Source: a virus (Duplodnaviria; Caudoviricetes). From it: a DNA stretch of 61,282 bases. The number at the start of each line of letters is the position of its first letter. Within the stretch, counting starts at the first letter, position 1. The notes below the pieces were generated by a model. It had not been told where the DNA came from and made no database searches. It worked only from the letters and a program-made list of their open reading frames with translations. This document shows, piece after piece, positions 1 to 61,282 of the stretch. A program made the position numbers and the translations under genes. The DNA lies in IMG/VR virus record IMGVR_UViG_3300033402_000012, positions 1 through 61,282 of that record, one strand, 5' to 3'.

Positions 1-127
1 ATGCAGTCCATGTCGTTAGACCTTTCCCGATACCTAATCACTGGCAACGTATTGTATCTATTGACCCTGCTGCGACGGGGGTTACGGCGGCAATCTGGTT
101 AGCGGTAGATGATAAGAGTAATTTGTG
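1..127. repeat. Terminal overlap identical to 61156-61282 (circular assembly)
   Basis: First 127 nt match the last 127 nt; the terminase frame continues through the join. Confidence 0.95.
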
Positions 128-647
128 GGGGTATAGAGAGTATTATGAGAGGGAGAAAATCGTCAGTGACCACGCCAAGGGAATCAAGATTAAGTGTGGA
201 GGGGACCCAGTTGACATCTGGCTACTTGACCCTACATGGGGGGAACAGCGCAACGCTGAGACTCACAAAACAGGGGCGCAGTTATGGCGCGAAGCCGGAA
301 TCCCCGTACGACTACCTGATGTGGGAGAGGACTTTGGCCTCCACGTCACAAGAGAATATATAAATGCCTCGACGGAGCCGAATCCTCGGCATCCGACGTT
401 TCATTTGTTTGAGGGATGTCCGAACTTTGAGCATGAGATTACGCACTATACATGGGATACGTTTCAGGCCGGGGCGATGAAGGGGCAGTCCAAGGAAAAG
501 CCTCGAAAGACTCACGACCATTTGATGAATGCTTTCCAGTATGCGTGTTCGATTAGGCCCACGGGGAAGCGAAATAGAAATTTACGCAGGACGGAAGATT
601 TCATGGAGGATACGAAGCCTCTCACCAACCTGTCTTCGTACACTTAA
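1..647 (+). CDS. terL: Terminase large subunit, C-terminal nuclease part (continues from 60279)
   Basis: Same frame as the 60279 ORF across the junction; RNase H-like acidic motifs SIDPAATG, LLDP, HDHLMNAFQY. Confidence 0.9.
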   Translation, partial: AVHVVRPFPIPNHWQRIVSIDPAATGVTAAIWLAVDDKSNLWGYREYYEREKIVSDHAKGIKIKCGGDPVDIWLLDPTWGEQRNAETHKTGAQLWREAGIPVRLPDVGEDFGLHVTREYINASTEPNPRHPTFHLFEGCPNFEHEITHYTWDTFQAGAMKGQSKEKPRKTHDHLMNAFQYACSIRPTGKRNRNLRRTEDFMEDTKPLTNLSSYT

Positions 648-662
648 AAAAGGAGAAACAAA

Positions 663-848
663 ATGTCAATTCCAGCTTATGTGATTAAGGAAGTGCCGGG
701 AGTGGTTGTGGGATTGGTTGTGGGAGCATTCATCCCTTCTCCTTTGCGCCTGTTAAAGACTCTACTTGTTAAGCAAGCCCGTTGGGTCATTGCAAAATTT
801 GACACGGAAGCGAAAGTTATTGTCGCTGACGTTGAGAAAAAGGTCTAA
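663..848 (+). CDS. Small membrane protein
   Basis: AGGAGA RBS; one hydrophobic segment. Confidence 0.6.
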   Translation: MSIPAYVIKEVPGVVVGLVVGAFIPSPLRLLKTLLVKQARWVIAKFDTEAKVIVADVEKKV

Positions 849-849
849 C

Positions 850-1623
850 GTGAAGAACATCATCGCCACGATACTGCTTTCCTTGATGTTCTGTTTCTCG
901 ACTAAGGCCCAAACTAAACCAAAGCCCATCGTCAATCATGTCTATGATTCAGTCGCGTTACTTTACACGCAGGATGAATCAGGCGATATGAAGATGACAT
1001 GTACTGCTACGGCGTTTGCAACCATTCCTAAGGGATATCGGTTTGTGAGCGCTGCTCATTGTGTTCCGGGGACTGAAGACAAGCTTCAAAAGCTTCAAAA
1101 GTTTTATATTTCCGCTGATAGCAAAGGTCAGAAGAACTACTTCGTGGCTAGGTTGGTTCAGGCAGGAGATAAGAAACTTGGAGATGACTTCTCTATCTTT
1201 GAGGTTGAAACTGCGGACCACTTTGATACGGTGGCTCTTGGAGATGAATCTGTCCTGAAGATTGGGGATAGAGTCATCAACGTCGCAGGTGCATTGGGAT
1301 TTGGAAAAGAATACTTTGAAGGCTACGTCTCCGAGGTTCAATTAGACCGACCCCCTTTGAATGGGGGCGAGGTCACTTGGACGAATGTGACTTTGGTACA
1401 GATTGGTGGAGCACCGGGTTCTAGTGGCTCCGCAATTGTTTCCTTAGACCAAAATGCTATCGTGGGATTCCTTGTTGGTGCATCGAATGACGATGTTGGG
1501 AAGATTTGCGTTCCTGTTAGTAAGTTTAAGGTTTTTCTGGCTGCCGTTGATGCAGGGAAGTACCACAAGTCTACCAATGGGCGTAAAGATTCAGATGATG
1601 ATGATGACATTAAAAGAAACTAA
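850..1623 (+). CDS. Secreted trypsin-like serine protease
   Basis: Probable GTG start at 850 with signal peptide; triad motifs SAAHC, DFSI, GSSGS. Confidence 0.85.
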   Translation: MKNIIATILLSLMFCFSTKAQTKPKPIVNHVYDSVALLYTQDESGDMKMTCTATAFATIPKGYRFVSAAHCVPGTEDKLQKLQKFYISADSKGQKNYFVARLVQAGDKKLGDDFSIFEVETADHFDTVALGDESVLKIGDRVINVAGALGFGKEYFEGYVSEVQLDRPPLNGGEVTWTNVTLVQIGGAPGSSGSAIVSLDQNAIVGFLVGASNDDVGKICVPVSKFKVFLAAVDAGKYHKSTNGRKDSDDDDDIKRN

Positions 1624-1625
1624 CC

Positions 1626-1994
1626 ATGAAAAAGATATGGGAACTTCTGAAGAGTGCATCACCATTTCCTGAATCATTTCTCTTTTATATTTTTACAGTC
1701 GCAGCCGACTTCGCGTCCTCAATGGCCTCTAATGGGATGCCAGATGTACATGAGTCTAATCCATACGTTCGAGATTCCAACATGCAATTTGTGTTGAGCA
1801 AAGGAATGGTAATGGATGGGATTCAGACTGTTGTTCTTATCCTTATTGCTCTCTTTACATGGAATGTACTTAAAGGAATCAATAGAACATGGGCGAAAGT
1901 CGGAATATCAAGTCTCTTTGTGATTCTTGGTGCAGCAAGATTGATGGAAGCCGTACTTCCGAATATACTTCTAGCTCTACACATGGCGAGGTAA
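1626..1994 (+). CDS. DUF5658-like membrane protein
   Basis: TM helices with D...ExNP motif (ADFASS...HESNPY). Confidence 0.6.
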   Translation: MKKIWELLKSASPFPESFLFYIFTVAADFASSMASNGMPDVHESNPYVRDSNMQFVLSKGMVMDGIQTVVLILIALFTWNVLKGINRTWAKVGISSLFVILGAARLMEAVLPNILLALHMAR

Positions 1995-1997
1995 TTT

Positions 1998-2609
1998 GTG
2001 GCGCATGGTAATATTATCGCATATTTTGGAAGACATGGTTCCACTTCAGCCAATGATGCCGGATTGTTTAGGGGAGCAACGGACTATCCACTAGATGCCC
2101 ACGGTGTCGAAGATGCCATTTCCATGAGGAACTTCTTCACGGGAACAGAACTTGGGCAAGCGTGGACATCGGGGATGAAGCGAACCGACCAAACCGCTGA
2201 GATTGTTCTTGCGGGGCGTGGGATTGAACCCTATCGGGAAGTTGGACTCAAGCCCATTGATGTTGGTGATTTGGCAGGCGAGAAGAAGTCAGACTATAGA
2301 GAAGAAGTAAATTGGCTTCAAGGACATCCAAATATAAAGTTTCCGGGCGGGGAGTCAATTAATCAGTTTAGTAAGCGCGTTCAGCCTCATATCAAGAGGG
2401 TAATCATGGCAGGAATTCACTCCCCCCACCCAACGATTGGTCTTGTTCATGCTAGTACAATACATGAAATTGGGAATATGATTCATCAGAATCACAATGC
2501 GGTGCTAGTGAAACCGGGCGGGGTGGTTGCGGTTCACTTTGATGGACAGAAGTTTCATGCAGAACCAGTGTTTAGAGGAAAAAAGGAGAGTACGGGATAT
2601 GCAAGCTAA
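1998..2609 (+). CDS. Histidine phosphatase (phosphoglycerate mutase-like)
   Basis: RHG motif, D.PL...G, RTDQTA, PGGES. Confidence 0.85.
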   Translation: MAHGNIIAYFGRHGSTSANDAGLFRGATDYPLDAHGVEDAISMRNFFTGTELGQAWTSGMKRTDQTAEIVLAGRGIEPYREVGLKPIDVGDLAGEKKSDYREEVNWLQGHPNIKFPGGESINQFSKRVQPHIKRVIMAGIHSPHPTIGLVHASTIHEIGNMIHQNHNAVLVKPGGVVAVHFDGQKFHAEPVFRGKKESTGYAS

Positions 2610-2784
2610 AAATGAAACTTGCTCAGGTAGTCATAGATTTTTCGCTTTGGACCCCATTGGGGTTCAAGAATCAGGAAAGGTTGTAGTGGTAATAGTTTGT
2701 ACATCTTGTGGTGAACTTAAAATTCACGAAATACAAGTTGCCAAACCGGGCACTCCGGTAACAGAGTAAGGGTAGGGAGGGAAA

Positions 2785-3534
2785 ATGAGCGTCCTACCGG
2801 GTGCGCTTCCGAAAGAAGCTATACATAAGATAGGTGTTCTTATTGGATTGGCCTGTTCTGGACGATTGATTCCACCGGAACTTGTGGTTTCAATGTCCAT
2901 GCAACCTAATCCAACCCACTTCTCTCATGGATTTCTAATTGTAAAAGGTCTTCCTGTTGACCAAGCAAGATGTATCTTAGCAGAAAAAGCCCTTGAAGTT
3001 GGCGCAAAGTATCTTTGGTTTGTTGATGATGATACCATTCCGCCACCCAATACTCTACAACGATTGGTTTATGTCTTAGATAACTATCCAGAGATGAAAG
3101 CAATTGGTGGAGTTTATGTGACGAAGGCTCCTGTTCCACAACCAGTTGTGTTTCGTGGAGAGGGATTGGGGTCTTTTTGGCATTGGAAGAAGGGCGAGAT
3201 TTTTGAGGTAACGGGGATTGGGGCAGGTTGTCTTTTAATAGCGACCGATGTGTTTAAGGAAATTCCTAAACCTTGGTTTGAGTTCATAGAGACACCTTCG
3301 TATGACCCAACCATTCCATCCAATTTGGTGAGTGAGGACATAAGTTTTTGTAACAAAGTTCGGGGGGCGGGATACCGGGTGTTCGCACACGGGGGAATTC
3401 TATGTGACCATTTTGATTGTGAAACAGGAAAGACCTATCAAATGGCACCTGACTCCTATCCGATGCGACCAGAAACAACAAGCTTAGCGGACCCCCTCCA
3501 ATTGGAGATTCCGCAAGAATCTAAAATTAAATAA
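2785..3534 (+). CDS. GT-A fold (GT2-like) glycosyltransferase
   Basis: LWFVDDD, GAGCLLI, SEDISFC, CDH motifs. Confidence 0.85.
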   Translation: MSVLPGALPKEAIHKIGVLIGLACSGRLIPPELVVSMSMQPNPTHFSHGFLIVKGLPVDQARCILAEKALEVGAKYLWFVDDDTIPPPNTLQRLVYVLDNYPEMKAIGGVYVTKAPVPQPVVFRGEGLGSFWHWKKGEIFEVTGIGAGCLLIATDVFKEIPKPWFEFIETPSYDPTIPSNLVSEDISFCNKVRGAGYRVFAHGGILCDHFDCETGKTYQMAPDSYPMRPETTSLADPLQLEIPQESKIK

Positions 3535-3546
3535 AGGAAAACAAAT

Positions 3547-4209
3547 ATGCCGATTGTTGCTGCACCATCTCTAAATCTTTCGTACATCGGTCAAGGACCC
3601 ACTGCGGGTGGTCAAATAATCTTTGACCAGACCAGCGGACCAAAGGCCAAAACTCTCTATGCCTATGGCGTAGCCACCAACGGTAATACCACAACGGGCG
3701 CGAACGCGGCTCCTGTTGGGTTTATTGACGGTGTGCAGTCTCTAGGAAAAACCCTTGTCCTCAACCTATACGGTTGTGGTGCTCCGGGTACGGCCCCTGA
3801 TGGAACCGCGAACTGCTCACCTTACTACACTGTACAGGGAGCGACTCAGGTTCTAGTGGGAGATACTGTTACCGTGGCAGGTTTCTCTAACTCCAATAAC
3901 AACATCTCAACTGCGGCAGCAGTTCACGGTGTTCAGAGCGGCGTTATTTGGGTTGCAAACTCGAATTATGCTTCAGCAGGGGCAGAAACTAATCCAGCGG
4001 CCACCATGACTGATTTGCAGAAGTCTGTGCCGATTTGGGTTGATGTGTTCATTGCGGGGAGCAACTCAGACACTCCGGCGGTGCTTGTTGCTGCGGGTTC
4101 TCTTATCCCATCTACAATCACATCCACTGGATTCATTCTCAACTGGACTGCACTCGCAACTACGGCTCAGACTATTCACTTTGGGGCAATTATTGCCTTC
4201 TCAGCTTAA
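3547..4209 (+). CDS. Putative virion/decoration protein (Thr/Ala/Gly-rich, beta-type)
   Basis: Composition and position in the late operon; RBS AAGGA. Confidence 0.5.
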   Translation: MPIVAAPSLNLSYIGQGPTAGGQIIFDQTSGPKAKTLYAYGVATNGNTTTGANAAPVGFIDGVQSLGKTLVLNLYGCGAPGTAPDGTANCSPYYTVQGATQVLVGDTVTVAGFSNSNNNISTAAAVHGVQSGVIWVANSNYASAGAETNPAATMTDLQKSVPIWVDVFIAGSNSDTPAVLVAAGSLIPSTITSTGFILNWTALATTAQTIHFGAIIAFSA

Positions 4210-4238
4210 TTCTGGATAACATAGGAGACTAAACGACT

Positions 4239-4727
4239 ATGCTATTCCGAAATGAAGGACCCAATCTAGGTGCAACTACCACTGTCAATGAAGTTGGTTT
4301 GAAACCAGCTTCAAATGCTAGCACAGCAGCTAGCGACTATAAACCTACAACCCGTGAAACGGTTACGGTTCAAGTTCCAACCACAGCGGCTTCTTCAGGA
4401 ACCTATTTCTTTGAGGCTCCTTGGAAATGTCAAGTGATTGCGATTCACTTCAATCTAACTGTTGTCTCAACTGGCGCGGCCACCGGATTGATTGAGAAAA
4501 TCGTCGGTGACTCCGTTGTTCCGGCAGCGAGCGGCGCAGGAATCACCGCGCTCCACACTGCTCAAGATTTACATGGCGCAACAGTGAATACCCGCGTTGA
4601 AGAGACTATCTCAGCGACTCCAACTGGCGCAACCCTAAATCCCGGCGACCAACTGGCTCTTTTTACCTCGGCCTCTACTGCTGGAATTTCTGGTTACTTC
4701 CAAGTTGATGTCGTTCAAATCGGGTAA
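4239..4727 (+). CDS. Putative capsid decoration protein
   Basis: Thr/Ala-rich beta-sandwich-like pattern; RBS GGAG. Confidence 0.45.
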   Translation: MLFRNEGPNLGATTTVNEVGLKPASNASTAASDYKPTTRETVTVQVPTTAASSGTYFFEAPWKCQVIAIHFNLTVVSTGAATGLIEKIVGDSVVPAASGAGITALHTAQDLHGATVNTRVEETISATPTGATLNPGDQLALFTSASTAGISGYFQVDVVQIG

Positions 4728-4785
4728 TATCAAAACGCTTCGGGAGTGTGCGTCAACACTCCCAACAATTTTCTAGGAGAGGGAA

Positions 4786-5064
4786 ATGACAACGGAGGAA
4801 ATGATTCAAAAAGTTACCGAACGAAGAGATAGCTACATTCAACAGCGTCTTCAGATGTTCGCCAATGTAAGTGCATTAAATGGAGCGATTGAGGATTGTG
4901 AACACTGGCTAGAGAGATTGGCCGAGGTTGATAAACCCGCAACTCAGGAACCCACTGTGGGTGGGAAATCAACCATGATGTGCTCAATAGGGGCAGCAGA
5001 AACAGCCCCACCCTCAGAGGGTCCTTTGGTGAGCAATGCTACTCTTAATTCTAGTAACGCTTAA
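4786..5064 (+). CDS. Hypothetical coiled-coil protein
   Basis: GGAGAGGG RBS; helical N-terminus ending LNGAIEDCE. Confidence 0.55.
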   Translation: MTTEEMIQKVTERRDSYIQQRLQMFANVSALNGAIEDCEHWLERLAEVDKPATQEPTVGGKSTMMCSIGAAETAPPSEGPLVSNATLNSSNA

Positions 5065-5362
5065 CTTCTTGCTAGGCGGATTCGACGCTTGGCTCTCACT
5101 TCGACGAATGAAACTGTTTGGTTTGGCTGTCGAGTTGAACGATGCAATTCGATGGCTCTCTGCAATTCTTGGAAAAGAAGTTGGAGCGGTACTTGGAATT
5201 GCGGTTCCAGTGACGGCGCAATGTATTCTGTGCATGTGGCTTCACTGGACAACTATCTTGGCTTTACTCGTCGGTTTTCGAGTTCGGCTATTTGTTGACC
5301 AACTAAATAGCTTCAAATTGGAAGCCGCGTTCCTGAAGGAACAGCGTAAACTCGACAAATAG
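5036..5362 (+). CDS. Second DUF5658-like membrane protein
   Basis: FDAWLS...G..VELN motif plus TM helices. Confidence 0.55.
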   Translation: MLLLILVTLNFLLGGFDAWLSLRRMKLFGLAVELNDAIRWLSAILGKEVGAVLGIAVPVTAQCILCMWLHWTTILALLVGFRVRLFVDQLNSFKLEAAFLKEQRKLDK

Positions 5363-5368
5363 CCGTTT

Positions 5369-5432
5369 GGGGTCCGTCACACGCGCAACCCTCCCGCGTG
5401 CATGTCTGACGAGACATATCCACACGGACCCC
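5369..5432 (+). promoter_or_regulatory. Three-way-junction RNA element with CCCUCC loop
   Basis: Perfect stems GGGGTCCGT/ACGGACCCC, CACGCG/CGCGTG, ATGTCT/AGACAT in an intergenic gap, followed by a pyrimidine run. Confidence 0.6.
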
Positions 5433-5452
5433 TACCTTTTCTTGGAGGATAA

Positions 5453-5773
5453 ATGTCAAATAGTTTAATAACACAGCAAGAGAAAGAAAAGTATCTAAAC
5501 ACTTTGTTTGATAAAGACAAGGTGATTCTCCATTGTCCAGAGCACAAGTATTCATATGGTGATAAACGTCAACCCACGCCGGGATGTAAAGGATGTTGGA
5601 TGGTGTCTTTTACTGGCCTTATGTGCAACATTCCACCGGAGCGGCGCTTGGAGGTTATGGAGATGCTTGAGTACAGCATTCACAAACTTGTGGAAGCCGA
5701 TGAAAAGGGCCAGATAGATAGATTTAAACTTTTTAAGCGTCCCCAAGTCTCATTTGAAAAAGGAAAAAGTTAA
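5453..5773 (+). CDS. Hypothetical Zn-binding protein
   Basis: CxxH...CxxC; GGAGG RBS. Confidence 0.6.
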   Translation: MSNSLITQQEKEKYLNTLFDKDKVILHCPEHKYSYGDKRQPTPGCKGCWMVSFTGLMCNIPPERRLEVMEMLEYSIHKLVEADEKGQIDRFKLFKRPQVSFEKGKS

Positions 5774-6132
5774 TGGCTATAAATTCATTTATACCTTGCG
5801 TTGATTATGCAAATACGTTGACTTTAGCTAATGGTATTGGGACATTAACTAATGGTCAAGCCAGTGGTGTGATTCAACTTGGAAAGCGTCGTTTGTTTAT
5901 GCTTAGCACCAAGGACACGACAGTTCCAGGGTCTATTAGTCAAATTGCTGTAACATTTGGAAATTCTGCTGGTGTAACTGCACCAACGCCCACCTCTACA
6001 TCACCATTTTTTAGTACTACCCAAGTTCTTATATTTGACACTGGTGATGCCTACGACCAGATTCAAGTGGGTAATTTCCACAATGCTTCGGATTCAATAG
6101 ATTATTCCATTTGTTTGCTCTCTAAGTTCTAA
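5773..6132 (+). CDS. Putative virion protein
   Basis: Translationally coupled, beta-rich, directly before the portal. Confidence 0.5.
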   Translation: MAINSFIPCVDYANTLTLANGIGTLTNGQASGVIQLGKRRLFMLSTKDTTVPGSISQIAVTFGNSAGVTAPTPTSTSPFFSTTQVLIFDTGDAYDQIQVGNFHNASDSIDYSICLLSKF

Positions 6133-6141
6133 GGTACAATT

Positions 6142-8391
6142 ATGCCTAACGATATTACGGGGGAAGCAGCGGTCGCAAGTGCGACGGGCAGTAATGCACT
6201 AGGAACAGGACCTACTGGTGGAACTGACCCTACAGGTTCTCCTATGGGTGCTGTTACTGACCCTAATGCTCTTGTTAATCTGAATAATTTGAAGCAATAT
6301 ACTCTTGACCAGCTTCAACGACTCCGTAATTTCCGTCGGCCTTATGACCAACGGCGTGCATATTGGTATCGGCAATATCTTGGCTATCGTGACCGTAAGA
6401 TGTATCCTGATAATCTTACTCCACGTTCCAATACCTTTGTTCCTTACTGCCGCTCGAATGTCGAAGCTGTGGTTTCCCGTATCAACGATGCGTTCTTCAG
6501 TGTAGACCCCCCGCTTGAAGTTCGAGCTAAGGGTGGTTCGGATGAAGCCGCTGATTCCATGCAGAAAGTTATGCTTTCGGTTCTGCACCGAGCAAAGTGG
6601 ACTAAGGCCATTGAACTCTTTAGCCGGGACTTGTGCATCTACGGACATGCTGCATTTAAGGTAGATTGGGATTGGGATTATGATACGGTAACAGGGCCGG
6701 AACCTGTCTTTGCTATGCAACCTCAGATGGACAATCAGAATCAACCTGTAGTTGGTCTTGATGGTCAACCTGTTATGATTCCCGTCCGTGACCCAATGGG
6801 AAATCCCATTCAAACTGGCACGAAGATGGTTACGAAGCAGGTGCCGAGAAATTGCCCAAAGATTATCCCCATTGACATCTATGACCTCTTGATTGACCCC
6901 GATGAAAAGATAAAGGCGCATGTGTGCGAGCAGAGTTGGGGTGAGATGCGACGGTCAACAGAATCTAACCCTGATTTATATTTGCCTGAAGCCATTGCAG
7001 AGTTGACGCGTAGGTTGGCACAATATCGTGACCTTGACCGTGATGGAGTCATTATTCGCTTTGCGGAAGTTTGGGATGATACGAAGAAAACAGTCACGAT
7101 GGTGACGTTTGGAGAGGATGCCGATGCAATTGGATGGAAAGACCGAAGATACCAGTACAGGAATGCAAGTTATTCGGCCTATAAAAGACGTGTATATAAT
7201 GGACCCCCTGTCTTACTCTATACAGGACCTAACCCATTCGCCCATAAACGCATCCCCATATTGGATACCGCTTATATCAAAGTCAAGGGCGATGTCTATG
7301 GAATCGGACTTATTGAAACTATCTCTGATTTAAATGAAGGCGTTAATGTCTTCGTGAACATGATTACCGATAACTGGAATATGGGTATTAACCGTCGATA
7401 CGCCTATGATGTGCAGGTTGACATTGACCACGACCAATTGGATATGGGAAACGTACCGGGTGGTAAGGTAGGAGTTGTGGGTAATCCACAAAATGCTATC
7501 TACCCATTACCTTTCTTTACTCCCAATGCCCAAGACTATCAAATCATAGACCTCTATAAAGGCATGATTGAAATGTCTTCGGGCATTTCCGACTTCTATG
7601 CGAAGGGTATGGGTTCTCCAACTGGAAACCGCACATCTAGCGGAATTAGTCAAGTCATAAATGAGAGCGGCTATGTCTTCAAGCTTCTCATTCGTAACAT
7701 GGAACTTGACATCTTGCAACCAATGATGGAAATGGTTTCGAGCATGATTCAACAGTTTGGAACAGCGGAGATGGAATATAGCATTACAAATGCTCCTCCG
7801 GGGATTCCAAAGTATGGGCAGGTTAAGCTTGAGAGTCTAGTTGGATGTTATGATTTTGATTTCATCGCTGCAAACTACGCGATGGGGAAGGTTGTGAAGC
7901 AGCGGAATCTCATGGCTTTCTATAACATTGCCATGCAGAGTCCATATGCAGTTCAGAGTGAGTTCCTTCGAGAAATCGCTCGCGCAATGGAAATTCCATA
8001 TGCGAACCGTTTGTTGAAGACTGAGGAACAAGTTCAACAGGAGCAACAGGCTTCTCAAGAACAACAACTCAAGATTCAACTCATGGAAAAGCTGCTTGAC
8101 TTCACAGGGAAGGCAACCGTTGAGGGTATCAAGAAGAAGGAACCAAACTCCGTCACTGCACATGCCCAAGAAGTACAGGCTGCTGTGGAAGAGTTCATCA
8201 GGGACCAAGCCGAACAAGAAGGCATTGACCTCAACCTAGAAGGTGCAATGCCTGTTCAGAATCAGATGCACGAAGGCCGTCCAAGACAATCTCAGTTTGA
8301 AGGTGAGATTCCAGGCGGAGGTGCGCCTGACCAAGACCGCTCTTTTGCTCAAACAATGGGCAGTAACTCTCTAGGAACTGCTGGCACATAA
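6142..8391 (+). CDS. Portal protein (P22/N4-like podovirus type)
   Basis: 749 aa; IYGHAAFKVDW, DLLIDPD, YGIGLIE, SGISD...G...RTSSG, C-terminal Gln-rich coiled coil. Confidence 0.9.
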   Translation: MPNDITGEAAVASATGSNALGTGPTGGTDPTGSPMGAVTDPNALVNLNNLKQYTLDQLQRLRNFRRPYDQRRAYWYRQYLGYRDRKMYPDNLTPRSNTFVPYCRSNVEAVVSRINDAFFSVDPPLEVRAKGGSDEAADSMQKVMLSVLHRAKWTKAIELFSRDLCIYGHAAFKVDWDWDYDTVTGPEPVFAMQPQMDNQNQPVVGLDGQPVMIPVRDPMGNPIQTGTKMVTKQVPRNCPKIIPIDIYDLLIDPDEKIKAHVCEQSWGEMRRSTESNPDLYLPEAIAELTRRLAQYRDLDRDGVIIRFAEVWDDTKKTVTMVTFGEDADAIGWKDRRYQYRNASYSAYKRRVYNGPPVLLYTGPNPFAHKRIPILDTAYIKVKGDVYGIGLIETISDLNEGVNVFVNMITDNWNMGINRRYAYDVQVDIDHDQLDMGNVPGGKVGVVGNPQNAIYPLPFFTPNAQDYQIIDLYKGMIEMSSGISDFYAKGMGSPTGNRTSSGISQVINESGYVFKLLIRNMELDILQPMMEMVSSMIQQFGTAEMEYSITNAPPGIPKYGQVKLESLVGCYDFDFIAANYAMGKVVKQRNLMAFYNIAMQSPYAVQSEFLREIARAMEIPYANRLLKTEEQVQQEQQASQEQQLKIQLMEKLLDFTGKATVEGIKKKEPNSVTAHAQEVQAAVEEFIRDQAEQEGIDLNLEGAMPVQNQMHEGRPRQSQFEGEIPGGGAPDQDRSFAQTMGSNSLGTAGT

Positions 8392-8403
8392 GGAAAATAA
8401 AAC

Positions 8404-8862
8404 ATGGCATCAGGAAAAGGTAATACAAACGCATTTGGATATTTGAAGGCCATTTATCAGGCAGTGTTCACAGATTTGTCTGCTTTCTGGCAGAATTCTG
8501 GTTCTCCCGCGACGAACCTCTACGTCAGTTTGCACACGGCGAATCCGGGTGCAACAGGGTCGCAGACTACCTCAGAAGCTACCTATGGTGGTGGAACAGG
8601 CTATTCGCGTGTTGCAGTCAATCGTGCGTCTGGTGCGGGTGGCTGGACAATCACCAATGAAACTATCACTAATACTTCAGCCATTAATTTTGGGATTTGT
8701 GTTGGTGGCAGCGGCGAAACAGAAACTTATGTGGGTATTGGTACAGCATCTTCCGGCCCTGGAATTTTGCTCTGGTTTGGACAATTAACTGCACCATTAG
8801 CCGTATCTGCTGGAATTACGCCCTCTATCGCTGCTGGTCAATTAAGTATTACCGAGGCATAG
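8404..8862 (+). CDS. Fibre-associated structural protein
   Basis: LYVSLHTANPG...E..Y....YSRVAV...TNTSAINF pattern common in phage fibre-base proteins. Confidence 0.65.
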   Translation: MASGKGNTNAFGYLKAIYQAVFTDLSAFWQNSGSPATNLYVSLHTANPGATGSQTTSEATYGGGTGYSRVAVNRASGAGGWTITNETITNTSAINFGICVGGSGETETYVGIGTASSGPGILLWFGQLTAPLAVSAGITPSIAAGQLSITEA

Positions 8863-8863
8863 A

Positions 8864-9925
8864 ATGATTATCCTAACCAACGTTGGCACAGGAGATATTC
8901 TCCAAGTCACCTGTGGTACGTCTGTCGCTAGTGTCGGCATCCACTGTTCTTGGGTTGATGATAATTCAGGAACAGTTACACCTGGAAATACTAATACTAC
9001 TATCACAAGTTCCACAGCGGCAACGACCGTTTCACCAGCAGTTGTGTCAGGGCATCAAACGAACATTAAAACTTTAACGGTTCGTAATGTTAGTGCGACT
9101 GCTACTCTTATTACAATCAGTCTTACAATCAATGGTGGAACTGCCGTAGTGTTGATGACTGTGACTCTACAGCCGAACTACACTATTCAATACTTTGACA
9201 CGACTGGATTCATGCTTTTAGATGCCAGTGGTGGTCAAGTTGTTACTCCCTTAACTGGTAGATTTCTTGGGCAATTTGTTCATACATCAGGAACTACTCA
9301 CACTGTTGGAGCACAAACCAACACAGTTAAAATTATTCTAGTTGGCGGGGGTGGTGGCGGCGCAGGTGTAGCGGGGAATGCTGGAAATCAAGCCTATGGT
9401 AGTGGCGGCGCTGCCGGGGGATATACAGAAATTGTCACACCTGTGGTTCCTAATACTACTTATACATATGCTGTTGGCGGGGGTGGTGCTGGTGGTGCCA
9501 ATAACGCAAATGGCGCGAATGGGACGAACTCTACTTGGACTGGAAACGCTTCTAATGGAACGATTGTTTGGACAGCCCAAGGTGGCGCTAATGGACAGAA
9601 CATGGCGAATGGTCTAACTGCACTTGTCGGTGTCGGTGGAGCCGGAACGCCAGCTAATAGTGCCAATACTCCAACATTGTCAATAGGCGGTCAAGGTGGC
9701 GCTAATGGTCAACGCACAAATGGTACTGTCGGTGCGTCTGGCTCTGGTGGTGATGGTGTGTTTGGTTTTGGTGGCACGTCTATCATTCAATTGGCGGCTA
9801 CTGCTGGTGTTGTAGGAGTCGGGGGAACTCTATACGGTGGTGGTGGAAGTGGCGCTGGTGGAAACTCCAACGCCAATGGTGGTGCTGGTGGTCAAGGAGT
9901 TGTTATAGTAGAAGAGTTTAGTTAA
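8864..9925 (+). CDS. Glycine-rich fibre protein
   Basis: C-terminal glycine-rich domain (VGGGGGG, VGGGGAGG, GGAGGQGVVIVEEF). Confidence 0.75.
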   Translation: MIILTNVGTGDILQVTCGTSVASVGIHCSWVDDNSGTVTPGNTNTTITSSTAATTVSPAVVSGHQTNIKTLTVRNVSATATLITISLTINGGTAVVLMTVTLQPNYTIQYFDTTGFMLLDASGGQVVTPLTGRFLGQFVHTSGTTHTVGAQTNTVKIILVGGGGGGAGVAGNAGNQAYGSGGAAGGYTEIVTPVVPNTTYTYAVGGGGAGGANNANGANGTNSTWTGNASNGTIVWTAQGGANGQNMANGLTALVGVGGAGTPANSANTPTLSIGGQGGANGQRTNGTVGASGSGGDGVFGFGGTSIIQLAATAGVVGVGGTLYGGGGSGAGGNSNANGGAGGQGVVIVEEFS

Positions 9926-9943
9926 TCAAAACGGAGGGGACCG

Positions 9944-10636
9944 TTGAAGAAAGCTTTATATACTCTTAATGTCAACAATTATTCACCGGAAATTACAGAT
10001 TTAACCTATCCGCTTCTGAAGATGTTTGCCGATAAATGCCACGCTGAGTTTCACATTATTACAGAGCGACGCTGGCCTTGGCTGCCCGTGACTTTTGAGA
10101 AGCTTCAAATCTTTGCCATTTCTCAGGAGTTAGGAACCGATTGGAATATCTACCTTGATGGTGATGCTCTAGTCCATCCTGATACATTCGACCCAACAGA
10201 GCATCTCTCTAAAGATACTGTTCTTCATAATGGTTGCGATATGGCAGGCAATCGATGGCAGTACGACAAATACTTTCGTCGAGATGGTCGGCATATTGGG
10301 AGCGGCAATTGGTTTACAGTCGCAAGCGATTGGTGCATTGACCTTTGGCGTCCGCCAGATGATTTGACGTTAGACCAAATCCTTGACAACATTCAGCCGA
10401 CTGTTTTTGAACAAAGTCATGGAATCACCAAAGAGCATTTGATTGATGATTACGTTCTATCCCGTAACATTGCAAAATACGGACTAAAGTTCAAATCCTT
10501 TACTGAAATTCTAAAAGCCCTCAATCTAACCCGTGACGAATACTTTTGGCATCAATACACAATTCCTACCGATGAGAAAATTAAGGGAATGAAAGAAACA
10601 CTAGCGCGTTGGGGGCTTACGATAGACAGAAACTAG
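9944..10636 (+). CDS. Second GT-A fold glycosyltransferase
   Basis: EKLQI...IYLDGDALV DxD motif. Confidence 0.7.
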   Translation: MKKALYTLNVNNYSPEITDLTYPLLKMFADKCHAEFHIITERRWPWLPVTFEKLQIFAISQELGTDWNIYLDGDALVHPDTFDPTEHLSKDTVLHNGCDMAGNRWQYDKYFRRDGRHIGSGNWFTVASDWCIDLWRPPDDLTLDQILDNIQPTVFEQSHGITKEHLIDDYVLSRNIAKYGLKFKSFTEILKALNLTRDEYFWHQYTIPTDEKIKGMKETLARWGLTIDRN

Positions 10637-10649
10637 AGAATAAAAAGCT

Positions 10650-11696
10650 ATGGCCGTCGTTGGAATATATGATGCACAACTAAACAGCACGGCGTGGCTA
10701 GACCCCAATATTGTTCGCCAGGGGTTGTTTGACCCTGACTTAATTCCGGGCGCTTCATCTGGTGCAATTTCGGCAACAATTGCAGGAACTTCTGTTGTCA
10801 CTGCTGCAATAACGGGTTCGGGTGCACTAGCGTCTACAATCAATGGAACTAGTAGCGTTACAGTGGCTCTTACTGGTCAGGGCGCATTAGCAAGTGCAAT
10901 AAATGGTGTAGGAACCGTTGTTGCGGCATTGTTTGGTGTAGGACCACTCGCAGCGACAATCAGTGGAACTAGCACAGTTTCAGGAACACTAACCGGGAAG
11001 GGAACATTAGCTGCTGCGATTAATGGAATTGGCTCAGTTGTAGCTAATTTAATTGCATTTGCTTCATCGTCAGCCGTAATAAATGGTACCAGCACAGTAT
11101 CGGGAACACTGACTGGTTCAGGTAAGTTAGCAAGTACTATAACAGGAATTGGGTCTGTTACTGCGGCTTTAGTTGGTATTGAATCGTGCAGCGCCACTAT
11201 CAATGGACTTGGAACAGTCTCAGTTGCACTAACTGGCGTTGGGTCCCTCTCATCTTCAATACTTGGCACCAGTTCTCTTACAGCCAACCTAGTTTCTCAG
11301 TCTGGTAATCTTGCGGCTAATATAAATGGAACTTCTTCCCTTGTAGCTTCTCTTACGGGAAAAGGTTCGCTGTCCTGTTCGATTCTTGGCACAGGAACCG
11401 TTGTTGCAACAATGGTGCCATCGGGGCTTATTTCGGCGTCAATATTAGGCACCAGTTATGTTACTTGTATTCTCAGTGGTGGCAGTAGTGGAAACGTTTA
11501 TTTATCTTTTTCTGATATTCAAATAACTGAGTCTTTAACTGTTCAATCGCTGTTAGAACTATCCTTTCTTACAGCTCAAACGTTAGGCACAATGAGTAAT
11601 CTCAATGCAATGTTTATGAGCATGGGCGTCTTGGCGATTAATGACTTGCAAACTATAAGTAATCTTTCTTCTCAATCAATTGGAATTGTGCAATGA
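10650..11696 (+). CDS. Fibre-like protein with about 12 tandem 20-aa repeats
   Basis: Repeat consensus LA(S/A)xInG(T/I)(S/G)(S/T)VxAxLTGxGx. Confidence 0.75.
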   Translation: MAVVGIYDAQLNSTAWLDPNIVRQGLFDPDLIPGASSGAISATIAGTSVVTAAITGSGALASTINGTSSVTVALTGQGALASAINGVGTVVAALFGVGPLAATISGTSTVSGTLTGKGTLAAAINGIGSVVANLIAFASSSAVINGTSTVSGTLTGSGKLASTITGIGSVTAALVGIESCSATINGLGTVSVALTGVGSLSSSILGTSSLTANLVSQSGNLAANINGTSSLVASLTGKGSLSCSILGTGTVVATMVPSGLISASILGTSYVTCILSGGSSGNVYLSFSDIQITESLTVQSLLELSFLTAQTLGTMSNLNAMFMSMGVLAINDLQTISNLSSQSIGIVQ

Positions 11697-12001
11697 CCTA
11701 TACTATTTACGCAGGAAGTTCAGGCACGATAACTCTGTATGGATTAACCTTACAGCCCGGAGGAACTCCGGTTACGGGAGCAACAGTTACCGCTACTTTA
11801 ACAGACCATGCAGGCGTTACATTGTATTGGAGTGCCGTGACAATGACAAGTATAGGAGGGGGCAATTATACCTATTCATTTACAGCTTCCTCACTTCCTC
11901 CTGTTTCACAGATTCCATATCCACTAACAATTTCTATTACCAGTGGTGGTTATACGCTTGTTGCTGATTCATCCATACTGATACAAAACTTCATTATTTA
12001 A
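11693..12001 (+). CDS. Ig-like structural protein
   Basis: PVTGATVTATL...GGGNYTYSF pattern; ATGA coupling. Confidence 0.55.
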   Translation: MTYTIYAGSSGTITLYGLTLQPGGTPVTGATVTATLTDHAGVTLYWSAVTMTSIGGGNYTYSFTASSLPPVSQIPYPLTISITSGGYTLVADSSILIQNFII

Positions 12002-12010
12002 GGAAATAAA

Positions 12011-12232
12011 ATGGCAGAAAATAAACCAGTTGCATCTGACGGTGGCACAGATAGCTTTGAACCACCCCAACACTGTCCTGAATACTGGCCGGAAAAGGTC
12101 ATGGGATTCTCGAAGTGTGGCGTGACTCAAGCGCCCCAAGGCGTAGACTATGACCGCAAGCCTGTTGAGGTTCAACCCATGTTAGATGTTCCTAAACCAG
12201 TCGTAATCGTTAGCTCAGGTAAGAAATACTAA
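12011..12232 (+). CDS. Hypothetical protein
   Basis: AAGGA RBS, co-directional. Confidence 0.5.
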   Translation: MAENKPVASDGGTDSFEPPQHCPEYWPEKVMGFSKCGVTQAPQGVDYDRKPVEVQPMLDVPKPVVIVSSGKKY

Positions 12233-12248
12233 TCTATTCGGAGGGAAT

Positions 12249-12635
12249 ATGTTAGAGTGGATAAAAAGTCTCTTTCAACCCCGCGTTATTTATAGGGTTA
12301 TTGAGTACAACGGGCAAAGGACCCACTTTCAGGGTGGGGACAAGGGGATTCGAGAAAGCGTTGCTACTCTTTCTTCACATCCTGGCTTTTTGTATCTCTT
12401 GAGCAAATGCAATGCGCAAAATGCCTTGCTTAGCTCGAAATTGAAGAATAGTTTTCATCAAACGCTTCGAGAGGTTGATTTACTCCAAGCGGGTATCTAT
12501 TGGTCCGATTGGCTCAAGCAAGAACTTGACAAGTCAACAATGGGTGCCACACGACCACAGACTGATGCCTTTGATGAAGAACGACAAGCTTTCGAGGCTC
12601 TCGATGCTCAGATTGAGCGCGTGGGCCAAGAGTAA
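12249..12635 (+). CDS. Hypothetical head-module protein
   Basis: GGAGGG RBS; typical position before the scaffold. Confidence 0.6.
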   Translation: MLEWIKSLFQPRVIYRVIEYNGQRTHFQGGDKGIRESVATLSSHPGFLYLLSKCNAQNALLSSKLKNSFHQTLREVDLLQAGIYWSDWLKQELDKSTMGATRPQTDAFDEERQAFEALDAQIERVGQE

Positions 12636-12688
12636 GTAGCCCTCACAAGGGGCCAGTAGTAAAATCTAATCCCACAAGGACAGATGAC

Positions 12689-13615
12689 ATGCCAGCACCA
12701 ACGCTAGACCAAGTAGCACCAAACGGTAGTGTAAATCTTTCAGATTCACCCTCTACCCTTGACGATGCGACGTTTGACTCATTGTTTCCGGCTGATGGGC
12801 CAGCGCCGTCTGTAGCACCTGCGCCACAAGTGCAGACTCAACCTCAGCCGAACGTGGCTCCTTCTACACCAAATCCTGCATCAGTGGCACAACCACAACC
12901 GCAGCCTGACCAATACTTCTTAAAAGGTAGAACGTCAGTTTACAAGACCGCAGAGGAAGCGCAAAGAGGCGTTGACGAAAAAGACGCCGTTATCGAGCAG
13001 ATGCGCCAGCGATATGCACTCGTTACAGGAATTGACCCACTAACAGGGAAACCTCTTGGTGCGGTGGCTGCTCCGCAAGACAACAACTATCAGACGAACC
13101 CTAATCAATACTTGAATGACTTGGTGGAGGCCGCGAAGAGTGGTCAACCCCAAGCCTATACAAGTGTTCAGACTAAGTTTATCAATGATACGTTGGCTCC
13201 CATAGCTCCATTGGTGGAACGTGCTGCCAAGGAACAAGCTTTGGAAGCGGTCGCACGTGAGTATCCAGAGGCTCCGAAATTCATCGGAACTCAACCGTAT
13301 CAACGGGCTTTGCAGGCCAATCCTGAATTAAAAGAAGCTATCACTGTGGCAGAGCATGACCTCAGATTCCACTCTCGCTTGCCGGGGCTATACAAGCTAG
13401 CCTTCTTGACAGGCCAGGGGTTACAACTGCCCGACATCCTGAAGGCAAACACGCCTTCAAATCCTAATCCACCTGCTCCCACTCGACCTACTACAGCGAA
13501 CCCTTCGACTATACCTGCTCCGACGGCTGGCAAGGCTCCATCATTAAAAACAATAGATGGAATCCGAGCGACCATCGCAGAAATGGAAGGCAAGGGAGTC
13601 TCTTTAGAGTTCTAA
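12689..13615 (+). CDS. Capsid scaffolding protein
   Basis: Pro/Gln-rich disordered ends, helical core (YKTAEEAQRG), directly before the capsid gene. Confidence 0.75.
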   Translation: MPAPTLDQVAPNGSVNLSDSPSTLDDATFDSLFPADGPAPSVAPAPQVQTQPQPNVAPSTPNPASVAQPQPQPDQYFLKGRTSVYKTAEEAQRGVDEKDAVIEQMRQRYALVTGIDPLTGKPLGAVAAPQDNNYQTNPNQYLNDLVEAAKSGQPQAYTSVQTKFINDTLAPIAPLVERAAKEQALEAVAREYPEAPKFIGTQPYQRALQANPELKEAITVAEHDLRFHSRLPGLYKLAFLTGQGLQLPDILKANTPSNPNPPAPTRPTTANPSTIPAPTAGKAPSLKTIDGIRATIAEMEGKGVSLEF

Positions 13616-13637
13616 GACAGGTAAGAAAGAATTAACA

Positions 13638-14663
13638 ATGTTTTACAATAAGCTTGCATCCGTCGTCAGGATGCTGATTGGTCTTGGCGATGATGTTGTC
13701 ACTGTTATTACTGGCACGACCGGAGTTCCCGGTGGGGCTGGTTCACTAGCGAGTGACCAACAGACTTACTTCTCAGCAAAGTTGCTGGAAGTTGCGGTTC
13801 TGATTACCATTCTTGACCAGTTTGGCGACAAGGACCCAATTCCTTCCAATAGTTCCAAGATGATTCAGTTCAACCGTATGGAAAAGTTGGCAACCACGAC
13901 TTCTCCAACGCAGTTGACTGAAGGTGTGTCACCGGACGCTCTGGGTTTGCAGATGTCACAATATCAGGCTGTCGCAGAGCAGTACGGCATTCTTCTGCGC
14001 TTGTCTGACCTTGCAGAACTGACTTCCAAGCACGACGTTGTGGGTCGAGCGCTGTATGTGCTCGGTTTGCACGCCGCTGAAACGTATGATATTCTTATTT
14101 TCAACGTCTTGTCGGGTGCGTCGAATGTGTACTATCCCAATAACAAGACTCTCGCAACTCTAACCGCCAGTGATAAGGTTGGTTATACTGACCTTGTTGC
14201 TGTCCATGCTAACTTGATGGATAACGGCGCACGCCCATTTGATGATGGGGACTACGTGTTCGTCGTGCCTCCACAGGTTAATGCTACGATGCTTACTGAC
14301 CCGGATTTCAAGGCGTCCAACCAATTCGGCAAGCCCGAAAGAATTTGGCGCGGCGAAGTTCAGGAACTCAGTGGGTGGCGTATTGTCAAGTCAAACGCTC
14401 CGGGTTTTGCGGCTGTGACCGCCGGACTTGGTGGGGCTGGCTATGCTAACAAGGTGTTCTATTCTTTCGCAATTGCAAAGAACGCCTATCAGATTAGCGA
14501 CTTGCAGAACCTTCGCGTGTACGCTGCGGCTCCTGGCGGACAGACGGACGTTTTGCAACAGAATCGTAAGATTGGCTACAAGTTCGCGTTCAAGTCAATC
14601 ATCACGAACCAGAACTGGATTTTCGCCGTGGTTGCGGCAGGTCAGTCAACCAGGAACGCGTAA
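13638..14663 (+). CDS. Major capsid protein, N4-gp56-like
   Basis: QFGDKDPIP....KMIQF, LTEGVSP, QYG....SD, DVLQQ...GYK motifs. Confidence 0.9.
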   Translation: MFYNKLASVVRMLIGLGDDVVTVITGTTGVPGGAGSLASDQQTYFSAKLLEVAVLITILDQFGDKDPIPSNSSKMIQFNRMEKLATTTSPTQLTEGVSPDALGLQMSQYQAVAEQYGILLRLSDLAELTSKHDVVGRALYVLGLHAAETYDILIFNVLSGASNVYYPNNKTLATLTASDKVGYTDLVAVHANLMDNGARPFDDGDYVFVVPPQVNATMLTDPDFKASNQFGKPERIWRGEVQELSGWRIVKSNAPGFAAVTAGLGGAGYANKVFYSFAIAKNAYQISDLQNLRVYAAAPGGQTDVLQQNRKIGYKFAFKSIITNQNWIFAVVAAGQSTRNA

Positions 14664-14692
14664 TTGAATTAGCAGTGACACGCAGTAAGGCG

Positions 14693-14720
14693 TGGGGAAG
14701 GTTACAAAGCCTTCCCCATT
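14693..14720 (+). terminator. Hairpin after the capsid gene
   Basis: TGGGGAAGG-loop-CCTTCCCCA; weak U-tail. Confidence 0.5.
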
Positions 14721-14755
14721 CCTAAAAAATCCCACAAAGGATAAAGGATACTAAG

Positions 14756-15049
14756 ATGGCCGCTGACAACAGCAAAGCAGTTGAAGTGAAAGAACCAGAG
14801 TTTGAGTTCGTTGAAGTTCCTGAGAAGGATATTTTTGGAAAGCCGTTCGACGGCGTTTCCGTCAATCTTGAGAAGTTTGGACCGGGTAAGCATAAGGTGA
14901 CACCAGCATTGGCCGTAGAGATTCGACGTTTGCTCTTAATTCGTCAAGCCGCAGACCTTCGTATTTTCCAGCCGACGCAGGACGTTCATGCTATGGGAAT
15001 TATGGCAAGGAACTACGGCGGACAACAGATGCAGAAGTACAATAGCTAA
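14756..15049 (+). CDS. Hypothetical protein
   Basis: AAGGA RBS. Confidence 0.6.
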   Translation: MAADNSKAVEVKEPEFEFVEVPEKDIFGKPFDGVSVNLEKFGPGKHKVTPALAVEIRRLLLIRQAADLRIFQPTQDVHAMGIMARNYGGQQMQKYNS

Positions 15050-15051
15050 CA

Positions 15052-15453
15052 ATGTGGACCTATGAAATAACTACGGGTTCGATGTACAGACCTGATGGCT
15101 CGCTCTTAGCCATTGGGTACAGCGGGGGATGGGGCGGATTATCGCAGGACAAGAACAATCCCGATGCAGAGAATGTTGTTGGTGAAGGTCCCATCCCCGA
15201 AGGCTTGTGGACATTTGGCAATCTATTCATGGACCTAGAAGTAGGTTGTCCAAATGTTCTACGCCTTACCCCCGACCCTGCAACTGACCTCAAGGGTCGT
15301 AGCGCGGCTGGATTTCTAATTCATGGTGATGGTAAGAATGACGCCGGATTTGCGTCCAAAGGCTGCATCATACTCCCACCCGAAGCACGAATTGAAATGG
15401 GGAAATCATCTGACCATCAATTGAATGTCATAGCAATAATCTCCCACCCGTAA
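15052..15453 (+). CDS. Tlde1/DUF2778 L,D-transpeptidase-family protein, candidate endolysin
   Basis: GYSG, GPIPEGLW, FLIHGD...ASKGCI His/Cys motif. Confidence 0.85.
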   Translation: MWTYEITTGSMYRPDGSLLAIGYSGGWGGLSQDKNNPDAENVVGEGPIPEGLWTFGNLFMDLEVGCPNVLRLTPDPATDLKGRSAAGFLIHGDGKNDAGFASKGCIILPPEARIEMGKSSDHQLNVIAIISHP

Positions 15454-15471
15454 AGGGTCATAGGAGCGGTA

Positions 15472-16191
15472 ATGACTTTAGAATCTGATATAAAGAAAGT
15501 TTGGACGTTTGGTGTTTCACATTTAGTTTTGGTGGGTATGCTATGCGTAGCTTTGATTGGTGGTGTATATCTTTATGATAGCAAGCGTGCTGATAGCGCC
15601 GACGCTCAAGCTGCTCTTTCGGCTATTCAAGCCAAGCAGCAGGAGCAAGTGAATGCCCAACTTCAACAGCAAAATGTCCAGCTTCAAGCTGTCATCGCCA
15701 CAGATAAAGTCCAGCAGGAACAAACTGCTGCCGCTCTTATCTCCGCGACTCAAGCACTTAAAGCGGCCACCGCAAAACAAGTTGCATCAGTTCCTACTCT
15801 TGCTCCACCTGCGCTCGCTACAGAGTGGGGGCAGTTAGCACAAGAACCTACACCATCTATTGATACAGCAGGAAATTTTCAAATCCCACTTCCGCTGGCT
15901 CAAAAGTCTGTAGTTGCTCTCATTCAAGTTTCTAGCTTGGAGAAACAGAACCAGCAACTTACGGATGCGAATACGGCTCAGGCTAAAGCTACGGCTGATG
16001 CTGATAAACAGCTTGATTCTGAGAAGACGGCTCATACTTCTGACAACACTACCTGTGTAGTCGAGAAGAAAGCTTTGGGCGACCAAATTACCAAACTCAA
16101 GGCCGACAATCGCAAAAAGAATATTAAGTACATGATTTTTGGTGGGTTTATTGTTGAGACTTTCAAGGTTTACTTTACGAAGTCTTTGTGA
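15472..16191 (+). CDS. Spanin-like protein (N-terminal TM plus long coiled coil)
   Basis: Topology and position between the peptidoglycan enzyme and holin-like gene. Confidence 0.55.
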   Translation: MTLESDIKKVWTFGVSHLVLVGMLCVALIGGVYLYDSKRADSADAQAALSAIQAKQQEQVNAQLQQQNVQLQAVIATDKVQQEQTAAALISATQALKAATAKQVASVPTLAPPALATEWGQLAQEPTPSIDTAGNFQIPLPLAQKSVVALIQVSSLEKQNQQLTDANTAQAKATADADKQLDSEKTAHTSDNTTCVVEKKALGDQITKLKADNRKKNIKYMIFGGFIVETFKVYFTKSL

Positions 16192-16198
16192 GGCTAAG

Positions 16199-16390
16199 AT
16201 GTTCCAAAAGGTAACAACTTTCTTTCAGGGCCGTCATACAACCTTTATTCTGGCCGCATTTTCCACTGGAATTGTGATGTCTTGGTTTCATAGGTTAGAT
16301 GGAAACCTAGTAACTTTGATTCTCGGTTTGGGGGGATTAGTTACGGCTCATTCAGTTAAAGAAGACTATTTTGCACAGAAAATTGGATAA
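16199..16390 (+). CDS. Holin-like two-TM protein
   Basis: 63 aa, two hydrophobic segments; ATG at 16199 after GAGG. Confidence 0.55.
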   Translation: MFQKVTTFFQGRHTTFILAAFSTGIVMSWFHRLDGNLVTLILGLGGLVTAHSVKEDYFAQKIG

Positions 16391-16394
16391 CTAG

Positions 16395-17531
16395 ATGCCT
16401 TATACTTATTCCACTGTTGCTGATGTTCTAGGACGAGTTTCTCAAGATACTCGATTACAGCTTTCAGCTACGTCTGCGCCCGGACAGACTATTCTTATTG
16501 ACTACACAAATCGCGTTCATCAGCAGATGCTTCGATACTCTCGGTGGCCTTTCCTTCGGTCAAATCCTCAATATTTTATGACAGTGAAAGGTCAGACTGA
16601 CTATTGGTGCGGACCTACTCTTTCCCTCCCTGTAGGAGTTGTGGATACAGGTTTACATCTCACGGACCTAGACCGCGTTGAGAAGAACTCCTTCCGTGAC
16701 CTCTCAAATAACAATACCATGAAGGCGATGGACTTACAACCACTAGGAGGGAGTGTTAACTATCGTTCTGGTCAGTCCCGTCAAGGAATTCCCGCACAAT
16801 TTTGGCAAGACATTAACAATGTCAATCTAGTTCACATATATCCCGCTCCCGACAATTCTAATCCCTTTGCCCCCTTTCCAAGTACGCCATATTTGACGTA
16901 TGCGACAGGGGGTGCTTTAGCTTCTAGGACCTATTACGTTCGGATTACGTTTGTGGACTCGAATGGTGGAGAAAGTCAGGGAAGCGACATCTCTGCGGAA
17001 CTAATCATCCCGGCAAGCAATTTAATCACAGTTGTTACGCCGACGATGTACTTCAATAAATCGTCTGATGGGGTTCTATATAATAAATACAATGTGTACA
17101 TTAGTTTAACTGAGGGAACTGAAACACTTCAAAATCTGGCTCCAATTGCTGTGGGAACTAATTGGACTGAGCCGACTTCAGGTTTAATCACGACAGGTCC
17201 TTCTGTTCCCACTACTAGCACGCTGCAACCCTTGGGCGGGTATGTGATGCAGTTTCGCTATTATAAAGCGCGACTGACATTGCAAGCTACCACTGATACT
17301 CTTCAAATTCCCGATAACTATTTGGATATCCTAGTCCACGGCGTCAATGCTCTCGTTTGGAAGTTCCTTGGTAAAGACCAAGACTCAATGGCTTCCTTTC
17401 AAACATTCACCGCTGGTATGACTCAAATGGTTTGGGACAAGAATCAATTTCCTGATACCGATTATATTCGTGCCGACGCTGCGACTTATGTCAATAGTCA
17501 AGTGCTTGGTATTTGGCCTGCGAGTTTCTAA
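16395..17531 (+). CDS. Tail adaptor (head-tail connector) with inserted FN3-like domain
   Basis: Helical N-terminus, WPFL, IYPAPD, YYVRITFVD..GES..S insert, IPDNYLDILVHG. Confidence 0.65.
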   Translation: MPYTYSTVADVLGRVSQDTRLQLSATSAPGQTILIDYTNRVHQQMLRYSRWPFLRSNPQYFMTVKGQTDYWCGPTLSLPVGVVDTGLHLTDLDRVEKNSFRDLSNNNTMKAMDLQPLGGSVNYRSGQSRQGIPAQFWQDINNVNLVHIYPAPDNSNPFAPFPSTPYLTYATGGALASRTYYVRITFVDSNGGESQGSDISAELIIPASNLITVVTPTMYFNKSSDGVLYNKYNVYISLTEGTETLQNLAPIAVGTNWTEPTSGLITTGPSVPTTSTLQPLGGYVMQFRYYKARLTLQATTDTLQIPDNYLDILVHGVNALVWKFLGKDQDSMASFQTFTAGMTQMVWDKNQFPDTDYIRADAATYVNSQVLGIWPASF

Positions 17532-17774
17532 ATGGAAGCAATCATATTACCACTGCGTAAAGAACCCAATGTTCTCTATCGCTATAGCCGAAATCGGTTT
17601 ATCGCAGCGGGTGTATGTAATTTTGATTTGCCTCCCGCACAAAATCAAGACCGTTTTGAAATTTGTCTTAATGTAATGCCCACTATCACAGGCGTTTTTT
17701 TGCGGCGATGGGGATATCGAATTTTTCAACCGAAGCTTGATTCAGGAGCTAGTCCTACGGACGATTCACTCTAA
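17532..17774 (+). CDS. N-terminal fragment of the tail nozzle encoded as a separate ORF
   Basis: G.....PP......CLNVMP...G...RRWGY resembles P22 gp10/T7 gp12-type N-termini. Confidence 0.5.
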   Translation: MEAIILPLRKEPNVLYRYSRNRFIAAGVCNFDLPPAQNQDRFEICLNVMPTITGVFLRRWGYRIFQPKLDSGASPTDDSL

Positions 17775-20326
17775 TGCCAATTTTCTCGTTGCCTACAACT
17801 TTATACGCTGAACATCTTTACTACTATCAAAGTCAAACTTTGGACAAGTGTACTATTATCGCTACAGCAAGCGACCAATCCGGTGTACTTTCCACATCCA
17901 ATGATGTTATATACTTTGATGGTGCAGGTGTAGCACAGAACATTTTTACGCCTTCTTTAAATGCCCGTCCACCCCGTGCAGTTTGTTCACGGGATTATGA
18001 ATATTTCCTAGACGGAATATCAGCGGATAATTATAAATGGACTTTAGTTGGTGGTAGCGCCGTTTCCAATTGGGGAATTGCTGCCCCGCCTTCGGCTTTA
18101 ACCGTCGGTATTGCTACTGGTGGTGGAGCAGTAGTGTATACCCTTTCTGCGGCGGCTAATGCTGTCGGAGGAAATACTACATACACGGGCACCAATTTAC
18201 AGAATCTTTCCGCTGGAACAATCGTTCAAATAAGCGGGTTCACCAATGCTGGCAATAATGGAAACTTCCCTGTTGTAAGTGCTACTGGTTCAGGGCCTAC
18301 TTCAACCGTTACTGTGGTTAATAGCGGCGGAATTACTGAGTCCGCTGCTGCTACCCTAGTGACAGACAATGCGATAAATCCCACCACTCTCTTGAATGGT
18401 TGGGGCGCTTATGCTCATGTGGGGAGTTATGAGGGTGGCACCAATCAGGGATATAACTTTGCGACCGATTCATCCGTCACCGCAGCCTATACCAATCCCG
18501 GTAACGTATTTGACGGAAGTGATACGACTTTTTCCTATGCCGTGGGGCAACACACACATAACTATTGGGGATGTGTTTGGAGTTTTACAAATCCTAATAA
18601 GTTCAATAATCTAACCCTGCAAATTCTTTCTGAAGTTCCCACAAACGGAACAGATGGGTATACTTCAACCGCGAGAAGCGCGGGTCTTTGGTACTCATTG
18701 GATGGCGGAACTTCGTGGACTCAAATTTATAACATGGCTCTCCGTGCAAAGCAATGGGATGCTGTGTCGCTTCCCAATGGTCAAGACCTCACGCAAGTTC
18801 AAGTCATGGCCTTTTTGGATAGCCATGATGACATGTATCAAAAAGTCTATACCATAAAAATTCTTGGTGAAACAACGGGTAATGGACCTATTACACTAAA
18901 TACAGGTCGTCAATACTTCACTGTCTTTTACAGTTCCATTACCGGAAATTATAGTGACCTTTCGCCGTTGAGTGTGAGTACAGGACCCGTTAATGGTGGG
19001 GCGTTTCCCCTTACCAATATTCCCGTATCTCCCGACCCACAAGTGACAGATGTTATTATCTTAGCTACGGCTGATGGTGGCGACCCATCAATATTATATT
19101 TTGTGGCTGATGTTTCCAATGGTACAACAATATATCAAGATGGCACACCAGAAGCACAGTTGCTTTTGAGCGACATATATTTCTTTACCGACGATTCAGG
19201 AAATGAATTTGGCGTGAAAGACAATGGACTTCCTCCAAATGGAAGTTACATCATTAAACATCTTGGACGTTTGTGGATGATTGACGGCCCACTATTGTAC
19301 TTTTCTAAGAGCATCGCTGAACTAACCACCCCATCAGGAATCATAGCCGGACGCTATGAAGAAGATTGGGACCCACAAGACGCACTTGATATCTCCGAGG
19401 ATTCAGAAATAGGTAAGGGATTATACAGTGACGGACAAACTCTTTACATTGGAACTTCTCGACAAATTCGACGAGTGACAGGAACAGACCCCTCTAACTT
19501 CACTGGACCTAATGTTGTGTTTAATGAGGCGGGGATTCTTAATCAAGATGTTTGGCAAACAGTATTCTTAGAAGGTTCTCCTCTAGGAACCATGTGGCTG
19601 ACTCCCGATTATCGCGTTCTCCTTAGCGATTTCAATACTTATAATGATGTAGGAGTAGAAGTTCAAAGTACATTAAACTCTATCAATAAACCCTATGACC
19701 AAACCAGTTGGGCTATGTTTTTGGCCGATGGACCATACAATCTTTATGTCCTTGCTATCCCTACAGGTTCCGCAACTACCCCAAATACGCTTCTAGTTTT
19801 CGATTTGCACTCTAAACAATGGTATACTTGGCAACTCGCAGATAATCTTTTATGTGCCTTGTATTATATGAATCTTAGTGGGATGCCACGCGGGGTGTTT
19901 GTAGATGCTAATGGTATCTTCAGGGTGTTCGACAAGACAAAAGTTATGGACCGCGCGACAGATACCATAATTCTTTCTCCAACGGGCATTACGAGCACGA
20001 TTCAAACCAGTTGGCTAGACTTGGGAGATTCTAACCTTCGTAAAGTTCTCAATGAAATAGAAACAACGACCACTGTAGCGGGAACGCTTATTAGCATCAT
20101 GGGCGCATCAGATTCTAGCACATTTGCAACGCCTAATGTCGTTCTCTCTGGTGCAGCACTCATTCAAAATCAGTTCGGTGATTATAAGACCTTTTTGGCT
20201 GGTTATCCAACGACTGACCGTTGGTATAAAATGAATTGGACTTCCACTTCTACGACAGGAAGTTCTTTGACCGATGTTCTGCTTGGTTACTATGGAATTG
20301 AAATTGAACCATCGCACCGATTCTAA
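17774..20326 (+). CDS. Tail nozzle/stabilisation protein with inserted carbohydrate-binding-like domain
   Basis: 850 aa beta-rich; HLGRLW, LYFS, VFDLHSKQW, QTSWLDLG; insert with FDG and YSLDGGTSW. Confidence 0.75.
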   Translation: MPIFSLPTTLYAEHLYYYQSQTLDKCTIIATASDQSGVLSTSNDVIYFDGAGVAQNIFTPSLNARPPRAVCSRDYEYFLDGISADNYKWTLVGGSAVSNWGIAAPPSALTVGIATGGGAVVYTLSAAANAVGGNTTYTGTNLQNLSAGTIVQISGFTNAGNNGNFPVVSATGSGPTSTVTVVNSGGITESAAATLVTDNAINPTTLLNGWGAYAHVGSYEGGTNQGYNFATDSSVTAAYTNPGNVFDGSDTTFSYAVGQHTHNYWGCVWSFTNPNKFNNLTLQILSEVPTNGTDGYTSTARSAGLWYSLDGGTSWTQIYNMALRAKQWDAVSLPNGQDLTQVQVMAFLDSHDDMYQKVYTIKILGETTGNGPITLNTGRQYFTVFYSSITGNYSDLSPLSVSTGPVNGGAFPLTNIPVSPDPQVTDVIILATADGGDPSILYFVADVSNGTTIYQDGTPEAQLLLSDIYFFTDDSGNEFGVKDNGLPPNGSYIIKHLGRLWMIDGPLLYFSKSIAELTTPSGIIAGRYEEDWDPQDALDISEDSEIGKGLYSDGQTLYIGTSRQIRRVTGTDPSNFTGPNVVFNEAGILNQDVWQTVFLEGSPLGTMWLTPDYRVLLSDFNTYNDVGVEVQSTLNSINKPYDQTSWAMFLADGPYNLYVLAIPTGSATTPNTLLVFDLHSKQWYTWQLADNLLCALYYMNLSGMPRGVFVDANGIFRVFDKTKVMDRATDTIILSPTGITSTIQTSWLDLGDSNLRKVLNEIETTTTVAGTLISIMGASDSSTFATPNVVLSGAALIQNQFGDYKTFLAGYPTTDRWYKMNWTSTSTTGSSLTDVLLGYYGIEIEPSHRF

Positions 20327-21624
20327 TGCCACTAAAACTACGCAACTTTAATGATACTAAAATTCTAAATGCTTGGGCGGATGGAATTGAAAGTAAATTG
20401 AATTCCATCCGTGGAACTACTACTGTAATTGGTGGTTCCTCTCCGAATTCCCTAAGACAATCACAATTTGGTGATGGTATAGTTCATGGTGATTCTGAAC
20501 ATGTCATTGACCCGGCATACGTTTATATTCGTGATGAATTCATCGGTGGTGCAGGCACAACTATTTATGGTCCGGGGTCTACTGCATATAACTTTTTTGG
20601 TGAGATGAACTGGTTTCAAGGCGGCCAAGGTGGTCTAGCCTATCAAGGAACAGGTTGGGGTGGCATTCCAAATATGTTTGGAGTGTTATACATGATAACA
20701 AACTCCACCACAAATCAAAATATATACATAATTCCGGGGTCAGTCTATCAATCCGCAACTTCAGGTAATACGGAGGCTGCGCCCTTAATTCCAATGTTCG
20801 ACTATCCTTCTTGGGAAATAACATGGATTTTTGGTCTACAGCGTTATCAAATGTATGATTCCGCTGCGAGTCCATTTCCAACGCTAGCAAATACCAGCTT
20901 CTATTTAGGGCTGTCCGCGTGGCCGGGGTTTGCGCCCTCTAATACATTTGGTCGTCCTCCTATCTTCGTTGGATTACGATATGACCGAGATAATACGGCT
21001 CCTACCATAGCGGATTCAACTTTTCACTTTGAAGCTGTCGTTCAAAATTCCATAACAAGCGGACGCCAAAATACTCAGGGGAATGTTTACAATACCCCAT
21101 TCTCTCCAAGAGAACAAGTTCCCTATAGATTTTCGATGCGTTGTCTCACTATGGGACAAGTTCAAATGCGCCTATTGAGTAATGCCGGAGAAGACACAGG
21201 TTGGCAACCTATGAACATTCCCTCTCAAACATGGGTAGGAGGAAGCAATTATGGTAATACCAATGGACTAGTTTCTGTACTAATGAATGGCGCGAGTCCA
21301 CCAAACTCCGTCATGGCCGGACCTGGTACGCAGATTTATGTAAATGGTTGGAATGGTACATCCTCATTGACTAGAACTAATGCTCGATATAGTCCGTATA
21401 CTCTAACATGGGCATCTAATACTGATGGGTCTGCCTCGCAAAGCAATACCACTTTTTCGTACTATCCCGCCGTACATCCTTATGCTTGTTGGGGAAATGA
21501 TAGTGAATCCTCTCCCATTAATGACAGAGTTCTACTTTTAGATTTCTTTGCCTTTTTATGGAATCCGGGTGTAAATCCTGCGAATACTTTTACAACTAAT
21601 CCCAGTTTAGCTAGATACTTTTAA
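20326..21624 (+). CDS. Putative tail spike/receptor-binding protein
   Basis: Aromatic, beta-rich, coupled to the nozzle gene. Confidence 0.55.
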   Translation: MPLKLRNFNDTKILNAWADGIESKLNSIRGTTTVIGGSSPNSLRQSQFGDGIVHGDSEHVIDPAYVYIRDEFIGGAGTTIYGPGSTAYNFFGEMNWFQGGQGGLAYQGTGWGGIPNMFGVLYMITNSTTNQNIYIIPGSVYQSATSGNTEAAPLIPMFDYPSWEITWIFGLQRYQMYDSAASPFPTLANTSFYLGLSAWPGFAPSNTFGRPPIFVGLRYDRDNTAPTIADSTFHFEAVVQNSITSGRQNTQGNVYNTPFSPREQVPYRFSMRCLTMGQVQMRLLSNAGEDTGWQPMNIPSQTWVGGSNYGNTNGLVSVLMNGASPPNSVMAGPGTQIYVNGWNGTSSLTRTNARYSPYTLTWASNTDGSASQSNTTFSYYPAVHPYACWGNDSESSPINDRVLLLDFFAFLWNPGVNPANTFTTNPSLARYF

Positions 21625-21634
21625 GGAAAATAGA

Positions 21635-21898
21635 ATGACCGATGATGGCGAGAGAATTTTAATTGAAATAGGAAATCTCAAAGGTACAATGGAATCGAAG
21701 TTTGGCGATGTCCGGTCTGATATCAGTAGTGTTCACGGCGAGATTCTTGCTCTAGCCGGACCAAAGGGACGTGTCACCGTCCTAGAAGACCAACTTGAGA
21801 AACAAGCAATGTGGTCGAAAATTCACACTTTTGCGTTATTGTTTGTTCCACCCGTTGTACATAAGGGATTAGTGGTTGTTTCAAAATTTTTCATATAG
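21635..21898 (+). CDS. Coiled coil plus C-terminal TM protein
   Basis: Topology resembles small phage membrane/lysis proteins. Confidence 0.5.
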   Translation: MTDDGERILIEIGNLKGTMESKFGDVRSDISSVHGEILALAGPKGRVTVLEDQLEKQAMWSKIHTFALLFVPPVVHKGLVVVSKFFI

Positions 21899-21906
21899 GA
21901 GAGGTT

Positions 21907-22260
21907 ATGATAAAACGGTTGAGGGCAGCTACACCTGAGGAAATTGAGAAGTTCAAAGAAACCAGTGACCTAGACCCCACTTGCGTAGTCGTGGCATTGG
22001 ATATGAATAGCTCAACAGCATTTGCAGTCATTCGCACGGCAATTGAAGTGGACCCGGTATTATTTCCGCCGGAATGGAATACGAAGATGAAGGCTATCTT
22101 CGTTAGAGATATCGAAACCTTTCTAACGGCCAAGGGAGCCATTTCCTATTACTTTAATGTATTGTGTTCAGAAGAAGAATGGCAAAAGAACATTAAGCAT
22201 TGGGGCTGTGAACAGTTAAGCGTCGCCCCGGAATTTCGATTCAAACGAAAACTTTTTTAA
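21907..22260 (+). CDS. Degenerate GNAT-like protein before the ejection genes
   Basis: LRAATPEEI start, alpha/beta pattern, position typical of podoviruses. Confidence 0.45.
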   Translation: MIKRLRAATPEEIEKFKETSDLDPTCVVVALDMNSSTAFAVIRTAIEVDPVLFPPEWNTKMKAIFVRDIETFLTAKGAISYYFNVLCSEEEWQKNIKHWGCEQLSVAPEFRFKRKLF

Positions 22261-22269
22261 GGGAATACG

Positions 22270-22695
22270 ATGTCCACTAAGCAGAAAACCCAAAACACAA
22301 ACACGTATGACCAACAGATGATGGACCAGTACCAGACATTTCAAGCGCCCTTGACTGGTGCATATTTGTCTAACATAAGCAATCCTCTCGCGGGTACAGG
22401 CTATCAACAGCAACTTGCTCAGGGTCAACGTGGGGCCGCGGAAGGCGCAGGTGTTCCACAATTGACTGACCAAATGACTTTGAGCGGTGTGTCTTCCTCT
22501 TCACCGTTGTTTGCGAAACGTCTTCGTCAACAGGCGGGTGTGGCGAACACGCAGCGTGCGGGATTACAGAATATGTTATTGAATCAAGGTCAGTCTTACG
22601 CCACGCAAAATGCTATGGCTGGTATGTTCTATTCTCCGATGCAAACTGGTTCGACTCAGACAACGGAAATGGGCGGACCTGGAAGTTACGTTTAA
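22270..22695 (+). CDS. Internal virion (ejection) protein
   Basis: Gln/Gly/Met-rich; MSTKQKTQ N-terminus. Confidence 0.6.
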   Translation: MSTKQKTQNTNTYDQQMMDQYQTFQAPLTGAYLSNISNPLAGTGYQQQLAQGQRGAAEGAGVPQLTDQMTLSGVSSSSPLFAKRLRQQAGVANTQRAGLQNMLLNQGQSYATQNAMAGMFYSPMQTGSTQTTEMGGPGSYV

Positions 22696-22704
22696 GAGAA
22701 AACA

Positions 22705-23454
22705 ATGTCCACAAAAAAGGTAACATCTACTACTGGAACATTTGCAGGTTTGGGAACAGCTCATACCCTACAAGGCGCAGCCTCTCCCGTGTTCACGCAG
22801 GGCGTCCAAAATCCTTTTGGGTCCGCGACTTTCAATGCTATGTCGAATACAGGACGCACGGGATTAGGTGCTCTATCGGCTGGCGCTAACCGCGCACAAA
22901 CTAGCATGGACCGTCAAATGGCTGTTCCACCTTCTCCGGCGTTGCTTGGAGCGCAGAACCGCGACAATCAATTTGCGGGTATGCGGTTGGGCGGTCAAAT
23001 GTCTGATACTCTCCAAATGGGGGCGTTGAATTCCCGTAACTCTCTATTGGGTGGTATGTCAGCCTACCGTCCATTACAGACAGGTGGCACACAGACTGAG
23101 ACAATGACTGGTGCTGGTACATGGGCAGGACCGCTTATAGGTGCTGCATTGTCTATGGGTCTGGGCATGATTCCGGGCGCTGGTGGTGCCGCAGCCGGGG
23201 CATTCAAGAGCCTCCAATCGGGAGCAATGCAAGGAAGCCAGCAGGCCTCACAAGACGCAATCAATTCAGGGCAATTGGACTCTCAAATACAGCCCCTTGA
23301 TATGTCTAGTCCTTACATGAATCCTTATGGCAATTCTGTCAACAACTACAACTTTGGTGGAAGTAGCCCCTTCTTGTTGGGCGGTGGTATGGGTTCCTAT
23401 CCCTCTTCATATGGAATGAATCCCTCTTATACCGACCAGTATTACGGACAATAA
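22705..23454 (+). CDS. Internal virion (ejection) protein, paralog of the previous gene
   Basis: MSTKKVTS N-terminus; shared YxPxQTGxTQT motif; Gly/Ala hydrophobic segment. Confidence 0.65.
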   Translation: MSTKKVTSTTGTFAGLGTAHTLQGAASPVFTQGVQNPFGSATFNAMSNTGRTGLGALSAGANRAQTSMDRQMAVPPSPALLGAQNRDNQFAGMRLGGQMSDTLQMGALNSRNSLLGGMSAYRPLQTGGTQTETMTGAGTWAGPLIGAALSMGLGMIPGAGGAAAGAFKSLQSGAMQGSQQASQDAINSGQLDSQIQPLDMSSPYMNPYGNSVNNYNFGGSSPFLLGGGMGSYPSSYGMNPSYTDQYYGQ

Positions 23455-23465
23455 AGGAAATCACA

Positions 23466-24848
23466 ATGGCGCAAGGCGACGGAATCAATCCTAACTACAA
23501 TCTCTCTGGCATGGGTCTAGGTATTACTGGCTCACCCTATGTTGACAGTGCCAACCCTTTCATGGCGATGGGTAGGCCTTATGCTGCGGACATTTCTAAT
23601 CCGGCCTTGGCCCCTCATATGCAACCGTACTCGGATTCTTTGGTAAGAGGTCTTGCTCCATTGCCAGAAATGGAAGGCCGTCAAACGGGTCCTGTTGCAC
23701 AACCAAATATGACGCGAACTCCGGCTGCGCCTCAAGGTGGCGGATTCCCCACTATGGGTGGGATGGTCACGCCACAACAAATGCAATCCATGATTGCGCC
23801 CTATCAAGCAATGGCTCAAAAAGCGTTTCCAACTGACCCTATCTTTGGAAATGGTGCCTTTCAAGCTGCCCATCCAAGAGTGGCAGGAGGTATTTCTAAT
23901 TTCCTACTTGCGGCTTCTATGATTAAGCCGGGTATGACAGTCGGTGAAAATATCTCTAATGTTGCTGGTGGTGTGCTTGGTGCTAAGCAGTTTGGGCGTG
24001 AGCAACAGCTTCGTCAAGCCATGTTCCCGTACCAGATGTTGACTACCCAACTTGGTCCTCAAGAACTCTTGACTCGAATGTATCAGCAAGGCCAGATGGG
24101 TCGATATTATGGGATGCACGGCGACTATATGGCCGGAGCCGCCACAGACCTTGCTAATTCTAAAGCCTTAGCTGCCCAAGAACTTGCTGCTCACCGAGGA
24201 CAAAAAGAATGGACTGGTGCAGACGGTCGTCTCTGGACCTATAATCCCGCCAATCCCGAAGCAGGTGCGTATCCAGTAGCAGGCGCAGGACCGGGAACCT
24301 TTGTTCCGCCCCGTGGCGGTGGCGGACCCCTTGCTAATATGACTCAAACTCAATTGGCGTTAATTGCAGGAGCCAAACCCGGAACAGTGGACCCGGATAT
24401 GCAAGACCAAGCCAAGAGAGCAATTGGTGTTCTGACGCAAATGGCAGGCGGTAAAGCTGGTGCTGAAGCTTCAGCCAAGGAGCCAACAGTTCAAGAAAAT
24501 TCTCTTGTGTCTGAGGCCAAGCAAACTGCTCTTGAACAATGGAAGGCTCAGAAACCGCCTAATAATCCGATGGATTGGGCCATGAGCACGGGCTATAAGG
24601 GTAAAGACCTTCAAGGTGATTTCCAAAAAGCACAGAAGACTTGGAACTCTAGCCTAGAAGACAAGATGGCCGATGTTACTAAGTATCAAACCAGCGGTGC
24701 GGCTGGTAAGGGCATCACCCACCAAGACTGGACCGCTGCCAAACAAGGCCAAGTTCCTTCTGACATCCCAACCAATCAAATTATCTACAAAAACTCTAAA
24801 CCAGTAGCTTTCCTTCGCAATAATGTTCGTGTTGACTTAACTCAATAA
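23466..24848 (+). CDS. Internal virion (ejection) protein
   Basis: Ala/Gly/Gln/Met-rich 460 aa before the giant protein. Confidence 0.6.
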   Translation: MAQGDGINPNYNLSGMGLGITGSPYVDSANPFMAMGRPYAADISNPALAPHMQPYSDSLVRGLAPLPEMEGRQTGPVAQPNMTRTPAAPQGGGFPTMGGMVTPQQMQSMIAPYQAMAQKAFPTDPIFGNGAFQAAHPRVAGGISNFLLAASMIKPGMTVGENISNVAGGVLGAKQFGREQQLRQAMFPYQMLTTQLGPQELLTRMYQQGQMGRYYGMHGDYMAGAATDLANSKALAAQELAAHRGQKEWTGADGRLWTYNPANPEAGAYPVAGAGPGTFVPPRGGGGPLANMTQTQLALIAGAKPGTVDPDMQDQAKRAIGVLTQMAGGKAGAEASAKEPTVQENSLVSEAKQTALEQWKAQKPPNNPMDWAMSTGYKGKDLQGDFQKAQKTWNSSLEDKMADVTKYQTSGAAGKGITHQDWTAAKQGQVPSDIPTNQIIYKNSKPVAFLRNNVRVDLTQ

Positions 24849-24860
24849 GACTGGACTCAC

Positions 24861-27800
24861 ATGCCAAACGGTGATGCTATTCCGCTGAAGCCGGGAGAGA
24901 CATTCGGCCAGCCAAATAACTCCCATCTCCTTCAAGAAGGAGAGACTCTTGGTTCCACTGATGGTTCACACCTTCTACAATCAGGTGAGACATTAGGCCC
25001 ACCTCAAAAGGGTCCAGAGCAAAGCTATACTCTCTCCGACCTTGGAACCCCCCACAGTATTGCCCCCGAAGAAGGCATTGCATCTAGGTTCTTTGACCGT
25101 CCGGCTACGCCGCTTCCTCCCCGTATGTCTATTGGGGAGAAGGCTGTTCATTCTGTAGACCAAGTTTTTCAAACTGCGAAAGATTACTATACACCCCCGT
25201 CAGGTTCTTCGGCAATTGAACGATTGCCTGAAGGATTCATGCGGGGTGTTATTGGTTTAGCGCAGTTTCCTGTTCAAGCAATTGAAGCTGGTGCTATGCC
25301 AGCACAGACACCAGAAGAAGCTGTTGTTCAAGCTTCTAGTGGTGGCAGTCCTGTTGGTTTAATGGCAAAGCGTTTGGGATATGACCCTCAAGCGCAAATG
25401 GCGGAAGTTGCCAAGCAGAGAGCCGAGCAAGGTCGCACATCGGAGTCAATGGCCTATAGTGCTGCTGCGGGAATTCCAATCTTCGGTCCTATTGCGGCAA
25501 GTGCTGGTGAAACAGCAGGTAAGGGCGATGTAGCAGGAGCTATCGGTGAAACTGCGGCTCTATTTACTGTTCCCGAACTTATCCGTGGTGCTCGCGCCGA
25601 ACTTGCCCGAACTCCTTTTGATGAATTTCGTGGAAGACCATTACAAGAAACTCCCTCTGTTGATTTAGGCACAATTCGTACGGGCGGTGGCTTTAAAGAA
25701 TCTGGTGTAAATGTTGACATTCGTCAACGTGAGTTTCCATTTTCCAAAACTTCTGTGGCCCCTGAGCCTGCCATTCAAGGTCCATCAGAACCAATTGATG
25801 TCCGTTCGAGTGCAACTGAAGCGGCTGGTGATGTCAAGACCACAGCCCTCGCTCGTATTCCCAAACCAGAAATTGAAGATACTCGTATTCCGCAGCGTTT
25901 AGGACAACCAGTTCAAGCTACATTAGCTGGCAACCAAGCAACGATGCGTGAAGCTACGCCTGAGCCGATTGTCGGTCAACAACTCGGTCTTTCTCCATCA
26001 GACCAATGGCGCATTGACCTCAAGAACATCTGGCACGCCACTGACGACCAATCCAATATGTTCATGCGTTTCATGCAGCGTCGCGCTGAGATGCACGATA
26101 TGTCTTTGGATGGTTGGTTAAACCAGTGGAAGTTTCAAGTTAATGTCGAACCTGAGCACGAAATCGCAACTCGTAGAGCGCAGATTCGATTTAACATGCA
26201 AGAACACTCTGCACTTATTACAGCCTTTCAAAATGCTAATCCTGATTTTTCTACTATATGGCATGAGTTTGGTCATGTACTTCGGCGAGATTTAACACCC
26301 GATGAATTAAATCACGCTGAGAAGGTCTTTAACATAGACCCCTCTCAAAATCATAAGTGGAATGTCAATCAAGAAGAAGCCTTTGCCCGTGCTCACGACC
26401 GTTGGTTAGTCTATGGAGAATCTCCTACACCCGAAATGAATGGTGTGTTTCAGAAAGTTTCTAAGTTTCTATCTGATACCTACCACGATTGGCGCTCACG
26501 TTTTGATGGTCGAGGGGTCGGGACTCGCGTTGGTGAGGACGCTCAAGGAAATGCCATCTTCAAAAATCCCCTTGATATGGATAAGTTTGCGGGAAGTGAT
26601 GCGTTCTTTGACCGTATGTATCGCAAAACACATGAGGTTAATGAAGCTGCTAATGTTCCCCGTGGTGAATTAACCCCCGCATTTGCAGATGAAGTCAAGG
26701 AAGAAGACCGACCAAGTGCTTACCCTACTTCTGATGTGTCTGGTAATGTCGCGTCTGCTATCAAGAAGATGGTGGATAACGACATTAATCTCAAAAATGC
26801 TTCGACGCCTGAGCAAGCCGAAGCCTACCGAAATTTGAAGTCTTATTCTAAAGACCCTGTGACTGGCGCTGTGTCATATGGCCCTCTTGCAGATAAATTC
26901 GTTCGTGCAGTAAAGCAAAACTTTGATGGTATGTACACGCGGGACCTTCCTGCACTTGTGGATGGTCTGCGTGCGAAGGCCAAATCCTTTGCAGACCTAG
27001 CACATCAAATCTCTTCCCATGTCACTCAAGACGTTGCACTTGAGACGAAACGACCCATTGCTGGTGGGGAAGAGTCGGTTACGGACATGCTCAAGGACTT
27101 ACTTCGTCCGGGTGGTCCTGTTCATACGGGGATTGTGTCTGAGGCTGGCGAACGTGGGTTGGTGGCGGAATTCACCAATGTAGGTCCGGGTGTGCGTTCT
27201 ATTATCTCTGAGTCACGCGGGTTTCTGCCGCGACAGTCGTGGGATTCTTTTGAGCCTTTTGATGGGGAGAAGGCCCCACAGAACATCTCAGCTTTGATGA
27301 CCCTGCGTGAGAAGACCAAAATCTCTTTGCAGAATTCTTTAGCCGAGTTGGGTCAACTTCAAAAGGATTTAGTGGTTGCTAAGGACTTTGCGGATACAAC
27401 CGGGAATCAAGAAAAGGTTTCGGAAGTCTCTGACCGAATTGAATCCTCAATCAATAAGTTCAAAGACCTAACAGGTCGTCTGGATGCTATTGAGAATGTC
27501 AGTGGACGATATCCTACTCAGCGTCAATATGGTCGTACTGAGACTATGCCAGCGCGGGATGCTCAAGGAAACTTGCGCCAACCGGGTCCGCTTGAAACTG
27601 TAACAATTAAGATGGCTGAAGAATACATGGGCCGCAAGATGAATAAAATTCCTACGCCAGAGGAATTGCAAGAGCGCGCCTATGAACTTGGGCAGACAGC
27701 GAAGTATTATCAAAAGGTTTCAGATTTGGCGAAGGGGGCATTAGACCGTCGTAATGCTACGGGACAAGCCTTACCTGACGAGTTGGTCGAAGAGAAGAAG

Positions 27801-30800
27801 AACTTTGGGTTGAAGCCCAAGGATTTTACTGGTGAAGGTTTATCTGCAAGGGCGAAGCGTGCAGGTGAAATGGATATGACTGTCTTTAAAACAGACTATG
27901 CCAAGACACCTTATAGGGGATGGTTGACTAAAGACGGTCATGCCGTTTCATTAGACAAGTCTTCTTTGATGCACGACAGCGCTGCGCATGTTTTTTATCC
28001 AGAACTCTCGCATCTTGGCTATGAAGAAACTCTTGATGCGATGTTTAAGAATGGCATGATTCGTAAGAGTATTCCGTGTGTCTATCAATGTGGAACCCCG
28101 TCAGCCGACATTCTATCCACTATTGAAAATGACATTTGGAATAATAAGATGCACGGCCACAACGTCCAGATTGAATTTGCTGACCCCAATCGTGGCGGTC
28201 GTGTGCGGAGTATTTGGGTGGATGAAGGTTGGGACCAACTGAAGCCGTCGTTCCAGCGCGCATATCGTGAAGCCTTGCGAAATGAGTCTACTGATGCACA
28301 GCGTCGTTCCGCGATGGGCGACCCTCTCTATGAAGAACTCAAGAAGGGCGATGAGAAGAAACCGCTTGATGACCTCATTAAAAAGGCTAATAGCCAGAAT
28401 CTTTATTCTGCTGACCCCAATCTCTTGAGTCTAGATGCCATTCGTCATTCGATGAATATGACCAAGGATGTTGTGCGAGCATCGGGTCTGACTCCCGAAG
28501 AATGGTTTAATGGAAAAGGTCAGAGTGACGATGGAATAACTCCGCGAATGAAGTCTCAACTCCTGACTCAGCAAAAGGATTTGTCCGCTGTTGAGCGCAG
28601 CAAGAGCATTCGTTGGGCGCAGATTCCCGGTCGCTTCTGGCAGATGCTTGACCCATTTGCTAAGGTTACTGACCGTCCTAATCCCCTACAGCAACTCACA
28701 ATGTCATGGGATGAAGAAGGTCTAGCTATTCGTAAGGGTGGAGATGTTGGACTCTATGCCACCCTGCGAACTGCGGTGTCCGGCATTCGTGGTTCTGTAT
28801 CTGTGTCTCGCCAAATGTATCGTTCCATTGAGAATGATGCGCTCTCTGCTGGCTTGCACAATCAAGTTACTGCCCTCTTGAACTTAGATGGTGGCTTACT
28901 AGCCCATCAAGTTCTCCGCGAACACTTTGATGACTTGAAGGGACAAGTTGAAAGCCTCACTAAGTCTCTTGACCTAGCTAGTGACTTCCGCGAACAACTC
29001 AAGATTCAAGATAGCATCAAAGATGCCACAAGTAAGATGAAGGACATTGCGGAGAAGGTATCTTCTGGCAAGGCCGCTCCCGGCGGTATGACTGAAGACG
29101 CCTTGAAGCAAGAACGCTTCCAATTGCAGCAAGGTCTGGGTCCTGAGAAGTGGTCACAGGTTAATGACCTAGCCAATCGGGTCTATGCCGAGAACCGCAA
29201 GATGCTGGACCTAATTGCTGATACTCAGAATAAGGGTAAGAACGCAGTTATTCCACAGGCTCTTTATGAGAAATTCGCAGCCCGTGGCGATAAGTATATT
29301 CCTATGCAGCGTATACTTTCTGAACTCTCAGAGAATAGTGGAACTTTCTTTGGCAAGACTTCTCCACTGTGGCTCCGTGAGCAGAAGGTTGTCAGGAATA
29401 TGGAAGGGTCTGAATTAATCAACATAGACCCGTGGACGGCTTCTGCACAGCAACATGCTGAAGTCATTCGAGAGTTCTATCGCAATAAAACTCTTAATAC
29501 TTTCCTAGACGCGGCCCAAAAGAATCCGTTGATGAAAGAAGACTTTCACCCTGTTAATGCGGATTACAAGGCTGTGCGCGGTGAGAAGGTTGTTGGCTCT
29601 TATCAGAATGGAGTCCTACAACGTTATTCTGTTCCAAGCTGGCTTGCGGATTCTCTCGATACAACTTCACTCTCCCAAGCCAAGACCGTACTCGGTATGG
29701 TAAATCGTGCGTTAACTGGTATATTTAAATCCGGCGCTACAGTTTATAATCCAACTTGGGTGGCTACTCGTCAACTTCCGGTAGTTGCGGGCCGTGCTTT
29801 ACTCACAGCCGAAGGCCCTGTTAATCCTGTATTGATTGCTAAAGCATTTAAAGATGCCGTTGTGAGAACTTGGTCACATGACCTTGAATGGCAGGAAGCG
29901 GCAAAAACAGGGTTCTTGCGAAATTCTGTTATGGGATTGTTGTACCCTGAAGATGATTTAAGCCTAAAAGATTTGCTTTATAAGGGTCAAGCTTTCACAA
30001 GTCCCAAAAAGATGGCTATGACTCTTCGTGCGCTTTCAGATTATGCAACTCAAACCCTTCAACTTAATCATTACATGCGTTTGCGTCAAGCTGGATATAG
30101 CGCCGAACAAGCTGCCTTCCAAACACAACACTATGGACCACTTCCTGACTACGCCCAAATGGGCAAAGCAGATGGATGGCTCCCGGCGGCTACTACGTTC
30201 TTGCGAGCGGATTGGGCGCACATACGCAGCACATTGGCTTTGGCTTCAGAGCCTAAGTATGCTGGTCGCTTGGCGATGGCTGGAATGGCTGTTGGACTGG
30301 CGACGATGGCTATTGCTAATCACAACATTCAACAGAAAGATGATAGTGGGCGCTCACTGTGGGCGCGAATTCCCAACACCGAAAAGGAAAAGTATTGGGT
30401 GTGCTTGACTGGCGGAGTTGACACAAATGGAAGACCAAACAAACTTCTAATACCGAAGCCAGACTACGTTCGTATTCTTTTCAACCTGATGGAAGATGCA
30501 ATTTACCATCAGCTTGACCAGACGATGAAAACGAATGCAGATGACCGTTCTGTTCGGCAGTTGTTCCTCAATGCTGCGTCTAGATTCATTCCGGCTAATC
30601 CGCGCTTCGATGAAAACGCAATGACAAGTCCTATGCGGACAGTGGGTGAAATTGGACAGAAGACGGGAGCGGCTTTGTGGGGCCAAACTGTCCCACTAAT
30701 TCGTACCCCAATTGAGGAAGGATTCGGACAAAAGATTGGTGCAGATGGCAGGCCACAACCTATAGTCTCCAATCCTAAACTAGTAGAAGACTATCAAGGC

Positions 30801-31382
30801 TATGGAAAACGGGGAGTGTCTCCGGCGGCTATGGTTGCTGGTAGAGCGATGAACATATCCCCGGAACGTGTCGAACACACCGCTCAAGGAATGCTTGGTC
30901 CAGCGGCGGGATATATTGAGCGTGCGGTGAACCCAATGGTACAAGACCAGTTCCCACGAATGCAAGGTAACTTGCCAAACAAGCAAGACATACTGCGCGG
31001 AACTCAGTATGACCAAGACATAATGTCTAAGACCAATAAGTTCTACACTCAGACTGAGCCATTCCGTCAGGCTTATTCCACGATGGAAATGCTAAAGAAG
31101 CAAGACCCTGACCAAGCCATGCAATTCTTAATGGCACATCAACAAGATGTGTTCAAGGGTCAACTGGCTTCTAAGGCTGAGGAACGCTTGGCGAAGTTGA
31201 AGTCCTACGAGAACTATGTTCAAAACAACCGCGACATTGACGACCAGACTCGCACGAAGCAACTTGAGAACTTGCGTGATATGAAGCTACTTATCTTCCG
31301 CACGTTCGATGATATGATGAATGCTCAGTCGGGCAATAGTCTACCGGGACGCGAGTCTACGGTTGGTTCGACTAGGCCTTAA
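24861..31382 (+). CDS. Large polyvalent injected protein with zincin-like motif and LPD38-like C-terminus
   Basis: 2173 aa; WHEFGH...EEAFAR (HExxH plus E); IPNTEKEKYW...IPKP...IEEGFG pattern. Confidence 0.75.
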   Translation: MPNGDAIPLKPGETFGQPNNSHLLQEGETLGSTDGSHLLQSGETLGPPQKGPEQSYTLSDLGTPHSIAPEEGIASRFFDRPATPLPPRMSIGEKAVHSVDQVFQTAKDYYTPPSGSSAIERLPEGFMRGVIGLAQFPVQAIEAGAMPAQTPEEAVVQASSGGSPVGLMAKRLGYDPQAQMAEVAKQRAEQGRTSESMAYSAAAGIPIFGPIAASAGETAGKGDVAGAIGETAALFTVPELIRGARAELARTPFDEFRGRPLQETPSVDLGTIRTGGGFKESGVNVDIRQREFPFSKTSVAPEPAIQGPSEPIDVRSSATEAAGDVKTTALARIPKPEIEDTRIPQRLGQPVQATLAGNQATMREATPEPIVGQQLGLSPSDQWRIDLKNIWHATDDQSNMFMRFMQRRAEMHDMSLDGWLNQWKFQVNVEPEHEIATRRAQIRFNMQEHSALITAFQNANPDFSTIWHEFGHVLRRDLTPDELNHAEKVFNIDPSQNHKWNVNQEEAFARAHDRWLVYGESPTPEMNGVFQKVSKFLSDTYHDWRSRFDGRGVGTRVGEDAQGNAIFKNPLDMDKFAGSDAFFDRMYRKTHEVNEAANVPRGELTPAFADEVKEEDRPSAYPTSDVSGNVASAIKKMVDNDINLKNASTPEQAEAYRNLKSYSKDPVTGAVSYGPLADKFVRAVKQNFDGMYTRDLPALVDGLRAKAKSFADLAHQISSHVTQDVALETKRPIAGGEESVTDMLKDLLRPGGPVHTGIVSEAGERGLVAEFTNVGPGVRSIISESRGFLPRQSWDSFEPFDGEKAPQNISALMTLREKTKISLQNSLAELGQLQKDLVVAKDFADTTGNQEKVSEVSDRIESSINKFKDLTGRLDAIENVSGRYPTQRQYGRTETMPARDAQGNLRQPGPLETVTIKMAEEYMGRKMNKIPTPEELQERAYELGQTAKYYQKVSDLAKGALDRRNATGQALPDELVEEKKNFGLKPKDFTGEGLSARAKRAGEMDMTVFKTDYAKTPYRGWLTKDGHAVSLDKSSLMHDSAAHVFYPELSHLGYEETLDAMFKNGMIRKSIPCVYQCGTPSADILSTIENDIWNNKMHGHNVQIEFADPNRGGRVRSIWVDEGWDQLKPSFQRAYREALRNESTDAQRRSAMGDPLYEELKKGDEKKPLDDLIKKANSQNLYSADPNLLSLDAIRHSMNMTKDVVRASGLTPEEWFNGKGQSDDGITPRMKSQLLTQQKDLSAVERSKSIRWAQIPGRFWQMLDPFAKVTDRPNPLQQLTMSWDEEGLAIRKGGDVGLYATLRTAVSGIRGSVSVSRQMYRSIENDALSAGLHNQVTALLNLDGGLLAHQVLREHFDDLKGQVESLTKSLDLASDFREQLKIQDSIKDATSKMKDIAEKVSSGKAAPGGMTEDALKQERFQLQQGLGPEKWSQVNDLANRVYAENRKMLDLIADTQNKGKNAVIPQALYEKFAARGDKYIPMQRILSELSENSGTFFGKTSPLWLREQKVVRNMEGSELINIDPWTASAQQHAEVIREFYRNKTLNTFLDAAQKNPLMKEDFHPVNADYKAVRGEKVVGSYQNGVLQRYSVPSWLADSLDTTSLSQAKTVLGMVNRALTGIFKSGATVYNPTWVATRQLPVVAGRALLTAEGPVNPVLIAKAFKDAVVRTWSHDLEWQEAAKTGFLRNSVMGLLYPEDDLSLKDLLYKGQAFTSPKKMAMTLRALSDYATQTLQLNHYMRLRQAGYSAEQAAFQTQHYGPLPDYAQMGKADGWLPAATTFLRADWAHIRSTLALASEPKYAGRLAMAGMAVGLATMAIANHNIQQKDDSGRSLWARIPNTEKEKYWVCLTGGVDTNGRPNKLLIPKPDYVRILFNLMEDAIYHQLDQTMKTNADDRSVRQLFLNAASRFIPANPRFDENAMTSPMRTVGEIGQKTGAALWGQTVPLIRTPIEEGFGQKIGADGRPQPIVSNPKLVEDYQGYGKRGVSPAAMVAGRAMNISPERVEHTAQGMLGPAAGYIERAVNPMVQDQFPRMQGNLPNKQDILRGTQYDQDIMSKTNKFYTQTEPFRQAYSTMEMLKKQDPDQAMQFLMAHQQDVFKGQLASKAEERLAKLKSYENYVQNNRDIDDQTRTKQLENLRDMKLLIFRTFDDMMNAQSGNSLPGRESTVGSTRP

Positions 31383-31561
31383 TCTACCACGCGAACGTGA
31401 CGCCTATTCCTCCGGCGAATAACCAGTAAGCTGCCATCCTCCAATTCTTCTGGTAAGCGAAACCTATAGCAGCACAGAACGATAGGATGGCAATTACCCA
31501 AGCGAATGTCTTTCCCCAATTCATGTTTTCTCCTTAACACAGGACCCATTACTGGTGGTAT

Positions 31562-32269
31562 ATGAAACGCTGTCTTTACCCTTCTCGAACCTGGCTCGGT
31601 CGTTACACCGCATGGCTCTTGAAACTCAAGCGCCGTGAGGTATGGCATAACGTGTGCATACAGATAGAACACTTCTTTTCTTACTTCCCGCGAACGGCTG
31701 GCCTCGAAGAGTTCACCATTTCTGATGTGGTTGACTACAAACAATGGCGCTTGAGCGAAGGCATGGACTCAGAAAAACTCAACAAGGAAATCCGTGAAGT
31801 CTCGAAGTTTTGGGAGTGGTGCCTAGACCACGGCATGAAGTCTTGGAACCCCTGTGTCTATCGCCCCTATGCCAAACCAAAAGGAAAAAACCGCCTTAGT
31901 CTTTTTGACCTAAAGCGGCTATTGGCAGAGTGTGAAAATGATGAAACCCGCGAATGGATTTTATGGTGTATAGGTATTGCTGAGAATCATAGTAGCTGGC
32001 ACATTCGGCGGATTGGCAAAGACCTTCGCAAGGCTTGTGCTGCGATGGGTTTGCCTTTGATGCGTCTTAAAACATTTAGCGTAGTTATCAAAGAAAGCCT
32101 TTGGTCCGAGATTATCAGGAAGAATCACGACCAGCTTCGTGACGCCTTTCTCTCGAAAGCCGAGACTTCTAGCGATACTTTCGCTGACATCCAAATCCCG
32201 CCCCTTGATATACGGCCCCCGGTCTTCTACGACTCCGACTACCATGCGGTTATTGGCGGGGTTCAGTAG
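31562..32269 (+). CDS. Tyrosine-recombinase-like core-binding domain without a recognisable catalytic domain
   Basis: DVVDYKQWRLSEGMDSEKLNKEIREVSKFWEWC...NP; no HxxR/Y tetrad visible. Confidence 0.6.
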   Translation: MKRCLYPSRTWLGRYTAWLLKLKRREVWHNVCIQIEHFFSYFPRTAGLEEFTISDVVDYKQWRLSEGMDSEKLNKEIREVSKFWEWCLDHGMKSWNPCVYRPYAKPKGKNRLSLFDLKRLLAECENDETREWILWCIGIAENHSSWHIRRIGKDLRKACAAMGLPLMRLKTFSVVIKESLWSEIIRKNHDQLRDAFLSKAETSSDTFADIQIPPLDIRPPVFYDSDYHAVIGGVQ

Positions 32270-32557
32270 CTTCAGCTTTGTTCCGAATGGGAGCGTGCGT
32301 GAGGCTATGAGCGGCTTGTCAGGATTGAACTTCCTTCCGTCCGCCATAGTCCTACCCCGATATTCTTCGCCGTACCAACTCGCCGTAAGCTTCAGGGAAG
32401 GTCTTTCCACGGGCGTGACGGGAGAATCTGAGAGTGACTGACTTACCGTCCCCGATAATCTCCCACCCACCAAAGGGTCTTGAGTTCTCCGGGTCGGTAG
32501 TGTTGGCGACGCCAGCGTTAGGAATAATATAACTATTGATAACACTTTCCACATCAT
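31961..32557 (-). CDS. rlpA: RlpA-like lytic transglycosylase (double-psi beta-barrel) with signal peptide
   Basis: ASWYG, TMADG, ASRTLPFGT, VEDRGPY, DLDVS motifs. Confidence 0.9.
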   Translation of the reverse strand: MMWKVLSIVILFLTLASPTLPTRRTQDPLVGGRLSGTVSQSLSDSPVTPVERPSLKLTASWYGEEYRGRTMADGRKFNPDKPLIASRTLPFGTKLKLLNPANNRMVVGVVEDRGPYIKGRDLDVSESIARSLGFREKGVTKLVVILPDNLGPKAFFDNYAKCFKTHQRQTHRSTSLAKVFANPPNVPATMILSNTYTP

Positions 32558-32906
32558 TCGTCTCCTGTATACCGCCCGGTATGGGCGGCTTTTTTATTGG
32601 CGGTCTATCGTCAAGGTCTGGTCTGCGTTTTACCGTATCCATGAGCATTGCCAATGATGCTGCTGCATGGTCAAGATGGTCAAGTCCAGAATCAGAGTCC
32701 GGTGTCTGTTCCCACATCCATTGTAGTAAATGCCGCATGAGTGCGGCAGCCAGTCTTGTTGTGGTTATCCCACCCATCCAATTCCAACTGCCATACTTCT
32801 TCGCTCCGTGCATGAACGCACGGGCCATTCCATACTGAATCTCAGGTGGATTAAAATACAACGCAGGTTTCTCACCGTCAAACTTCTTACCCTCTTGGGA
32901 GGACAT
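32352..32906 (-). CDS. DUF5664 dATP/dGTP diphosphohydrolase-like protein
   Basis: GKKFDGEK, GAKKYGSWNW, ALMRHL, DSGLDHLDHA. Confidence 0.85.
   Translation of the reverse strand: MSSQEGKKFDGEKPALYFNPPEIQYGMARAFMHGAKKYGSWNWMGGITTTRLAAALMRHLLQWMWEQTPDSDSGLDHLDHAAASLAMLMDTVKRRPDLDDRPPIKKPPIPGGIQETNDVESVINSYIIPNAGVANTTDPENSRPFGGWEIIGDGKSVTLRFSRHARGKTFPEAYGELVRRRISG
32572..32595 (+). terminator. Intrinsic terminator facing the + strand
   Basis: CCGCCC-GGTAT-GGGCGG then CTTTTTT. Confidence 0.6.
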
Positions 32907-32997
32907 ATTTTAGTATATACTCCTTAAATTCTATGATTGCGCTATAACTACCGAGAACCAAAGCCACAATTGGGACTCCTATATATAGGAATCTCAT

Positions 32998-33558
32998 TTA
33001 ATTTTCCGTTATGGTTCTAAAGCGTTCTAGGAATCTTTGTTCTGCCTCGAAGGGAATATAGAATTGGAGACGAACGGTGTCCGGTACTTTTATGGGTTCA
33101 GCTTCCCAATCTTTTTCGTTCTCTTTCCAAGAAAGGCCAGTCATTAACGCCGCCTTTTCTGCATAGAGAAGAATGTTATCCGCATCCTTTATTTGCTGTG
33201 TTGGAGGCCAATAGAAATGCAATTTATTGGCTATTGCTATCATAATCCTGTTCTCAACATCAAAATATGGATTACCGATAGGTGTGCAGTGTTTAACAGG
33301 ACGAGCTAAATCTGAAAGATAAGCCTCGCTCGCGTCGTGCATCAAGCCTGACAATTTTTCAATGGGAGTTTTACCAGATAAGTAGCTTACATTAACTGAG
33401 TGTTCCGCTACACTATAAAATTGTCTAACATGCCCCGTCCACCTACACTGATTGGATAAAGCATGAGCAATATCTCGGATACAAATTTCTTCTGGCTGTG
33501 GGTCAAGAATATGAAACTTCTTGCCAGTGAAAGTTTCAATCCACGCACTATCACTCAT
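32998..33558 (-). CDS. HD-domain 5'-deoxynucleotidase (YfbR/YfdR-like)
   Basis: DIAHALS..CRW.GH, YSVAEHS, MHDASEAY.SD, ADN; ATG at 33558. Confidence 0.9.
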   Translation of the reverse strand: MSDSAWIETFTGKKFHILDPQPEEICIRDIAHALSNQCRWTGHVRQFYSVAEHSVNVSYLSGKTPIEKLSGLMHDASEAYLSDLARPVKHCTPIGNPYFDVENRIMIAIANKLHFYWPPTQQIKDADNILLYAEKAALMTGLSWKENEKDWEAEPIKVPDTVRLQFYIPFEAEQRFLERFRTITEN

Positions 33559-33560
33559 TA

Positions 33561-34334
33561 CTACCTCCCGTATTGCTTTCCTCCATACGAACATCTTCCA
33601 TCATACACGATGATAGGGAAAAGGTTGAACTGCCCGTTGCTGAAGATATCTATGGTAACAAATCCATTTAACCAAGCTGTGGGACGATTTCTTAGGTAAG
33701 TAGGATTAACCGCACCCGCTGTGGGAGCGATATAAGCTTGCCATTTGTTGGTAGTCTGAACAGGCGATACTTTTGTAAAGGTTTGCGGGGAATGAGTGTG
33801 TCCGGCAAGGACATTCCCTGCATAGAGTTCAACAGCCTTTTTAGCAGGAAAAACTCCGCATTGATTTCCGATTCCACTTAGAATCTCTCCGTGAACTATA
33901 TTAAGCTTTCCAAGTTTATATGCATGACCAAGAGGAATAATTTCCCAACCACGTTCAATCAATCTCAGCAATCTAATATGATTGCACACATCTTCAAGTT
34001 CAGGATGCCTCTCAAGGAAGTCTTGCTCAAACCGTTCGTGATTTCCAATAATCCAAACCTTCTTGCAGTGTCGTGGTAGTAATCTCTCTAGTGGAGTTAG
34101 TATGTCTCGGTCAAAACCTTCAATGTCACTCATGTAACTGCGACGAGTTCGGTAGAGCGGAAGACCCTCTGTATGGTGGGAGATGCAATCCAGATGCAAT
34201 TGGTCGCCACCAAGGATAAATTCATCGGGCGGGTTTTGTTTCACGAAATCAAAGATGCAACCCCAAGTTGGTTTATGCCAGAGAGGGTAGTGAGTATCGT
34301 GCACATCAATGACGCGCTTAATCTTATCGGGCAT
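33561..34334 (-). CDS. Calcineurin-like metallophosphoesterase
   Basis: DTH, GGD..D, GNHE, HG, GHTH. Confidence 0.9.
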   Translation of the reverse strand: MPDKIKRVIDVHDTHYPLWHKPTWGCIFDFVKQNPPDEFILGGDQLHLDCISHHTEGLPLYRTRRSYMSDIEGFDRDILTPLERLLPRHCKKVWIIGNHERFEQDFLERHPELEDVCNHIRLLRLIERGWEIIPLGHAYKLGKLNIVHGEILSGIGNQCGVFPAKKAVELYAGNVLAGHTHSPQTFTKVSPVQTTNKWQAYIAPTAGAVNPTYLRNRPTAWLNGFVTIDIFSNGQFNLFPIIVYDGRCSYGGKQYGR

Positions 34335-34342
34335 CTAATCTC

Positions 34343-34546
34343 CTAATTAGTGGTGGGTTCAAAATGTTCAGTCGCTTCTGTGAAACCTTTGCTATATCCT
34401 AGCTCGTAACCATCTTCAAATGCGCGGTTAAATAACTCATTCAAACCCTCCGCTATAGGCTCTTGCTCGACAACATATACTCCAAACTTCTTAAAGAACT
34501 CCGCTACCCTCTCTGTGTTAGCCGCTAGGCCCATGAAACCCTCCAC
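34343..34546 (-). CDS. Hypothetical protein
   Basis: GGAGG RBS; AFEDGYELGYSKG motif. Confidence 0.5.
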   Translation of the reverse strand: MEGFMGLAANTERVAEFFKKFGVYVVEQEPIAEGLNELFNRAFEDGYELGYSKGFTEATEHFEPTTN

Positions 34547-35399
34547 CCTCCCTTGCGTTTAAATCTTGATAGCCATTATCTGTCAGAACAATAGAAAACC
34601 TTTGTTCCTTCACGAATCTTCCTTCAACGTGAATGTTACGGGCATTGTCGTTACGCTGATGTTTAGAAAGCATCAAGCAATGGTCTACACCACCAACGAT
34701 TGCCGATGAACCTCTGGCGTCCCTTAAATCCGCAAAATCTTTGAAGCGAGGATTCTTCGGGTCTTCCACTGGCTTGCGGATATGATGGACGAGAACAATT
34801 GCTAGATTCGGCTTACCCAAAAACAAATGCTTCAATGCCATCAGTCGCTCTGCTATACATGCGCTATCATTCTCTCCACCCGGTGGAAGTGATGCGAATG
34901 AAGAGAATGTATCAATCACAAGCACACTGCTCCGCGTGTGCAGAAGTTTGTCGCCCCAATATGCTATGCTTGTTCTCCAATCCACCGTGGGAGCATACTC
35001 AGGAAAGAGCATATAAAGATTCTCATTGGTTGTGAAATTAGGAATACTCTCTGCCTCTTGTCTGAAGCTAACTTCATTCTGCTCAGTAACATACAAGACA
35101 TTTGTCTTCCTGACTTCGTCGCCAAGAAATCTTGTCCCAAGAGAAATCGAATTGGTGAGATACCATGCCAACGTAGACTTCCCTGCCTTGGGTTCTCCCG
35201 CAATTAGATTCAATGCGCCTGCATAGATGAAGCCGGGAACATAGGATAGAATTGGTGGCTTGGGACGACGGAACAAACTAGCACAAGAGATAACAGGCTT
35301 GATGCCATCTTCAAGCTGTTCTTCTTCGATGTAGTGTGAATACGCTACTTCAAATTCATTGAAGCTGGTTATAGGATACGCGGGTTCAGCTTCGGGCAT
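34518..35399 (-). CDS. RecA-fold (AAA_25/RepA-like) helicase
   Basis: GEPKAGKST, LYVTEQ, LVIDT, VHHIRK, ARGSSAI. Confidence 0.85.
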   Translation of the reverse strand: MPEAEPAYPITSFNEFEVAYSHYIEEEQLEDGIKPVISCASLFRRPKPPILSYVPGFIYAGALNLIAGEPKAGKSTLAWYLTNSISLGTRFLGDEVRKTNVLYVTEQNEVSFRQEAESIPNFTTNENLYMLFPEYAPTVDWRTSIAYWGDKLLHTRSSVLVIDTFSSFASLPPGGENDSACIAERLMALKHLFLGKPNLAIVLVHHIRKPVEDPKNPRFKDFADLRDARGSSAIVGGVDHCLMLSKHQRNDNARNIHVEGRFVKEQRFSIVLTDNGYQDLNAREGGGFHGPSG

Positions 35400-35409
35400 T
35401 GAGCCTCAC

Positions 35410-35751
35410 TTAATTTTTGAAAGGAACAATATTATTCGTAGAGGCAGGTTCCGCAGCCGTAATAGCTTCCTCGGTATCTAATTCCTTGGCTCTATCAAGC
35501 AGCTTCTTCTGAATGACAGACTTCATAAACATTTCTTCAGCGATGGCATTGAAGTATTCTTCGACTGTACAGAGTTCTTCTGGCAGCACACCAATCACAG
35601 TGTATTCATTTGAACCTTCGCTGGACACAAGTGGAATCCGCACATTCACCATTCCAGTTTCAGGAAATTCCTTCAGCACAAAAACCTTATCCCCACTCGT
35701 CTTCATCACGGCGACATCGCCAACCTTAACTGACATTATTATTGCCTCCAT
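35410..35751 (-). CDS. Hypothetical SH3-like protein
   Basis: KVGDVAVMK pattern. Confidence 0.55.
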   Translation of the reverse strand: MEAIIMSVKVGDVAVMKTSGDKVFVLKEFPETGMVNVRIPLVSSEGSNEYTVIGVLPEELCTVEEYFNAIAEEMFMKSVIQKKLLDRAKELDTEEAITAAEPASTNNIVPFKN

Positions 35752-35897
35752 TTAAAATTTCGCTATAAGTTTTTACACATTCATAATTATGTGGCGATAC
35801 TTTACGAAGAACTATCACTCCCTTTGCATTCCAAGCAGCAGGAAGTTTTTCATTTCCCTCTAGAATAATCTCAAACGAGCCATCTCCCGGCTCAAAA

Positions 35898-38342
35898 CTA
35901 ATTTTCATTTTTACCCCCAAAATTATAATCCTTTAGCTCACCCCAACTATCTCCGGGCGCTCCCACCTTAAATGCAGCAGGAATGGAGTATCCAGCCAAC
36001 TCAGGCCACGGCTGACTCATAGCTTTGTTCATACACAGCGCAACTTCATCTACTAAAGCCAATGGACACTCAACAAGCAAGGAGTCGTGAACTTGCAAAA
36101 CTAATCTAGCCGGATGTGGCAACGGCGCAAGTATTGGCGCAACCTTTCTTGCCAGTTCTTCAGGCCAACCAACTCTTTCATAATACAAAGCAATCATCGC
36201 CCGAAAACAAATATCCGCACCAGTGGATTGCGGGAAGAATCTGATACCCTCAGTGTATGCAGAATGTGACCAGAACCACCGTTTGCGGCCAAACACATTG
36301 GTTAGGACGCCTTCTCTGGCCGCTGCGTTACCAGCAGCCTCTTGCCAATCTGCCGACTTGCAATTGATAGTTCGCCAAAGAACTAGAAGGTCTTTAGCTT
36401 CTTTGGCCGGAATATCATATGTATCCGAAAGCTTTTTCCAACCCATCGCACCATCAGCGCCGTGATTGGTGTTCTTGGCTCGCTTATATTGCCAAGAACT
36501 CTTGTCTACTTCGCCTTCGGGGATGTTGTAGATTTTGGAACAGAGCCATTTGTGCTCATTGAAATCGGGATTCGCTAAACGTGAAAGACGTTCATCGTCA
36601 TTCGCATACCACGCCGCCAAACGGTTCTCAAGGCTTGAAAAGTCAGCCTCAATATAACACCAATCAGTGTGAGACGGGACGTATATATACCTAGCCTTTG
36701 TGGGAATGTTTTGAAGGTTAGGACCGGAAGAAGCGAGCCTCCCTGTGTTGGTACCGTGTACCAAGAAATTTGTATGTATTCTTCCTGCGGCAACTTGCTC
36801 ACTTTCATCACCATCCTGCAAGAACGTCCCAATCAATTCCTCCAAGGAACGAAGCTTGCGAAGTGTATCAATAGTCTTGTTGCCAGTCTGCCTATACAAC
36901 CGCTCCAAAGCGGTCTTATCTGTAGTTAAATGCTTTGTCTTACGATGTAGCTGTTTAGGAAGATGAAGGGTTTCATATAGATAACGCTCAATAACCTTCG
37001 GCGATTGCCAAGGGACAACTCCCTCAATTGACGGGACGTGGATGAACTTAATAGGTTTACCACTCTTGCCGAGTGTTCCTTCTGGCGCTCGCTCTCGCTT
37101 ACGAATTGGTTTGTCATAGGGTTGTAACTCCGGTGGAAGAGTGGCTTCCAGTTCCTTTAGCTCTGCAATGAATTTCTCACGGACCCGACCGAGCCTAGAC
37201 GCATCAACCTTGATGCCAGTCTCTTGCATCTTCTTGCAAATCTTGGCTAGGGGAACTTGGCAGTACTTGTACAAGTCTGTGAGCCGAAAAAACTCCATCA
37301 GAGGACGAAGCTGCTCATAAATTTGGCATGTAGCATCTACGTCACAGGCATTGTAATATGCCATATCCACAACATTCAAATGCTTCCAAGCAACCATCTG
37401 AGTGAAGATAGAAGCAATGAACTCAAGGTCATGCGGGGAATCAGGCTGAACAAGGTGGTGCATCAACATGATATCCCAAATCTGTGCGTCAGACTTTACT
37501 TTGATACCAGCTTCAGCAAGATGGTCTAAGTCAAACCCGATGATGTTCTGACCGACTACTTCTTCGGCTTCTTCAAATATCCTGCGGAGTTGAGAAATAT
37601 AGATGCCCCTAAACGGTACGACAATCGCTCGGTATGGACTATCGGTAATCCCCACCATAGTAATTTGATTGCTAAACCGATTTGTCTCAATGTCGAATAT
37701 AAGCGTTTTCGCATGGAAGTTCTCAAGTTCCTCCACTGTTGGCTGCAAGTTATAGTCTTGCGGTGGAACAGTCACACCCTTCTGAATATCCGAGATTGTT
37801 GCTGGAATCATGCTCTGGTCGCGCTGCAAGTAGGACGGATGCAGCATGGGCATGACAACTGGCTTAGTTTGTCCTATGAGTGGAAGAGGGGAGCCTCTCC
37901 ATTTAAAAATGCCCTCAGTCTTACCTGTGAGAACTCGGAGAGCTTTTTCTCCAATTGCATCAATTCGTTCCCACTGGCGTGACTCAAGAAGTGGTTTAAG
38001 ATATTTTGCATAGCAATGGCTGACTGTTTCTCGGCCTTCTTCTTCGGATATATAGCGACGCGCGGCGGGGTCAGTGGGATAGATGTTATCGGGAGGTCTA
38101 CAGCAAATGGTATTTGTGATTGTGATTTCATCCCTTGACACCCCTCCCTTTCTCCACAATGAGTTCATGGTCTTTCCACACGAACCCACCAATGGTTCAT
38201 CCAAGAGTTCTTCTTCAGCGCCACCAGCTTCGGCCACAGCTAGACGGAGGCTAGGACCCGTCTTTGGGTGGATGTAATTTCTTTCTGGAAACAGCCTAGC
38301 TAGTGGGCAGCCTTGGCAACCACTACATTCACGAACTTTCAT
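35898..38342 (-). CDS. polA: Family A DNA polymerase with N-terminal uracil-DNA-glycosylase-like domain and 3'-5' exonuclease
   Basis: CxxCPL, CCRPP, HPS (UDG-like); FDIET, N...FD, YNACD (exo); TGRLASSGPNLQNIP, DFSSLE.R, QVHDS (pol). Confidence 0.93.
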   Translation of the reverse strand: MKVRECSGCQGCPLARLFPERNYIHPKTGPSLRLAVAEAGGAEEELLDEPLVGSCGKTMNSLWRKGGVSRDEITITNTICCRPPDNIYPTDPAARRYISEEEGRETVSHCYAKYLKPLLESRQWERIDAIGEKALRVLTGKTEGIFKWRGSPLPLIGQTKPVVMPMLHPSYLQRDQSMIPATISDIQKGVTVPPQDYNLQPTVEELENFHAKTLIFDIETNRFSNQITMVGITDSPYRAIVVPFRGIYISQLRRIFEEAEEVVGQNIIGFDLDHLAEAGIKVKSDAQIWDIMLMHHLVQPDSPHDLEFIASIFTQMVAWKHLNVVDMAYYNACDVDATCQIYEQLRPLMEFFRLTDLYKYCQVPLAKICKKMQETGIKVDASRLGRVREKFIAELKELEATLPPELQPYDKPIRKRERAPEGTLGKSGKPIKFIHVPSIEGVVPWQSPKVIERYLYETLHLPKQLHRKTKHLTTDKTALERLYRQTGNKTIDTLRKLRSLEELIGTFLQDGDESEQVAAGRIHTNFLVHGTNTGRLASSGPNLQNIPTKARYIYVPSHTDWCYIEADFSSLENRLAAWYANDDERLSRLANPDFNEHKWLCSKIYNIPEGEVDKSSWQYKRAKNTNHGADGAMGWKKLSDTYDIPAKEAKDLLVLWRTINCKSADWQEAAGNAAAREGVLTNVFGRKRWFWSHSAYTEGIRFFPQSTGADICFRAMIALYYERVGWPEELARKVAPILAPLPHPARLVLQVHDSLLVECPLALVDEVALCMNKAMSQPWPELAGYSIPAAFKVGAPGDSWGELKDYNFGGKNEN

Positions 38343-38575
38343 TGAAGAGATGGATACATGCCATTACGATTTAGCCATATCTTACAAATTTCTTTCATGG
38401 CCTTGGGGCTGATAAACTTGCAACCAAACTTCATCCCGTTGTCATCTGCTGTGACAACAATAGGAACCATCCTTCCGTTTTCTTTCAGTAGAAAGAGTTC
38501 TTTTTCATAGTCAACATCAAAACGACTGATTTGAGTTGGGTCAGCTATGCACATCAATCCCTCTCTTCTTCGCAC
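38339..38575 (-). CDS. Hypothetical protein
   Basis: Coupled to the polymerase start. Confidence 0.5.
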   Translation of the reverse strand: MRRREGLMCIADPTQISRFDVDYEKELFLLKENGRMVPIVVTADDNGMKFGCKFISPKAMKEICKIWLNRNGMYPSLQ

Positions 38576-38825
38576 AACTCTTGCACATCTTCCAACCGCT
38601 TTCGTCTATAAAGACCTTGCGGACTTTCTTGTGGCAATCGAAACACCAGCCACCGTGTTTGACGACGCAGAAATTAGGAACCCTTTTTGTGTTTGAAATA
38701 TTCAACAATTCGGAGTCGTTTTGCGGCGGCTTCTCTGGTTTTGAAGGGTCCGCCAAGATTTTTGTGTTGTCCACTTTTATCCTTCGACTCTGCGACAACG
38801 TGGTATCCATCACTTCGTTTGACAA
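38541..38825 (-). CDS. Hypothetical Zn-finger protein
   Basis: C...H, CxxC, CxxC. Confidence 0.5.
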   Translation of the reverse strand: MSNEVMDTTLSQSRRIKVDNTKILADPSKPEKPPQNDSELLNISNTKRVPNFCVVKHGGWCFDCHKKVRKVFIDESGWKMCKSCAKKRGIDVHS

Positions 38826-38844
38826 TCACAGTACAGTCTCCATA

Positions 38845-38878
38845 AAGAAAAACTAGGGGAGTAGTTGCCTACTCCCCA
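38845..38878 (-). terminator. Intrinsic terminator after the SSB-like gene
   Basis: GGGGAGTAG-GCAA-CTACTCCCC then TAGTTTTTCTT on the - strand. Confidence 0.75.
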
Positions 38879-38896
38879 TTGTTAACGCACGGGAAA

Positions 38897-39340
38897 TTAC
38901 GCTGAAGGGGAGACGGTAAAAATCCCAAAGTGCGTGTTACTAACCGTTTGCCCATTCTTGACATATGTGTTGTCCAACATAGATGCTCGAATGCGAGCAC
39001 ATGCGCTAGACGCCACACGGTTGAGATAAGTCTTGGGGTCTTCACCCGGAAGGGAATCGGTCCCAAGAGCAACCTCTAGTTTCTTGAGCGCCTGACCGCT
39101 CCACTTCAAAGACTTACCTTCCTTCGTTGTGGCAGTTGGGTCAGGGTAATTCACAAACACTGGCCTACCCGCGAAGTCGCCCTCAACAACATCGAATCTC
39201 ACATTCAACTCTTCGATGTTGGTGTTTGGGTTAGTGCGATACTCTGCGCCGGGTTGTAGTTGAAAAACATAGTCACCAATGGGAACTGGTGCTGGTTTCT
39301 CAAGAACAATGTCCGACACTTTGACATCTACGAAGCCCAT
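38897..39340 (-). CDS. DUF669-like ssDNA-binding protein
   Basis: PVPIGDY...FDVVEGDFAGRPVF OB-fold pattern; near the AAA_24 gene. Confidence 0.7.
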   Translation of the reverse strand: MGFVDVKVSDIVLEKPAPVPIGDYVFQLQPGAEYRTNPNTNIEELNVRFDVVEGDFAGRPVFVNYPDPTATTKEGKSLKWSGQALKKLEVALGTDSLPGEDPKTYLNRVASSACARIRASMLDNTYVKNGQTVSNTHFGIFTVSPSA

Positions 39341-39379
39341 CTAGTACCTCCATATGGATTGATTTACTGCGGACGGAAC

Positions 39380-39454
39380 TGGTTGCGGGTCTAGGAGTTG
39401 CACACTAGCTTTCATGGTTATGAGCCACGCGTGACACTGGTTCACTTACCCGCT
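39380..39454 (-). tRNA. tRNA-Met(CAU), initiator-like, atypical T arm
   Basis: AGCGGGT/ACCCGCA acceptor with 1:72 mismatch, GTGA/TCAC D stem, CTCATAA loop, encoded ACCA. Confidence 0.75.
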
Positions 39455-39467
39455 GAAAAGGAACTAT

Positions 39468-39587
39468 CTAACGACGGGGAAAATTTTCAATAAGCCATCT
39501 TGTTTCTTTTAATCCCCATTTGTAATATCTATAAAGTCCATAAATAAAAGCTACTAACAGTATAATAGCAAGAATTGGATGTTTCAT
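39468..39587 (-). CDS. 39-aa membrane peptide (MKHPILAIILLVAFIYG...)
   Basis: Read manually; GGAGG RBS; one TM segment. Confidence 0.55.
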   Translation of the reverse strand: MKHPILAIILLVAFIYGLYRYYKWGLKETRWLIENFPRR

Positions 39588-39717
39588 CTATCCTCCAAAA
39601 ACAAATTGAGAGAGAAGCCTTCAAGTGCCGTCATCCCTATCCAGGGACGCCACCCGCTGAGTCGTCAGGGTCAGGACGTTGCTCAGGCTTATCCGGCCAG
39701 CTTCTCTCTCAAACTCA

Positions 39718-40539
39718 CTAAACTTTATGTTCATCCAACCACTTTTGATAAGCAGCTTGCGCCCTTGCGAGAATCCACGGGAACGTGCCTTCACCTGTAC
39801 GATAGTCTACAATGACTTCAGGTGGAAGGAAGCTGACATTATCTTCAAGATTCAAACGATTCTTGGCAATGATTCCATTGCCGGGATTGTTGGTTAGATA
39901 GAAATATTGTGTGTATCTACTCTTTGCGTCTTTGGGGTCACGCAGAACTTGGCGTGTTCGAGTGCAGAGTACAATATCAAACATCGCGGTTGAACCAAGA
40001 AACATCTGTCCCGGCAAATCAGGCCCAACAAGAGTCTCGGTCTGCATACTCTCTGAATCGGGTTTATCAACACGCAAGGTTGCTGTGGTGATAACGTGCT
40101 TGTCTTGGTCAAGCAGCTTACGCAAGAGCTTCCTAGTTAACTCTGCCATTGTGCCGTAATCATCTAACTCTGGCACTCCAAGAGAACGCTTTTGTGATTC
40201 CCCCCTAGCTCGCGGCATGGAAAGCGCCTTATCTTTAATGAAAGTCTTTTCCATGTCACTCAAGGAATCCAACCCTATCGAGTCTTTATCCTTGAACACA
40301 GAGCCACTACAGAAAGCATCGAAGTCCGAATAGGACTCTAAATCTACGTAATCAAACTCTTTCGCCGCGACACTTAGCAATCCCTTTCCATGTCCTGTCT
40401 CACATACCCCCGCGCCAAGATTCGGCGCTGAACCCATAAAAGAAGTCTTACCGCTACCGGGGAATCCAAATATCAAAATCTTCAACTTTAGATTATCCGG
40501 TTGAATCAAGTCCCTAGAGTGCTTGATTACTAAACTCAT
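39718..40539 (-). CDS. AAA_24/Sak4-like ATPase (recombinase)
   Basis: GFPGSGKTS, LDSLS, DYG, FDIV, AKNR; ATG at 40539 with GGAGG. Confidence 0.85.
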   Translation of the reverse strand: MSLVIKHSRDLIQPDNLKLKILIFGFPGSGKTSFMGSAPNLGAGVCETGHGKGLLSVAAKEFDYVDLESYSDFDAFCSGSVFKDKDSIGLDSLSDMEKTFIKDKALSMPRARGESQKRSLGVPELDDYGTMAELTRKLLRKLLDQDKHVITTATLRVDKPDSESMQTETLVGPDLPGQMFLGSTAMFDIVLCTRTRQVLRDPKDAKSRYTQYFYLTNNPGNGIIAKNRLNLEDNVSFLPPEVIVDYRTGEGTFPWILARAQAAYQKWLDEHKV

Positions 40540-40937
40540 GTGCCTCCGTTTGATTTGGGGAAGGTGGACCGCACCCATTCGTCATAGGCTTTATCCCTCT
40601 GCGCGGTTTCTTCCGGTGACTCCATTAGGTTGACGAAGAACTCTTCTGTAAGTGCTTTGATTTCATTAAGATACCTTGGTCTGAGACACAATCTATCCGG
40701 CGCATATCTACTCAAGGTAAACCCTTTCTTTTCAGTGGGTTAGCAGCCGCCCCGTAAGGACGCGCTCTGAAGCGCATTTTCCTACGGGGCGTAGTTTCAA
40801 ACAGGCCCGATTTAACGGGTACATATGAGGGTGCCGTATTGCATAGCCGACGGTCAGAGCAGCGACACCCTCTTTAGTGGACTCACAGTTGACCTCAATT
40901 GGCCTAATTGTGCCACTTTCGATTAGAAGCAACAAGC

Positions 40938-40979
40938 GCTTCTATATAGAAGCACAGTTGAGACAGCCAAAAAGTCACA
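40938..40979 (-). promoter_or_regulatory. Conserved promoter-like motif, copy 1 (replication operon)
   Basis: TGTGACTTTTTG-N5-CTCAACTGTGCT-N6-TAGAAGC, matches 59136-59177. Confidence 0.75.
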
Positions 40980-41054
40980 TTTTAAGTGTCTGATAGCAAG
41001 CAACTTAACCTTTTCAGAAAGTGCGGAAATTTGGTCACACAGAAAACAAAGCAC

Positions 41055-41792
41055 TTATGGTAGTGGGATTTCTTTGATAACCAGATAATCCGGCGTAGCA
41101 AATACAGTCTTGCCCCCAATGTTACACTTATAGGTCCCATCCTTCTCTCGCTTCATTTCCAACACCCGCTCGCCGTCAACTGTATAGACCACTTCGCGGA
41201 ACTGACGCATCTTAGGAACTAATCGACTCCATCGCATCTTCGCAGCGGATAGCTTAATCCCCAACTGGTCAGACGCTTCCTTCAATGAAAATCCTTCCCA
41301 CATCAATCGGAACAGTCGTTGGTCTTCAAGGGATAGAGACGCCAAGACAGCTTTCAATTTTTCGGGAAGTGCTCTTGAAATGGCATCAGAGGGCTGGTCA
41401 TGCTTGATTAAGTCGAGAGGGACTAACGCCTCACTTTCGTAGTTTTGGTGGTCATAGGCGTTGCGGACAGTGTTATTGATGATTGTGATTACCCACTTGT
41501 TAAAGGGTTCCGGGCGTGCGGAGTCCCAAGTGTTTAAGCCTTCCAACACTTTAAGCATTGAATCTTGAGCAAGGTCCTGATTGAAGTCTCGCCACGGAAA
41601 AAATCCCTTTTCTACATTGGCGCGAGTATAGCGGTGAGTAAACGTGAGAAGATACTGCCCAAGAGTTTCGTAATTAGAAGCAGACGGCTCGGCTCGGTAC
41701 AACTCCATTGCTTTATCAAGCAAACCCGCTTCGTCTAGGTCTGGAAATTGCTCCGACAAATCTTCTGGAAAAATCTGCATTGCATATGACAT
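41055..41792 (-). CDS. ECF-type sigma-70 factor
   Basis: Region 2 DLAQDSMLKV...FNKWVITIINN; region 4 EGFSLKEASDQLGIKLSAAKMRWSR. Confidence 0.88.
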   Translation of the reverse strand: MSYAMQIFPEDLSEQFPDLDEAGLLDKAMELYRAEPSASNYETLGQYLLTFTHRYTRANVEKGFFPWRDFNQDLAQDSMLKVLEGLNTWDSARPEPFNKWVITIINNTVRNAYDHQNYESEALVPLDLIKHDQPSDAISRALPEKLKAVLASLSLEDQRLFRLMWEGFSLKEASDQLGIKLSAAKMRWSRLVPKMRQFREVVYTVDGERVLEMKREKDGTYKCNIGGKTVFATPDYLVIKEIPLP

Positions 41793-41809
41793 CTATGATT
41801 GCCTTTCTA

Positions 41810-42373
41810 CTACTTTATTCCCCGCGCAAAATACTTATCGGGGTGGGAAACAAATTTATCAAATTCTACGGGCATATAATTTGTGTATTCAATTGCAAAC
41901 AACCGCTGCCAATCATTTTTTAATCTTTTGGTATCTTTTGAGCTAGGACCTAATTCAGGAGCCATAGGGTCATGGGGATTAAATCCATGCCAGATATTGT
42001 GAAGATGCCCGTGAATATTCAAATCGCACCCACTGGCGCGAGAGGTATCAGGTTCGTGAGTTAACCAACAGTTACGGAATCGCATTCCATCGCACGCAAA
42101 GTCAAACCCATGTTCCATCCACCAAGCACAGGAATGTTTTCTATCGTGGTTGCCACGAACGAGAATCCAGCGACCCGGAAGGTTTTCGCGGATGTGGAAC
42201 CAATCCTGTTTGTTGCCAATAAAAACGTCGCCAAGATGAATGGTCACATCCTCTGGCTTTAATATCTGCTTACAGTTCCTTACAATTCTCCATGTGAAGT
42301 CTTCGGGTCTTTGGCAATAGGTGGCGATATTACCGTGATTGAAATGAGTGTCGGCGATAAAATAAGTGTTCAT
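41810..42373 (-). CDS. Metallophosphoesterase
   Basis: ADTHF.H, HLGD, GNHD, THEP, HGHLH. Confidence 0.9.
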   Translation of the reverse strand: MNTYFIADTHFNHGNIATYCQRPEDFTWRIVRNCKQILKPEDVTIHLGDVFIGNKQDWFHIRENLPGRWILVRGNHDRKHSCAWWMEHGFDFACDGMRFRNCWLTHEPDTSRASGCDLNIHGHLHNIWHGFNPHDPMAPELGPSSKDTKRLKNDWQRLFAIEYTNYMPVEFDKFVSHPDKYFARGIK

Positions 42374-42654
42374 TGTATCTTGGCCTTTAACCCTTTGCCA
42401 GCCTTAAACTTAACTATCCGCGTTGCAGGCAAGTCAATCGTTCTCCCATCTGAAAGATGCTTCGTCCATGCCCTCTTTTCAACGATGTGAAAAATCCCGA
42501 AGTGGGGAATCATCACCCGCTCTCCGGCGCGCAACATATCCTTTATATATGCAAATGTCAAATCCACCACTTCCCGCGCGTCGAACAGGGAGAGTTCACA
42601 GCGTTTGCAGAGTTCAACTACTAGGTCGGCTTTGGTCAAAACCTGTCTCCCCAT
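42370..42654 (-). CDS. HU/IHF-family DNA-binding protein
   Basis: TKADLV, GERVMIPHFGIF, VKFKAGKGLK. Confidence 0.9.
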   Translation of the reverse strand: MGRQVLTKADLVVELCKRCELSLFDAREVVDLTFAYIKDMLRAGERVMIPHFGIFHIVEKRAWTKHLSDGRTIDLPATRIVKFKAGKGLKAKIQ

Positions 42655-42920
42655 TCATCGTCATCAGGAGAAAAAGAAAAAGCATCCTCCCAATGGTCGT
42701 CCTCACCGTATCCATAAGCCATTTCTGCTTCATACTCAATATCTTGCTGGTCTTTCTTCTTCTGCGCTAAACTCCGTAGACGGACGGATAGCTTAAAAGA
42801 AGTAACATTCTCATGCGCCCATAACAGGTAACTTGCGTTCTCGCGCAACACAAATGAAATGGTTTTACCTTTGTACTTCCCAAAGGGCATCACATATTTA
42901 AGGTCGTTAATGGGTATCAT
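42636..42920 (-). CDS. DUF3820/ExoX-C-terminal-like protein
   Basis: MPFGKYKGKTI......SYLLW. Confidence 0.7.
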   Translation of the reverse strand: MIPINDLKYVMPFGKYKGKTISFVLRENASYLLWAHENVTSFKLSVRLRSLAQKKKDQQDIEYEAEMAYGYGEDDHWEDAFSFSPDDDEWGDRF

Positions 42921-44263
42921 TTTGTGCGCTCAACCAACTCCACCAACGTCTGATACGGGAAGTGATAGATGAAATTATACTTCCCATTTTCTATCACCGT
43001 GTCAATATTGAACGGAAGCTTGAACGTCTGGCACAAGATGGACAACTGTAAGTCGTCCATTTCCAATGAGTTACGAAGTTTCTCACCTTCAGTTTGAAAC
43101 ACAGTGGCATCCTCCTCTTCTATCATCTTAAACGGAATAACTTGATTCATGGTCATTTACATAATCCTCCTGTTCTAAGGACCCGTTACGGGTGGCTAGA
43201 GATTGTGGTCGAAAGACATCAGACCATGTGCCGCTGCGTCTGTACCTAGCAATGGCGTCGAGCAAACGTGTGCGAGCCTCTAGGATTCGTCCAGCTTGTG
43301 ATTCACGCTCCTGTTTCTTGCCTTCTTCAATTCCAAGTCGAATCCCTGCTTCACGACCACTAGCATAGGATTCTGTGCGTGCAATATCTATTCGTCGTTT
43401 CAACCACTTTGTTGTTATCTTCATTTCTCCCCTATCTTAGTGTGGCTTTAACCCTCTCCGACCTAACTTTGTCTCGGAATGTGAAAGCCATACGGTTACT
43501 TGTGAACTCAAACTCAATCTCACCCACATCCTCTTTAAAGCAATAACCATAGCCGACATCAATGCCGTGGAGTTTTTTGGAGAGTGCCACTATCTCTTCC
43601 ACTAATTCTGGGTCGTAACCCTTGTATTCTACGATTACATAGATTTTCATTTCTCTCCTACGCGAAAGACTCTTCCACAAACCCAAGAATCTCCGCAATC
43701 AATAGAACCACAAATATAACTGCCACTATCCCCGGCGCTAAGGCTGCTCCGATTAGATATGCGACACATCTTCCGGTGCTCTTAGCGTAAGAGAATGTTT
43801 TGTGTGTGAAGAACAATTAGCCTCCTTATTTCCAAACCCATCCACACTTGCACTTCACCGGATAATCCGGTGGGTCATGTTTATACATCTTCTCCCCGCA
43901 AACCGGACAATACCGCTCCCAACAATCGTGCTTATCAGGGTCGCAGGGTTCTTTGCTGTCGTTATTTGGCATACCTTACGAAACTCCGACATATAATGCA
44001 AATCCACACAGGCATCCCGTTGTTCCACTTGAGAATACAACTTCTTTCTTTTTTACATTCCTTACAGTAAGCTATTATTCTCATAGAATCCATACAATTC
44101 TGTGGGGTCTTTCATGTTCAAGTGACTCCCACAGTTGATGCTGTTGCAATGTGTATTCATGGGCGTCACACTCATAGAACGTCCGGCCATCATCGTCCCT
44201 GCAAGCCACCTGTAAGTCTTGAGGAAGCTTCTTCAAGATTTTAATAAAATCACTAACCTTCAT
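42917..44263 (-). other. Run of small hypothetical ORFs (42917-43156, 43128-43424, 43432-43650, 44081-44263 and others)
   Basis: Co-directional, tightly packed, purine-rich RBSs. Confidence 0.55.
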
Positions 44264-44450
44264 CTTTCTTGTCCTTTTTCACAACCGATAAATCCTCAAA
44301 GTTTTCAATCTTATCAAATCCATAGTGGAGGTAAGCATGCCCCCCATCCACGAATATCGCTCCACACTTGCACGATACCCAATCATGGCGGAATGTGCTT
44401 TCAATCACATCCCCGCACTTCTTACATCTTGCTGCGTTTTTGATTATCAC
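44253..44450 (-). CDS. Small Zn-ribbon protein
   Basis: NAARCKKCGDVIES..RHD...CKCG...VDGG, a widespread phage family. Confidence 0.75.
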   Translation of the reverse strand: MIIKNAARCKKCGDVIESTFRHDWVSCKCGAIFVDGGHAYLHYGFDKIENFEDLSVVKKDKKDEG

Positions 44451-44833
44451 TCTTCTCCTCCATTTCCCTTTGGTACTTCAACATTGTCCGGCACACATCA
44501 CAAATCCAAACAGGGTCGCCTCTGTTGAACTTCAAGACCGCCCATCTATCCTTTTTACAATCGGGACACCACAAATTTTTCTCTCCTAAACGACAATACA
44601 TACCACCCCCAAAGGGTCCCTAGACCCCTAACTTCTCTTCTATTCTTGCAATCTGAATGTCCAATCCAAGCCACTCCTGCATGGCCGCAAGTATGGCGAC
44701 ACTTTGTCTCGCTTTCCATCGCAGCCACAACCTCCAAAAGAGCCAATCTTCAATTCGAGTAAGCATATCTATCCTAAGCCTCCAAAAATTTTTGCGGCGC
44801 AACATTATTATATTATATGGTGCTGCTGCGGCG

Positions 44834-45643
44834 CTAAAGAGCCTTGAGATACTCCTTTCTTTTCTGGAATTTATTCTCCAAAATTTCGTTCGACCATCCG
44901 TAAGTATGCGGCTGATAGAAGTCACACGGCCCCCAAGTATAACATTCTTCACGGTTTGACGGCCAATCGCCCTTCGGCCACCTATCTTCCATCGCTTCAA
45001 TCTGGTCAGCGATGAATGTGATGTCTCTCACAGCCGTGTCAATCTGTTCCTGTGTGCGCTCTAGCTTCTGCCGTTCAGGGAATGTTGGGGGAACCAATCC
45101 CTTTTCACTCGGACGGACAAGAATGTTCACGAAGAAATTAGACGGCTTCACGCCATAAATTTGTTCTGCGGCCCACAAATAGAGAGAGGCTTGGTCCCTT
45201 GCCGCCCACTTCATAGGATGATTGGTCTTGGCGGCGCGGGACTGGAATTTGTGGTCGATGATAAAATTGGTAAAGTCTTCTTTTGCATTGAACCCAACTA
45301 AGTCAATTTTTCCTGTGTAGATATGTGTGGAATTTGGCAAAGGAATTTCAAATACCCGTTCAATATCCATGATTTGAAACTCTTCTTTGGGATACTTAAC
45401 CTTATACAACTGCACAATCCACTGTGCCTCACGTTCAAGTGCGTCATTCGGACTCGGCGGATAGAGTGAAGTTCCCTTATACCACTCTTCCAACAACTCA
45501 TGTCCTCTTGCGCCTAACTCAATTGGAGAATATCCTTCAGTCTCTACTCGCTTGGGTTCAAGGCCACCATTGCGAACATACGACTCAAAATAAAGTGGAG
45601 GGCATGTTCGGAATTTGTTCGCTCTACTGTTGTCAATCTTCAT
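44834..45643 (-). CDS. PD-(D/E)XK (Cas4/RecB-like) exonuclease
   Basis: TCP, G..GHELLE, GKIDL, IDHK, QASLY, C-terminal C....CDF. Confidence 0.85.
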   Translation of the reverse strand: MKIDNSRANKFRTCPPLYFESYVRNGGLEPKRVETEGYSPIELGARGHELLEEWYKGTSLYPPSPNDALEREAQWIVQLYKVKYPKEEFQIMDIERVFEIPLPNSTHIYTGKIDLVGFNAKEDFTNFIIDHKFQSRAAKTNHPMKWAARDQASLYLWAAEQIYGVKPSNFFVNILVRPSEKGLVPPTFPERQKLERTQEQIDTAVRDITFIADQIEAMEDRWPKGDWPSNREECYTWGPCDFYQPHTYGWSNEILENKFQKRKEYLKAL

Positions 45644-45857
45644 TTAACTCCTTCACTTTCATTACACTCCCAATTGGAATTGCAAGTGGATTCAATGTAC
45701 CCCCATTCTCATTCATTGTCCCTGCAACTTCCACCATTACACTATCCACATGCGTCACATACCCCACAGACTTAATCAAAGGCAATGGAGTAATTGCATT
45801 TTTATCATGTCTCCAACCGCCCTCAAATGCTGAGTCGCGCCAATATATAATTGCCAA
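45633..45857 (-). CDS. Small beta-barrel protein
   Basis: W.DS...SVGY...IPIGSV pattern. Confidence 0.55.
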   Translation of the reverse strand: MAIIYWRDSAFEGGWRHDKNAITPLPLIKSVGYVTHVDSVMVEVAGTMNENGGTLNPLAIPIGSVMKVKELNED

Positions 45858-45907
45858 CTTCCCTATAAATGAAGATAAATTGAGATTCAGTGTATAGCTC
45901 CTTTCGT

Positions 45908-46432
45908 TTAGAAGTCCCTTGGTGGATTATCATATTCTCTTGGGCCGGACATAAACCCCCAATTTAATTGGCCCATATTGGGTGTCGGAAGTGTTTGGGC
46001 GGCGCGCACGTGGGGACCGGGTTCGTCCACTCGCGCTAAATATTCAATGGCCGATGCGTAGACGCTAGAGTCTGGTCCTATAGTAGAAGGCCGGAAGTTA
46101 GGAGAGGGAATTCGCCTACTTTGTCGTGCTACTCTCCTAGTTTGTGGAATCAATCTTCCGAGACTTCCATCTCCTGCAATCAATTGCTTATACTTCGACA
46201 GCCTCTTCCGCGTCCACTTCGGCTCTCTCAACAAAACTAACTTGTGACTCGGAGGCATGAATCGCATCAAGTAGAGAAGTCGTTCCTTTTTCGTCCATTT
46301 ATCCCACTCAGCGGGCAAGGGAGTCTTAGACAAATGACGAGCATAATTCAAGAACATGTATTGAATGGCATCGCCACCCCACTTAATAGCCCCATCTGGA
46401 CGAACTATAATGATTCTGAGTTTGGTGGACAT
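45908..46432 (-). CDS. Hypothetical basic protein
   Basis: GGAGGA RBS; abuts the ATP-grasp gene. Confidence 0.55.
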   Translation of the reverse strand: MSTKLRIIIVRPDGAIKWGGDAIQYMFLNYARHLSKTPLPAEWDKWTKKERLLYLMRFMPPSHKLVLLREPKWTRKRLSKYKQLIAGDGSLGRLIPQTRRVARQSRRIPSPNFRPSTIGPDSSVYASAIEYLARVDEPGPHVRAAQTLPTPNMGQLNWGFMSGPREYDNPPRDF

Positions 46433-47203
46433 TTATCCTCCATAATCATACGCCGGACATCTATTTTCAACCCAAGTCTTGATTCGATTCGCTAACTTTC
46501 GTAACCCCACCGAAGTTGTTGCGCTCACACCCGGCGCAGAGTTTACTTCCAGAACCACGGGGTGGTTGTTGGCTAACATTCCAATATCCACTGCTCCGAA
46601 GTCCAAGGTCAAGCAATTTGTTGCTCGACATGCAATCTCCGCACAACTCTTCAAATGAGTTTCTGGTGGCATATATTCAAACCGCCAGCCAAAATCGTGA
46701 TTGCGCCTGAGTCCATCCCACTGCTCAGGATAGGCCAAAACTTTCTTATACATTGCCAGCGTCTTTCCACGGTAAGTCCACACACGATACTCGTCTCGAA
46801 AATCGAACTTCTGTACATAATAATCCCAACCCCTGCGGAGACATCGTTCAGCATCATTGCGATTATTGCACAAAACAATATCGGTCCCACCACGATGCGT
46901 TCGCTTTCGAGCAAGAATGGGAAACAAAGTCATTTCATCCGTGTAACAATCCATATGAAATGGAACGGGAGCTAAAATGTGTTCTGCTTGAAACTTCACT
47001 AACGCATCTCGCTTATCCACAAGCGTCGCACTTGCGTTTAAGGTCTTTCTACTCGTAGTTGAAGGAGCGCCCCAACACACCGTGGCATCATACGTCTCAG
47101 AAGCATTGGACACAACGGCAAAGTCTCTTTCAAGAAGTAATTCTCGAAGAAAGTTTGCCGTCGGTCTACACCCCTTTCCCCTCTTAATCCGAATTATTGA
47201 CAT
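46433..47203 (-). CDS. ATP-grasp ligase
   Basis: DKRDAL, H.GGTDI, EYRVW, RNH..GW.F, DFGAVD, LEVNSAPG. Confidence 0.88.
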   Translation of the reverse strand: MSIIRIKRGKGCRPTANFLRELLLERDFAVVSNASETYDATVCWGAPSTTSRKTLNASATLVDKRDALVKFQAEHILAPVPFHMDCYTDEMTLFPILARKRTHRGGTDIVLCNNRNDAERCLRRGWDYYVQKFDFRDEYRVWTYRGKTLAMYKKVLAYPEQWDGLRRNHDFGWRFEYMPPETHLKSCAEIACRATNCLTLDFGAVDIGMLANNHPVVLEVNSAPGVSATTSVGLRKLANRIKTWVENRCPAYDYGG

Positions 47204-47211
47204 CTTCCTCC

Positions 47212-48243
47212 TTACTGAACCAATGAACGCTTTTCCATCAAATGATTACCACAACCGCCCTTGTTCTTTTCCGTTGGGCAAGTATACTCATAAGCATTCG
47301 CATTCTTTGGAATCACCCACTCCTTCCCGCACTTCGGACAAACAACCAATTTCTTGTTGCTGTTGTCCTTGTCCTTTTCCTTCGTATCATCCTTCTTGTT
47401 GTCTTTGTGTGTCGAATCAAATCTTGATTGCCTTGAAGAATAGTCCTCATACGTTCGACGATTTGGCTCTGTATAAGACCACTTCAACGCCTTGAACTCT
47501 CGATGGTAGTTAATGAAGTCTCCGTTGTCCAATCTTCCAACGACAGTCAAAGTGTCATTTGCCATTGGCGAGAAAGCTAAATCAGGCCGCTTGACTTGGA
47601 AATGCTGCCCAAATCTCTCAACAAACGGCTTCATCGCTTTGTAAATCGTGTCCTGCTCACTGGCGAACACAAACATATTCTCTGTGCTAGCCAAAGACAT
47701 TGGACTACCACTTCTCAAAAGCAATATACGATGCTTGAACTCAGGATGGAAGACAGCCGCAGCCACACTTCCACAGATTTTGTTGAGATTCTTGTACGCT
47801 TTCTCCGAGAATCCATGTTCATCAATAATGGCTCGGATGATGTCGCTGTCCGTTTCCGCTGACCGCTTTAGCTTCAAATCCTTGAACAACGTGTCATCAT
47901 TAGAAATAACGCCATTGTGAATGACAGCACACGCACCAGAAAACATCGGATGATTGTTCTCATTCTTACGTGGATTGCCTTGTGAAGCCAGTCGCGCATG
48001 GACAATTGCACCCCATGTCGTCGGCTTCAAATTCTCTTCGATGAAGTCTTTGTATCCTTTGGTTGATACAAACCTCCACGGAGCATCATCACTCTTACAG
48101 ACTTGCACAGACCCATCGTCCTGTGACAATGCAACTCCACTGGCATCATTGCCTCTATGTTCATTACCAACTAACAACATGGCAATGGTTTCTTCCTTGA
48201 TTGGTTCTTCACCAAAGCGGATAACTCCGCCTATTCCACAGAT
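47212..48243 (-). CDS. Class II (Ntn) glutamine amidotransferase, apparently starting at ATC
   Basis: CGIGG N-terminus, RG.DASG, HARLASQG, NNHP, HNG.I.N, ETDSD, FASE. Confidence 0.88.
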   Translation of the reverse strand: MCGIGGVIRFGEEPIKEETIAMLLVGNEHRGNDASGVALSQDDGSVQVCKSDDAPWRFVSTKGYKDFIEENLKPTTWGAIVHARLASQGNPRKNENNHPMFSGACAVIHNGVISNDDTLFKDLKLKRSAETDSDIIRAIIDEHGFSEKAYKNLNKICGSVAAAVFHPEFKHRILLLRSGSPMSLASTENMFVFASEQDTIYKAMKPFVERFGQHFQVKRPDLAFSPMANDTLTVVGRLDNGDFINYHREFKALKWSYTEPNRRTYEDYSSRQSRFDSTHKDNKKDDTKEKDKDNSNKKLVVCPKCGKEWVIPKNANAYEYTCPTEKNKGGCGNHLMEKRSLVQ

Positions 48244-48264
48244 ATAGCTACCCTTCCTTTCGTT

Positions 48265-49977
48265 TTATGGTTCTACAGATTCAAAGTGTCTACCACCAAG
48301 ACCCGGAACGAATACATTTACGCTTCCTGCTCTCGGCAGTGATGTTTCTACAACAGCCTGATTTGTACCACCCCTAATAGTTCCTTCATCTTGTTGTTGT
48401 ACGATGTCCGCTAGTTGTACGACTTCTCCTTCGGGAAATACCGTGTCCACCCGACTTAATGGCTGGACTTCGGGCGGTTCTCCCTTGCATTGAAAATCCT
48501 TGCCAACCAGTTTTTCGTAATTTTCTGCTTTGCAAACTGGTAGGCACCCGCTCTTTACCATCAATCTCCTAATCTCAAGAATAAGGTCCTTCTTGACCTC
48601 ACCATTCCGGTGACAATCCTGTGGAATGTGGAACTCAATGTTATCTGTACTCGACCCAATGGTTGTTCTTAACTGCCTTATTTCCTTACAGTTATCCTTG
48701 ATGTACTTCATCATCGCCTTGCGGTCGAACGCCATCTTGTACGGATGGATAACATGGATACAACCTCTCGATGCATGGTTGTTTATCGTCGCTGTGTATT
48801 GGTAGGCGACCATTCCCTGTGCTGTCTCTGTCGTTCCATAAGAGTGTGGTATTGCACCCACTCGACTGAACCCCGCTGGCATTCTAAAGGGCTTCCACGT
48901 TGGCTCCGGCAAATCCGCCTTGAACGGGATAGCCCCCGTAAACCATCGAAACAACTTCCTCACCGAATCCTCAGATGGTGGAATCACGGGAGGTATGTAC
49001 AAACTCGTTGGATTGAACTTGTGCGAATAAGGAACTAAATTCCAGTTATTCGAGAAGTTTTCCTCTTTGTATTGCGGCCATCCCAATACTTCAAGTGCAG
49101 CCAAAGCTATTCTTGCATCATCATCATCATTCGCATATGACCTAAGCAAATTCTTCATGGCGACCGGGAGGTTTGTTTCTTTTGTCCCAATATTCCCCAA
49201 ATTATGGAACACAGCCAACTTCGCAAATACCAATGTCAAATACGCCGATAACGGTGAGTGCAACCAAGTGGGCATCGTCCGATACTCAAATCCATGTGTT
49301 TGTGTTCGCCAATCCCCGGCTTTTCCATAGTTCGTAACTCTCCGCCGTCTCTGCGAACCCGATGTGTCAATCAAACAAAGTTTCTCTAAGATTGCTGTCA
49401 ACGTATCCAATGATGGAATAATAGACTCAATTGCTCCATGTCTTCGGCCAATGTGAATGTGACCTCCAATTCCATCATCAGCAAATAACCCCGGCGCGAG
49501 TAAATGAAAACGACTCAAGTTCCAAAACTCATTCCCCCAAGCCAACGTATCCATAATACTCGCCACAACTTCTAAAACAAATCGGCTCGGACAAACCCTC
49601 AACTCCGCCTGCCTTCCACTCATATCGCATCCAAGTGGGTCGAGTGTGGACATCCCAACATTCTGAGCATGTATGTAACGATAGCGGTCTTGTAATGCTG
49701 TTCCTGGCGGGAATCCAACTAAAGCGCCCGCAGCATTCCGCAGTGGTTCGCCAAGCACAAACTCTGGGTCGGCCCCTACACAAAACCGATTAACCAATCG
49801 TGGCACAACCGGAAATTTCATGCTTCGGTTCGCATAAAATCTCTTACGCCATTTCTCAAGAATATCCCTTGGCGCTCCTACTCCCGTAGCCATCGCAAAC
49901 TCCAAGAACTTCTTTTCGGTTACGCGATTGTCAACAACTGCCGAGAACAGGCGTCGTTTTTCATCCCTTAGATCCAT
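48265..49977 (-). CDS. phiEco32-like COOH-NH2 ligase type 2, copy 1
   Basis: GADPEF, AELR, GGHIHIG, RR...YG.AG.WR...HG.EYRT; probable ATG at 49977. Confidence 0.88.
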   Translation of the reverse strand: MDLRDEKRRLFSAVVDNRVTEKKFLEFAMATGVGAPRDILEKWRKRFYANRSMKFPVVPRLVNRFCVGADPEFVLGEPLRNAAGALVGFPPGTALQDRYRYIHAQNVGMSTLDPLGCDMSGRQAELRVCPSRFVLEVVASIMDTLAWGNEFWNLSRFHLLAPGLFADDGIGGHIHIGRRHGAIESIIPSLDTLTAILEKLCLIDTSGSQRRRRVTNYGKAGDWRTQTHGFEYRTMPTWLHSPLSAYLTLVFAKLAVFHNLGNIGTKETNLPVAMKNLLRSYANDDDDARIALAALEVLGWPQYKEENFSNNWNLVPYSHKFNPTSLYIPPVIPPSEDSVRKLFRWFTGAIPFKADLPEPTWKPFRMPAGFSRVGAIPHSYGTTETAQGMVAYQYTATINNHASRGCIHVIHPYKMAFDRKAMMKYIKDNCKEIRQLRTTIGSSTDNIEFHIPQDCHRNGEVKKDLILEIRRLMVKSGCLPVCKAENYEKLVGKDFQCKGEPPEVQPLSRVDTVFPEGEVVQLADIVQQQDEGTIRGGTNQAVVETSLPRAGSVNVFVPGLGGRHFESVEP

Positions 49978-50043
49978 TCTTCTTCTCCAACATCCACAAA
50001 GAATACCACCCCGAATACGAATGCTAACACATACCACCAAACT

Positions 50044-50631
50044 TTAGAGCGTGCTTCCATCATCACTGTCTCCTGTAACATATATTGTCTTTGTCAATTG
50101 AAGTGCCGCTTCCAATGCTTCCGGTGTAAAATCCTCATGGCACCACTTGTCAATGCAGTCCCCATCCTTGCACAATGGCACGCCCCACTCGGTATTTTTT
50201 GTTCGCATGTTGCAAATTACACAAACCATATCCTTACGCAAGAGATTGTATGCTCCGACTAGCTTCCCAAAACATCCCGTATCCTCATTGTGAGCATCTC
50301 GAAATGCCTTTGAAAAACTAGATGACGCGCAATACCTACAAACCACAACGGAGGGGACGTTATTCACCACATCTACACCCCAAAATCTGTACTCTGAATT
50401 GTCAAACTCAATCCTTGTATCACTCAAAACCAAATACTGCTTCGCCGTGTATTTTGCTGGAAGAACACTTCTTCCATAGTGATAGTCTCCCCTAAGCACA
50501 TTCAATCGGGTCTTCAATGGAATCACTGGTGGTGTATGGGTATAGACGAGCCTAGGATACGGCTGCAACCTTATCCCGTGTGATACACACGATGCCAATA
50601 TCCGCCATCTTGGGACTTCTACTTGGTGCAT
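50044..50631 (-). CDS. Hypothetical Cys-rich protein
   Basis: Several CxxC motifs; RBS present. Confidence 0.6.
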   Translation of the reverse strand: MHQVEVPRWRILASCVSHGIRLQPYPRLVYTHTPPVIPLKTRLNVLRGDYHYGRSVLPAKYTAKQYLVLSDTRIEFDNSEYRFWGVDVVNNVPSVVVCRYCASSSFSKAFRDAHNEDTGCFGKLVGAYNLLRKDMVCVICNMRTKNTEWGVPLCKDGDCIDKWCHEDFTPEALEAALQLTKTIYVTGDSDDGSTL

Positions 50632-50649
50632 TCTTTCCTTCCCTCACTC

Positions 50650-51238
50650 GAAATTTTGAGAGGCGTGGGCCACTCGGACTTCGTGTGCATAGTTTAGCCG
50701 TTGGCATCCTTTAGGATAGCCACCACGCCCCATCCTTTACCGCCTCTCTAGCAGCCTTTCACCTAGAGCGCAGACGGGAAACTCACTACCTTACCATTAC
50801 ATGCGGTATCGGTAGTGGAGCTGGTCGCGGACCACCACCATCAGCCATTGCAATTAGTATTCAGCCCTTTACAACTAAATTTTTCAGGGGTTCCACTCTT
50901 CTCAACTAAAGACTGAAACCCCCGGTGCCACCAACTACTTATGTTCGCGCGGTCCCTTAGCGTCCCAAGGGTGTCAGTTAGGCAGGTACTTGACCGTCCA
51001 ACGACGGGTTTTCCCCATGTCGCGCTAGCTCCCGAAGACACTTGCGTGCCCTCCACTAGAGCATACCCTTACGGGCGTCGTTCAACAGAATGTCTTGTCC
51101 GTTGAGCGCCACTTCAACGGCTACTCACGCTCCGTCGTTCCGAAGCTAGGCCCATATCTAAGGAGCGACCTTAGAGGCACGGAGTCCGTGGAGACACAAG
51201 ATAACCAGTGTTGCTTGTGTCCTAGCGGGTTCAACGCA
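50650..51238 (-). ncRNA. Candidate large structured ncRNA (about 590 nt)
   Basis: Long gap with no credible ORF, more than 10 hairpins, several GNRA tetraloops and G-U pairs on the - strand. Confidence 0.65.
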
Positions 51239-52162
51239 CTACAGCAACTCAATCTTGACCAAATTACTTGTCACAACACAATGAGCCGAATGGTTTGGCA
51301 AAACCGCATCATCAAACATATACAATGAAATTCCCAATTGAAATTCCGGCCACGAAATCAAATTACCCTTTCGTGAGCGATGCGCGCCCGACCTCTCCGT
51401 TACCGTCACTTGCTCCCAAGTCATTGAATCGGAATCAAGGACGTACTCTGAACCACTGATTGTTGTCGCTTTTATTCGCATAACTAACGACCCTTTCTGG
51501 GTGGGTTAACTTAAATTTACAACTTACAGGCTGCGATGAACCCCCAAATTGAAAGACACAGAATGCTCAATAACCCAAGAATAGAGAAAATTAACAGCAT
51601 ATACTTCACTCGCCACTTCCATTTCAAGTCCCACATAAACTCGAAAAGTTCTTTGTCTGTCATCCTAAAAAAGCCACTTTCGTCGGTTGTGGGATATTGT
51701 CGTGAGATATCCAATCATCGTCTTTTGTGAACTTTCGGACCTCACAAATGCTGACCGGGTAATAGAATCCGTATTCATGGTCGATTCCTACAACCTCAAT
51801 TTCTCCGTCAATCTCTTCTAAAACTCGAATTAAATCTTTTACCTTCATAATCCACCCCCAATGGGTCATAACCTCCGTAGAATTCCTTGAACTAAATGCT
51901 TTATCCAAGCGTGTTTCCCGTGCTTCTTATCGCACAACTTATTTGGAAATCCTTCCCGCAGTACACCACTGGCTACGACCACTAACTCTCCACTGTTCGA
52001 GAAAGGAAATGCGGTTTCTACTAGGTATTTCCAGTAACCTAAGTCGCACTCAAGGTCAGGATGTTCATAAAATCCCACTAAAGTTATAACCACCTTATTC
52101 CCTGTTTCTGCTTCTCTTATTGCATGTGAATGTTCTCTCATCATTAACTCCTTAAAAATCAA
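51239..52162 (-). other. Four small hypothetical ORFs (51239-51481, 51517-51663, 51660-51848, 51866-52144)
   Basis: Co-directional with RBSs. Confidence 0.55.
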
Positions 52163-52170
52163 ATTCCCGC

Positions 52171-52393
52171 TACAGCATCAAGAAACTGTCTCCTGTTCCG
52201 TTGGCCACGTTATGATGAGAGTTAAGAAAATCTAACCGGGGCATCATCCCATCTCATGCCGAATGCCGCCCGAAGGCTGGACTCACATCTTCACAAGACA
52301 GTCCGCACCGATTTTACTTAACGGAGTCTCCATAACAACGACCACGACGGCCAATGACGGAGTTCCCTCCCCGGCCCAAAAAGAGCCGCTGTA
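52171..52393 (-). ncRNA. Candidate structured ncRNA (about 220 nt), rod with branched tip
   Basis: Nested helices TACAGC/GCTGTA, TTGGCC/GGCCAA, GTTATG/CATAAC, GTTAAG-T-AAAATC/GATTTTCTTAAC; cUUCGg tetraloop. Confidence 0.65.
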
Positions 52394-52424
52394 CATTAAC
52401 CGCCAACAGAGCGCGTTTCAGCTC

Positions 52425-52709
52425 TTAGCTGTCGCGGGAAGCTTTTTGTCGTGCAAGATGTTCTATACACTCACCTTTTATTCTAGCCAAAAGCGCCGGG
52501 TCCATATATACCACACACGACGATATAAATCCACCGTCTATCACTGCCCAAATTCCCCATTCCCAATCCGCAGGTGACTTCACTCGCATTTTATATAGTG
52601 CTTTACTGGCGTTTAACAGACCACGCTCAGTGTTAGGGTAGGATTTAGTGACCGTTCGTTTTCCAGAAAAGTCAATTATGCTCGGTCCTACCCAGGCCAT
52701 GTACTTCAT
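52425..52709 (-). CDS. Hypothetical protein
   Basis: TGATG coupling with the upstream ORF. Confidence 0.55.
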   Translation of the reverse strand: MKYMAWVGPSIIDFSGKRTVTKSYPNTERGLLNASKALYKMRVKSPADWEWGIWAVIDGGFISSCVVYMDPALLARIKGECIEHLARQKASRDS

Positions 52710-52978
52710 CAGTTATAGTCTCCCCAATTCTCCGAGTTCCATCTCGCTGCTAATGATGAAACATGATTGAACTGTTGTGCACGTTTTAATTCATCGGCGC
52801 AACTCTCTCGTCCACAAGTTGGCTTGTCATCAATCTTTTCCGTAGTCGGACGCCCGCAAATGCACTTCGAGTTCGGGTCAATTTCTCCCTTTCCTGAACA
52901 CAGCGAGCACACATCCTCAAATGAAAACTTGTGTCCGCGACATTGTGGGCAGGTGACGGTCACTTTATGTGTCTCCAT
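52709..52978 (-). CDS. Zn-finger protein (DnaJ-like CxxCxGxG)
   Basis: CPQCRG, CSLCSGKG, CICG, C...C. Confidence 0.6.
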   Translation of the reverse strand: METHKVTVTCPQCRGHKFSFEDVCSLCSGKGEIDPNSKCICGRPTTEKIDDKPTCGRESCADELKRAQQFNHVSSLAARWNSENWGDYN

Positions 52979-53120
52979 AGCCGGATATTTCTAATGCTGG
53001 AATTATTTCTTTTTTCTTTTCTCAGGTACTTTATAAACTGTATGGCCGTTTGATACTTCAAGAAAAATCTGAAACCGTCTTCATGGAAGCCACCGGATTG
53101 AAAGGTAACAATATAACGTG

Positions 53121-54284
53121 TCATGAGCTAATCCCCTTATATCCCGACATCACATATCCATACCACGACAGTTGAGAATGCTTTTCATTGTAGTCATCAT
53201 GTGCGGAATTCCCGAACAGCCAGTTCTTCGTCAAATCCTCCGGGTCGCTCACAATGCTTTCCACGCCATTCATCCCCAAATTAAAAATCGCTTCTCTTAC
53301 CATAATTGTCGGGAAAGCATAACTTTGCACCATCCAAATGAACATATCCCGGTTCAGTTCTAGCAACCTCCGCGCTTGCTTGACATCGCAATTGTTGACA
53401 ATCTCTCGAACTAAATCCTTGTCTGCAACCCACAAATCCCGATACTTCGTGTGCGCCAATTTCACACAAGCCCTTGCGACTTCCCATGTCGCATGGCAAA
53501 TCGCAGGATGGCACAGCCAATAATTCGACAAAACTCTGTACTCCACTCCGAGTAGGTCTTTACCATATTCAGAACTCTTCTTGTACGTTGGCGTCCGATA
53601 TTCCCCCGCTAGCCCATAATACTTTCTCCGAATAGGAGAATCAATGTTCGCGGCAACTCCAACCGCCCAAACAGCCAAAATCGAATCTAGCGTGTTTACA
53701 ATCTTAGCATATTCTGGTGGCTTTTCAGGAAACCATTTTCCAAAATGCAAATGTCCACCAGCAAACCGATACTTTAACTTCCTTGGATTCTCAACCTGAA
53801 TTCCGTGGTCGTCGTAGATATTCTCACTCGGAGAACACCCAAGCGCAACATGTTCTTGCTCGGCACTTAACAACATGGAGTCAGGAATCCTAAGCACATT
53901 TCTCATGGTCAACTTCGCGCCTTTTTCTCCGGCGCGCATTGCCAAGCCTTCCAAACACTTTCGCATCCCCAACGTGAAGTACATCAAGCATTCTTTTGGT
54001 TGAGCGCAAAACTCTGCCTGAAACCCATCCCAAAACGGAGTGCGCTGATAGAAAGCACCTGTTCTATATCCCGTATTGGCCTGAACCTTCGCTTCCTTCT
54101 TCGATGGCAAGAACTGAAATGCCGGGAAAACTTCATCGCCCTTCATCAAGAAGATTTCCGGGTCTGAGCCAATTGAGAAGGAAGTATATTCTTCTCCGGG
54201 AGTGTGCAGGTGAATACTTCTACTACGCACCCACTCCGCTTGATGACTCAACTCCCCTATCGTATTGAAATCAACCTTACTCAT
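53121..54284 (-). CDS. phiEco32-like COOH-NH2 ligase type 2, copy 2
   Basis: GSDPEIF, DGFQAEF, LGC.P..N.Y, RFAGGHLHFG, RRKYYG.AGEYR, GVEYRVLSN.W. Confidence 0.9.
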   Translation of the reverse strand: MSKVDFNTIGELSHQAEWVRSRSIHLHTPGEEYTSFSIGSDPEIFLMKGDEVFPAFQFLPSKKEAKVQANTGYRTGAFYQRTPFWDGFQAEFCAQPKECLMYFTLGMRKCLEGLAMRAGEKGAKLTMRNVLRIPDSMLLSAEQEHVALGCSPSENIYDDHGIQVENPRKLKYRFAGGHLHFGKWFPEKPPEYAKIVNTLDSILAVWAVGVAANIDSPIRRKYYGLAGEYRTPTYKKSSEYGKDLLGVEYRVLSNYWLCHPAICHATWEVARACVKLAHTKYRDLWVADKDLVREIVNNCDVKQARRLLELNRDMFIWMVQSYAFPTIMVREAIFNLGMNGVESIVSDPEDLTKNWLFGNSAHDDYNEKHSQLSWYGYVMSGYKGISS

Positions 54285-54320
54285 CTTTTAGATGAACCTC
54301 CCTCCTATTAGCATCACTCC

Positions 54321-55826
54321 TCACTTTCCAAACTCGTCATAACACTGCTTGCACATCCGAACTCCGTCCCGTGAATACGAAACCTTGCTAACTGGTTCAT
54401 GGCACATCTCACAAATCATCAAATTGAATCCCGGCGCAGGTCCATACCTAATGGGAGTCGCTTCAGGAACGACCTCATACGACACTCTGTGACACTGCGT
54501 ACATTCTTCCTTCTTAAAGAAAGTCTCTGAATACTTTGCAGGTACGACCGAAGTCTCAATCCGTGCATTACACGTACAGAGCTTTATCGTAGGGTTCGTG
54601 ATTTTGGATGTCATCAACCCAATCCTCCAACCTGTGTCTCAATTCCCAATAAATCAGCTTCAAACGCCAAAATCTCGGCCTAATCAATCGAATATCCTGC
54701 AAAATCTCAAACTCAACAGCGTCCACCCACATCGCCTTGACATCCCCGCAAATCAAGCAATCCCAATACTCAAGCCGGAATGGATGCCGCTGGCGATGGA
54801 GCCACAAATGAGGACAGTGGAACATTCTTGCCTCCGTTCTCTTTTTCTTCAACAGCAAGCAACACAGCTTCAATCTCATCCAAAGTCAAGTCATCAAGTT
54901 GGAGGTACAAGGAACTTTGAATAGCTTGCAGATACTTTGGGTCAATAATCCACCCAAGTTCCTGATTGCGCTCATTTGCTCGCGGAAATCTAATCATTTT
55001 ATTCTCCGTAAAAAATTGCCTCTAGGATGTTTTTTAATCCATCTGTCCAATTCCGCGCATTCGTGGTACTCCATGTATTCGCCACCTTCTAATCCAAAAT
55101 ATTCTCGCGTATATACAAACCGCCCACAAACCTTACAACGATTTTTGTGTGTTTTTCTAGTAACCATGAATCCTCCAAACACATCTTCCAGTCACAACCA
55201 AACCCAAAATTGTCGCGCAAATGCCGATGATTGCATAGAGCCAAATCATATACGCTCCCGCTTAAAGAACTGACACCAACACAAATCCTCACCACGCTCA
55301 ATCCCCCATACGTCGCCGCAGAGCGGACATGAAGTTGCGTTTTCGGCATCATGTCCATCAGGATTTAAATTATCTAATAACCAATCAGCGAAACTTTCCC
55401 ATTTTTCATGTGTGTAAATGTCGCCTATCATATTGAAATCAACATCCCCTTCAAAAGTTTTTGGTCCTCATCTGTCAATTCAAGCTCGTTGTAGTCTTTC
55501 ACTTGCCCGGTTAATCGCGGACAATGTTCTTTCTTGTGTTCCTCAATGCTTTTTGCAAGTTCTTCTTTTGAGCGATTCCCTAAAATACAGTTACAATCGG
55601 GACACTTCCACAATCCGTCCATTCCCCCCAACAGTCCTTGTGCTTGGTCTGCTCGCGTCATGGGAACTTCATCGCATTGAGTCGCCGGGATTCCCAAATA
55701 CATCTTTTGCAAAGAGTGAATCGTCTCATGCAATTTGATTCGCTCGTCCAGGGCTTCCTGTGTGATAGCCACCAAATTCTTGTAGCATTGCATACATCGC
55801 CAAGTTTTCCAGACGATTGAACTCAT
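54321..55826 (-). other. Cluster of small, mostly Zn-binding early ORFs
   Basis: ORFs 54321-54617, 54770-54997, 54994-55182, 55246-55431, 55428-55826 with CxxC/CxxH motifs and coupled starts. Confidence 0.55.
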
Positions 55827-55898
55827 GTTAGCTCCCGTATGCTACATAAAAAGACGTTCAAGGAGACACACAAAAAAGAATGTGTCTCGTTCAGCGCC

Positions 55899-56102
55899 TT
55901 ACACACTCCTACTCCAACTCCTACTCCCACTCCCACTCCTACTCCAACTCCAACTCCCACTCCTACTCCCACTCCAACTCCTACTCCCACTCCAACTCCT
56001 ACTCCCACTCCCACTCCTACTCCAACTCCAACTCCCACTCCAACTCCCATTCCCACTCCTCCTCCAACTCCAACTCCCACTCCTACTCCTAAAGAGTGCC
56101 AT
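55899..56102 (-). CDS. 67-aa (R/G/W)-Ser dipeptide-repeat peptide
   Basis: ATG 3 nt after the upstream stop, preceded by GGAAGG. Confidence 0.6.
55905..56090. repeat. 31 x 6-bp tandem repeat (DGGAGT on the - strand)
   Basis: ACTCC(T/C/A) units on the + strand, two imperfect units. Confidence 0.95.
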
Positions 56103-56105
56103 CTT

Positions 56106-56366
56106 TTACTTTGACCTTCCAAAAGATTCAATTGCAGACCTTTGCACAAACCAAACATCGGAGTGGAGTTTTTGAGCGTCGGCATAGTCTTTGTTCGACC
56201 ACGCTCCCGTTTCATAAACAATCTTCGGGTTTTCTAGCTGAACAAATGAGTCGTTTACGCCCGTCAATTTACCTGTGTAGAAGTACGCAGAACAAATGAG
56301 TAATACTTGCTCTCCAAGTAAACTGTCCCAACCAACATCTTCAGTTACTTCAATTATCTTCTTCAA
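56106..56366 (-). CDS. Sm/LSm-like small beta-barrel protein
   Basis: LLGEQVLL...[17 protein letters not shown] (Sm1-like) and [11 protein letters not shown] (Sm2-like); probable TTG start after AAGGAG. Confidence 0.55.
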
Positions 56367-56553
56367 AATATTCTCCTTGTGTAAATTTACTGTGAAACTG
56401 TCAACACTTCCTTCGGAAAACTCACAAAATACTTCATCTTCCCATTCGTCAAACTCGTTGACCATCTCACAACGTCATGGTACAAATCTCTCAATGTACG
56501 CCACCGATTGTTGCGAACTTCTTTGTCGTCAAATTCTTCTGTGGTCATAAAGT

Positions 56554-57128
56554 TCATATCAAAACTCCCTGTTGATGTAGGATAAATCTCACAATCTGTA
56601 TTCCAAACCACACTCCCATAGCAGCCGCGCCCACAAACAGCAAAATTGTGAATATCCCTAACAAAATTGCCATCGGAACAAAACGGCGCATATTCATCGG
56701 CATCGGCTCCCTATCCACAATCCTAATAGGAAACAAAAGACTCCATATGCCCAAAGGAGCAATTGATTTTTGTCAATTATTAGCCACGGTTTCATTTACG
56801 CAATCCTTCTCGCGGTCAATTGGTAAAACTTCTGCCGCGCAAACGGAATCAACTCAATGCAAACTCCATATCTCCGCCTGAGCATCCCGTCAATCCACCT
56901 GTCCATGTTCAAATCGTTCGCCCCGGCATGTTTCGCCAATTGTTTCGCGGCCCAAGTTGCATGTCTAATGGCCGAATCCACATTCCTACGCCCAAGTTCA
57001 TTGTGAAACTCCTGCAATGTACAGCCATTCCGCAACCCTGCTCTATATCCACGTTTTAGCATGGCATTCTCCTTAGCCGAGAATTCATCCAGCGCCACTT
57101 GCTTATCCCGGCAAATGACGCTGGTCAA
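56554..57128 (-). other. Two small early ORFs (membrane peptide 56554-56754; 56796-57128)
   Basis: Co-directional ORFs. Confidence 0.5.
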
Positions 57129-57227
57129 TCCTCAACCGGGCTTCATAGCGCCTCACTTTCGCTTTTCAACACAGTTTTCATCGCGGAGTGCCGACTGACT
57201 GCTCAAAAGTCATATCGGCACTCACCA

Positions 57228-57309
57228 ACAACGGCCATCATCAGGCAAGGCATTACCTTGCGGCAAGAGCCACCACGCTCACGACTGATGGCTCTTGTTT
57301 CGGCCTTGT
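57228..57309 (-). ncRNA. Type II hammerhead-like ribozyme B (GCC triplet)
   Basis: ACAAGGCC-GAAA-CAAGAGCCAUCA..UGGUGGCUCUUG-C-C-GCAAGGUAAUGCCUUGC-CUGAUGA-U-GGCCGUUGU. Confidence 0.75.
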
Positions 57310-57323
57310 GCGCCCAAAACCGC

Positions 57324-57635
57324 TTACTTGTTGTACTTCGCAAACAACTCCGCTCGGAGTTCGGGCGTCAAAACGTCAATCGCCTTCTCCGCAGCGTGAG
57401 CCGTTCTCTCCGCGTACACCGTCGGCTCCGCGATGTCCAGAAAGTTCACGCAAAATGTGACCTGCATTCGACCCACTTTCCCATCGGTGCCGGGTACTTC
57501 CACTGCTGGCACATTCAGGTTAATCGTCCGGGTTGTCGCCATCTGCCGACCCTTTGTCCCGTAAGTCTTGAACGTCAAGGCTTCCTTTTCGACGGACTTC
57601 GCTATGTCCGCCAACAGTTCTCTCAAATTGTCCAC
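57324..57635 (-). CDS. 103-aa orphan protein between the two hammerheads
   Basis: AGAGGTG RBS; clean ORF. Confidence 0.7.
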   Translation of the reverse strand: MDNLRELLADIAKSVEKEALTFKTYGTKGRQMATTRTINLNVPAVEVPGTDGKVGRMQVTFCVNFLDIAEPTVYAERTAHAAEKAIDVLTPELRAELFAKYNK

Positions 57636-57695
57636 AAATCACCTCTTTGACCAAATTTACAAGTTCGGGCGGTCACTTCCCAAACAGGATAACCT

Positions 57696-57809
57696 GTGAC
57701 CGTAGTCATCAGGATAGCTGGTAGCTATCTACGAGCGGTTTCAAACTATTGTCGTAAGCACGACTAAGCCACCGCTCGTTTCGACGTTACAACCGTCAAA
57801 TTCGGTCAC
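57696..57809 (-). ncRNA. Type II hammerhead-like ribozyme A (GUA triplet, irregular stem II)
   Basis: GAAA-CGAGCGGU..ACCGCUCG-U-A-GAUAGCUACCAGCUAUC-CUGAUGA. Confidence 0.7.
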
Positions 57810-57949
57810 TTCCCGTGAATCTTGCTACTCCCAACAACCTGTGTGATGTCGTAGCGATTGCCGTGTGGCGAAACATGTAATGCTAAAACAAGCCATTTCA
57901 ACGGTCGTACTTTGCTCTGAACAACCCGAAACGGTGCCATGACTCTCAT
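57806..57949 (-). CDS. 47-aa hypothetical peptide
   Basis: Read manually; GGAG upstream; stops where hammerhead A begins. Confidence 0.4.
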   Translation of the reverse strand: MRVMAPFRVVQSKVRPLKWLVLALHVSPHGNRYDITQVVGSSKIHGK

Positions 57950-58046
57950 GTGATGTCACTCCAATCATCGTCCATTCGGTGCCTCACTTTCACTCCAACG
58001 AAAAGCCGCAGTTTGTATTCAAAGTACTAAGAATCTTAGAATCTTC

Positions 58047-58310
58047 TTACGCGCCCCGTGGTTGACTCAACTCTGCCAATTCCTTCAAGTGGCGCTTAAG
58101 CTTCTTTTGCAATTCACTTTCAGTCAATATCCACCGTGTTCTCATCAGCTTACCCTTGCACTCTCTCATCAATTGCTCAATTTCCTTAGTGACTATCAAC
58201 GACCTAAGTCCAGTCATTTCACCAGATGCAACCAGCCGAGAAATCTGTTGAGACGCCTTTTCAAGCGTGTCCATGTCCTGGTCGTACTGTGCTCTTGAGT
58301 ATAGAGCCAT
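58047..58310 (-). CDS. Hypothetical helical protein
   Basis: GAGGTG RBS. Confidence 0.6.
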   Translation of the reverse strand: MALYSRAQYDQDMDTLEKASQQISRLVASGEMTGLRSLIVTKEIEQLMRECKGKLMRTRWILTESELQKKLKRHLKELAELSQPRGA

Positions 58311-58313
58311 ACG

Positions 58314-58460
58314 TCACCTCACTTGCATCGAAGGTTGAAGCAACCCACGCCTTGCTAATTCAATAGCATAAGCGGCAGCATAGCCTCTTGTGTCTGAACT
58401 GACGTAGTGAAAGAATAAGCAGTAACCGTACCAAACTTGTTTATTTGAGAGCTTTCTCAT
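58314..58460 (-). CDS. 48-aa hypothetical, probably the first early gene
   Basis: Read manually; AAGGAAGGGG upstream. Confidence 0.5.
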   Translation of the reverse strand: MRKLSNKQVWYGYCLFFHYVSSDTRGYAAAYAIELARRGLLQPSMQVR

Positions 58461-58840
58461 ATCTGTTTGGACCCCTTCCTTGTTTAGCGAACAAATAGCG
58501 AATGATTCCCGATGAAATGATACTGCATGTATGATTTGTCGCCTATCAGGGAACGTTCTTTACATGAAATCTGAATCGTGCGGCTCTCACACTAACGAAA
58601 GTCCGCAAATTGTACTAAGCTAGTAGTAAATTACAAAAGATTTAAGAAACTGCTGGCGATGGCGAAGACATAGGAAAGACAGCACCATCCCAAGTTGTAG
58701 ACTCCATTGAGTTTAGGCTTCGGGCCACGGGGCTTTCGGCTATCACACGGTCATGCCCAGACGCGGATATGAAATCAGAATGCCCTGTGTGTCTTTTATA
58801 CCACACTTTGTTGTTAGATAGACACTTTGGGCATAACTTA

Positions 58841-58882
58841 GGGGGGCGGGGGAGGGTGGGTATGTTATTGAGGGGGTGGGGG
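58841..58882 (+). other. G-tract cluster (G-quadruplex motif) in the divergent control region
   Basis: GGGGGG-C-GGGGG-A-GGG-T-GGG then GGGGG-T-GGGGG. Confidence 0.7.
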
Positions 58883-59135
58883 TTAAAGTGCTTAGGAATC
58901 ATATGGTTATAGAATATATGAGTTTAGGACTTAGTTTGAGCAAAAATGGACCCCATATAGACATTCAACTGCTAAAACCTCAAATCTCCGGGTATAAAAA
59001 CATTCAACTCAGGGATATATTTTATGACTTTGGTCAGAATATGAGTAAAAAGTGGGGTTAAGTCCTTTGTTTACGTTCACACCAAAATTTGCAAATTTGA
59101 AAAAAGTTAAGTGGTTTGTTTTGTTAGACATAATT

Positions 59136-59177
59136 TGTGACTTTTTGACCTCCTCAACTGTGCTATACAGTAGAAGC
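59136..59177 (+). promoter_or_regulatory. Conserved promoter-like motif, copy 2 (late operon)
   Basis: TGTGACTTTTTG-ACCTC-CTCAACTGTGCT-ATACAG-TAGAAGC. Confidence 0.75.
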
Positions 59178-59216
59178 TGTATGGGCTTCTTACTGATAGG
59201 CTGAGGAATGGTGTGA

Positions 59217-59699
59217 TTGGACCCTATGGCTAGACCAGAGAAGTTGGAGGAAGGTTTTAGATACTGTAAACGTTGCGACACTACAAAATCACTCTCTGAA
59301 TTTCACCGCGATAAGAATGAATCTGGTGGGCATAAATACACCTGTAAAAGCTGTGGCCGAGCTTATTCCCTCCATTATAGTCGTCAGCATATAGGTAGAC
59401 AAAAAGAAAATAACAAAAGAGTAAGGGATAGGGTTCGAGCAAAAGTTTTAAGTCTCTTAGGGGATAAATGTAAGCATTGTGGTATAACTGATAAGAGGGT
59501 TTTACAAATTGACCATATTGATGGTGGCGGGGCTAAAGAACTTAGAGCTATTGGTAATACTTACAAATACTTAAAATTGATTTTGCAAATGCCAATTTTT
59601 GATGCTCTACAAAAATATCAACTTCTCTGTGCTAACTGTAACTGGATAAAGAAATTCGAGAATAATGAGGGAGTAAATGGGACGCCCCGAACGGCTTGA
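59217..59699 (+). CDS. HNH endonuclease with N-terminal Zn ribbon
   Basis: CKRC..CKSC; CKHCG...LQIDHIDG...LLCANCNW. Confidence 0.85.
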   Translation: MDPMARPEKLEEGFRYCKRCDTTKSLSEFHRDKNESGGHKYTCKSCGRAYSLHYSRQHIGRQKENNKRVRDRVRAKVLSLLGDKCKHCGITDKRVLQIDHIDGGGAKELRAIGNTYKYLKLILQMPIFDALQKYQLLCANCNWIKKFENNEGVNGTPRTA

Positions 59700-60111
59700 G
59701 GACTGGTTGCTTGAGGCTGCGAACATCATGGCCCGGATGGGTGTCTCGCTCAAACAGGCTGCGACCATCCTTAAGCATGAAGTTACCTCAGACGAAGCCA
59801 ATGTGATTCTGCGCCGAGCCTCTTTCAACAGGTTGTTATGGGAAGCTCGGCATCGCTATTTTCAGGAGTTGGGGAATGACCCCCACTTCAACAAGAATGT
59901 GTCTATTGGGAAGCTGCTAGACCTTTCGAGGAAGCTTGAGGAAGAGGGCGAGTATGACAAGGCGAGTGAAGTTTTGTTTAAGATTGCTAAGATGAGTGGG
60001 TGGGTTGGGGTTGAGGGTCAAGTGAATGTGTTTGCGGATTTATCGCAGAGGGATTTAGACCAGATTAGGGATAAGGTGTCTAAAGAGGCTGTGCAGCCAA
60101 AGGTGAACTAA
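59677..60111 (+). CDS. Putative terminase small subunit
   Basis: HTH-like N-terminus, helical, upstream of terL. Confidence 0.6.
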   Translation: MGRPERLEDWLLEAANIMARMGVSLKQAATILKHEVTSDEANVILRRASFNRLLWEARHRYFQELGNDPHFNKNVSIGKLLDLSRKLEEEGEYDKASEVLFKIAKMSGWVGVEGQVNVFADLSQRDLDQIRDKVSKEAVQPKVN

Positions 60112-60318
60112 GTGTCAGACTGTAAAGCTTGTGATGCTGGTGATGCACCAATTCAAGAAGGAAATGGAAGTTGGTGGCATAATTGGCAATATCAAGTTCG
60201 TCCAAAACCACGACCCGGACAATATTATCCATACATGAGAGCGGAACTGATTCGTTGCTCGAATCGAGGGGTGACTAAGTGGAGGCTAGTAAAATTGATG
60301 AAGCTCTCTCAATCTTAA
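60112..60318 (+). CDS. Small hypothetical protein
   Basis: CxxC...H...C; between terS-like and terL. Confidence 0.4.
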   Translation: MSDCKACDAGDAPIQEGNGSWWHNWQYQVRPKPRPGQYYPYMRAELIRCSNRGVTKWRLVKLMKLSQS

Positions 60319-61282
60319 CCAGATTACCGCAAGATGAACAGTTAGCGGCATTAGGAAAGATTGAAGACAATCGTAGAAAACGAAATTACATTCGGTACTT
60401 CGAGCCGTGGTCTGAGCAAGCCTCTGCGCTGAGAAAGTTTACTCCTGATAAGAAACTATTTGGATTGCTCGGTGGGAATAGGTCGGGAAAGACTATCCTT
60501 GGGTCATTCATTGCTATCGCGTGGGCACTTGGTAAAAAGTATTTTAGGGACGAGCCATCTTGGGAGTGGATTAAGGACCTCCCAATACCAGAACCACCGA
60601 ATAATGTGTGGGTTGTAGGATTGGACTTTCCTACTTTGAGGGACGTGATTTGGTACGAAAAGCTTCGGCATGGGAAGGTCCATCCTCCTTTCCTACCGAA
60701 TGATGCTTCTGTGCGGAAGGTAAGTGACGCGGACTATCAGGTTTTCTTTGAGAACGGTTCACTCCTGACCTGTAAGAGCGCGGATTCGGGGCGTGAGAAG
60801 TTTCAGGGCGCATCAGTTGATTTGATATGGATTGACGAAGAGTGCGACGAATCGGTGTATGATGAATGCTTCCAGCGTACACTTGATTGTAGCGGACGGA
60901 TTCTGTTAACTCTCACGCCCTTGACCGACATTAACTCAGGGGTGAGAACACCTTGGGTTTATGACTTGTATGAGGATTGGAAACTTGGACAAAAAGATTT
61001 GGAGTTCTGCCAGCTTTCCACAATTAACTCACCGTTTATACCAGAGTTGGAAAAGGAGAGGCTAATTGCTAAGTGGAAGGGAAGTCCAGAGGAGTCTGCA
61101 CGATTGTACGGTGGATTTGTGCGGCGAAGCGGTCTTGTCTATGAGACTTGGAGTCATGCAGTCCATGTCGTTAGACCTTTCCCGATACCTAATCACTGGC
61201 AACGTATTGTATCTATTGACCCTGCTGCGACGGGGGTTACGGCGGCAATCTGGTTAGCGGTAGATGATAAGAGTAATTTGTG
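60279..61282 (+). CDS. terL: Terminase large subunit, ATPase part (about 507 aa in total with 128-647)
   Basis: Manual translation from GTG 60279: GGNRSGKT Walker A, FQGASVDLIWIDEE Walker B, LTLTP. Confidence 0.92.
   Translation, partial: MEASKIDEALSILTRLPQDEQLAALGKIEDNRRKRNYIRYFEPWSEQASALRKFTPDKKLFGLLGGNRSGKTILGSFIAIAWALGKKYFRDEPSWEWIKDLPIPEPPNNVWVVGLDFPTLRDVIWYEKLRHGKVHPPFLPNDASVRKVSDADYQVFFENGSLLTCKSADSGREKFQGASVDLIWIDEECDESVYDECFQRTLDCSGRILLTLTPLTDINSGVRTPWVYDLYEDWKLGQKDLEFCQLSTINSPFIPELEKERLIAKWKGSPEESARLYGGFVRRSGLVYETWSHAVHVVRPFPIPNHWQRIVSIDPAATGVTAAIWLAVDDKSNL

Follow-up and report, generated by a model that had tools for sequence, protein, structure and literature searches.

The stretch of DNA analysed here (the window) spans an entire virus record, 61,282 bp long and carrying direct terminal repeats, and it represents a complete phage genome. 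Its rightward arm is structural, encoding the portal, the major head protein, and tail genes, and its leftward arm encodes the DNA polymerase, a primase/helicase, and a Sak4-like protein. Situated in the leftward arm is a long gap, on the - strand, whose next gene downstream encodes a Cys-rich protein of 195 aa (50044–50631, start codon at 50631). The genes that follow on the same strand encode a COOH-NH2 amidoligase of 591 aa (48265–50040; Pfam PF14395, 2.6e-19, with a PHROG match), a class-II glutamine amidotransferase (GATase; 47212–48180; GATase_6, 2.4e-15, with a PHROG match), and an ATP-grasp protein (46433–47203; RimK/ATP-grasp Pfam matches under curated cut-offs, with a PHROG match). 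A second, shorter amidoligase of 387 aa is encoded upstream of the gap, also on the - strand (53121–54284; PF14395, 1.2e-8; phrog_3815, 1.8e-31). A preliminary description of this DNA had placed a structured RNA of about 590 nt upstream of an amidoligase operon; the placement is correct, and since the second amidoligase is encoded upstream, the gap lies inside the amidoligase cluster and not merely before it.

We know of no product or target assigned to phage amidoligase/GATase/ATP-grasp clusters. The Cys-rich protein belongs to no known family, having no Pfam or PHROG match, and is conserved at 165–195 aa with the pattern CxxC..H..C..CxxC..C..C in an alignment of 10 homologues. Its AF2 model has a pLDDT of 72, a Foldseek search against the PDB was empty at E<=0.001, and atlas scores were <=0.82. 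Several phage genome papers mention the occurrence of such gene clusters.

The gap spans 50632–51238 (607 nt). Disregarding two unconserved ORFs, it is the largest gap of the - strand arm, where the others measure at most 280 nt, in agreement with the preliminary description. Those two are the only ORFs of at least 45 aa inside it (50552–50707 and 50841–51056). A recoded protein gene was ruled out, as all three - strand frames of the gap are closed by stops under genetic codes 11, 4, 15, and 25, and no conserved ORF was found in the relatives described below. Contigs from four peat runs were identical to the window DNA, so no variants were gained from them. A simple scan called no terminator in 50300–52300 and no - strand promoter.

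On the - strand, the 607 nt folded to -246.1 kcal/mol compared with -211.5 +/- 6.9 for 20 shuffles (z of -5.0), while the + strand reached -193.4 (z of -2.7). All 12 of the helix arm pairs named in the preliminary description were located on the - strand, between 50660 and 51226. The gap was also folded piecewise with 150 shuffles per segment. The segment holding the core and its 3' hairpin (50880–51030) gave z-scores of -3.8 on the - strand and -0.8 on the + strand, and the 5' domain (51031–51144) gave -2.2 on the - strand. Values for the 3' 248 nt (50632–50879) were -1.5 (-) and -1.4 (+), and those for the 5' 94 nt (51145–51238) were -2.1 (-) and -2.6 (+). Three coding control segments ranged from +1.6 to -3.5; z-scores alone therefore discriminate poorly, and thermodynamics cannot carry the claim alone. 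These values agree with a structured RNA on the - strand, as had been described, with the qualification that the strand-specific fold signal is centred in the middle of the gap and is not spread over 590 nt.

Rfam 15 includes models for GOLLD, ROOL, OLE, HEARO, raiA, group I and II introns, RNase P, tmRNA, 6S, pRNA, T-box, glnA RNA, and glmS. A search of the whole window with its 4227 models gave no match at gathering score. Across 50300–51600, a threshold of E<=10 yielded two chance-level matches only, CRISPR-DR25 (E 7.5) and a + strand lncRNA (E 8.4), lying outside or against the RNA. Nothing appeared at E<=5 at the RNA of relatives L002–L004, and in the loci of eight further members, searched at E<=10, the only model to fall on the RNA was mcrA (L049, L087), whose 17.4 bits fall short of its gathering score of 57.6. 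In the window, ARAGORN detected neither tRNA nor tmRNA genes, and among the RNA-positive loci scanned a tRNA occurred in L005 only, 3.7 kb from the RNA. The window and the loci of 11 relatives are thus without a significant Rfam match, and the absence of a tmRNA, RNase P, or intron identity, judged by eye in the preliminary description, is upheld. In the titles and abstracts of the literature searched, no RNA tied to phage amidoligase genes was found; passages of the LUZ24 paper (PMC10914365) describe a group I intron in the DNA polymerase gene and leave an amidoligase-linked RNA unmentioned.

Relatives of the locus were collected through the amidoligase, whose relatives share 30–43% identity and lie on metagenomic contigs of about 60 kb. 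A locus search with the single protein found nothing, and searches based on an alignment succeeded; an alignment of 31 amidoligase relatives, used as the query, led to 25 viral loci and 67 metagenome loci. An nhmmer search with the window RNA revealed a match upstream of the amidoligase in L004/L006 (E 5.1e-8; L004 4282–4460), and inspection by eye showed the same core in L002 and L003, its helices built from different sequences. A first covariance model, R1, was built from these four sequences (window, L002, L003, L004) with a hand-drawn structure and recovered 24 matches (E<=0.011) from 730 kb of sequence, every one on the amidoligase strand. The second model, R2, was rebuilt from 17 matches and gave 27 matches at E<=5.7e-9, corresponding to about 21 distinct sequences, the E-values of both home-made models being rough. 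R2 recovered lineages outside its own seed (L095, L043, L007/L048, and L018/L075), along with seven weak matches, one of which (L013, E 0.019) lies on the other strand.

Searches beyond this set returned no additional members. Among 50,697 GenBank phage records, a set from which near-identical records may be missing, blastn with the RNA, megablast with 8.5 kb, and tblastn with the amidoligase were all empty. A word look-up of the RNA gave no look-alike either. An exact 22-nt motif scan of viral contigs matched the L004 and L006 contigs only, and a degenerate two-gap motif scan of the viral contigs of IMG/VR gave five stretches, three of them known members. The remaining two are one sequence inside an ORF of the other strand, with a model E of 0.11. 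The same degenerate motif found seven stretches in 185,579 representative prokaryote genomes, none confirmed by R1 (best E 0.41). No bacterial, prophage, or non-amidoligase copy was thus confirmed by this motif, a pattern that fits about a third to half of the known members. Two jumbo-phage loci, L022 and L026, have no gap near the amidoligase. As the family was gathered via the amidoligase, the search design accounts in part for its seeming confined to that context, and the one independent check is the narrow motif scan.

The position of the RNA is constant among the relatives. In 27 of 27 loci the core starts 631–1642 nt upstream of the match to the large amidoligase, always on the gene strand, and the element is present in single copy in the window and once per record in five of five relatives of 54–64 kb. 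The hosts of the family are uncultured soil and peat phages of about 54–65 kb. The common gene order is the short amidoligase, p89 and small ORFs, the RNA, in some cases further small ORFs, the Cys-rich protein, the long amidoligase, GATase, and ATP-grasp, homologues of the shorter amidoligase being encoded upstream of the RNA in relatives as well. The upstream 80-aa ORF of the window had no homologue in the relatives' loci searched. An SD and start codon follow the last hairpin of the element, hairpin d, by 9–16 nt in 14 of 22 members and by 21–33 nt in three more. ORFs abut the RNA on both sides in most relatives, leaving no room for a promoter on either side; the RNA is therefore part of the operon transcript, and the operon is read through it. 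A second element with the same lay-out is present at about 39600–39717 of the window.

The association is not universal. Among 55 loci with at least 1800 nt of upstream sequence, drawn from overlapping IMG/VR and metagenome sets, 21 have a strong match to the model, two a weak match, and 32 none. These 32 loci keep the gene order, several with non-coding gaps of 250–600 nt at the same place, and the Cys-rich protein is also present in relatives with no detectable RNA. The gene directly downstream of the RNA differs between lineages.

Covariation provides the main support for the fold. In the R2 alignment, weak rows included, core positions were paired in 97.1% of 491 cells compared with 57.1% in column shuffles, and the covariation score was 0.94, a value attained by none of 500 shuffles, compared with 0.23. 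Both sides change in 19 of 19 core pairs, and sliding the partners by 1–3 columns lowered pairing to 34–42%. The R1 alignment gave 96.3% paired cells against 61.3% in shuffles. Because the R1 and R2 alignments follow their respective models, pairing was also counted, as a control, in 18 sequences aligned with plain MAFFT; hairpins b and d together were paired in 87.6% of cells compared with 59.1%, with 98.9% for b and 80.6% for d, the latter value being flattered by the choice of the hairpin d columns on the same alignment.

These data, from about 21 distinct sequences, lead us to conclude that the window RNA is very probably a member of a real, new RNA family. The two outcomes that the preliminary description named as refuting the RNA, missing covariation and a conserved protein ORF in homologs, were looked for and did not occur. 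The alignments and loci show the RNA itself and the way it folds, where and on which strand it lies, and how many copies there are. The comparative evidence backs a predicted RNA of about 280 nt (approximately 50886–51164) with at least seven helices, and not one of 590 nt; the single large RNA of the preliminary description does not hold, as only the central part is common to relatives. Nhmmer found no relatives of the window's 5' 80 nt or 3' 250 nt, and these extra sequences are lineage-specific. The suggestion of a new class stands in the sense of a new RNA family.

Read in the - strand direction, the window's copy opens with its 5' extension (51161–51238), which holds the hairpins ACACAAG/CUUGUGU, CACGG/CCGUG, and UCUAAGG/CCUUAGA and has no relatives. 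The conserved part begins with a 5' motif of the AUGGGYCUUAGCU type (51145–51160), recognised by eye; in eight relatives (L002, L004, L033, L037, L041, L046, L055, and L057) this motif was seen by eye 0–3 nt after the stop of the upstream ORF, with CCACC before it. It is followed by a hairpin at 51083–51104, likewise found by eye, with a CAAG-type loop (CAAGACAU), which competes with the CCGUUGA/UCAACGG hairpin of the preliminary description. The loop of the matching hairpin in relatives reads, by eye, CAAGCCAAUG or CAAACCAAUG (L055, L093, L057, L040, and L032) or CAAUA (L004). Two GNRA-capped hairpins occupy 51028–51076, GCCC-GUAA-GGGU and GCUC..GAGGGCAC-GCAA-GUGUCUUC..GAGC, and L004 has equivalents of both with a different sequence. 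The comparisons of this 5' domain and the counts for helix Px given below are readings of the alignments by eye.

The core starts with helix Px (GGG/CCU, 51014–51016 with 50984–50986), the base of a long arm (50984–51016) that continues through an internal loop into hairpin b. In 14 sequences with the GAA/AGUA loop, the first Px pair is G-C in eight, C-G in two, U-A in two, A-U in one, and a mismatch in one. GAA(A) stands opposite (A)AGUA beside hairpin b in 14 of 18 sequences, the extra A being present on both strands together. L057, L049, and L093 have GGU or AGU opposite AAA or AAC, and L078 has GAAA opposite AAGGUCA. The GAA(A)/(A)AGUA loop with its Watson-Crick flanks presumably corresponds to the loop-E/bulged-G consensus of the sarcin-ricin type, and we refer to it as a putative loop-E-like motif. 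Hairpin b (50994–51007; CCGUC-GUUG-GACGG) has a UNCG-like loop; all of its cells are paired, and both sides change in five of five pairs.

In the second half of the core, models R1 and R2 place helices P1 (GCC/GGC) and P2 (CUGAC/GUUGG) at 50927–50983, enclosing hairpin c (50954–50971; CCCUUGG-GACG-CUAAGGG, loop GACG). The helices of P1, P2, and hairpin c are paired in 96.1%, 97.1%, and 95.7% of cells, respectively, with both sides changing in every pair, and a conserved junction, CGAAnAnAA, follows them. Hairpin d (50886–50923; GGGGUUUCA/UGGAACCCC) closes the conserved RNA; its apical loop, UAnUUGRGAG, is found family-wide, and the hairpin is terminator-like in relatives. The sequence immediately 3' of the core folds into a hairpin in each of the 22 members examined. 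The 10 nt after hairpin d contain on average 5.2 U in members compared with 2.6 expected, often behind one to three other bases, and the window's own tail, with 3 U in 10, is not U-rich. The 5' motif and the P1/P2 internal loop were each considered by eye as pairing partners of the hairpin d loop, an idea that was dropped since L041 and L033 do not differ in a compensatory manner.

Beyond hairpin d, the window has a 3' extension that reaches the start of the Cys-rich gene (50632–50885), with the pairings CACUACC/GGUAGUG, CCGUCU/AGGCGG, and GGGGCGUGG/CCACGCCUC and no relatives. The window copy is unusual in that about 80 nt with three hairpins precede the 5' motif and the start codon lies about 250 nt beyond hairpin d. 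Extra non-coding sequence of 190–300 nt, unrelated in sequence, also follows hairpin d in L033 and L035. The element varies in size, from about 240–300 nt in L002 and L004 to a gap of 791 nt in L003.

Our preferred explanation, to which we assign a probability of roughly 0.4, is that the RNA acts in cis, as a sensing leader or as an attenuator between cistrons, and in this way gates the Cys-rich protein, amidoligase, GATase, and ATP-grasp genes in response to a ligand or a factor. A multi-helix core consisting of Px, the loop-E-like loop, and hairpin b together with P1, P2, and hairpin c would serve as the binding site for a small molecule or for a factor of phage or host. Binding would then decide between a stop, by transcription or by processing, at hairpin d and its U-rich tail and continuation towards a ribosome-binding site 9–16 nt beyond hairpin d. 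The outcome would be a timing or dosing of the amide-ligase genes. We infer a role in cis because the lay-out, a complex conserved core, a hairpin with a U-rich tail, an SD, and an AUG, is the lay-out of sensing leaders; sensing itself, and hairpin d as the switch point, are likewise inferred. Nucleotides conserved at a junction, and a loop-E-like motif beside a helix that covaries, are features usually seen in RNAs that bind ligands or factors.

Several observations weigh against a sensing leader. No conserved antiterminator partner was found for the 5' strand of hairpin d, the candidates from a crude truncation fold of 19 members scattering from -1 to -115 nt, and the SD lies 9–16 nt outside the hairpin. 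The apical loop of d is itself conserved, which is uncommon for a plain expression platform and in keeping with a constitutive element of a functional RNA. Lineages differ in the gene that comes next; the distance from hairpin d to the next ORF of at least 45 aa is 190–300 nt in the window, L033, and L035; and for the window, with 3 U among the 10 nt of the tail, no terminator was called by the simple scan. Moreover, the operon is kept with no detectable RNA in 32 of 55 loci, and no match points to a ligand.

The feature that sits uneasily with a switch, the conserved loop of hairpin d, is matched by conservation of the apical loop of hairpin c, and both could be expected of a stable, trans-acting non-coding RNA of about 280 nt that cleavage or termination releases from the polycistronic transcript. 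It would begin near the stop codon of the upstream ORF and end at hairpin d and the U-rich, RNase E-like linker, and it could act as a folded RNA or RNP, for example as a scaffold, a decoy, or a partner of the cluster's proteins. The complex fold with several GNRA- and UNCG-type loops, the lack of any mutually exclusive pairing, peripheral domains that vary from about 240 nt (L002) to the 791-nt gap (L003) as in large non-coding RNAs, and a hairpin with a U-rich tail, which can mark a 3' end, are consistent with such a molecule. We regard it as the main rival, somewhat less probable than the leader. What speaks against it is that 14 of 22 members leave no promoter room before the downstream SD, so that the operon must be read through the element, and that the Cys-rich protein also occurs in relatives with no detectable RNA, so that no RNA-specific protein partner stands out. 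That same position between cistrons with no promoters, the constant spacing of hairpin d, about 10 U-rich nt, SD, and AUG, and the recurrence of the lay-out at about 39600–39717 of the window could also reflect an element for mRNA processing or stability and translation that senses nothing, with the 3' hairpin shielding the upstream message and a cleavage or standby region activating the next cistron. A multi-helix core of about 200 nt with conserved junctions and a loop-E-like motif would far exceed what known stabiliser hairpins or RNase III sites need, and we consider this explanation rather unlikely.

A catalytic RNA, either a self-cleaving ribozyme or a self-splicing intron, would account for the size, the GNRA loops, and the complex fold, and the upstream stop codon is followed by GUGCG, which we take to resemble a group II 5' end. 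This sequence is part of the 5' extension, which is not conserved; the intron and ribozyme models of Rfam gave no match even at E<=10, and the ORFs on either side do not represent two parts of a single gene. The intron reading fails because the Cys-rich homologues have their own Met start (10 of 10), the upstream 80-aa ORF has no homologues in the loci searched, and the downstream ORFs differ by lineage; we regard a catalytic RNA as very unlikely. Chance structure in an ordinary long 5' UTR of no conserved function is least credible for the core, where the family and its covariation exclude it for the central 280 nt. For 50632–50885 and 51161–51238 it is possible, these extensions having no relatives and unremarkable z-scores, and coding controls reach a z of -3.5.

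One further idea is that the RNA is a functional partner of the amidoligase/GATase/ATP-grasp machinery and not a mere regulator. It might represent a new riboswitch class for the pathway product, or a scaffold or substrate for the ligases with loops c and d as docking sites, and we offer it as a speculation to which we give little weight. Were the RNA a riboswitch, its ligand would name the metabolite of the pathway; were it a partner RNA, a new RNA-protein system would be revealed. A conserved, intricate RNA fixed in the amidoligase cluster provides a handle on the cluster, and the family, with about 21 distinct sequences supported by covariation and a loop-E-like motif, adds to the few large structured RNAs of phages. 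The locus also illustrates that raw calls of structured gaps can overstate length, about half of the 590 nt being lineage-specific.

In comparison with known systems, the RNA would work most like a riboswitch or attenuator leader and resembles the ornate RNAs of phages in part, and it is a member of neither. GOLLD and ROOL are free-standing genes in the neighbourhood of tRNA genes; the amidoligase-cluster RNA, unlike these, has no tRNA neighbours and lies within a protein-coding operon where it has no space for a separate promoter. With GOLLD, ROOL, OLE, and raiA, as covered in part by bioRxiv 10.1101/2024.12.08.627333 and PMC5737381, it shares a phage-borne complex fold, many GNRA loops, and variable peripheral domains. 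It differs from them in having no covariance-model match and a conserved part of about 280 nt instead of 580–800, and it shows no sign of palindromic loops of the kind that form multimers. The likeness to GOLLD and ROOL raised in the preliminary description is therefore weak, with no model match, no tRNA neighbours, and an RNA embedded in an operon transcript.

T-box leaders are similar in size (around 250 nt), in the putative loop-E/S-turn motif, in having a conserved element inside the terminator region, and in controlling genes related to amino acids, whereas no Rfam T-box match was obtained and no specifier loop or T-box sequence was recognised. Like HK022 put and EAR, the element is an RNA in an operon transcript, located before terminator-like hairpins with no promoter of its own; put, in contrast, consists of two short stem-loops of about 70 nt. 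Among riboswitch and attenuator leaders, the nearest in theme is the glnA RNA of cyanobacteria and cyanophages. The phage RNA differs from glnA-type leaders in having no Rfam riboswitch match, in its much larger size (about 280 nt and at least seven helices), and in a terminator-like hairpin with a conserved loop for which no alternative pairing was found. It shares with them a position on the same strand upstream of the genes of one pathway, here including a glutamine amidotransferase, as well as covarying helices and conserved nucleotides at their junctions, a putative E-loop-type internal loop, and, a short distance ahead of the ribosome-binding site, a hairpin followed by a U-rich tract. 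As in riboswitches, a conserved, aptamer-like, covarying fold stands in cis upstream of related genes.

Directly upstream of the long amidoligase gene in every relative checked lies the gene of a conserved Cys-rich protein (window 50044-50631, - strand; 165-195 aa in the family), which carries the pattern CxxC..H..C..CxxC..C..C and gave no match in searches of Pfam, PHROG, the atlas and PDB folds. Relatives without detectable RNA also encode this protein. In addition, non-coding gaps of 250-600 nt persist immediately 5' of its gene in relatives that are negative with R2, the covariance model of the RNA core rebuilt from 17 matches. Such gaps, in which R2 finds no RNA, occur upstream of the Cys-rich protein gene in the related loci L010 (4356-4841), L012 (4438-4848), L021 (3582-4175), and L015 (3891-4143); these gaps may contain the RNA in a diverged form, or else some other element.

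Two related loci displayed further sequence features. In L010, part of 3450-3916 resembles the D-arm and T-arm of a tRNA, although ARAGORN does not call one there. In L003, 577 nt of non-coding sequence (4354-4930) lie 5' of the RNA core and include a tandem direct repeat of ~17 nt at ~4830-4875.

After the ATP-grasp gene, the phage encodes a 174-aa protein (window 45908-46432, - strand) that phmmer matched in 12 distinct RNA-positive loci; one further match falls in L030, a locus that has no upstream sequence in which the RNA could be sought. No phmmer match to this protein was found in RNA-negative loci having enough upstream sequence, and L018/L075, representing one RNA-positive lineage, also gave none, a pattern of co-occurrence that is confounded both by the relatedness of the loci and by how far a search with a single sequence can reach. 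The GATase ORF (window 47212-48180, - strand) ends in a zinc-ribbon-like C-terminal tail, with weak matches to Zn_ribbon_recom (E 8e-4, below the family cut-off) and to a homing-endonuclease PHROG (E 0.004).

Across window 50400-51500, the same phage sequence recurs with 0 differences in contigs from peat metagenome runs, which belong to at least four studies; one or two of these runs may be the source sample.

A second structured element was observed at window 39600-39717 (- strand), where the sequence forms a three-way junction closed by a 14-bp stem. The 377-nt gap holding this element, taken whole, reached a z of only -1.1. Positioned 3' of the junction are a U-run, then GGAGG, and then the AUG that opens a hydrophobic ORF of ~40 aa. 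This arrangement has the same layout as the RNA of the amidoligase cluster, with structured RNA followed by a U tract and an SD.

Follow-up and report, generated by a model that had tools for sequence, protein, structure and literature searches.

A gene for a 103-residue protein in the early region of a peat virus is flanked by two RNA elements that belong, as comparisons with related sequences support, to a covarying family of hammerhead ribozymes. We judge it probable that both elements, termed site A (upstream of the gene) and site B (downstream), are members or derivatives of the type II hammerhead family and that they cut an early polycistronic RNA into single-gene mRNAs capped by hairpins. 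To judge from the portions of Perreault et al. (2011, PMC3088659) used here, gene-flanking clusters of hammerheads in phages, along with the ideas that they process mRNAs or give rise to circles, have already been published. Measured against that account, what appears to be new is a four-helix layout at site A, which is repeated with covariation at one related locus, and the occurrence of homology breakpoints at or next to hammerheads.

The elements were analysed within a complete virus record from IMG/VR (61,282 bp, with direct terminal repeats), and we use 'the window' for this whole stretch of DNA. A run search located the stretch in five DNA sequencing runs, all of them peat metagenomes, with no RNA runs among the matches. 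Contigs from four runs are identical to the window at every position they cover, and thus provide neither variants nor RNA ends. The plus strand carries structural and packaging genes, such as a terminase gene at position 60279. A block on the minus strand, extending from approximately 58460 down to approximately 31400, is considered to be the early or replication arm, given that it carries genes for DNA polymerase A, a PD-(D/E)XK nuclease, AAA ATPases, a sigma factor and phiEco32-type COOH-NH2 ligases. The 103-aa open reading frame (ORF103) lies close to the start of this block and has a sigma70-like promoter upstream of it, at 58636-58609. A blastn search with the locus region against a phage collection returned no matches.

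The features of the locus are listed below in the order in which they would be transcribed.

57949-57806, minus strand: 47-aa ORF directly upstream of site A.
57809-57696, minus strand: site A as a whole, including GAAA, a long stem III, a 7-bp stem I and CUGAUGA.
57809-57803, minus strand: 5' strand GUGACCG of the outer (fourth) helix of site A, paired with 57702-57696 in the minimum free energy (MFE) fold.
57797-57783, minus strand: closed hairpin IIa of site A (4 bp, GACG-GUUGUAA-CGUC), directly 5' of G12.
57782-57779, minus strand: GAAA of site A, corresponding to G12, A13, A14 and A15.1, read from the sequence.
57778-57731, minus strand: stem III region of site A, consisting of 8 bp plus the A15.1-U16.1 pair (U16.1 = 57731), with a long inner hairpin insert.
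57778-57771 with 57739-57732, minus strand: the 8 bp of site A stem III, CGAGCGGU with ACCGCUCG.
57730/57729, minus strand: predicted cut of site A, after A17 (57730) and before G57729, with triplet GUA, placed by alignment of the core.
57729-57723 with 57719-57713, minus strand: stem I of site A, 7 bp (GAUAGCU with AGCUAUC), with loop ACC.
57712-57706, minus strand: core CUGAUGA of site A (C3 to A9), read from the sequence.
57705-57703, minus strand: linker CUA of site A, followed by the 3' strand CGGUCAC of the outer helix at 57702-57696.
57635-57324, minus strand: ORF103, with a GTG start codon and a good ribosome binding site, AAGAGGUG, 5 nt upstream.
57305-57233, minus strand: site B, a type II hammerhead homolog (match to covariance model R1, 34.1 bits, E 2.5e-7).
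57305-57302 with 57236-57233, minus strand: stem II of site B, GGCC with GGCC, extendable.
57301-57298, minus strand: GAAA of site B.
57297-57286 with 57275-57264, minus strand: stem III of site B, 12 bp.
57262/57261, minus strand: predicted cut of site B, with C16.1 at 57263, C17 at 57262 and triplet GCC.
57261-57255 with 57251-57245, minus strand: stem I of site B, 7 bp.
57244-57238, minus strand: core CUGAUGA of site B, followed by an extra U (57237) after A9.

All of the hammerhead elements named in the original prediction are present in the minus-strand sequence where it had placed them, and alignment of the cores yields the same two cleavage positions. Both sites carry the bases C3-U4-G5-A6-N7-G8-A9 and G12-A13-A14, together with A15.1. 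An NUH cleavage triplet and the A15.1-U16.1 pair are present in site A (GUA) and absent from site B (GCC). The type II layout that had been proposed for both sites is correct with regard to GAAA, stem III, stem I and CUGAUGA, but site A does not have an open stem II and site B contains the extra U. The same order of GAAA, stem III, cleavage site, stem I and CUGAnGA characterizes the clustered type II hammerheads of phages that are represented by Rfam family RF02276, as described in the cited portions of Perreault et al. (2011). From that family the two elements differ in the lack of an open stem II at site A, in the C16.1 of site B, and in that neither reaches the Rfam score. A pseudoknot between loop I and the 3' tail, which is common in that family although not universal, is likewise not consistently found here: among 12 elements, loop I can be matched to the tail 3' of stem II over 2 to 5 nt at best, G-U pairs included, and no consistent pattern emerges.

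An Infernal search against Rfam had been suggested as a check on the original prediction, and it came back negative. No hammerhead was reported in the window at gathering score, nor in positions 57100-57950 (851 nt) at E<=10. The gathering cut-off of RF02276, a member of hammerhead clan CL00010, is 37 bits. When the same library was applied to related phage contigs, one element (locus L030, 863-922) passed that cut-off with 37.4 bits, another (L002) scored 26.2 bits, and the remaining canonical hammerheads of the relatives were missed even at E<=1. Given that clear canonical relatives were missed, the Rfam model is insensitive for this group, and thus its null result for the window is no strong negative evidence.

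Eight canonical type II hammerheads from contigs of related phages, and none from the window, were used to build a covariance model (R1). A scan of all 61,282 bases with filters off gave site B as the best match (34.1 bits), followed by site A (20.1 bits, E 0.002). The next-best match in the window reached 11.8 bits (E 0.44), and nothing else was significant. The fit to site A misuses G8 and A9 as part of stem II. Both regions fold much more stably than shuffled sequences do. The heptamer CTGATGA occurs nine times in the window versus 10.6 expected, and the layout is present at two of these nine occurrences, namely sites A and B; the pattern GAAAC-N50-80-CCTGATGA occurs twice versus 0.16 times expected from shuffles.

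The wider family provides further evidence. In an alignment of 11 members, 98.6% of cells are paired versus approximately 30% in slid controls, although fitting this alignment to the model works in favour of the structure. Changes on both sides are seen in 10 of the 13 pairs, including all six pairs of stem I, and none of 500 shuffles reached the observed covariation score. On the basis of the R1 matches and this covariation, we regard sites A and B as homologs of a real, covarying hammerhead family.

Relatives of the locus were gathered through a terminase search, which identified 22 related viral loci. Related-locus searches of viral contigs with the single ORF as query, and of genome contigs with alignment A2 as query, produced none. 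Homologs of ORF103 are encoded in five other lineages, as found with tblastn and two further scans. The homolog of L026 is 90% identical, that of L027 is 56% identical, those of L029 and L030 are 41-42% identical, and that of L007, together with the near-identical L009, L024, L025 and L028, is 43% identical. ORF103 itself belongs to no family that could be recognized in Pfam or PHROG, and produced no usable Atlas match. Its AF2 model has a pLDDT of 69 and a pTM of 0.42, and a Foldseek comparison with the PDB yielded no fold match at E<=0.001. Three protein relatives (P0001-P0003) stand at 99%, 87% and 59%.

The original prediction had proposed that homologs of the ORF could be checked for flanking ribozymes with covarying stems, and such ribozymes were indeed found: canonical type II hammerheads with compensating stem changes accompany the homologs in L007, L030 and L029. 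The L007 homolog is flanked by two textbook examples, of which the upstream one has a GUC site and the core CUGACGA and the downstream one has a GUA site. Canonical hammerheads are located at the stop codon or within a few nucleotides of it in L030 and L029, the latter of which has a second in tandem, and the contigs of both loci contain more hammerheads nearby. No hammerhead was detected by descriptor, R1 or Rfam beside the homolog in L027. The elements are sporadic, in that an R1 match was found in one of five related full records.

Site A departs from these canonical relatives in one respect. Its core bases, the A15.1-U16.1 pair, the GUA site and stems I and III are canonical, but stem II is not. 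Type II is defined by an open stem II. In site A, A9 is instead followed by a CUA linker and an outer helix, and directly before G12 there is a closed hairpin (IIa) whose closing G-C pair takes the place of G10.1-C11.1. The outer helix comprises 7 bp between CGGUCAC and a GUGACCG located 107 nt upstream, the latter of which overlaps the UGA stop codon (57808-57806) of the 47-aa ORF. The MFE fold is a four-way junction, with an RNAfold z-score of -6.0. We model site A as a circular permutation in which the chain break would fall inside the core, between A9 and G10.1, with the fourth helix bridging the break. A second GUGACCG at 57676-57670, in the leader of ORF103, offers CGGUCAC an alternative partner. 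Speculatively, if this leader sequence captured CGGUCAC after cleavage, the upstream fragment could be set free and religation would become less favourable. In a 203-nt MFE fold, 57808-57798 also pairs at long range with 57661-57651, but this pairing was dropped from consideration because it is not conserved in L026.

The layout of site A is repeated in L026, for which only the upstream flank of the ORF103 homolog is covered. The two sequences are approximately 90% identical on both sides of the element, but only 22 of the 60 nt before the cut are identical. Despite this divergence, the outer helix forms in L026 (UGACCG with CGGUCA), and hairpin IIa adjoins GAAA with a stem that covaries (GGGG/CCCC, whereby an A-U pair becomes G-C and a C-G pair becomes G-C) around a conserved 7-nt loop, GU(U/A)GUAA. 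Stem III is wholly unlike that of site A in sequence, yet it is paired, and the cleavage site reads GUU. The MFE fold is again a four-way junction, with a z-score of -5.8. These two sequences, whose 3' halves are almost identical, are the only known examples of the site A type. A pattern scan of IMG/VR for the hairpin IIa loop, GAAAC and CTGATGA returned no matches, although the window's own record possibly lies outside the portion scanned. Exact scans of viral contigs with a 16-mer from the 3' half of site A (14 loci) and a 15-mer from the ORF103 leader (45 loci) produced apparent chance matches in unrelated contexts, and these were set aside.

The six hammerhead types currently recognized comprise types I, II and III and the non-circular forms SGC, CSG and GCS (Eckert et al. 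2023, NAR). Like site A, these permuted forms retain a conserved core and three helices while adopting other 5'-to-3' connectivities. In the portions of that paper drawn on here, the six permutations are derived on the assumption that the CUGAnGA block is never interrupted, and insertions between CUGAnGA and the stems are said not to exceed 1-2 nt in any known hammerhead alignment. Block C, which consists of a stem I strand, CUGAnGA and a stem II strand, is thus uninterrupted in those types, whereas site A splits it: the 5' strand of stem II lies upstream within the closed hairpin, and CUA and the fourth helix follow A9. Because the described types need an uninterrupted block, site A falls outside them, although the supplements of Perreault et al. 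and Eckert et al. might contain four-helix or C16.1 variants.

Site B forms an ordinary three-way junction (RNAfold z-score of -4.0) with an open stem II, GGCC/GGCC, that accommodates one inserted U. [quoted passage not shown] This is not an assembly slip, given that contigs from the three runs that cover the position agree. In the cited portions of Perreault et al. (2011, PMC3088659), mutants at 15.1 and 16.1 are at least 10-fold less active, and a mispair between these positions served as a criterion for rejecting candidates. Judged by the C16.1 and the extra U, site B probably cleaves far more slowly than its relatives, or not at all. Its stem III hairpin would nevertheless cap the 3' end of the ORF103 message if that end were made in another way.

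These deviations raise the alternative that both elements are decayed relics, that is, descendants of hammerheads that no longer cleave, with site B compromised by C16.1 and the extra U and site A by its broken block C. Such relics would persist as stable intergenic hairpins that protect 3' ends and insulate translation, or as neutral remnants. The lone loss of the A15.1-U16.1 pair at site B among the 11 members would fit this explanation, as would the absence of Rfam matches, the R1 scores of 34 and 20 bits, which are far under the 50-79 bits of the relatives, and a statement in the cited part of Perreault et al. (2011, PMC3088659) that some clustered hammerheads are possibly non-functional. 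Against decay, the invariant core bases are all intact in both elements and the helices are all long and perfectly paired. Moreover, L026 retains the layout of site A and the loop of hairpin IIa in a setting where identity over the 200 nt around them has fallen to 22/60, which implies selection on the exact architecture. Contigs from three runs at site B and three at site A are also identical to the window. We regard decay of both elements as a rather unlikely explanation.

Our preferred interpretation is that the elements process early transcripts. Members of the hammerhead family in these peat phages are located directly after stop codons in the leftward early or replication operon. As the polycistronic RNA is synthesized, each ribozyme would fold and cleave on the 3' side of position 17. 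Given the type II order, the upstream product would terminate in the stem III hairpin and carry a 2',3'-cyclic phosphate, and the downstream product would start with a 5'-OH and lead straight into the stem I hairpin. The outcome would be discrete single-gene mRNAs with hairpin caps at their ends. From what is established for bacterial mRNA decay, ends of either kind would be expected to hinder 3' exonucleases and RNases that depend on the 5' end, so that the stability and translation of each cistron could be set independently.

A functional analogy is provided by the early mRNA of phage T7, wherein RNase III cuts the polycistronic transcript between genes to give stable mRNAs with hairpin ends. 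The T7 system differs in that a host protein enzyme makes the cut and leaves 5'-phosphate and 3'-OH ends, whereas here the cut would be catalysed by RNA. A closer precedent is found among the clustered type II hammerheads of prophages, in which single genes without a known function are bordered by several ribozymes within a phage operon, three arrangements cleave in vitro, and processing of the transcript into single-gene mRNAs was proposed (Perreault et al. 2011, PMC3088659; cited in part). For the present locus, the original prediction envisaged the release of a 468-nt monocistronic RNA. The length follows correctly from the two cleavage positions and processing is a reasonable proposal, but release requires an active site B, and is therefore doubtful given that site B carries C16.1.

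Comparisons among the relatives also revealed where homology between these phages begins and ends. Between the window and L026, 22 of 60 positions are identical just before the cut and 55 of 60 just after it, and the switch falls exactly at the cut. The diverged segment consists of the 47-aa ORF, whose L026 counterpart is 38% identical at the protein level, and the 5' half of the ribozyme. L029 and L030 hardly differ across the ORF and the 5' half of the hammerhead as far as GUC; their stem I sequences then show compensating changes, and beyond the core they are unrelated. Homology between L007 and L028 or L009 ends 3 nt past the downstream hammerhead, and that between L007 and L010 or L021 ends 40 nt before the upstream hammerhead.

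These breakpoints could indicate that the elements act at the level of DNA, such that hammerhead halves mark, and perhaps favour, points of module exchange between phages; a module would run from one cleavage site to the next, and cleavage of the RNA would be secondary. The switch of homology at the cut in the comparisons of the window with L026 and of L029 with L030 agrees with such a role, as do the positions at which the L007 comparisons end. However, mosaic joints are common at gene boundaries in any case, which is exactly where these ribozymes are located, and the breakpoint lies at the cut itself in two pairs only. Selection that favours an intact ribozyme would be enough, on its own, to restrict surviving crossovers to the point where the two hairpins meet. 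A primary role in DNA exchange is also compatible with mRNA processing, rather than exclusive of it, and we consider it improbable as the main explanation. A bolder combination, to which we give tentative but somewhat greater credence, holds that site A and its L026 counterpart are active hammerheads of a fourth circular permutation (with loop-closed stems, a break between A9 and G10.1, an extra helix and a four-way junction), and that hammerhead halves serve as portable ends of modules whose unit of exchange runs from cleavage site to cleavage site.

The original prediction further suggested that the RNA between the two cuts might be circularized. According to this explanation, the 468-nt RNA would be excised and joined by RtcB or by the reverse reaction of the ribozyme to form a special mRNA cassette. 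Retrozymes and viroid-like circular RNAs likewise consist of an RNA unit bounded by two hammerhead cuts with 5'-OH and 2',3'-cyclic phosphate ends. Those RNAs carry repeats of one ribozyme, such that the ends of the unit rebuild a single hammerhead, and they are non-coding or replicating. Here, by contrast, a DNA phage gene lies between two different ribozymes whose stem II strands are mostly incompatible. It is true that the ends of hammerhead products suit RtcB, that GGCC of site B could pair with the GGUC within CUACGGUCAC of site A, and that module boundaries at cleavage sites would fit a unit defined at the RNA level. However, no RtcB match was found in the phage, although a control search was positive in 10 of 14 genomes, and site B possibly does not cut. 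Among the relatives, two have hammerheads on both sides of the ORF, and the flanking stem II strands are cross-complementary in neither of them, L007 (GACU versus GGCC) or L030 (GCCU versus GGCC); thus a hybrid ligating hammerhead across the ends of the cassette is not conserved. Circular or spliced products were sought from such clusters by Perreault et al. (2011, PMC3088659), and in the part of that report cited here none were detected. Circularization of the 468-nt RNA is therefore unsupported, and we find it very doubtful.

Finally, a chance resemblance to the hammerhead consensus, with which the lack of an Rfam match and the unenriched CTGATGA might accord, is scarcely credible in view of the R1 E-values of 2.5e-7 and 0.002, the two occurrences of a layout pattern for which 0.16 were expected, and the relatives in which this gene has canonical hammerheads at matching positions.

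Processing of early transcripts thus remains our preferred interpretation of the two elements. Phage hammerheads that flank genes were already recognized in 2011, and with regard to their purpose this locus contributes nothing new in kind. It does offer a compact, testable case, comprising one gene, one unusual ribozyme and one that is possibly crippled, with canonical relatives for comparison. If site A cleaves, then the hammerhead core would be able to function with its chain broken between A9 and G10.1. Because current descriptors treat such a break as impossible, searches would systematically overlook forms of this kind. Should the breakpoints at cleavage sites be borne out in more genomes, they would connect RNA processing sites with the way in which early regions of phages evolve as modules.

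Hammerhead-type elements lie on either side of a 103-aa ORF in the window phage (site A upstream and site B downstream), and loci of related viral contigs differ in what they carry. No hammerhead is present on either side of the 56% identical homolog of this ORF in locus L027. The spacer downstream of that homolog (L027:674-780, plus strand) holds two hairpins flanked by copies of a direct repeat, ACACGGG, and yielded no Rfam match at E<=1. In locus L002 (4660-4732, minus strand), the hammerhead 5' start CCGAAACGGGGGAU is tandemly duplicated, resulting in a single ribozyme with two alternative GAAA registers. A Twister-P5 ribozyme (61 bits against a cut-off of 37.6) was identified at L022:2824-2878 (minus strand) in a distant relative whose terminase is 24% identical. 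It is located approximately 3.1 kb upstream of the L022 terminase and on the opposite strand, the same general region in which the window phage carries its hammerheads.

Site A is bordered on each side by a copy of the 12-nt direct repeat GGGAAGTGACCG (57814-57803 and 57681-57670, minus strand). The upstream copy supplies both a strand of the outer (fourth) helix of site A and the stop codon of the preceding 47-aa ORF, and the downstream copy is part of a leader also found in loci L026 and L030. Between site B and the next ORF is a stable 9-bp hairpin, GAGUGCCGA...UCGGCACUC (57180-57222, minus strand). Comparison with its L027 homolog suggests that this next ORF may truly start at an internal ATG near 57062.

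An almost perfect, long hexanucleotide repeat (55839-56114) encodes (Gly-Val)n within a 132-aa ORF (55823-56221, minus strand), and reads as (Pro-Thr)n on the opposite strand. Other products encoded by the phage are the following:

41055-41792, 48265-50040 and 53121-54284, minus strand: a sigma-70-type factor belonging to the phage itself and a pair of COOH-NH2 ligase proteins of phiEco32-like type, along with an ATP-grasp-like protein and a glutamine amidotransferase
59217-59699, plus strand: HNH endonuclease, adjoining the terminase genes

The 24-nt motif TGCGGnnTTTCGTTnGnGTGAnAG occurs twice (57987-58010 and 58584-58607, minus strand), compared with 0.02 copies expected by chance. One copy immediately follows a sigma70-like promoter (58636-58609), and both are retained in L026. 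These copies may serve as promoter-proximal leader or operator elements.
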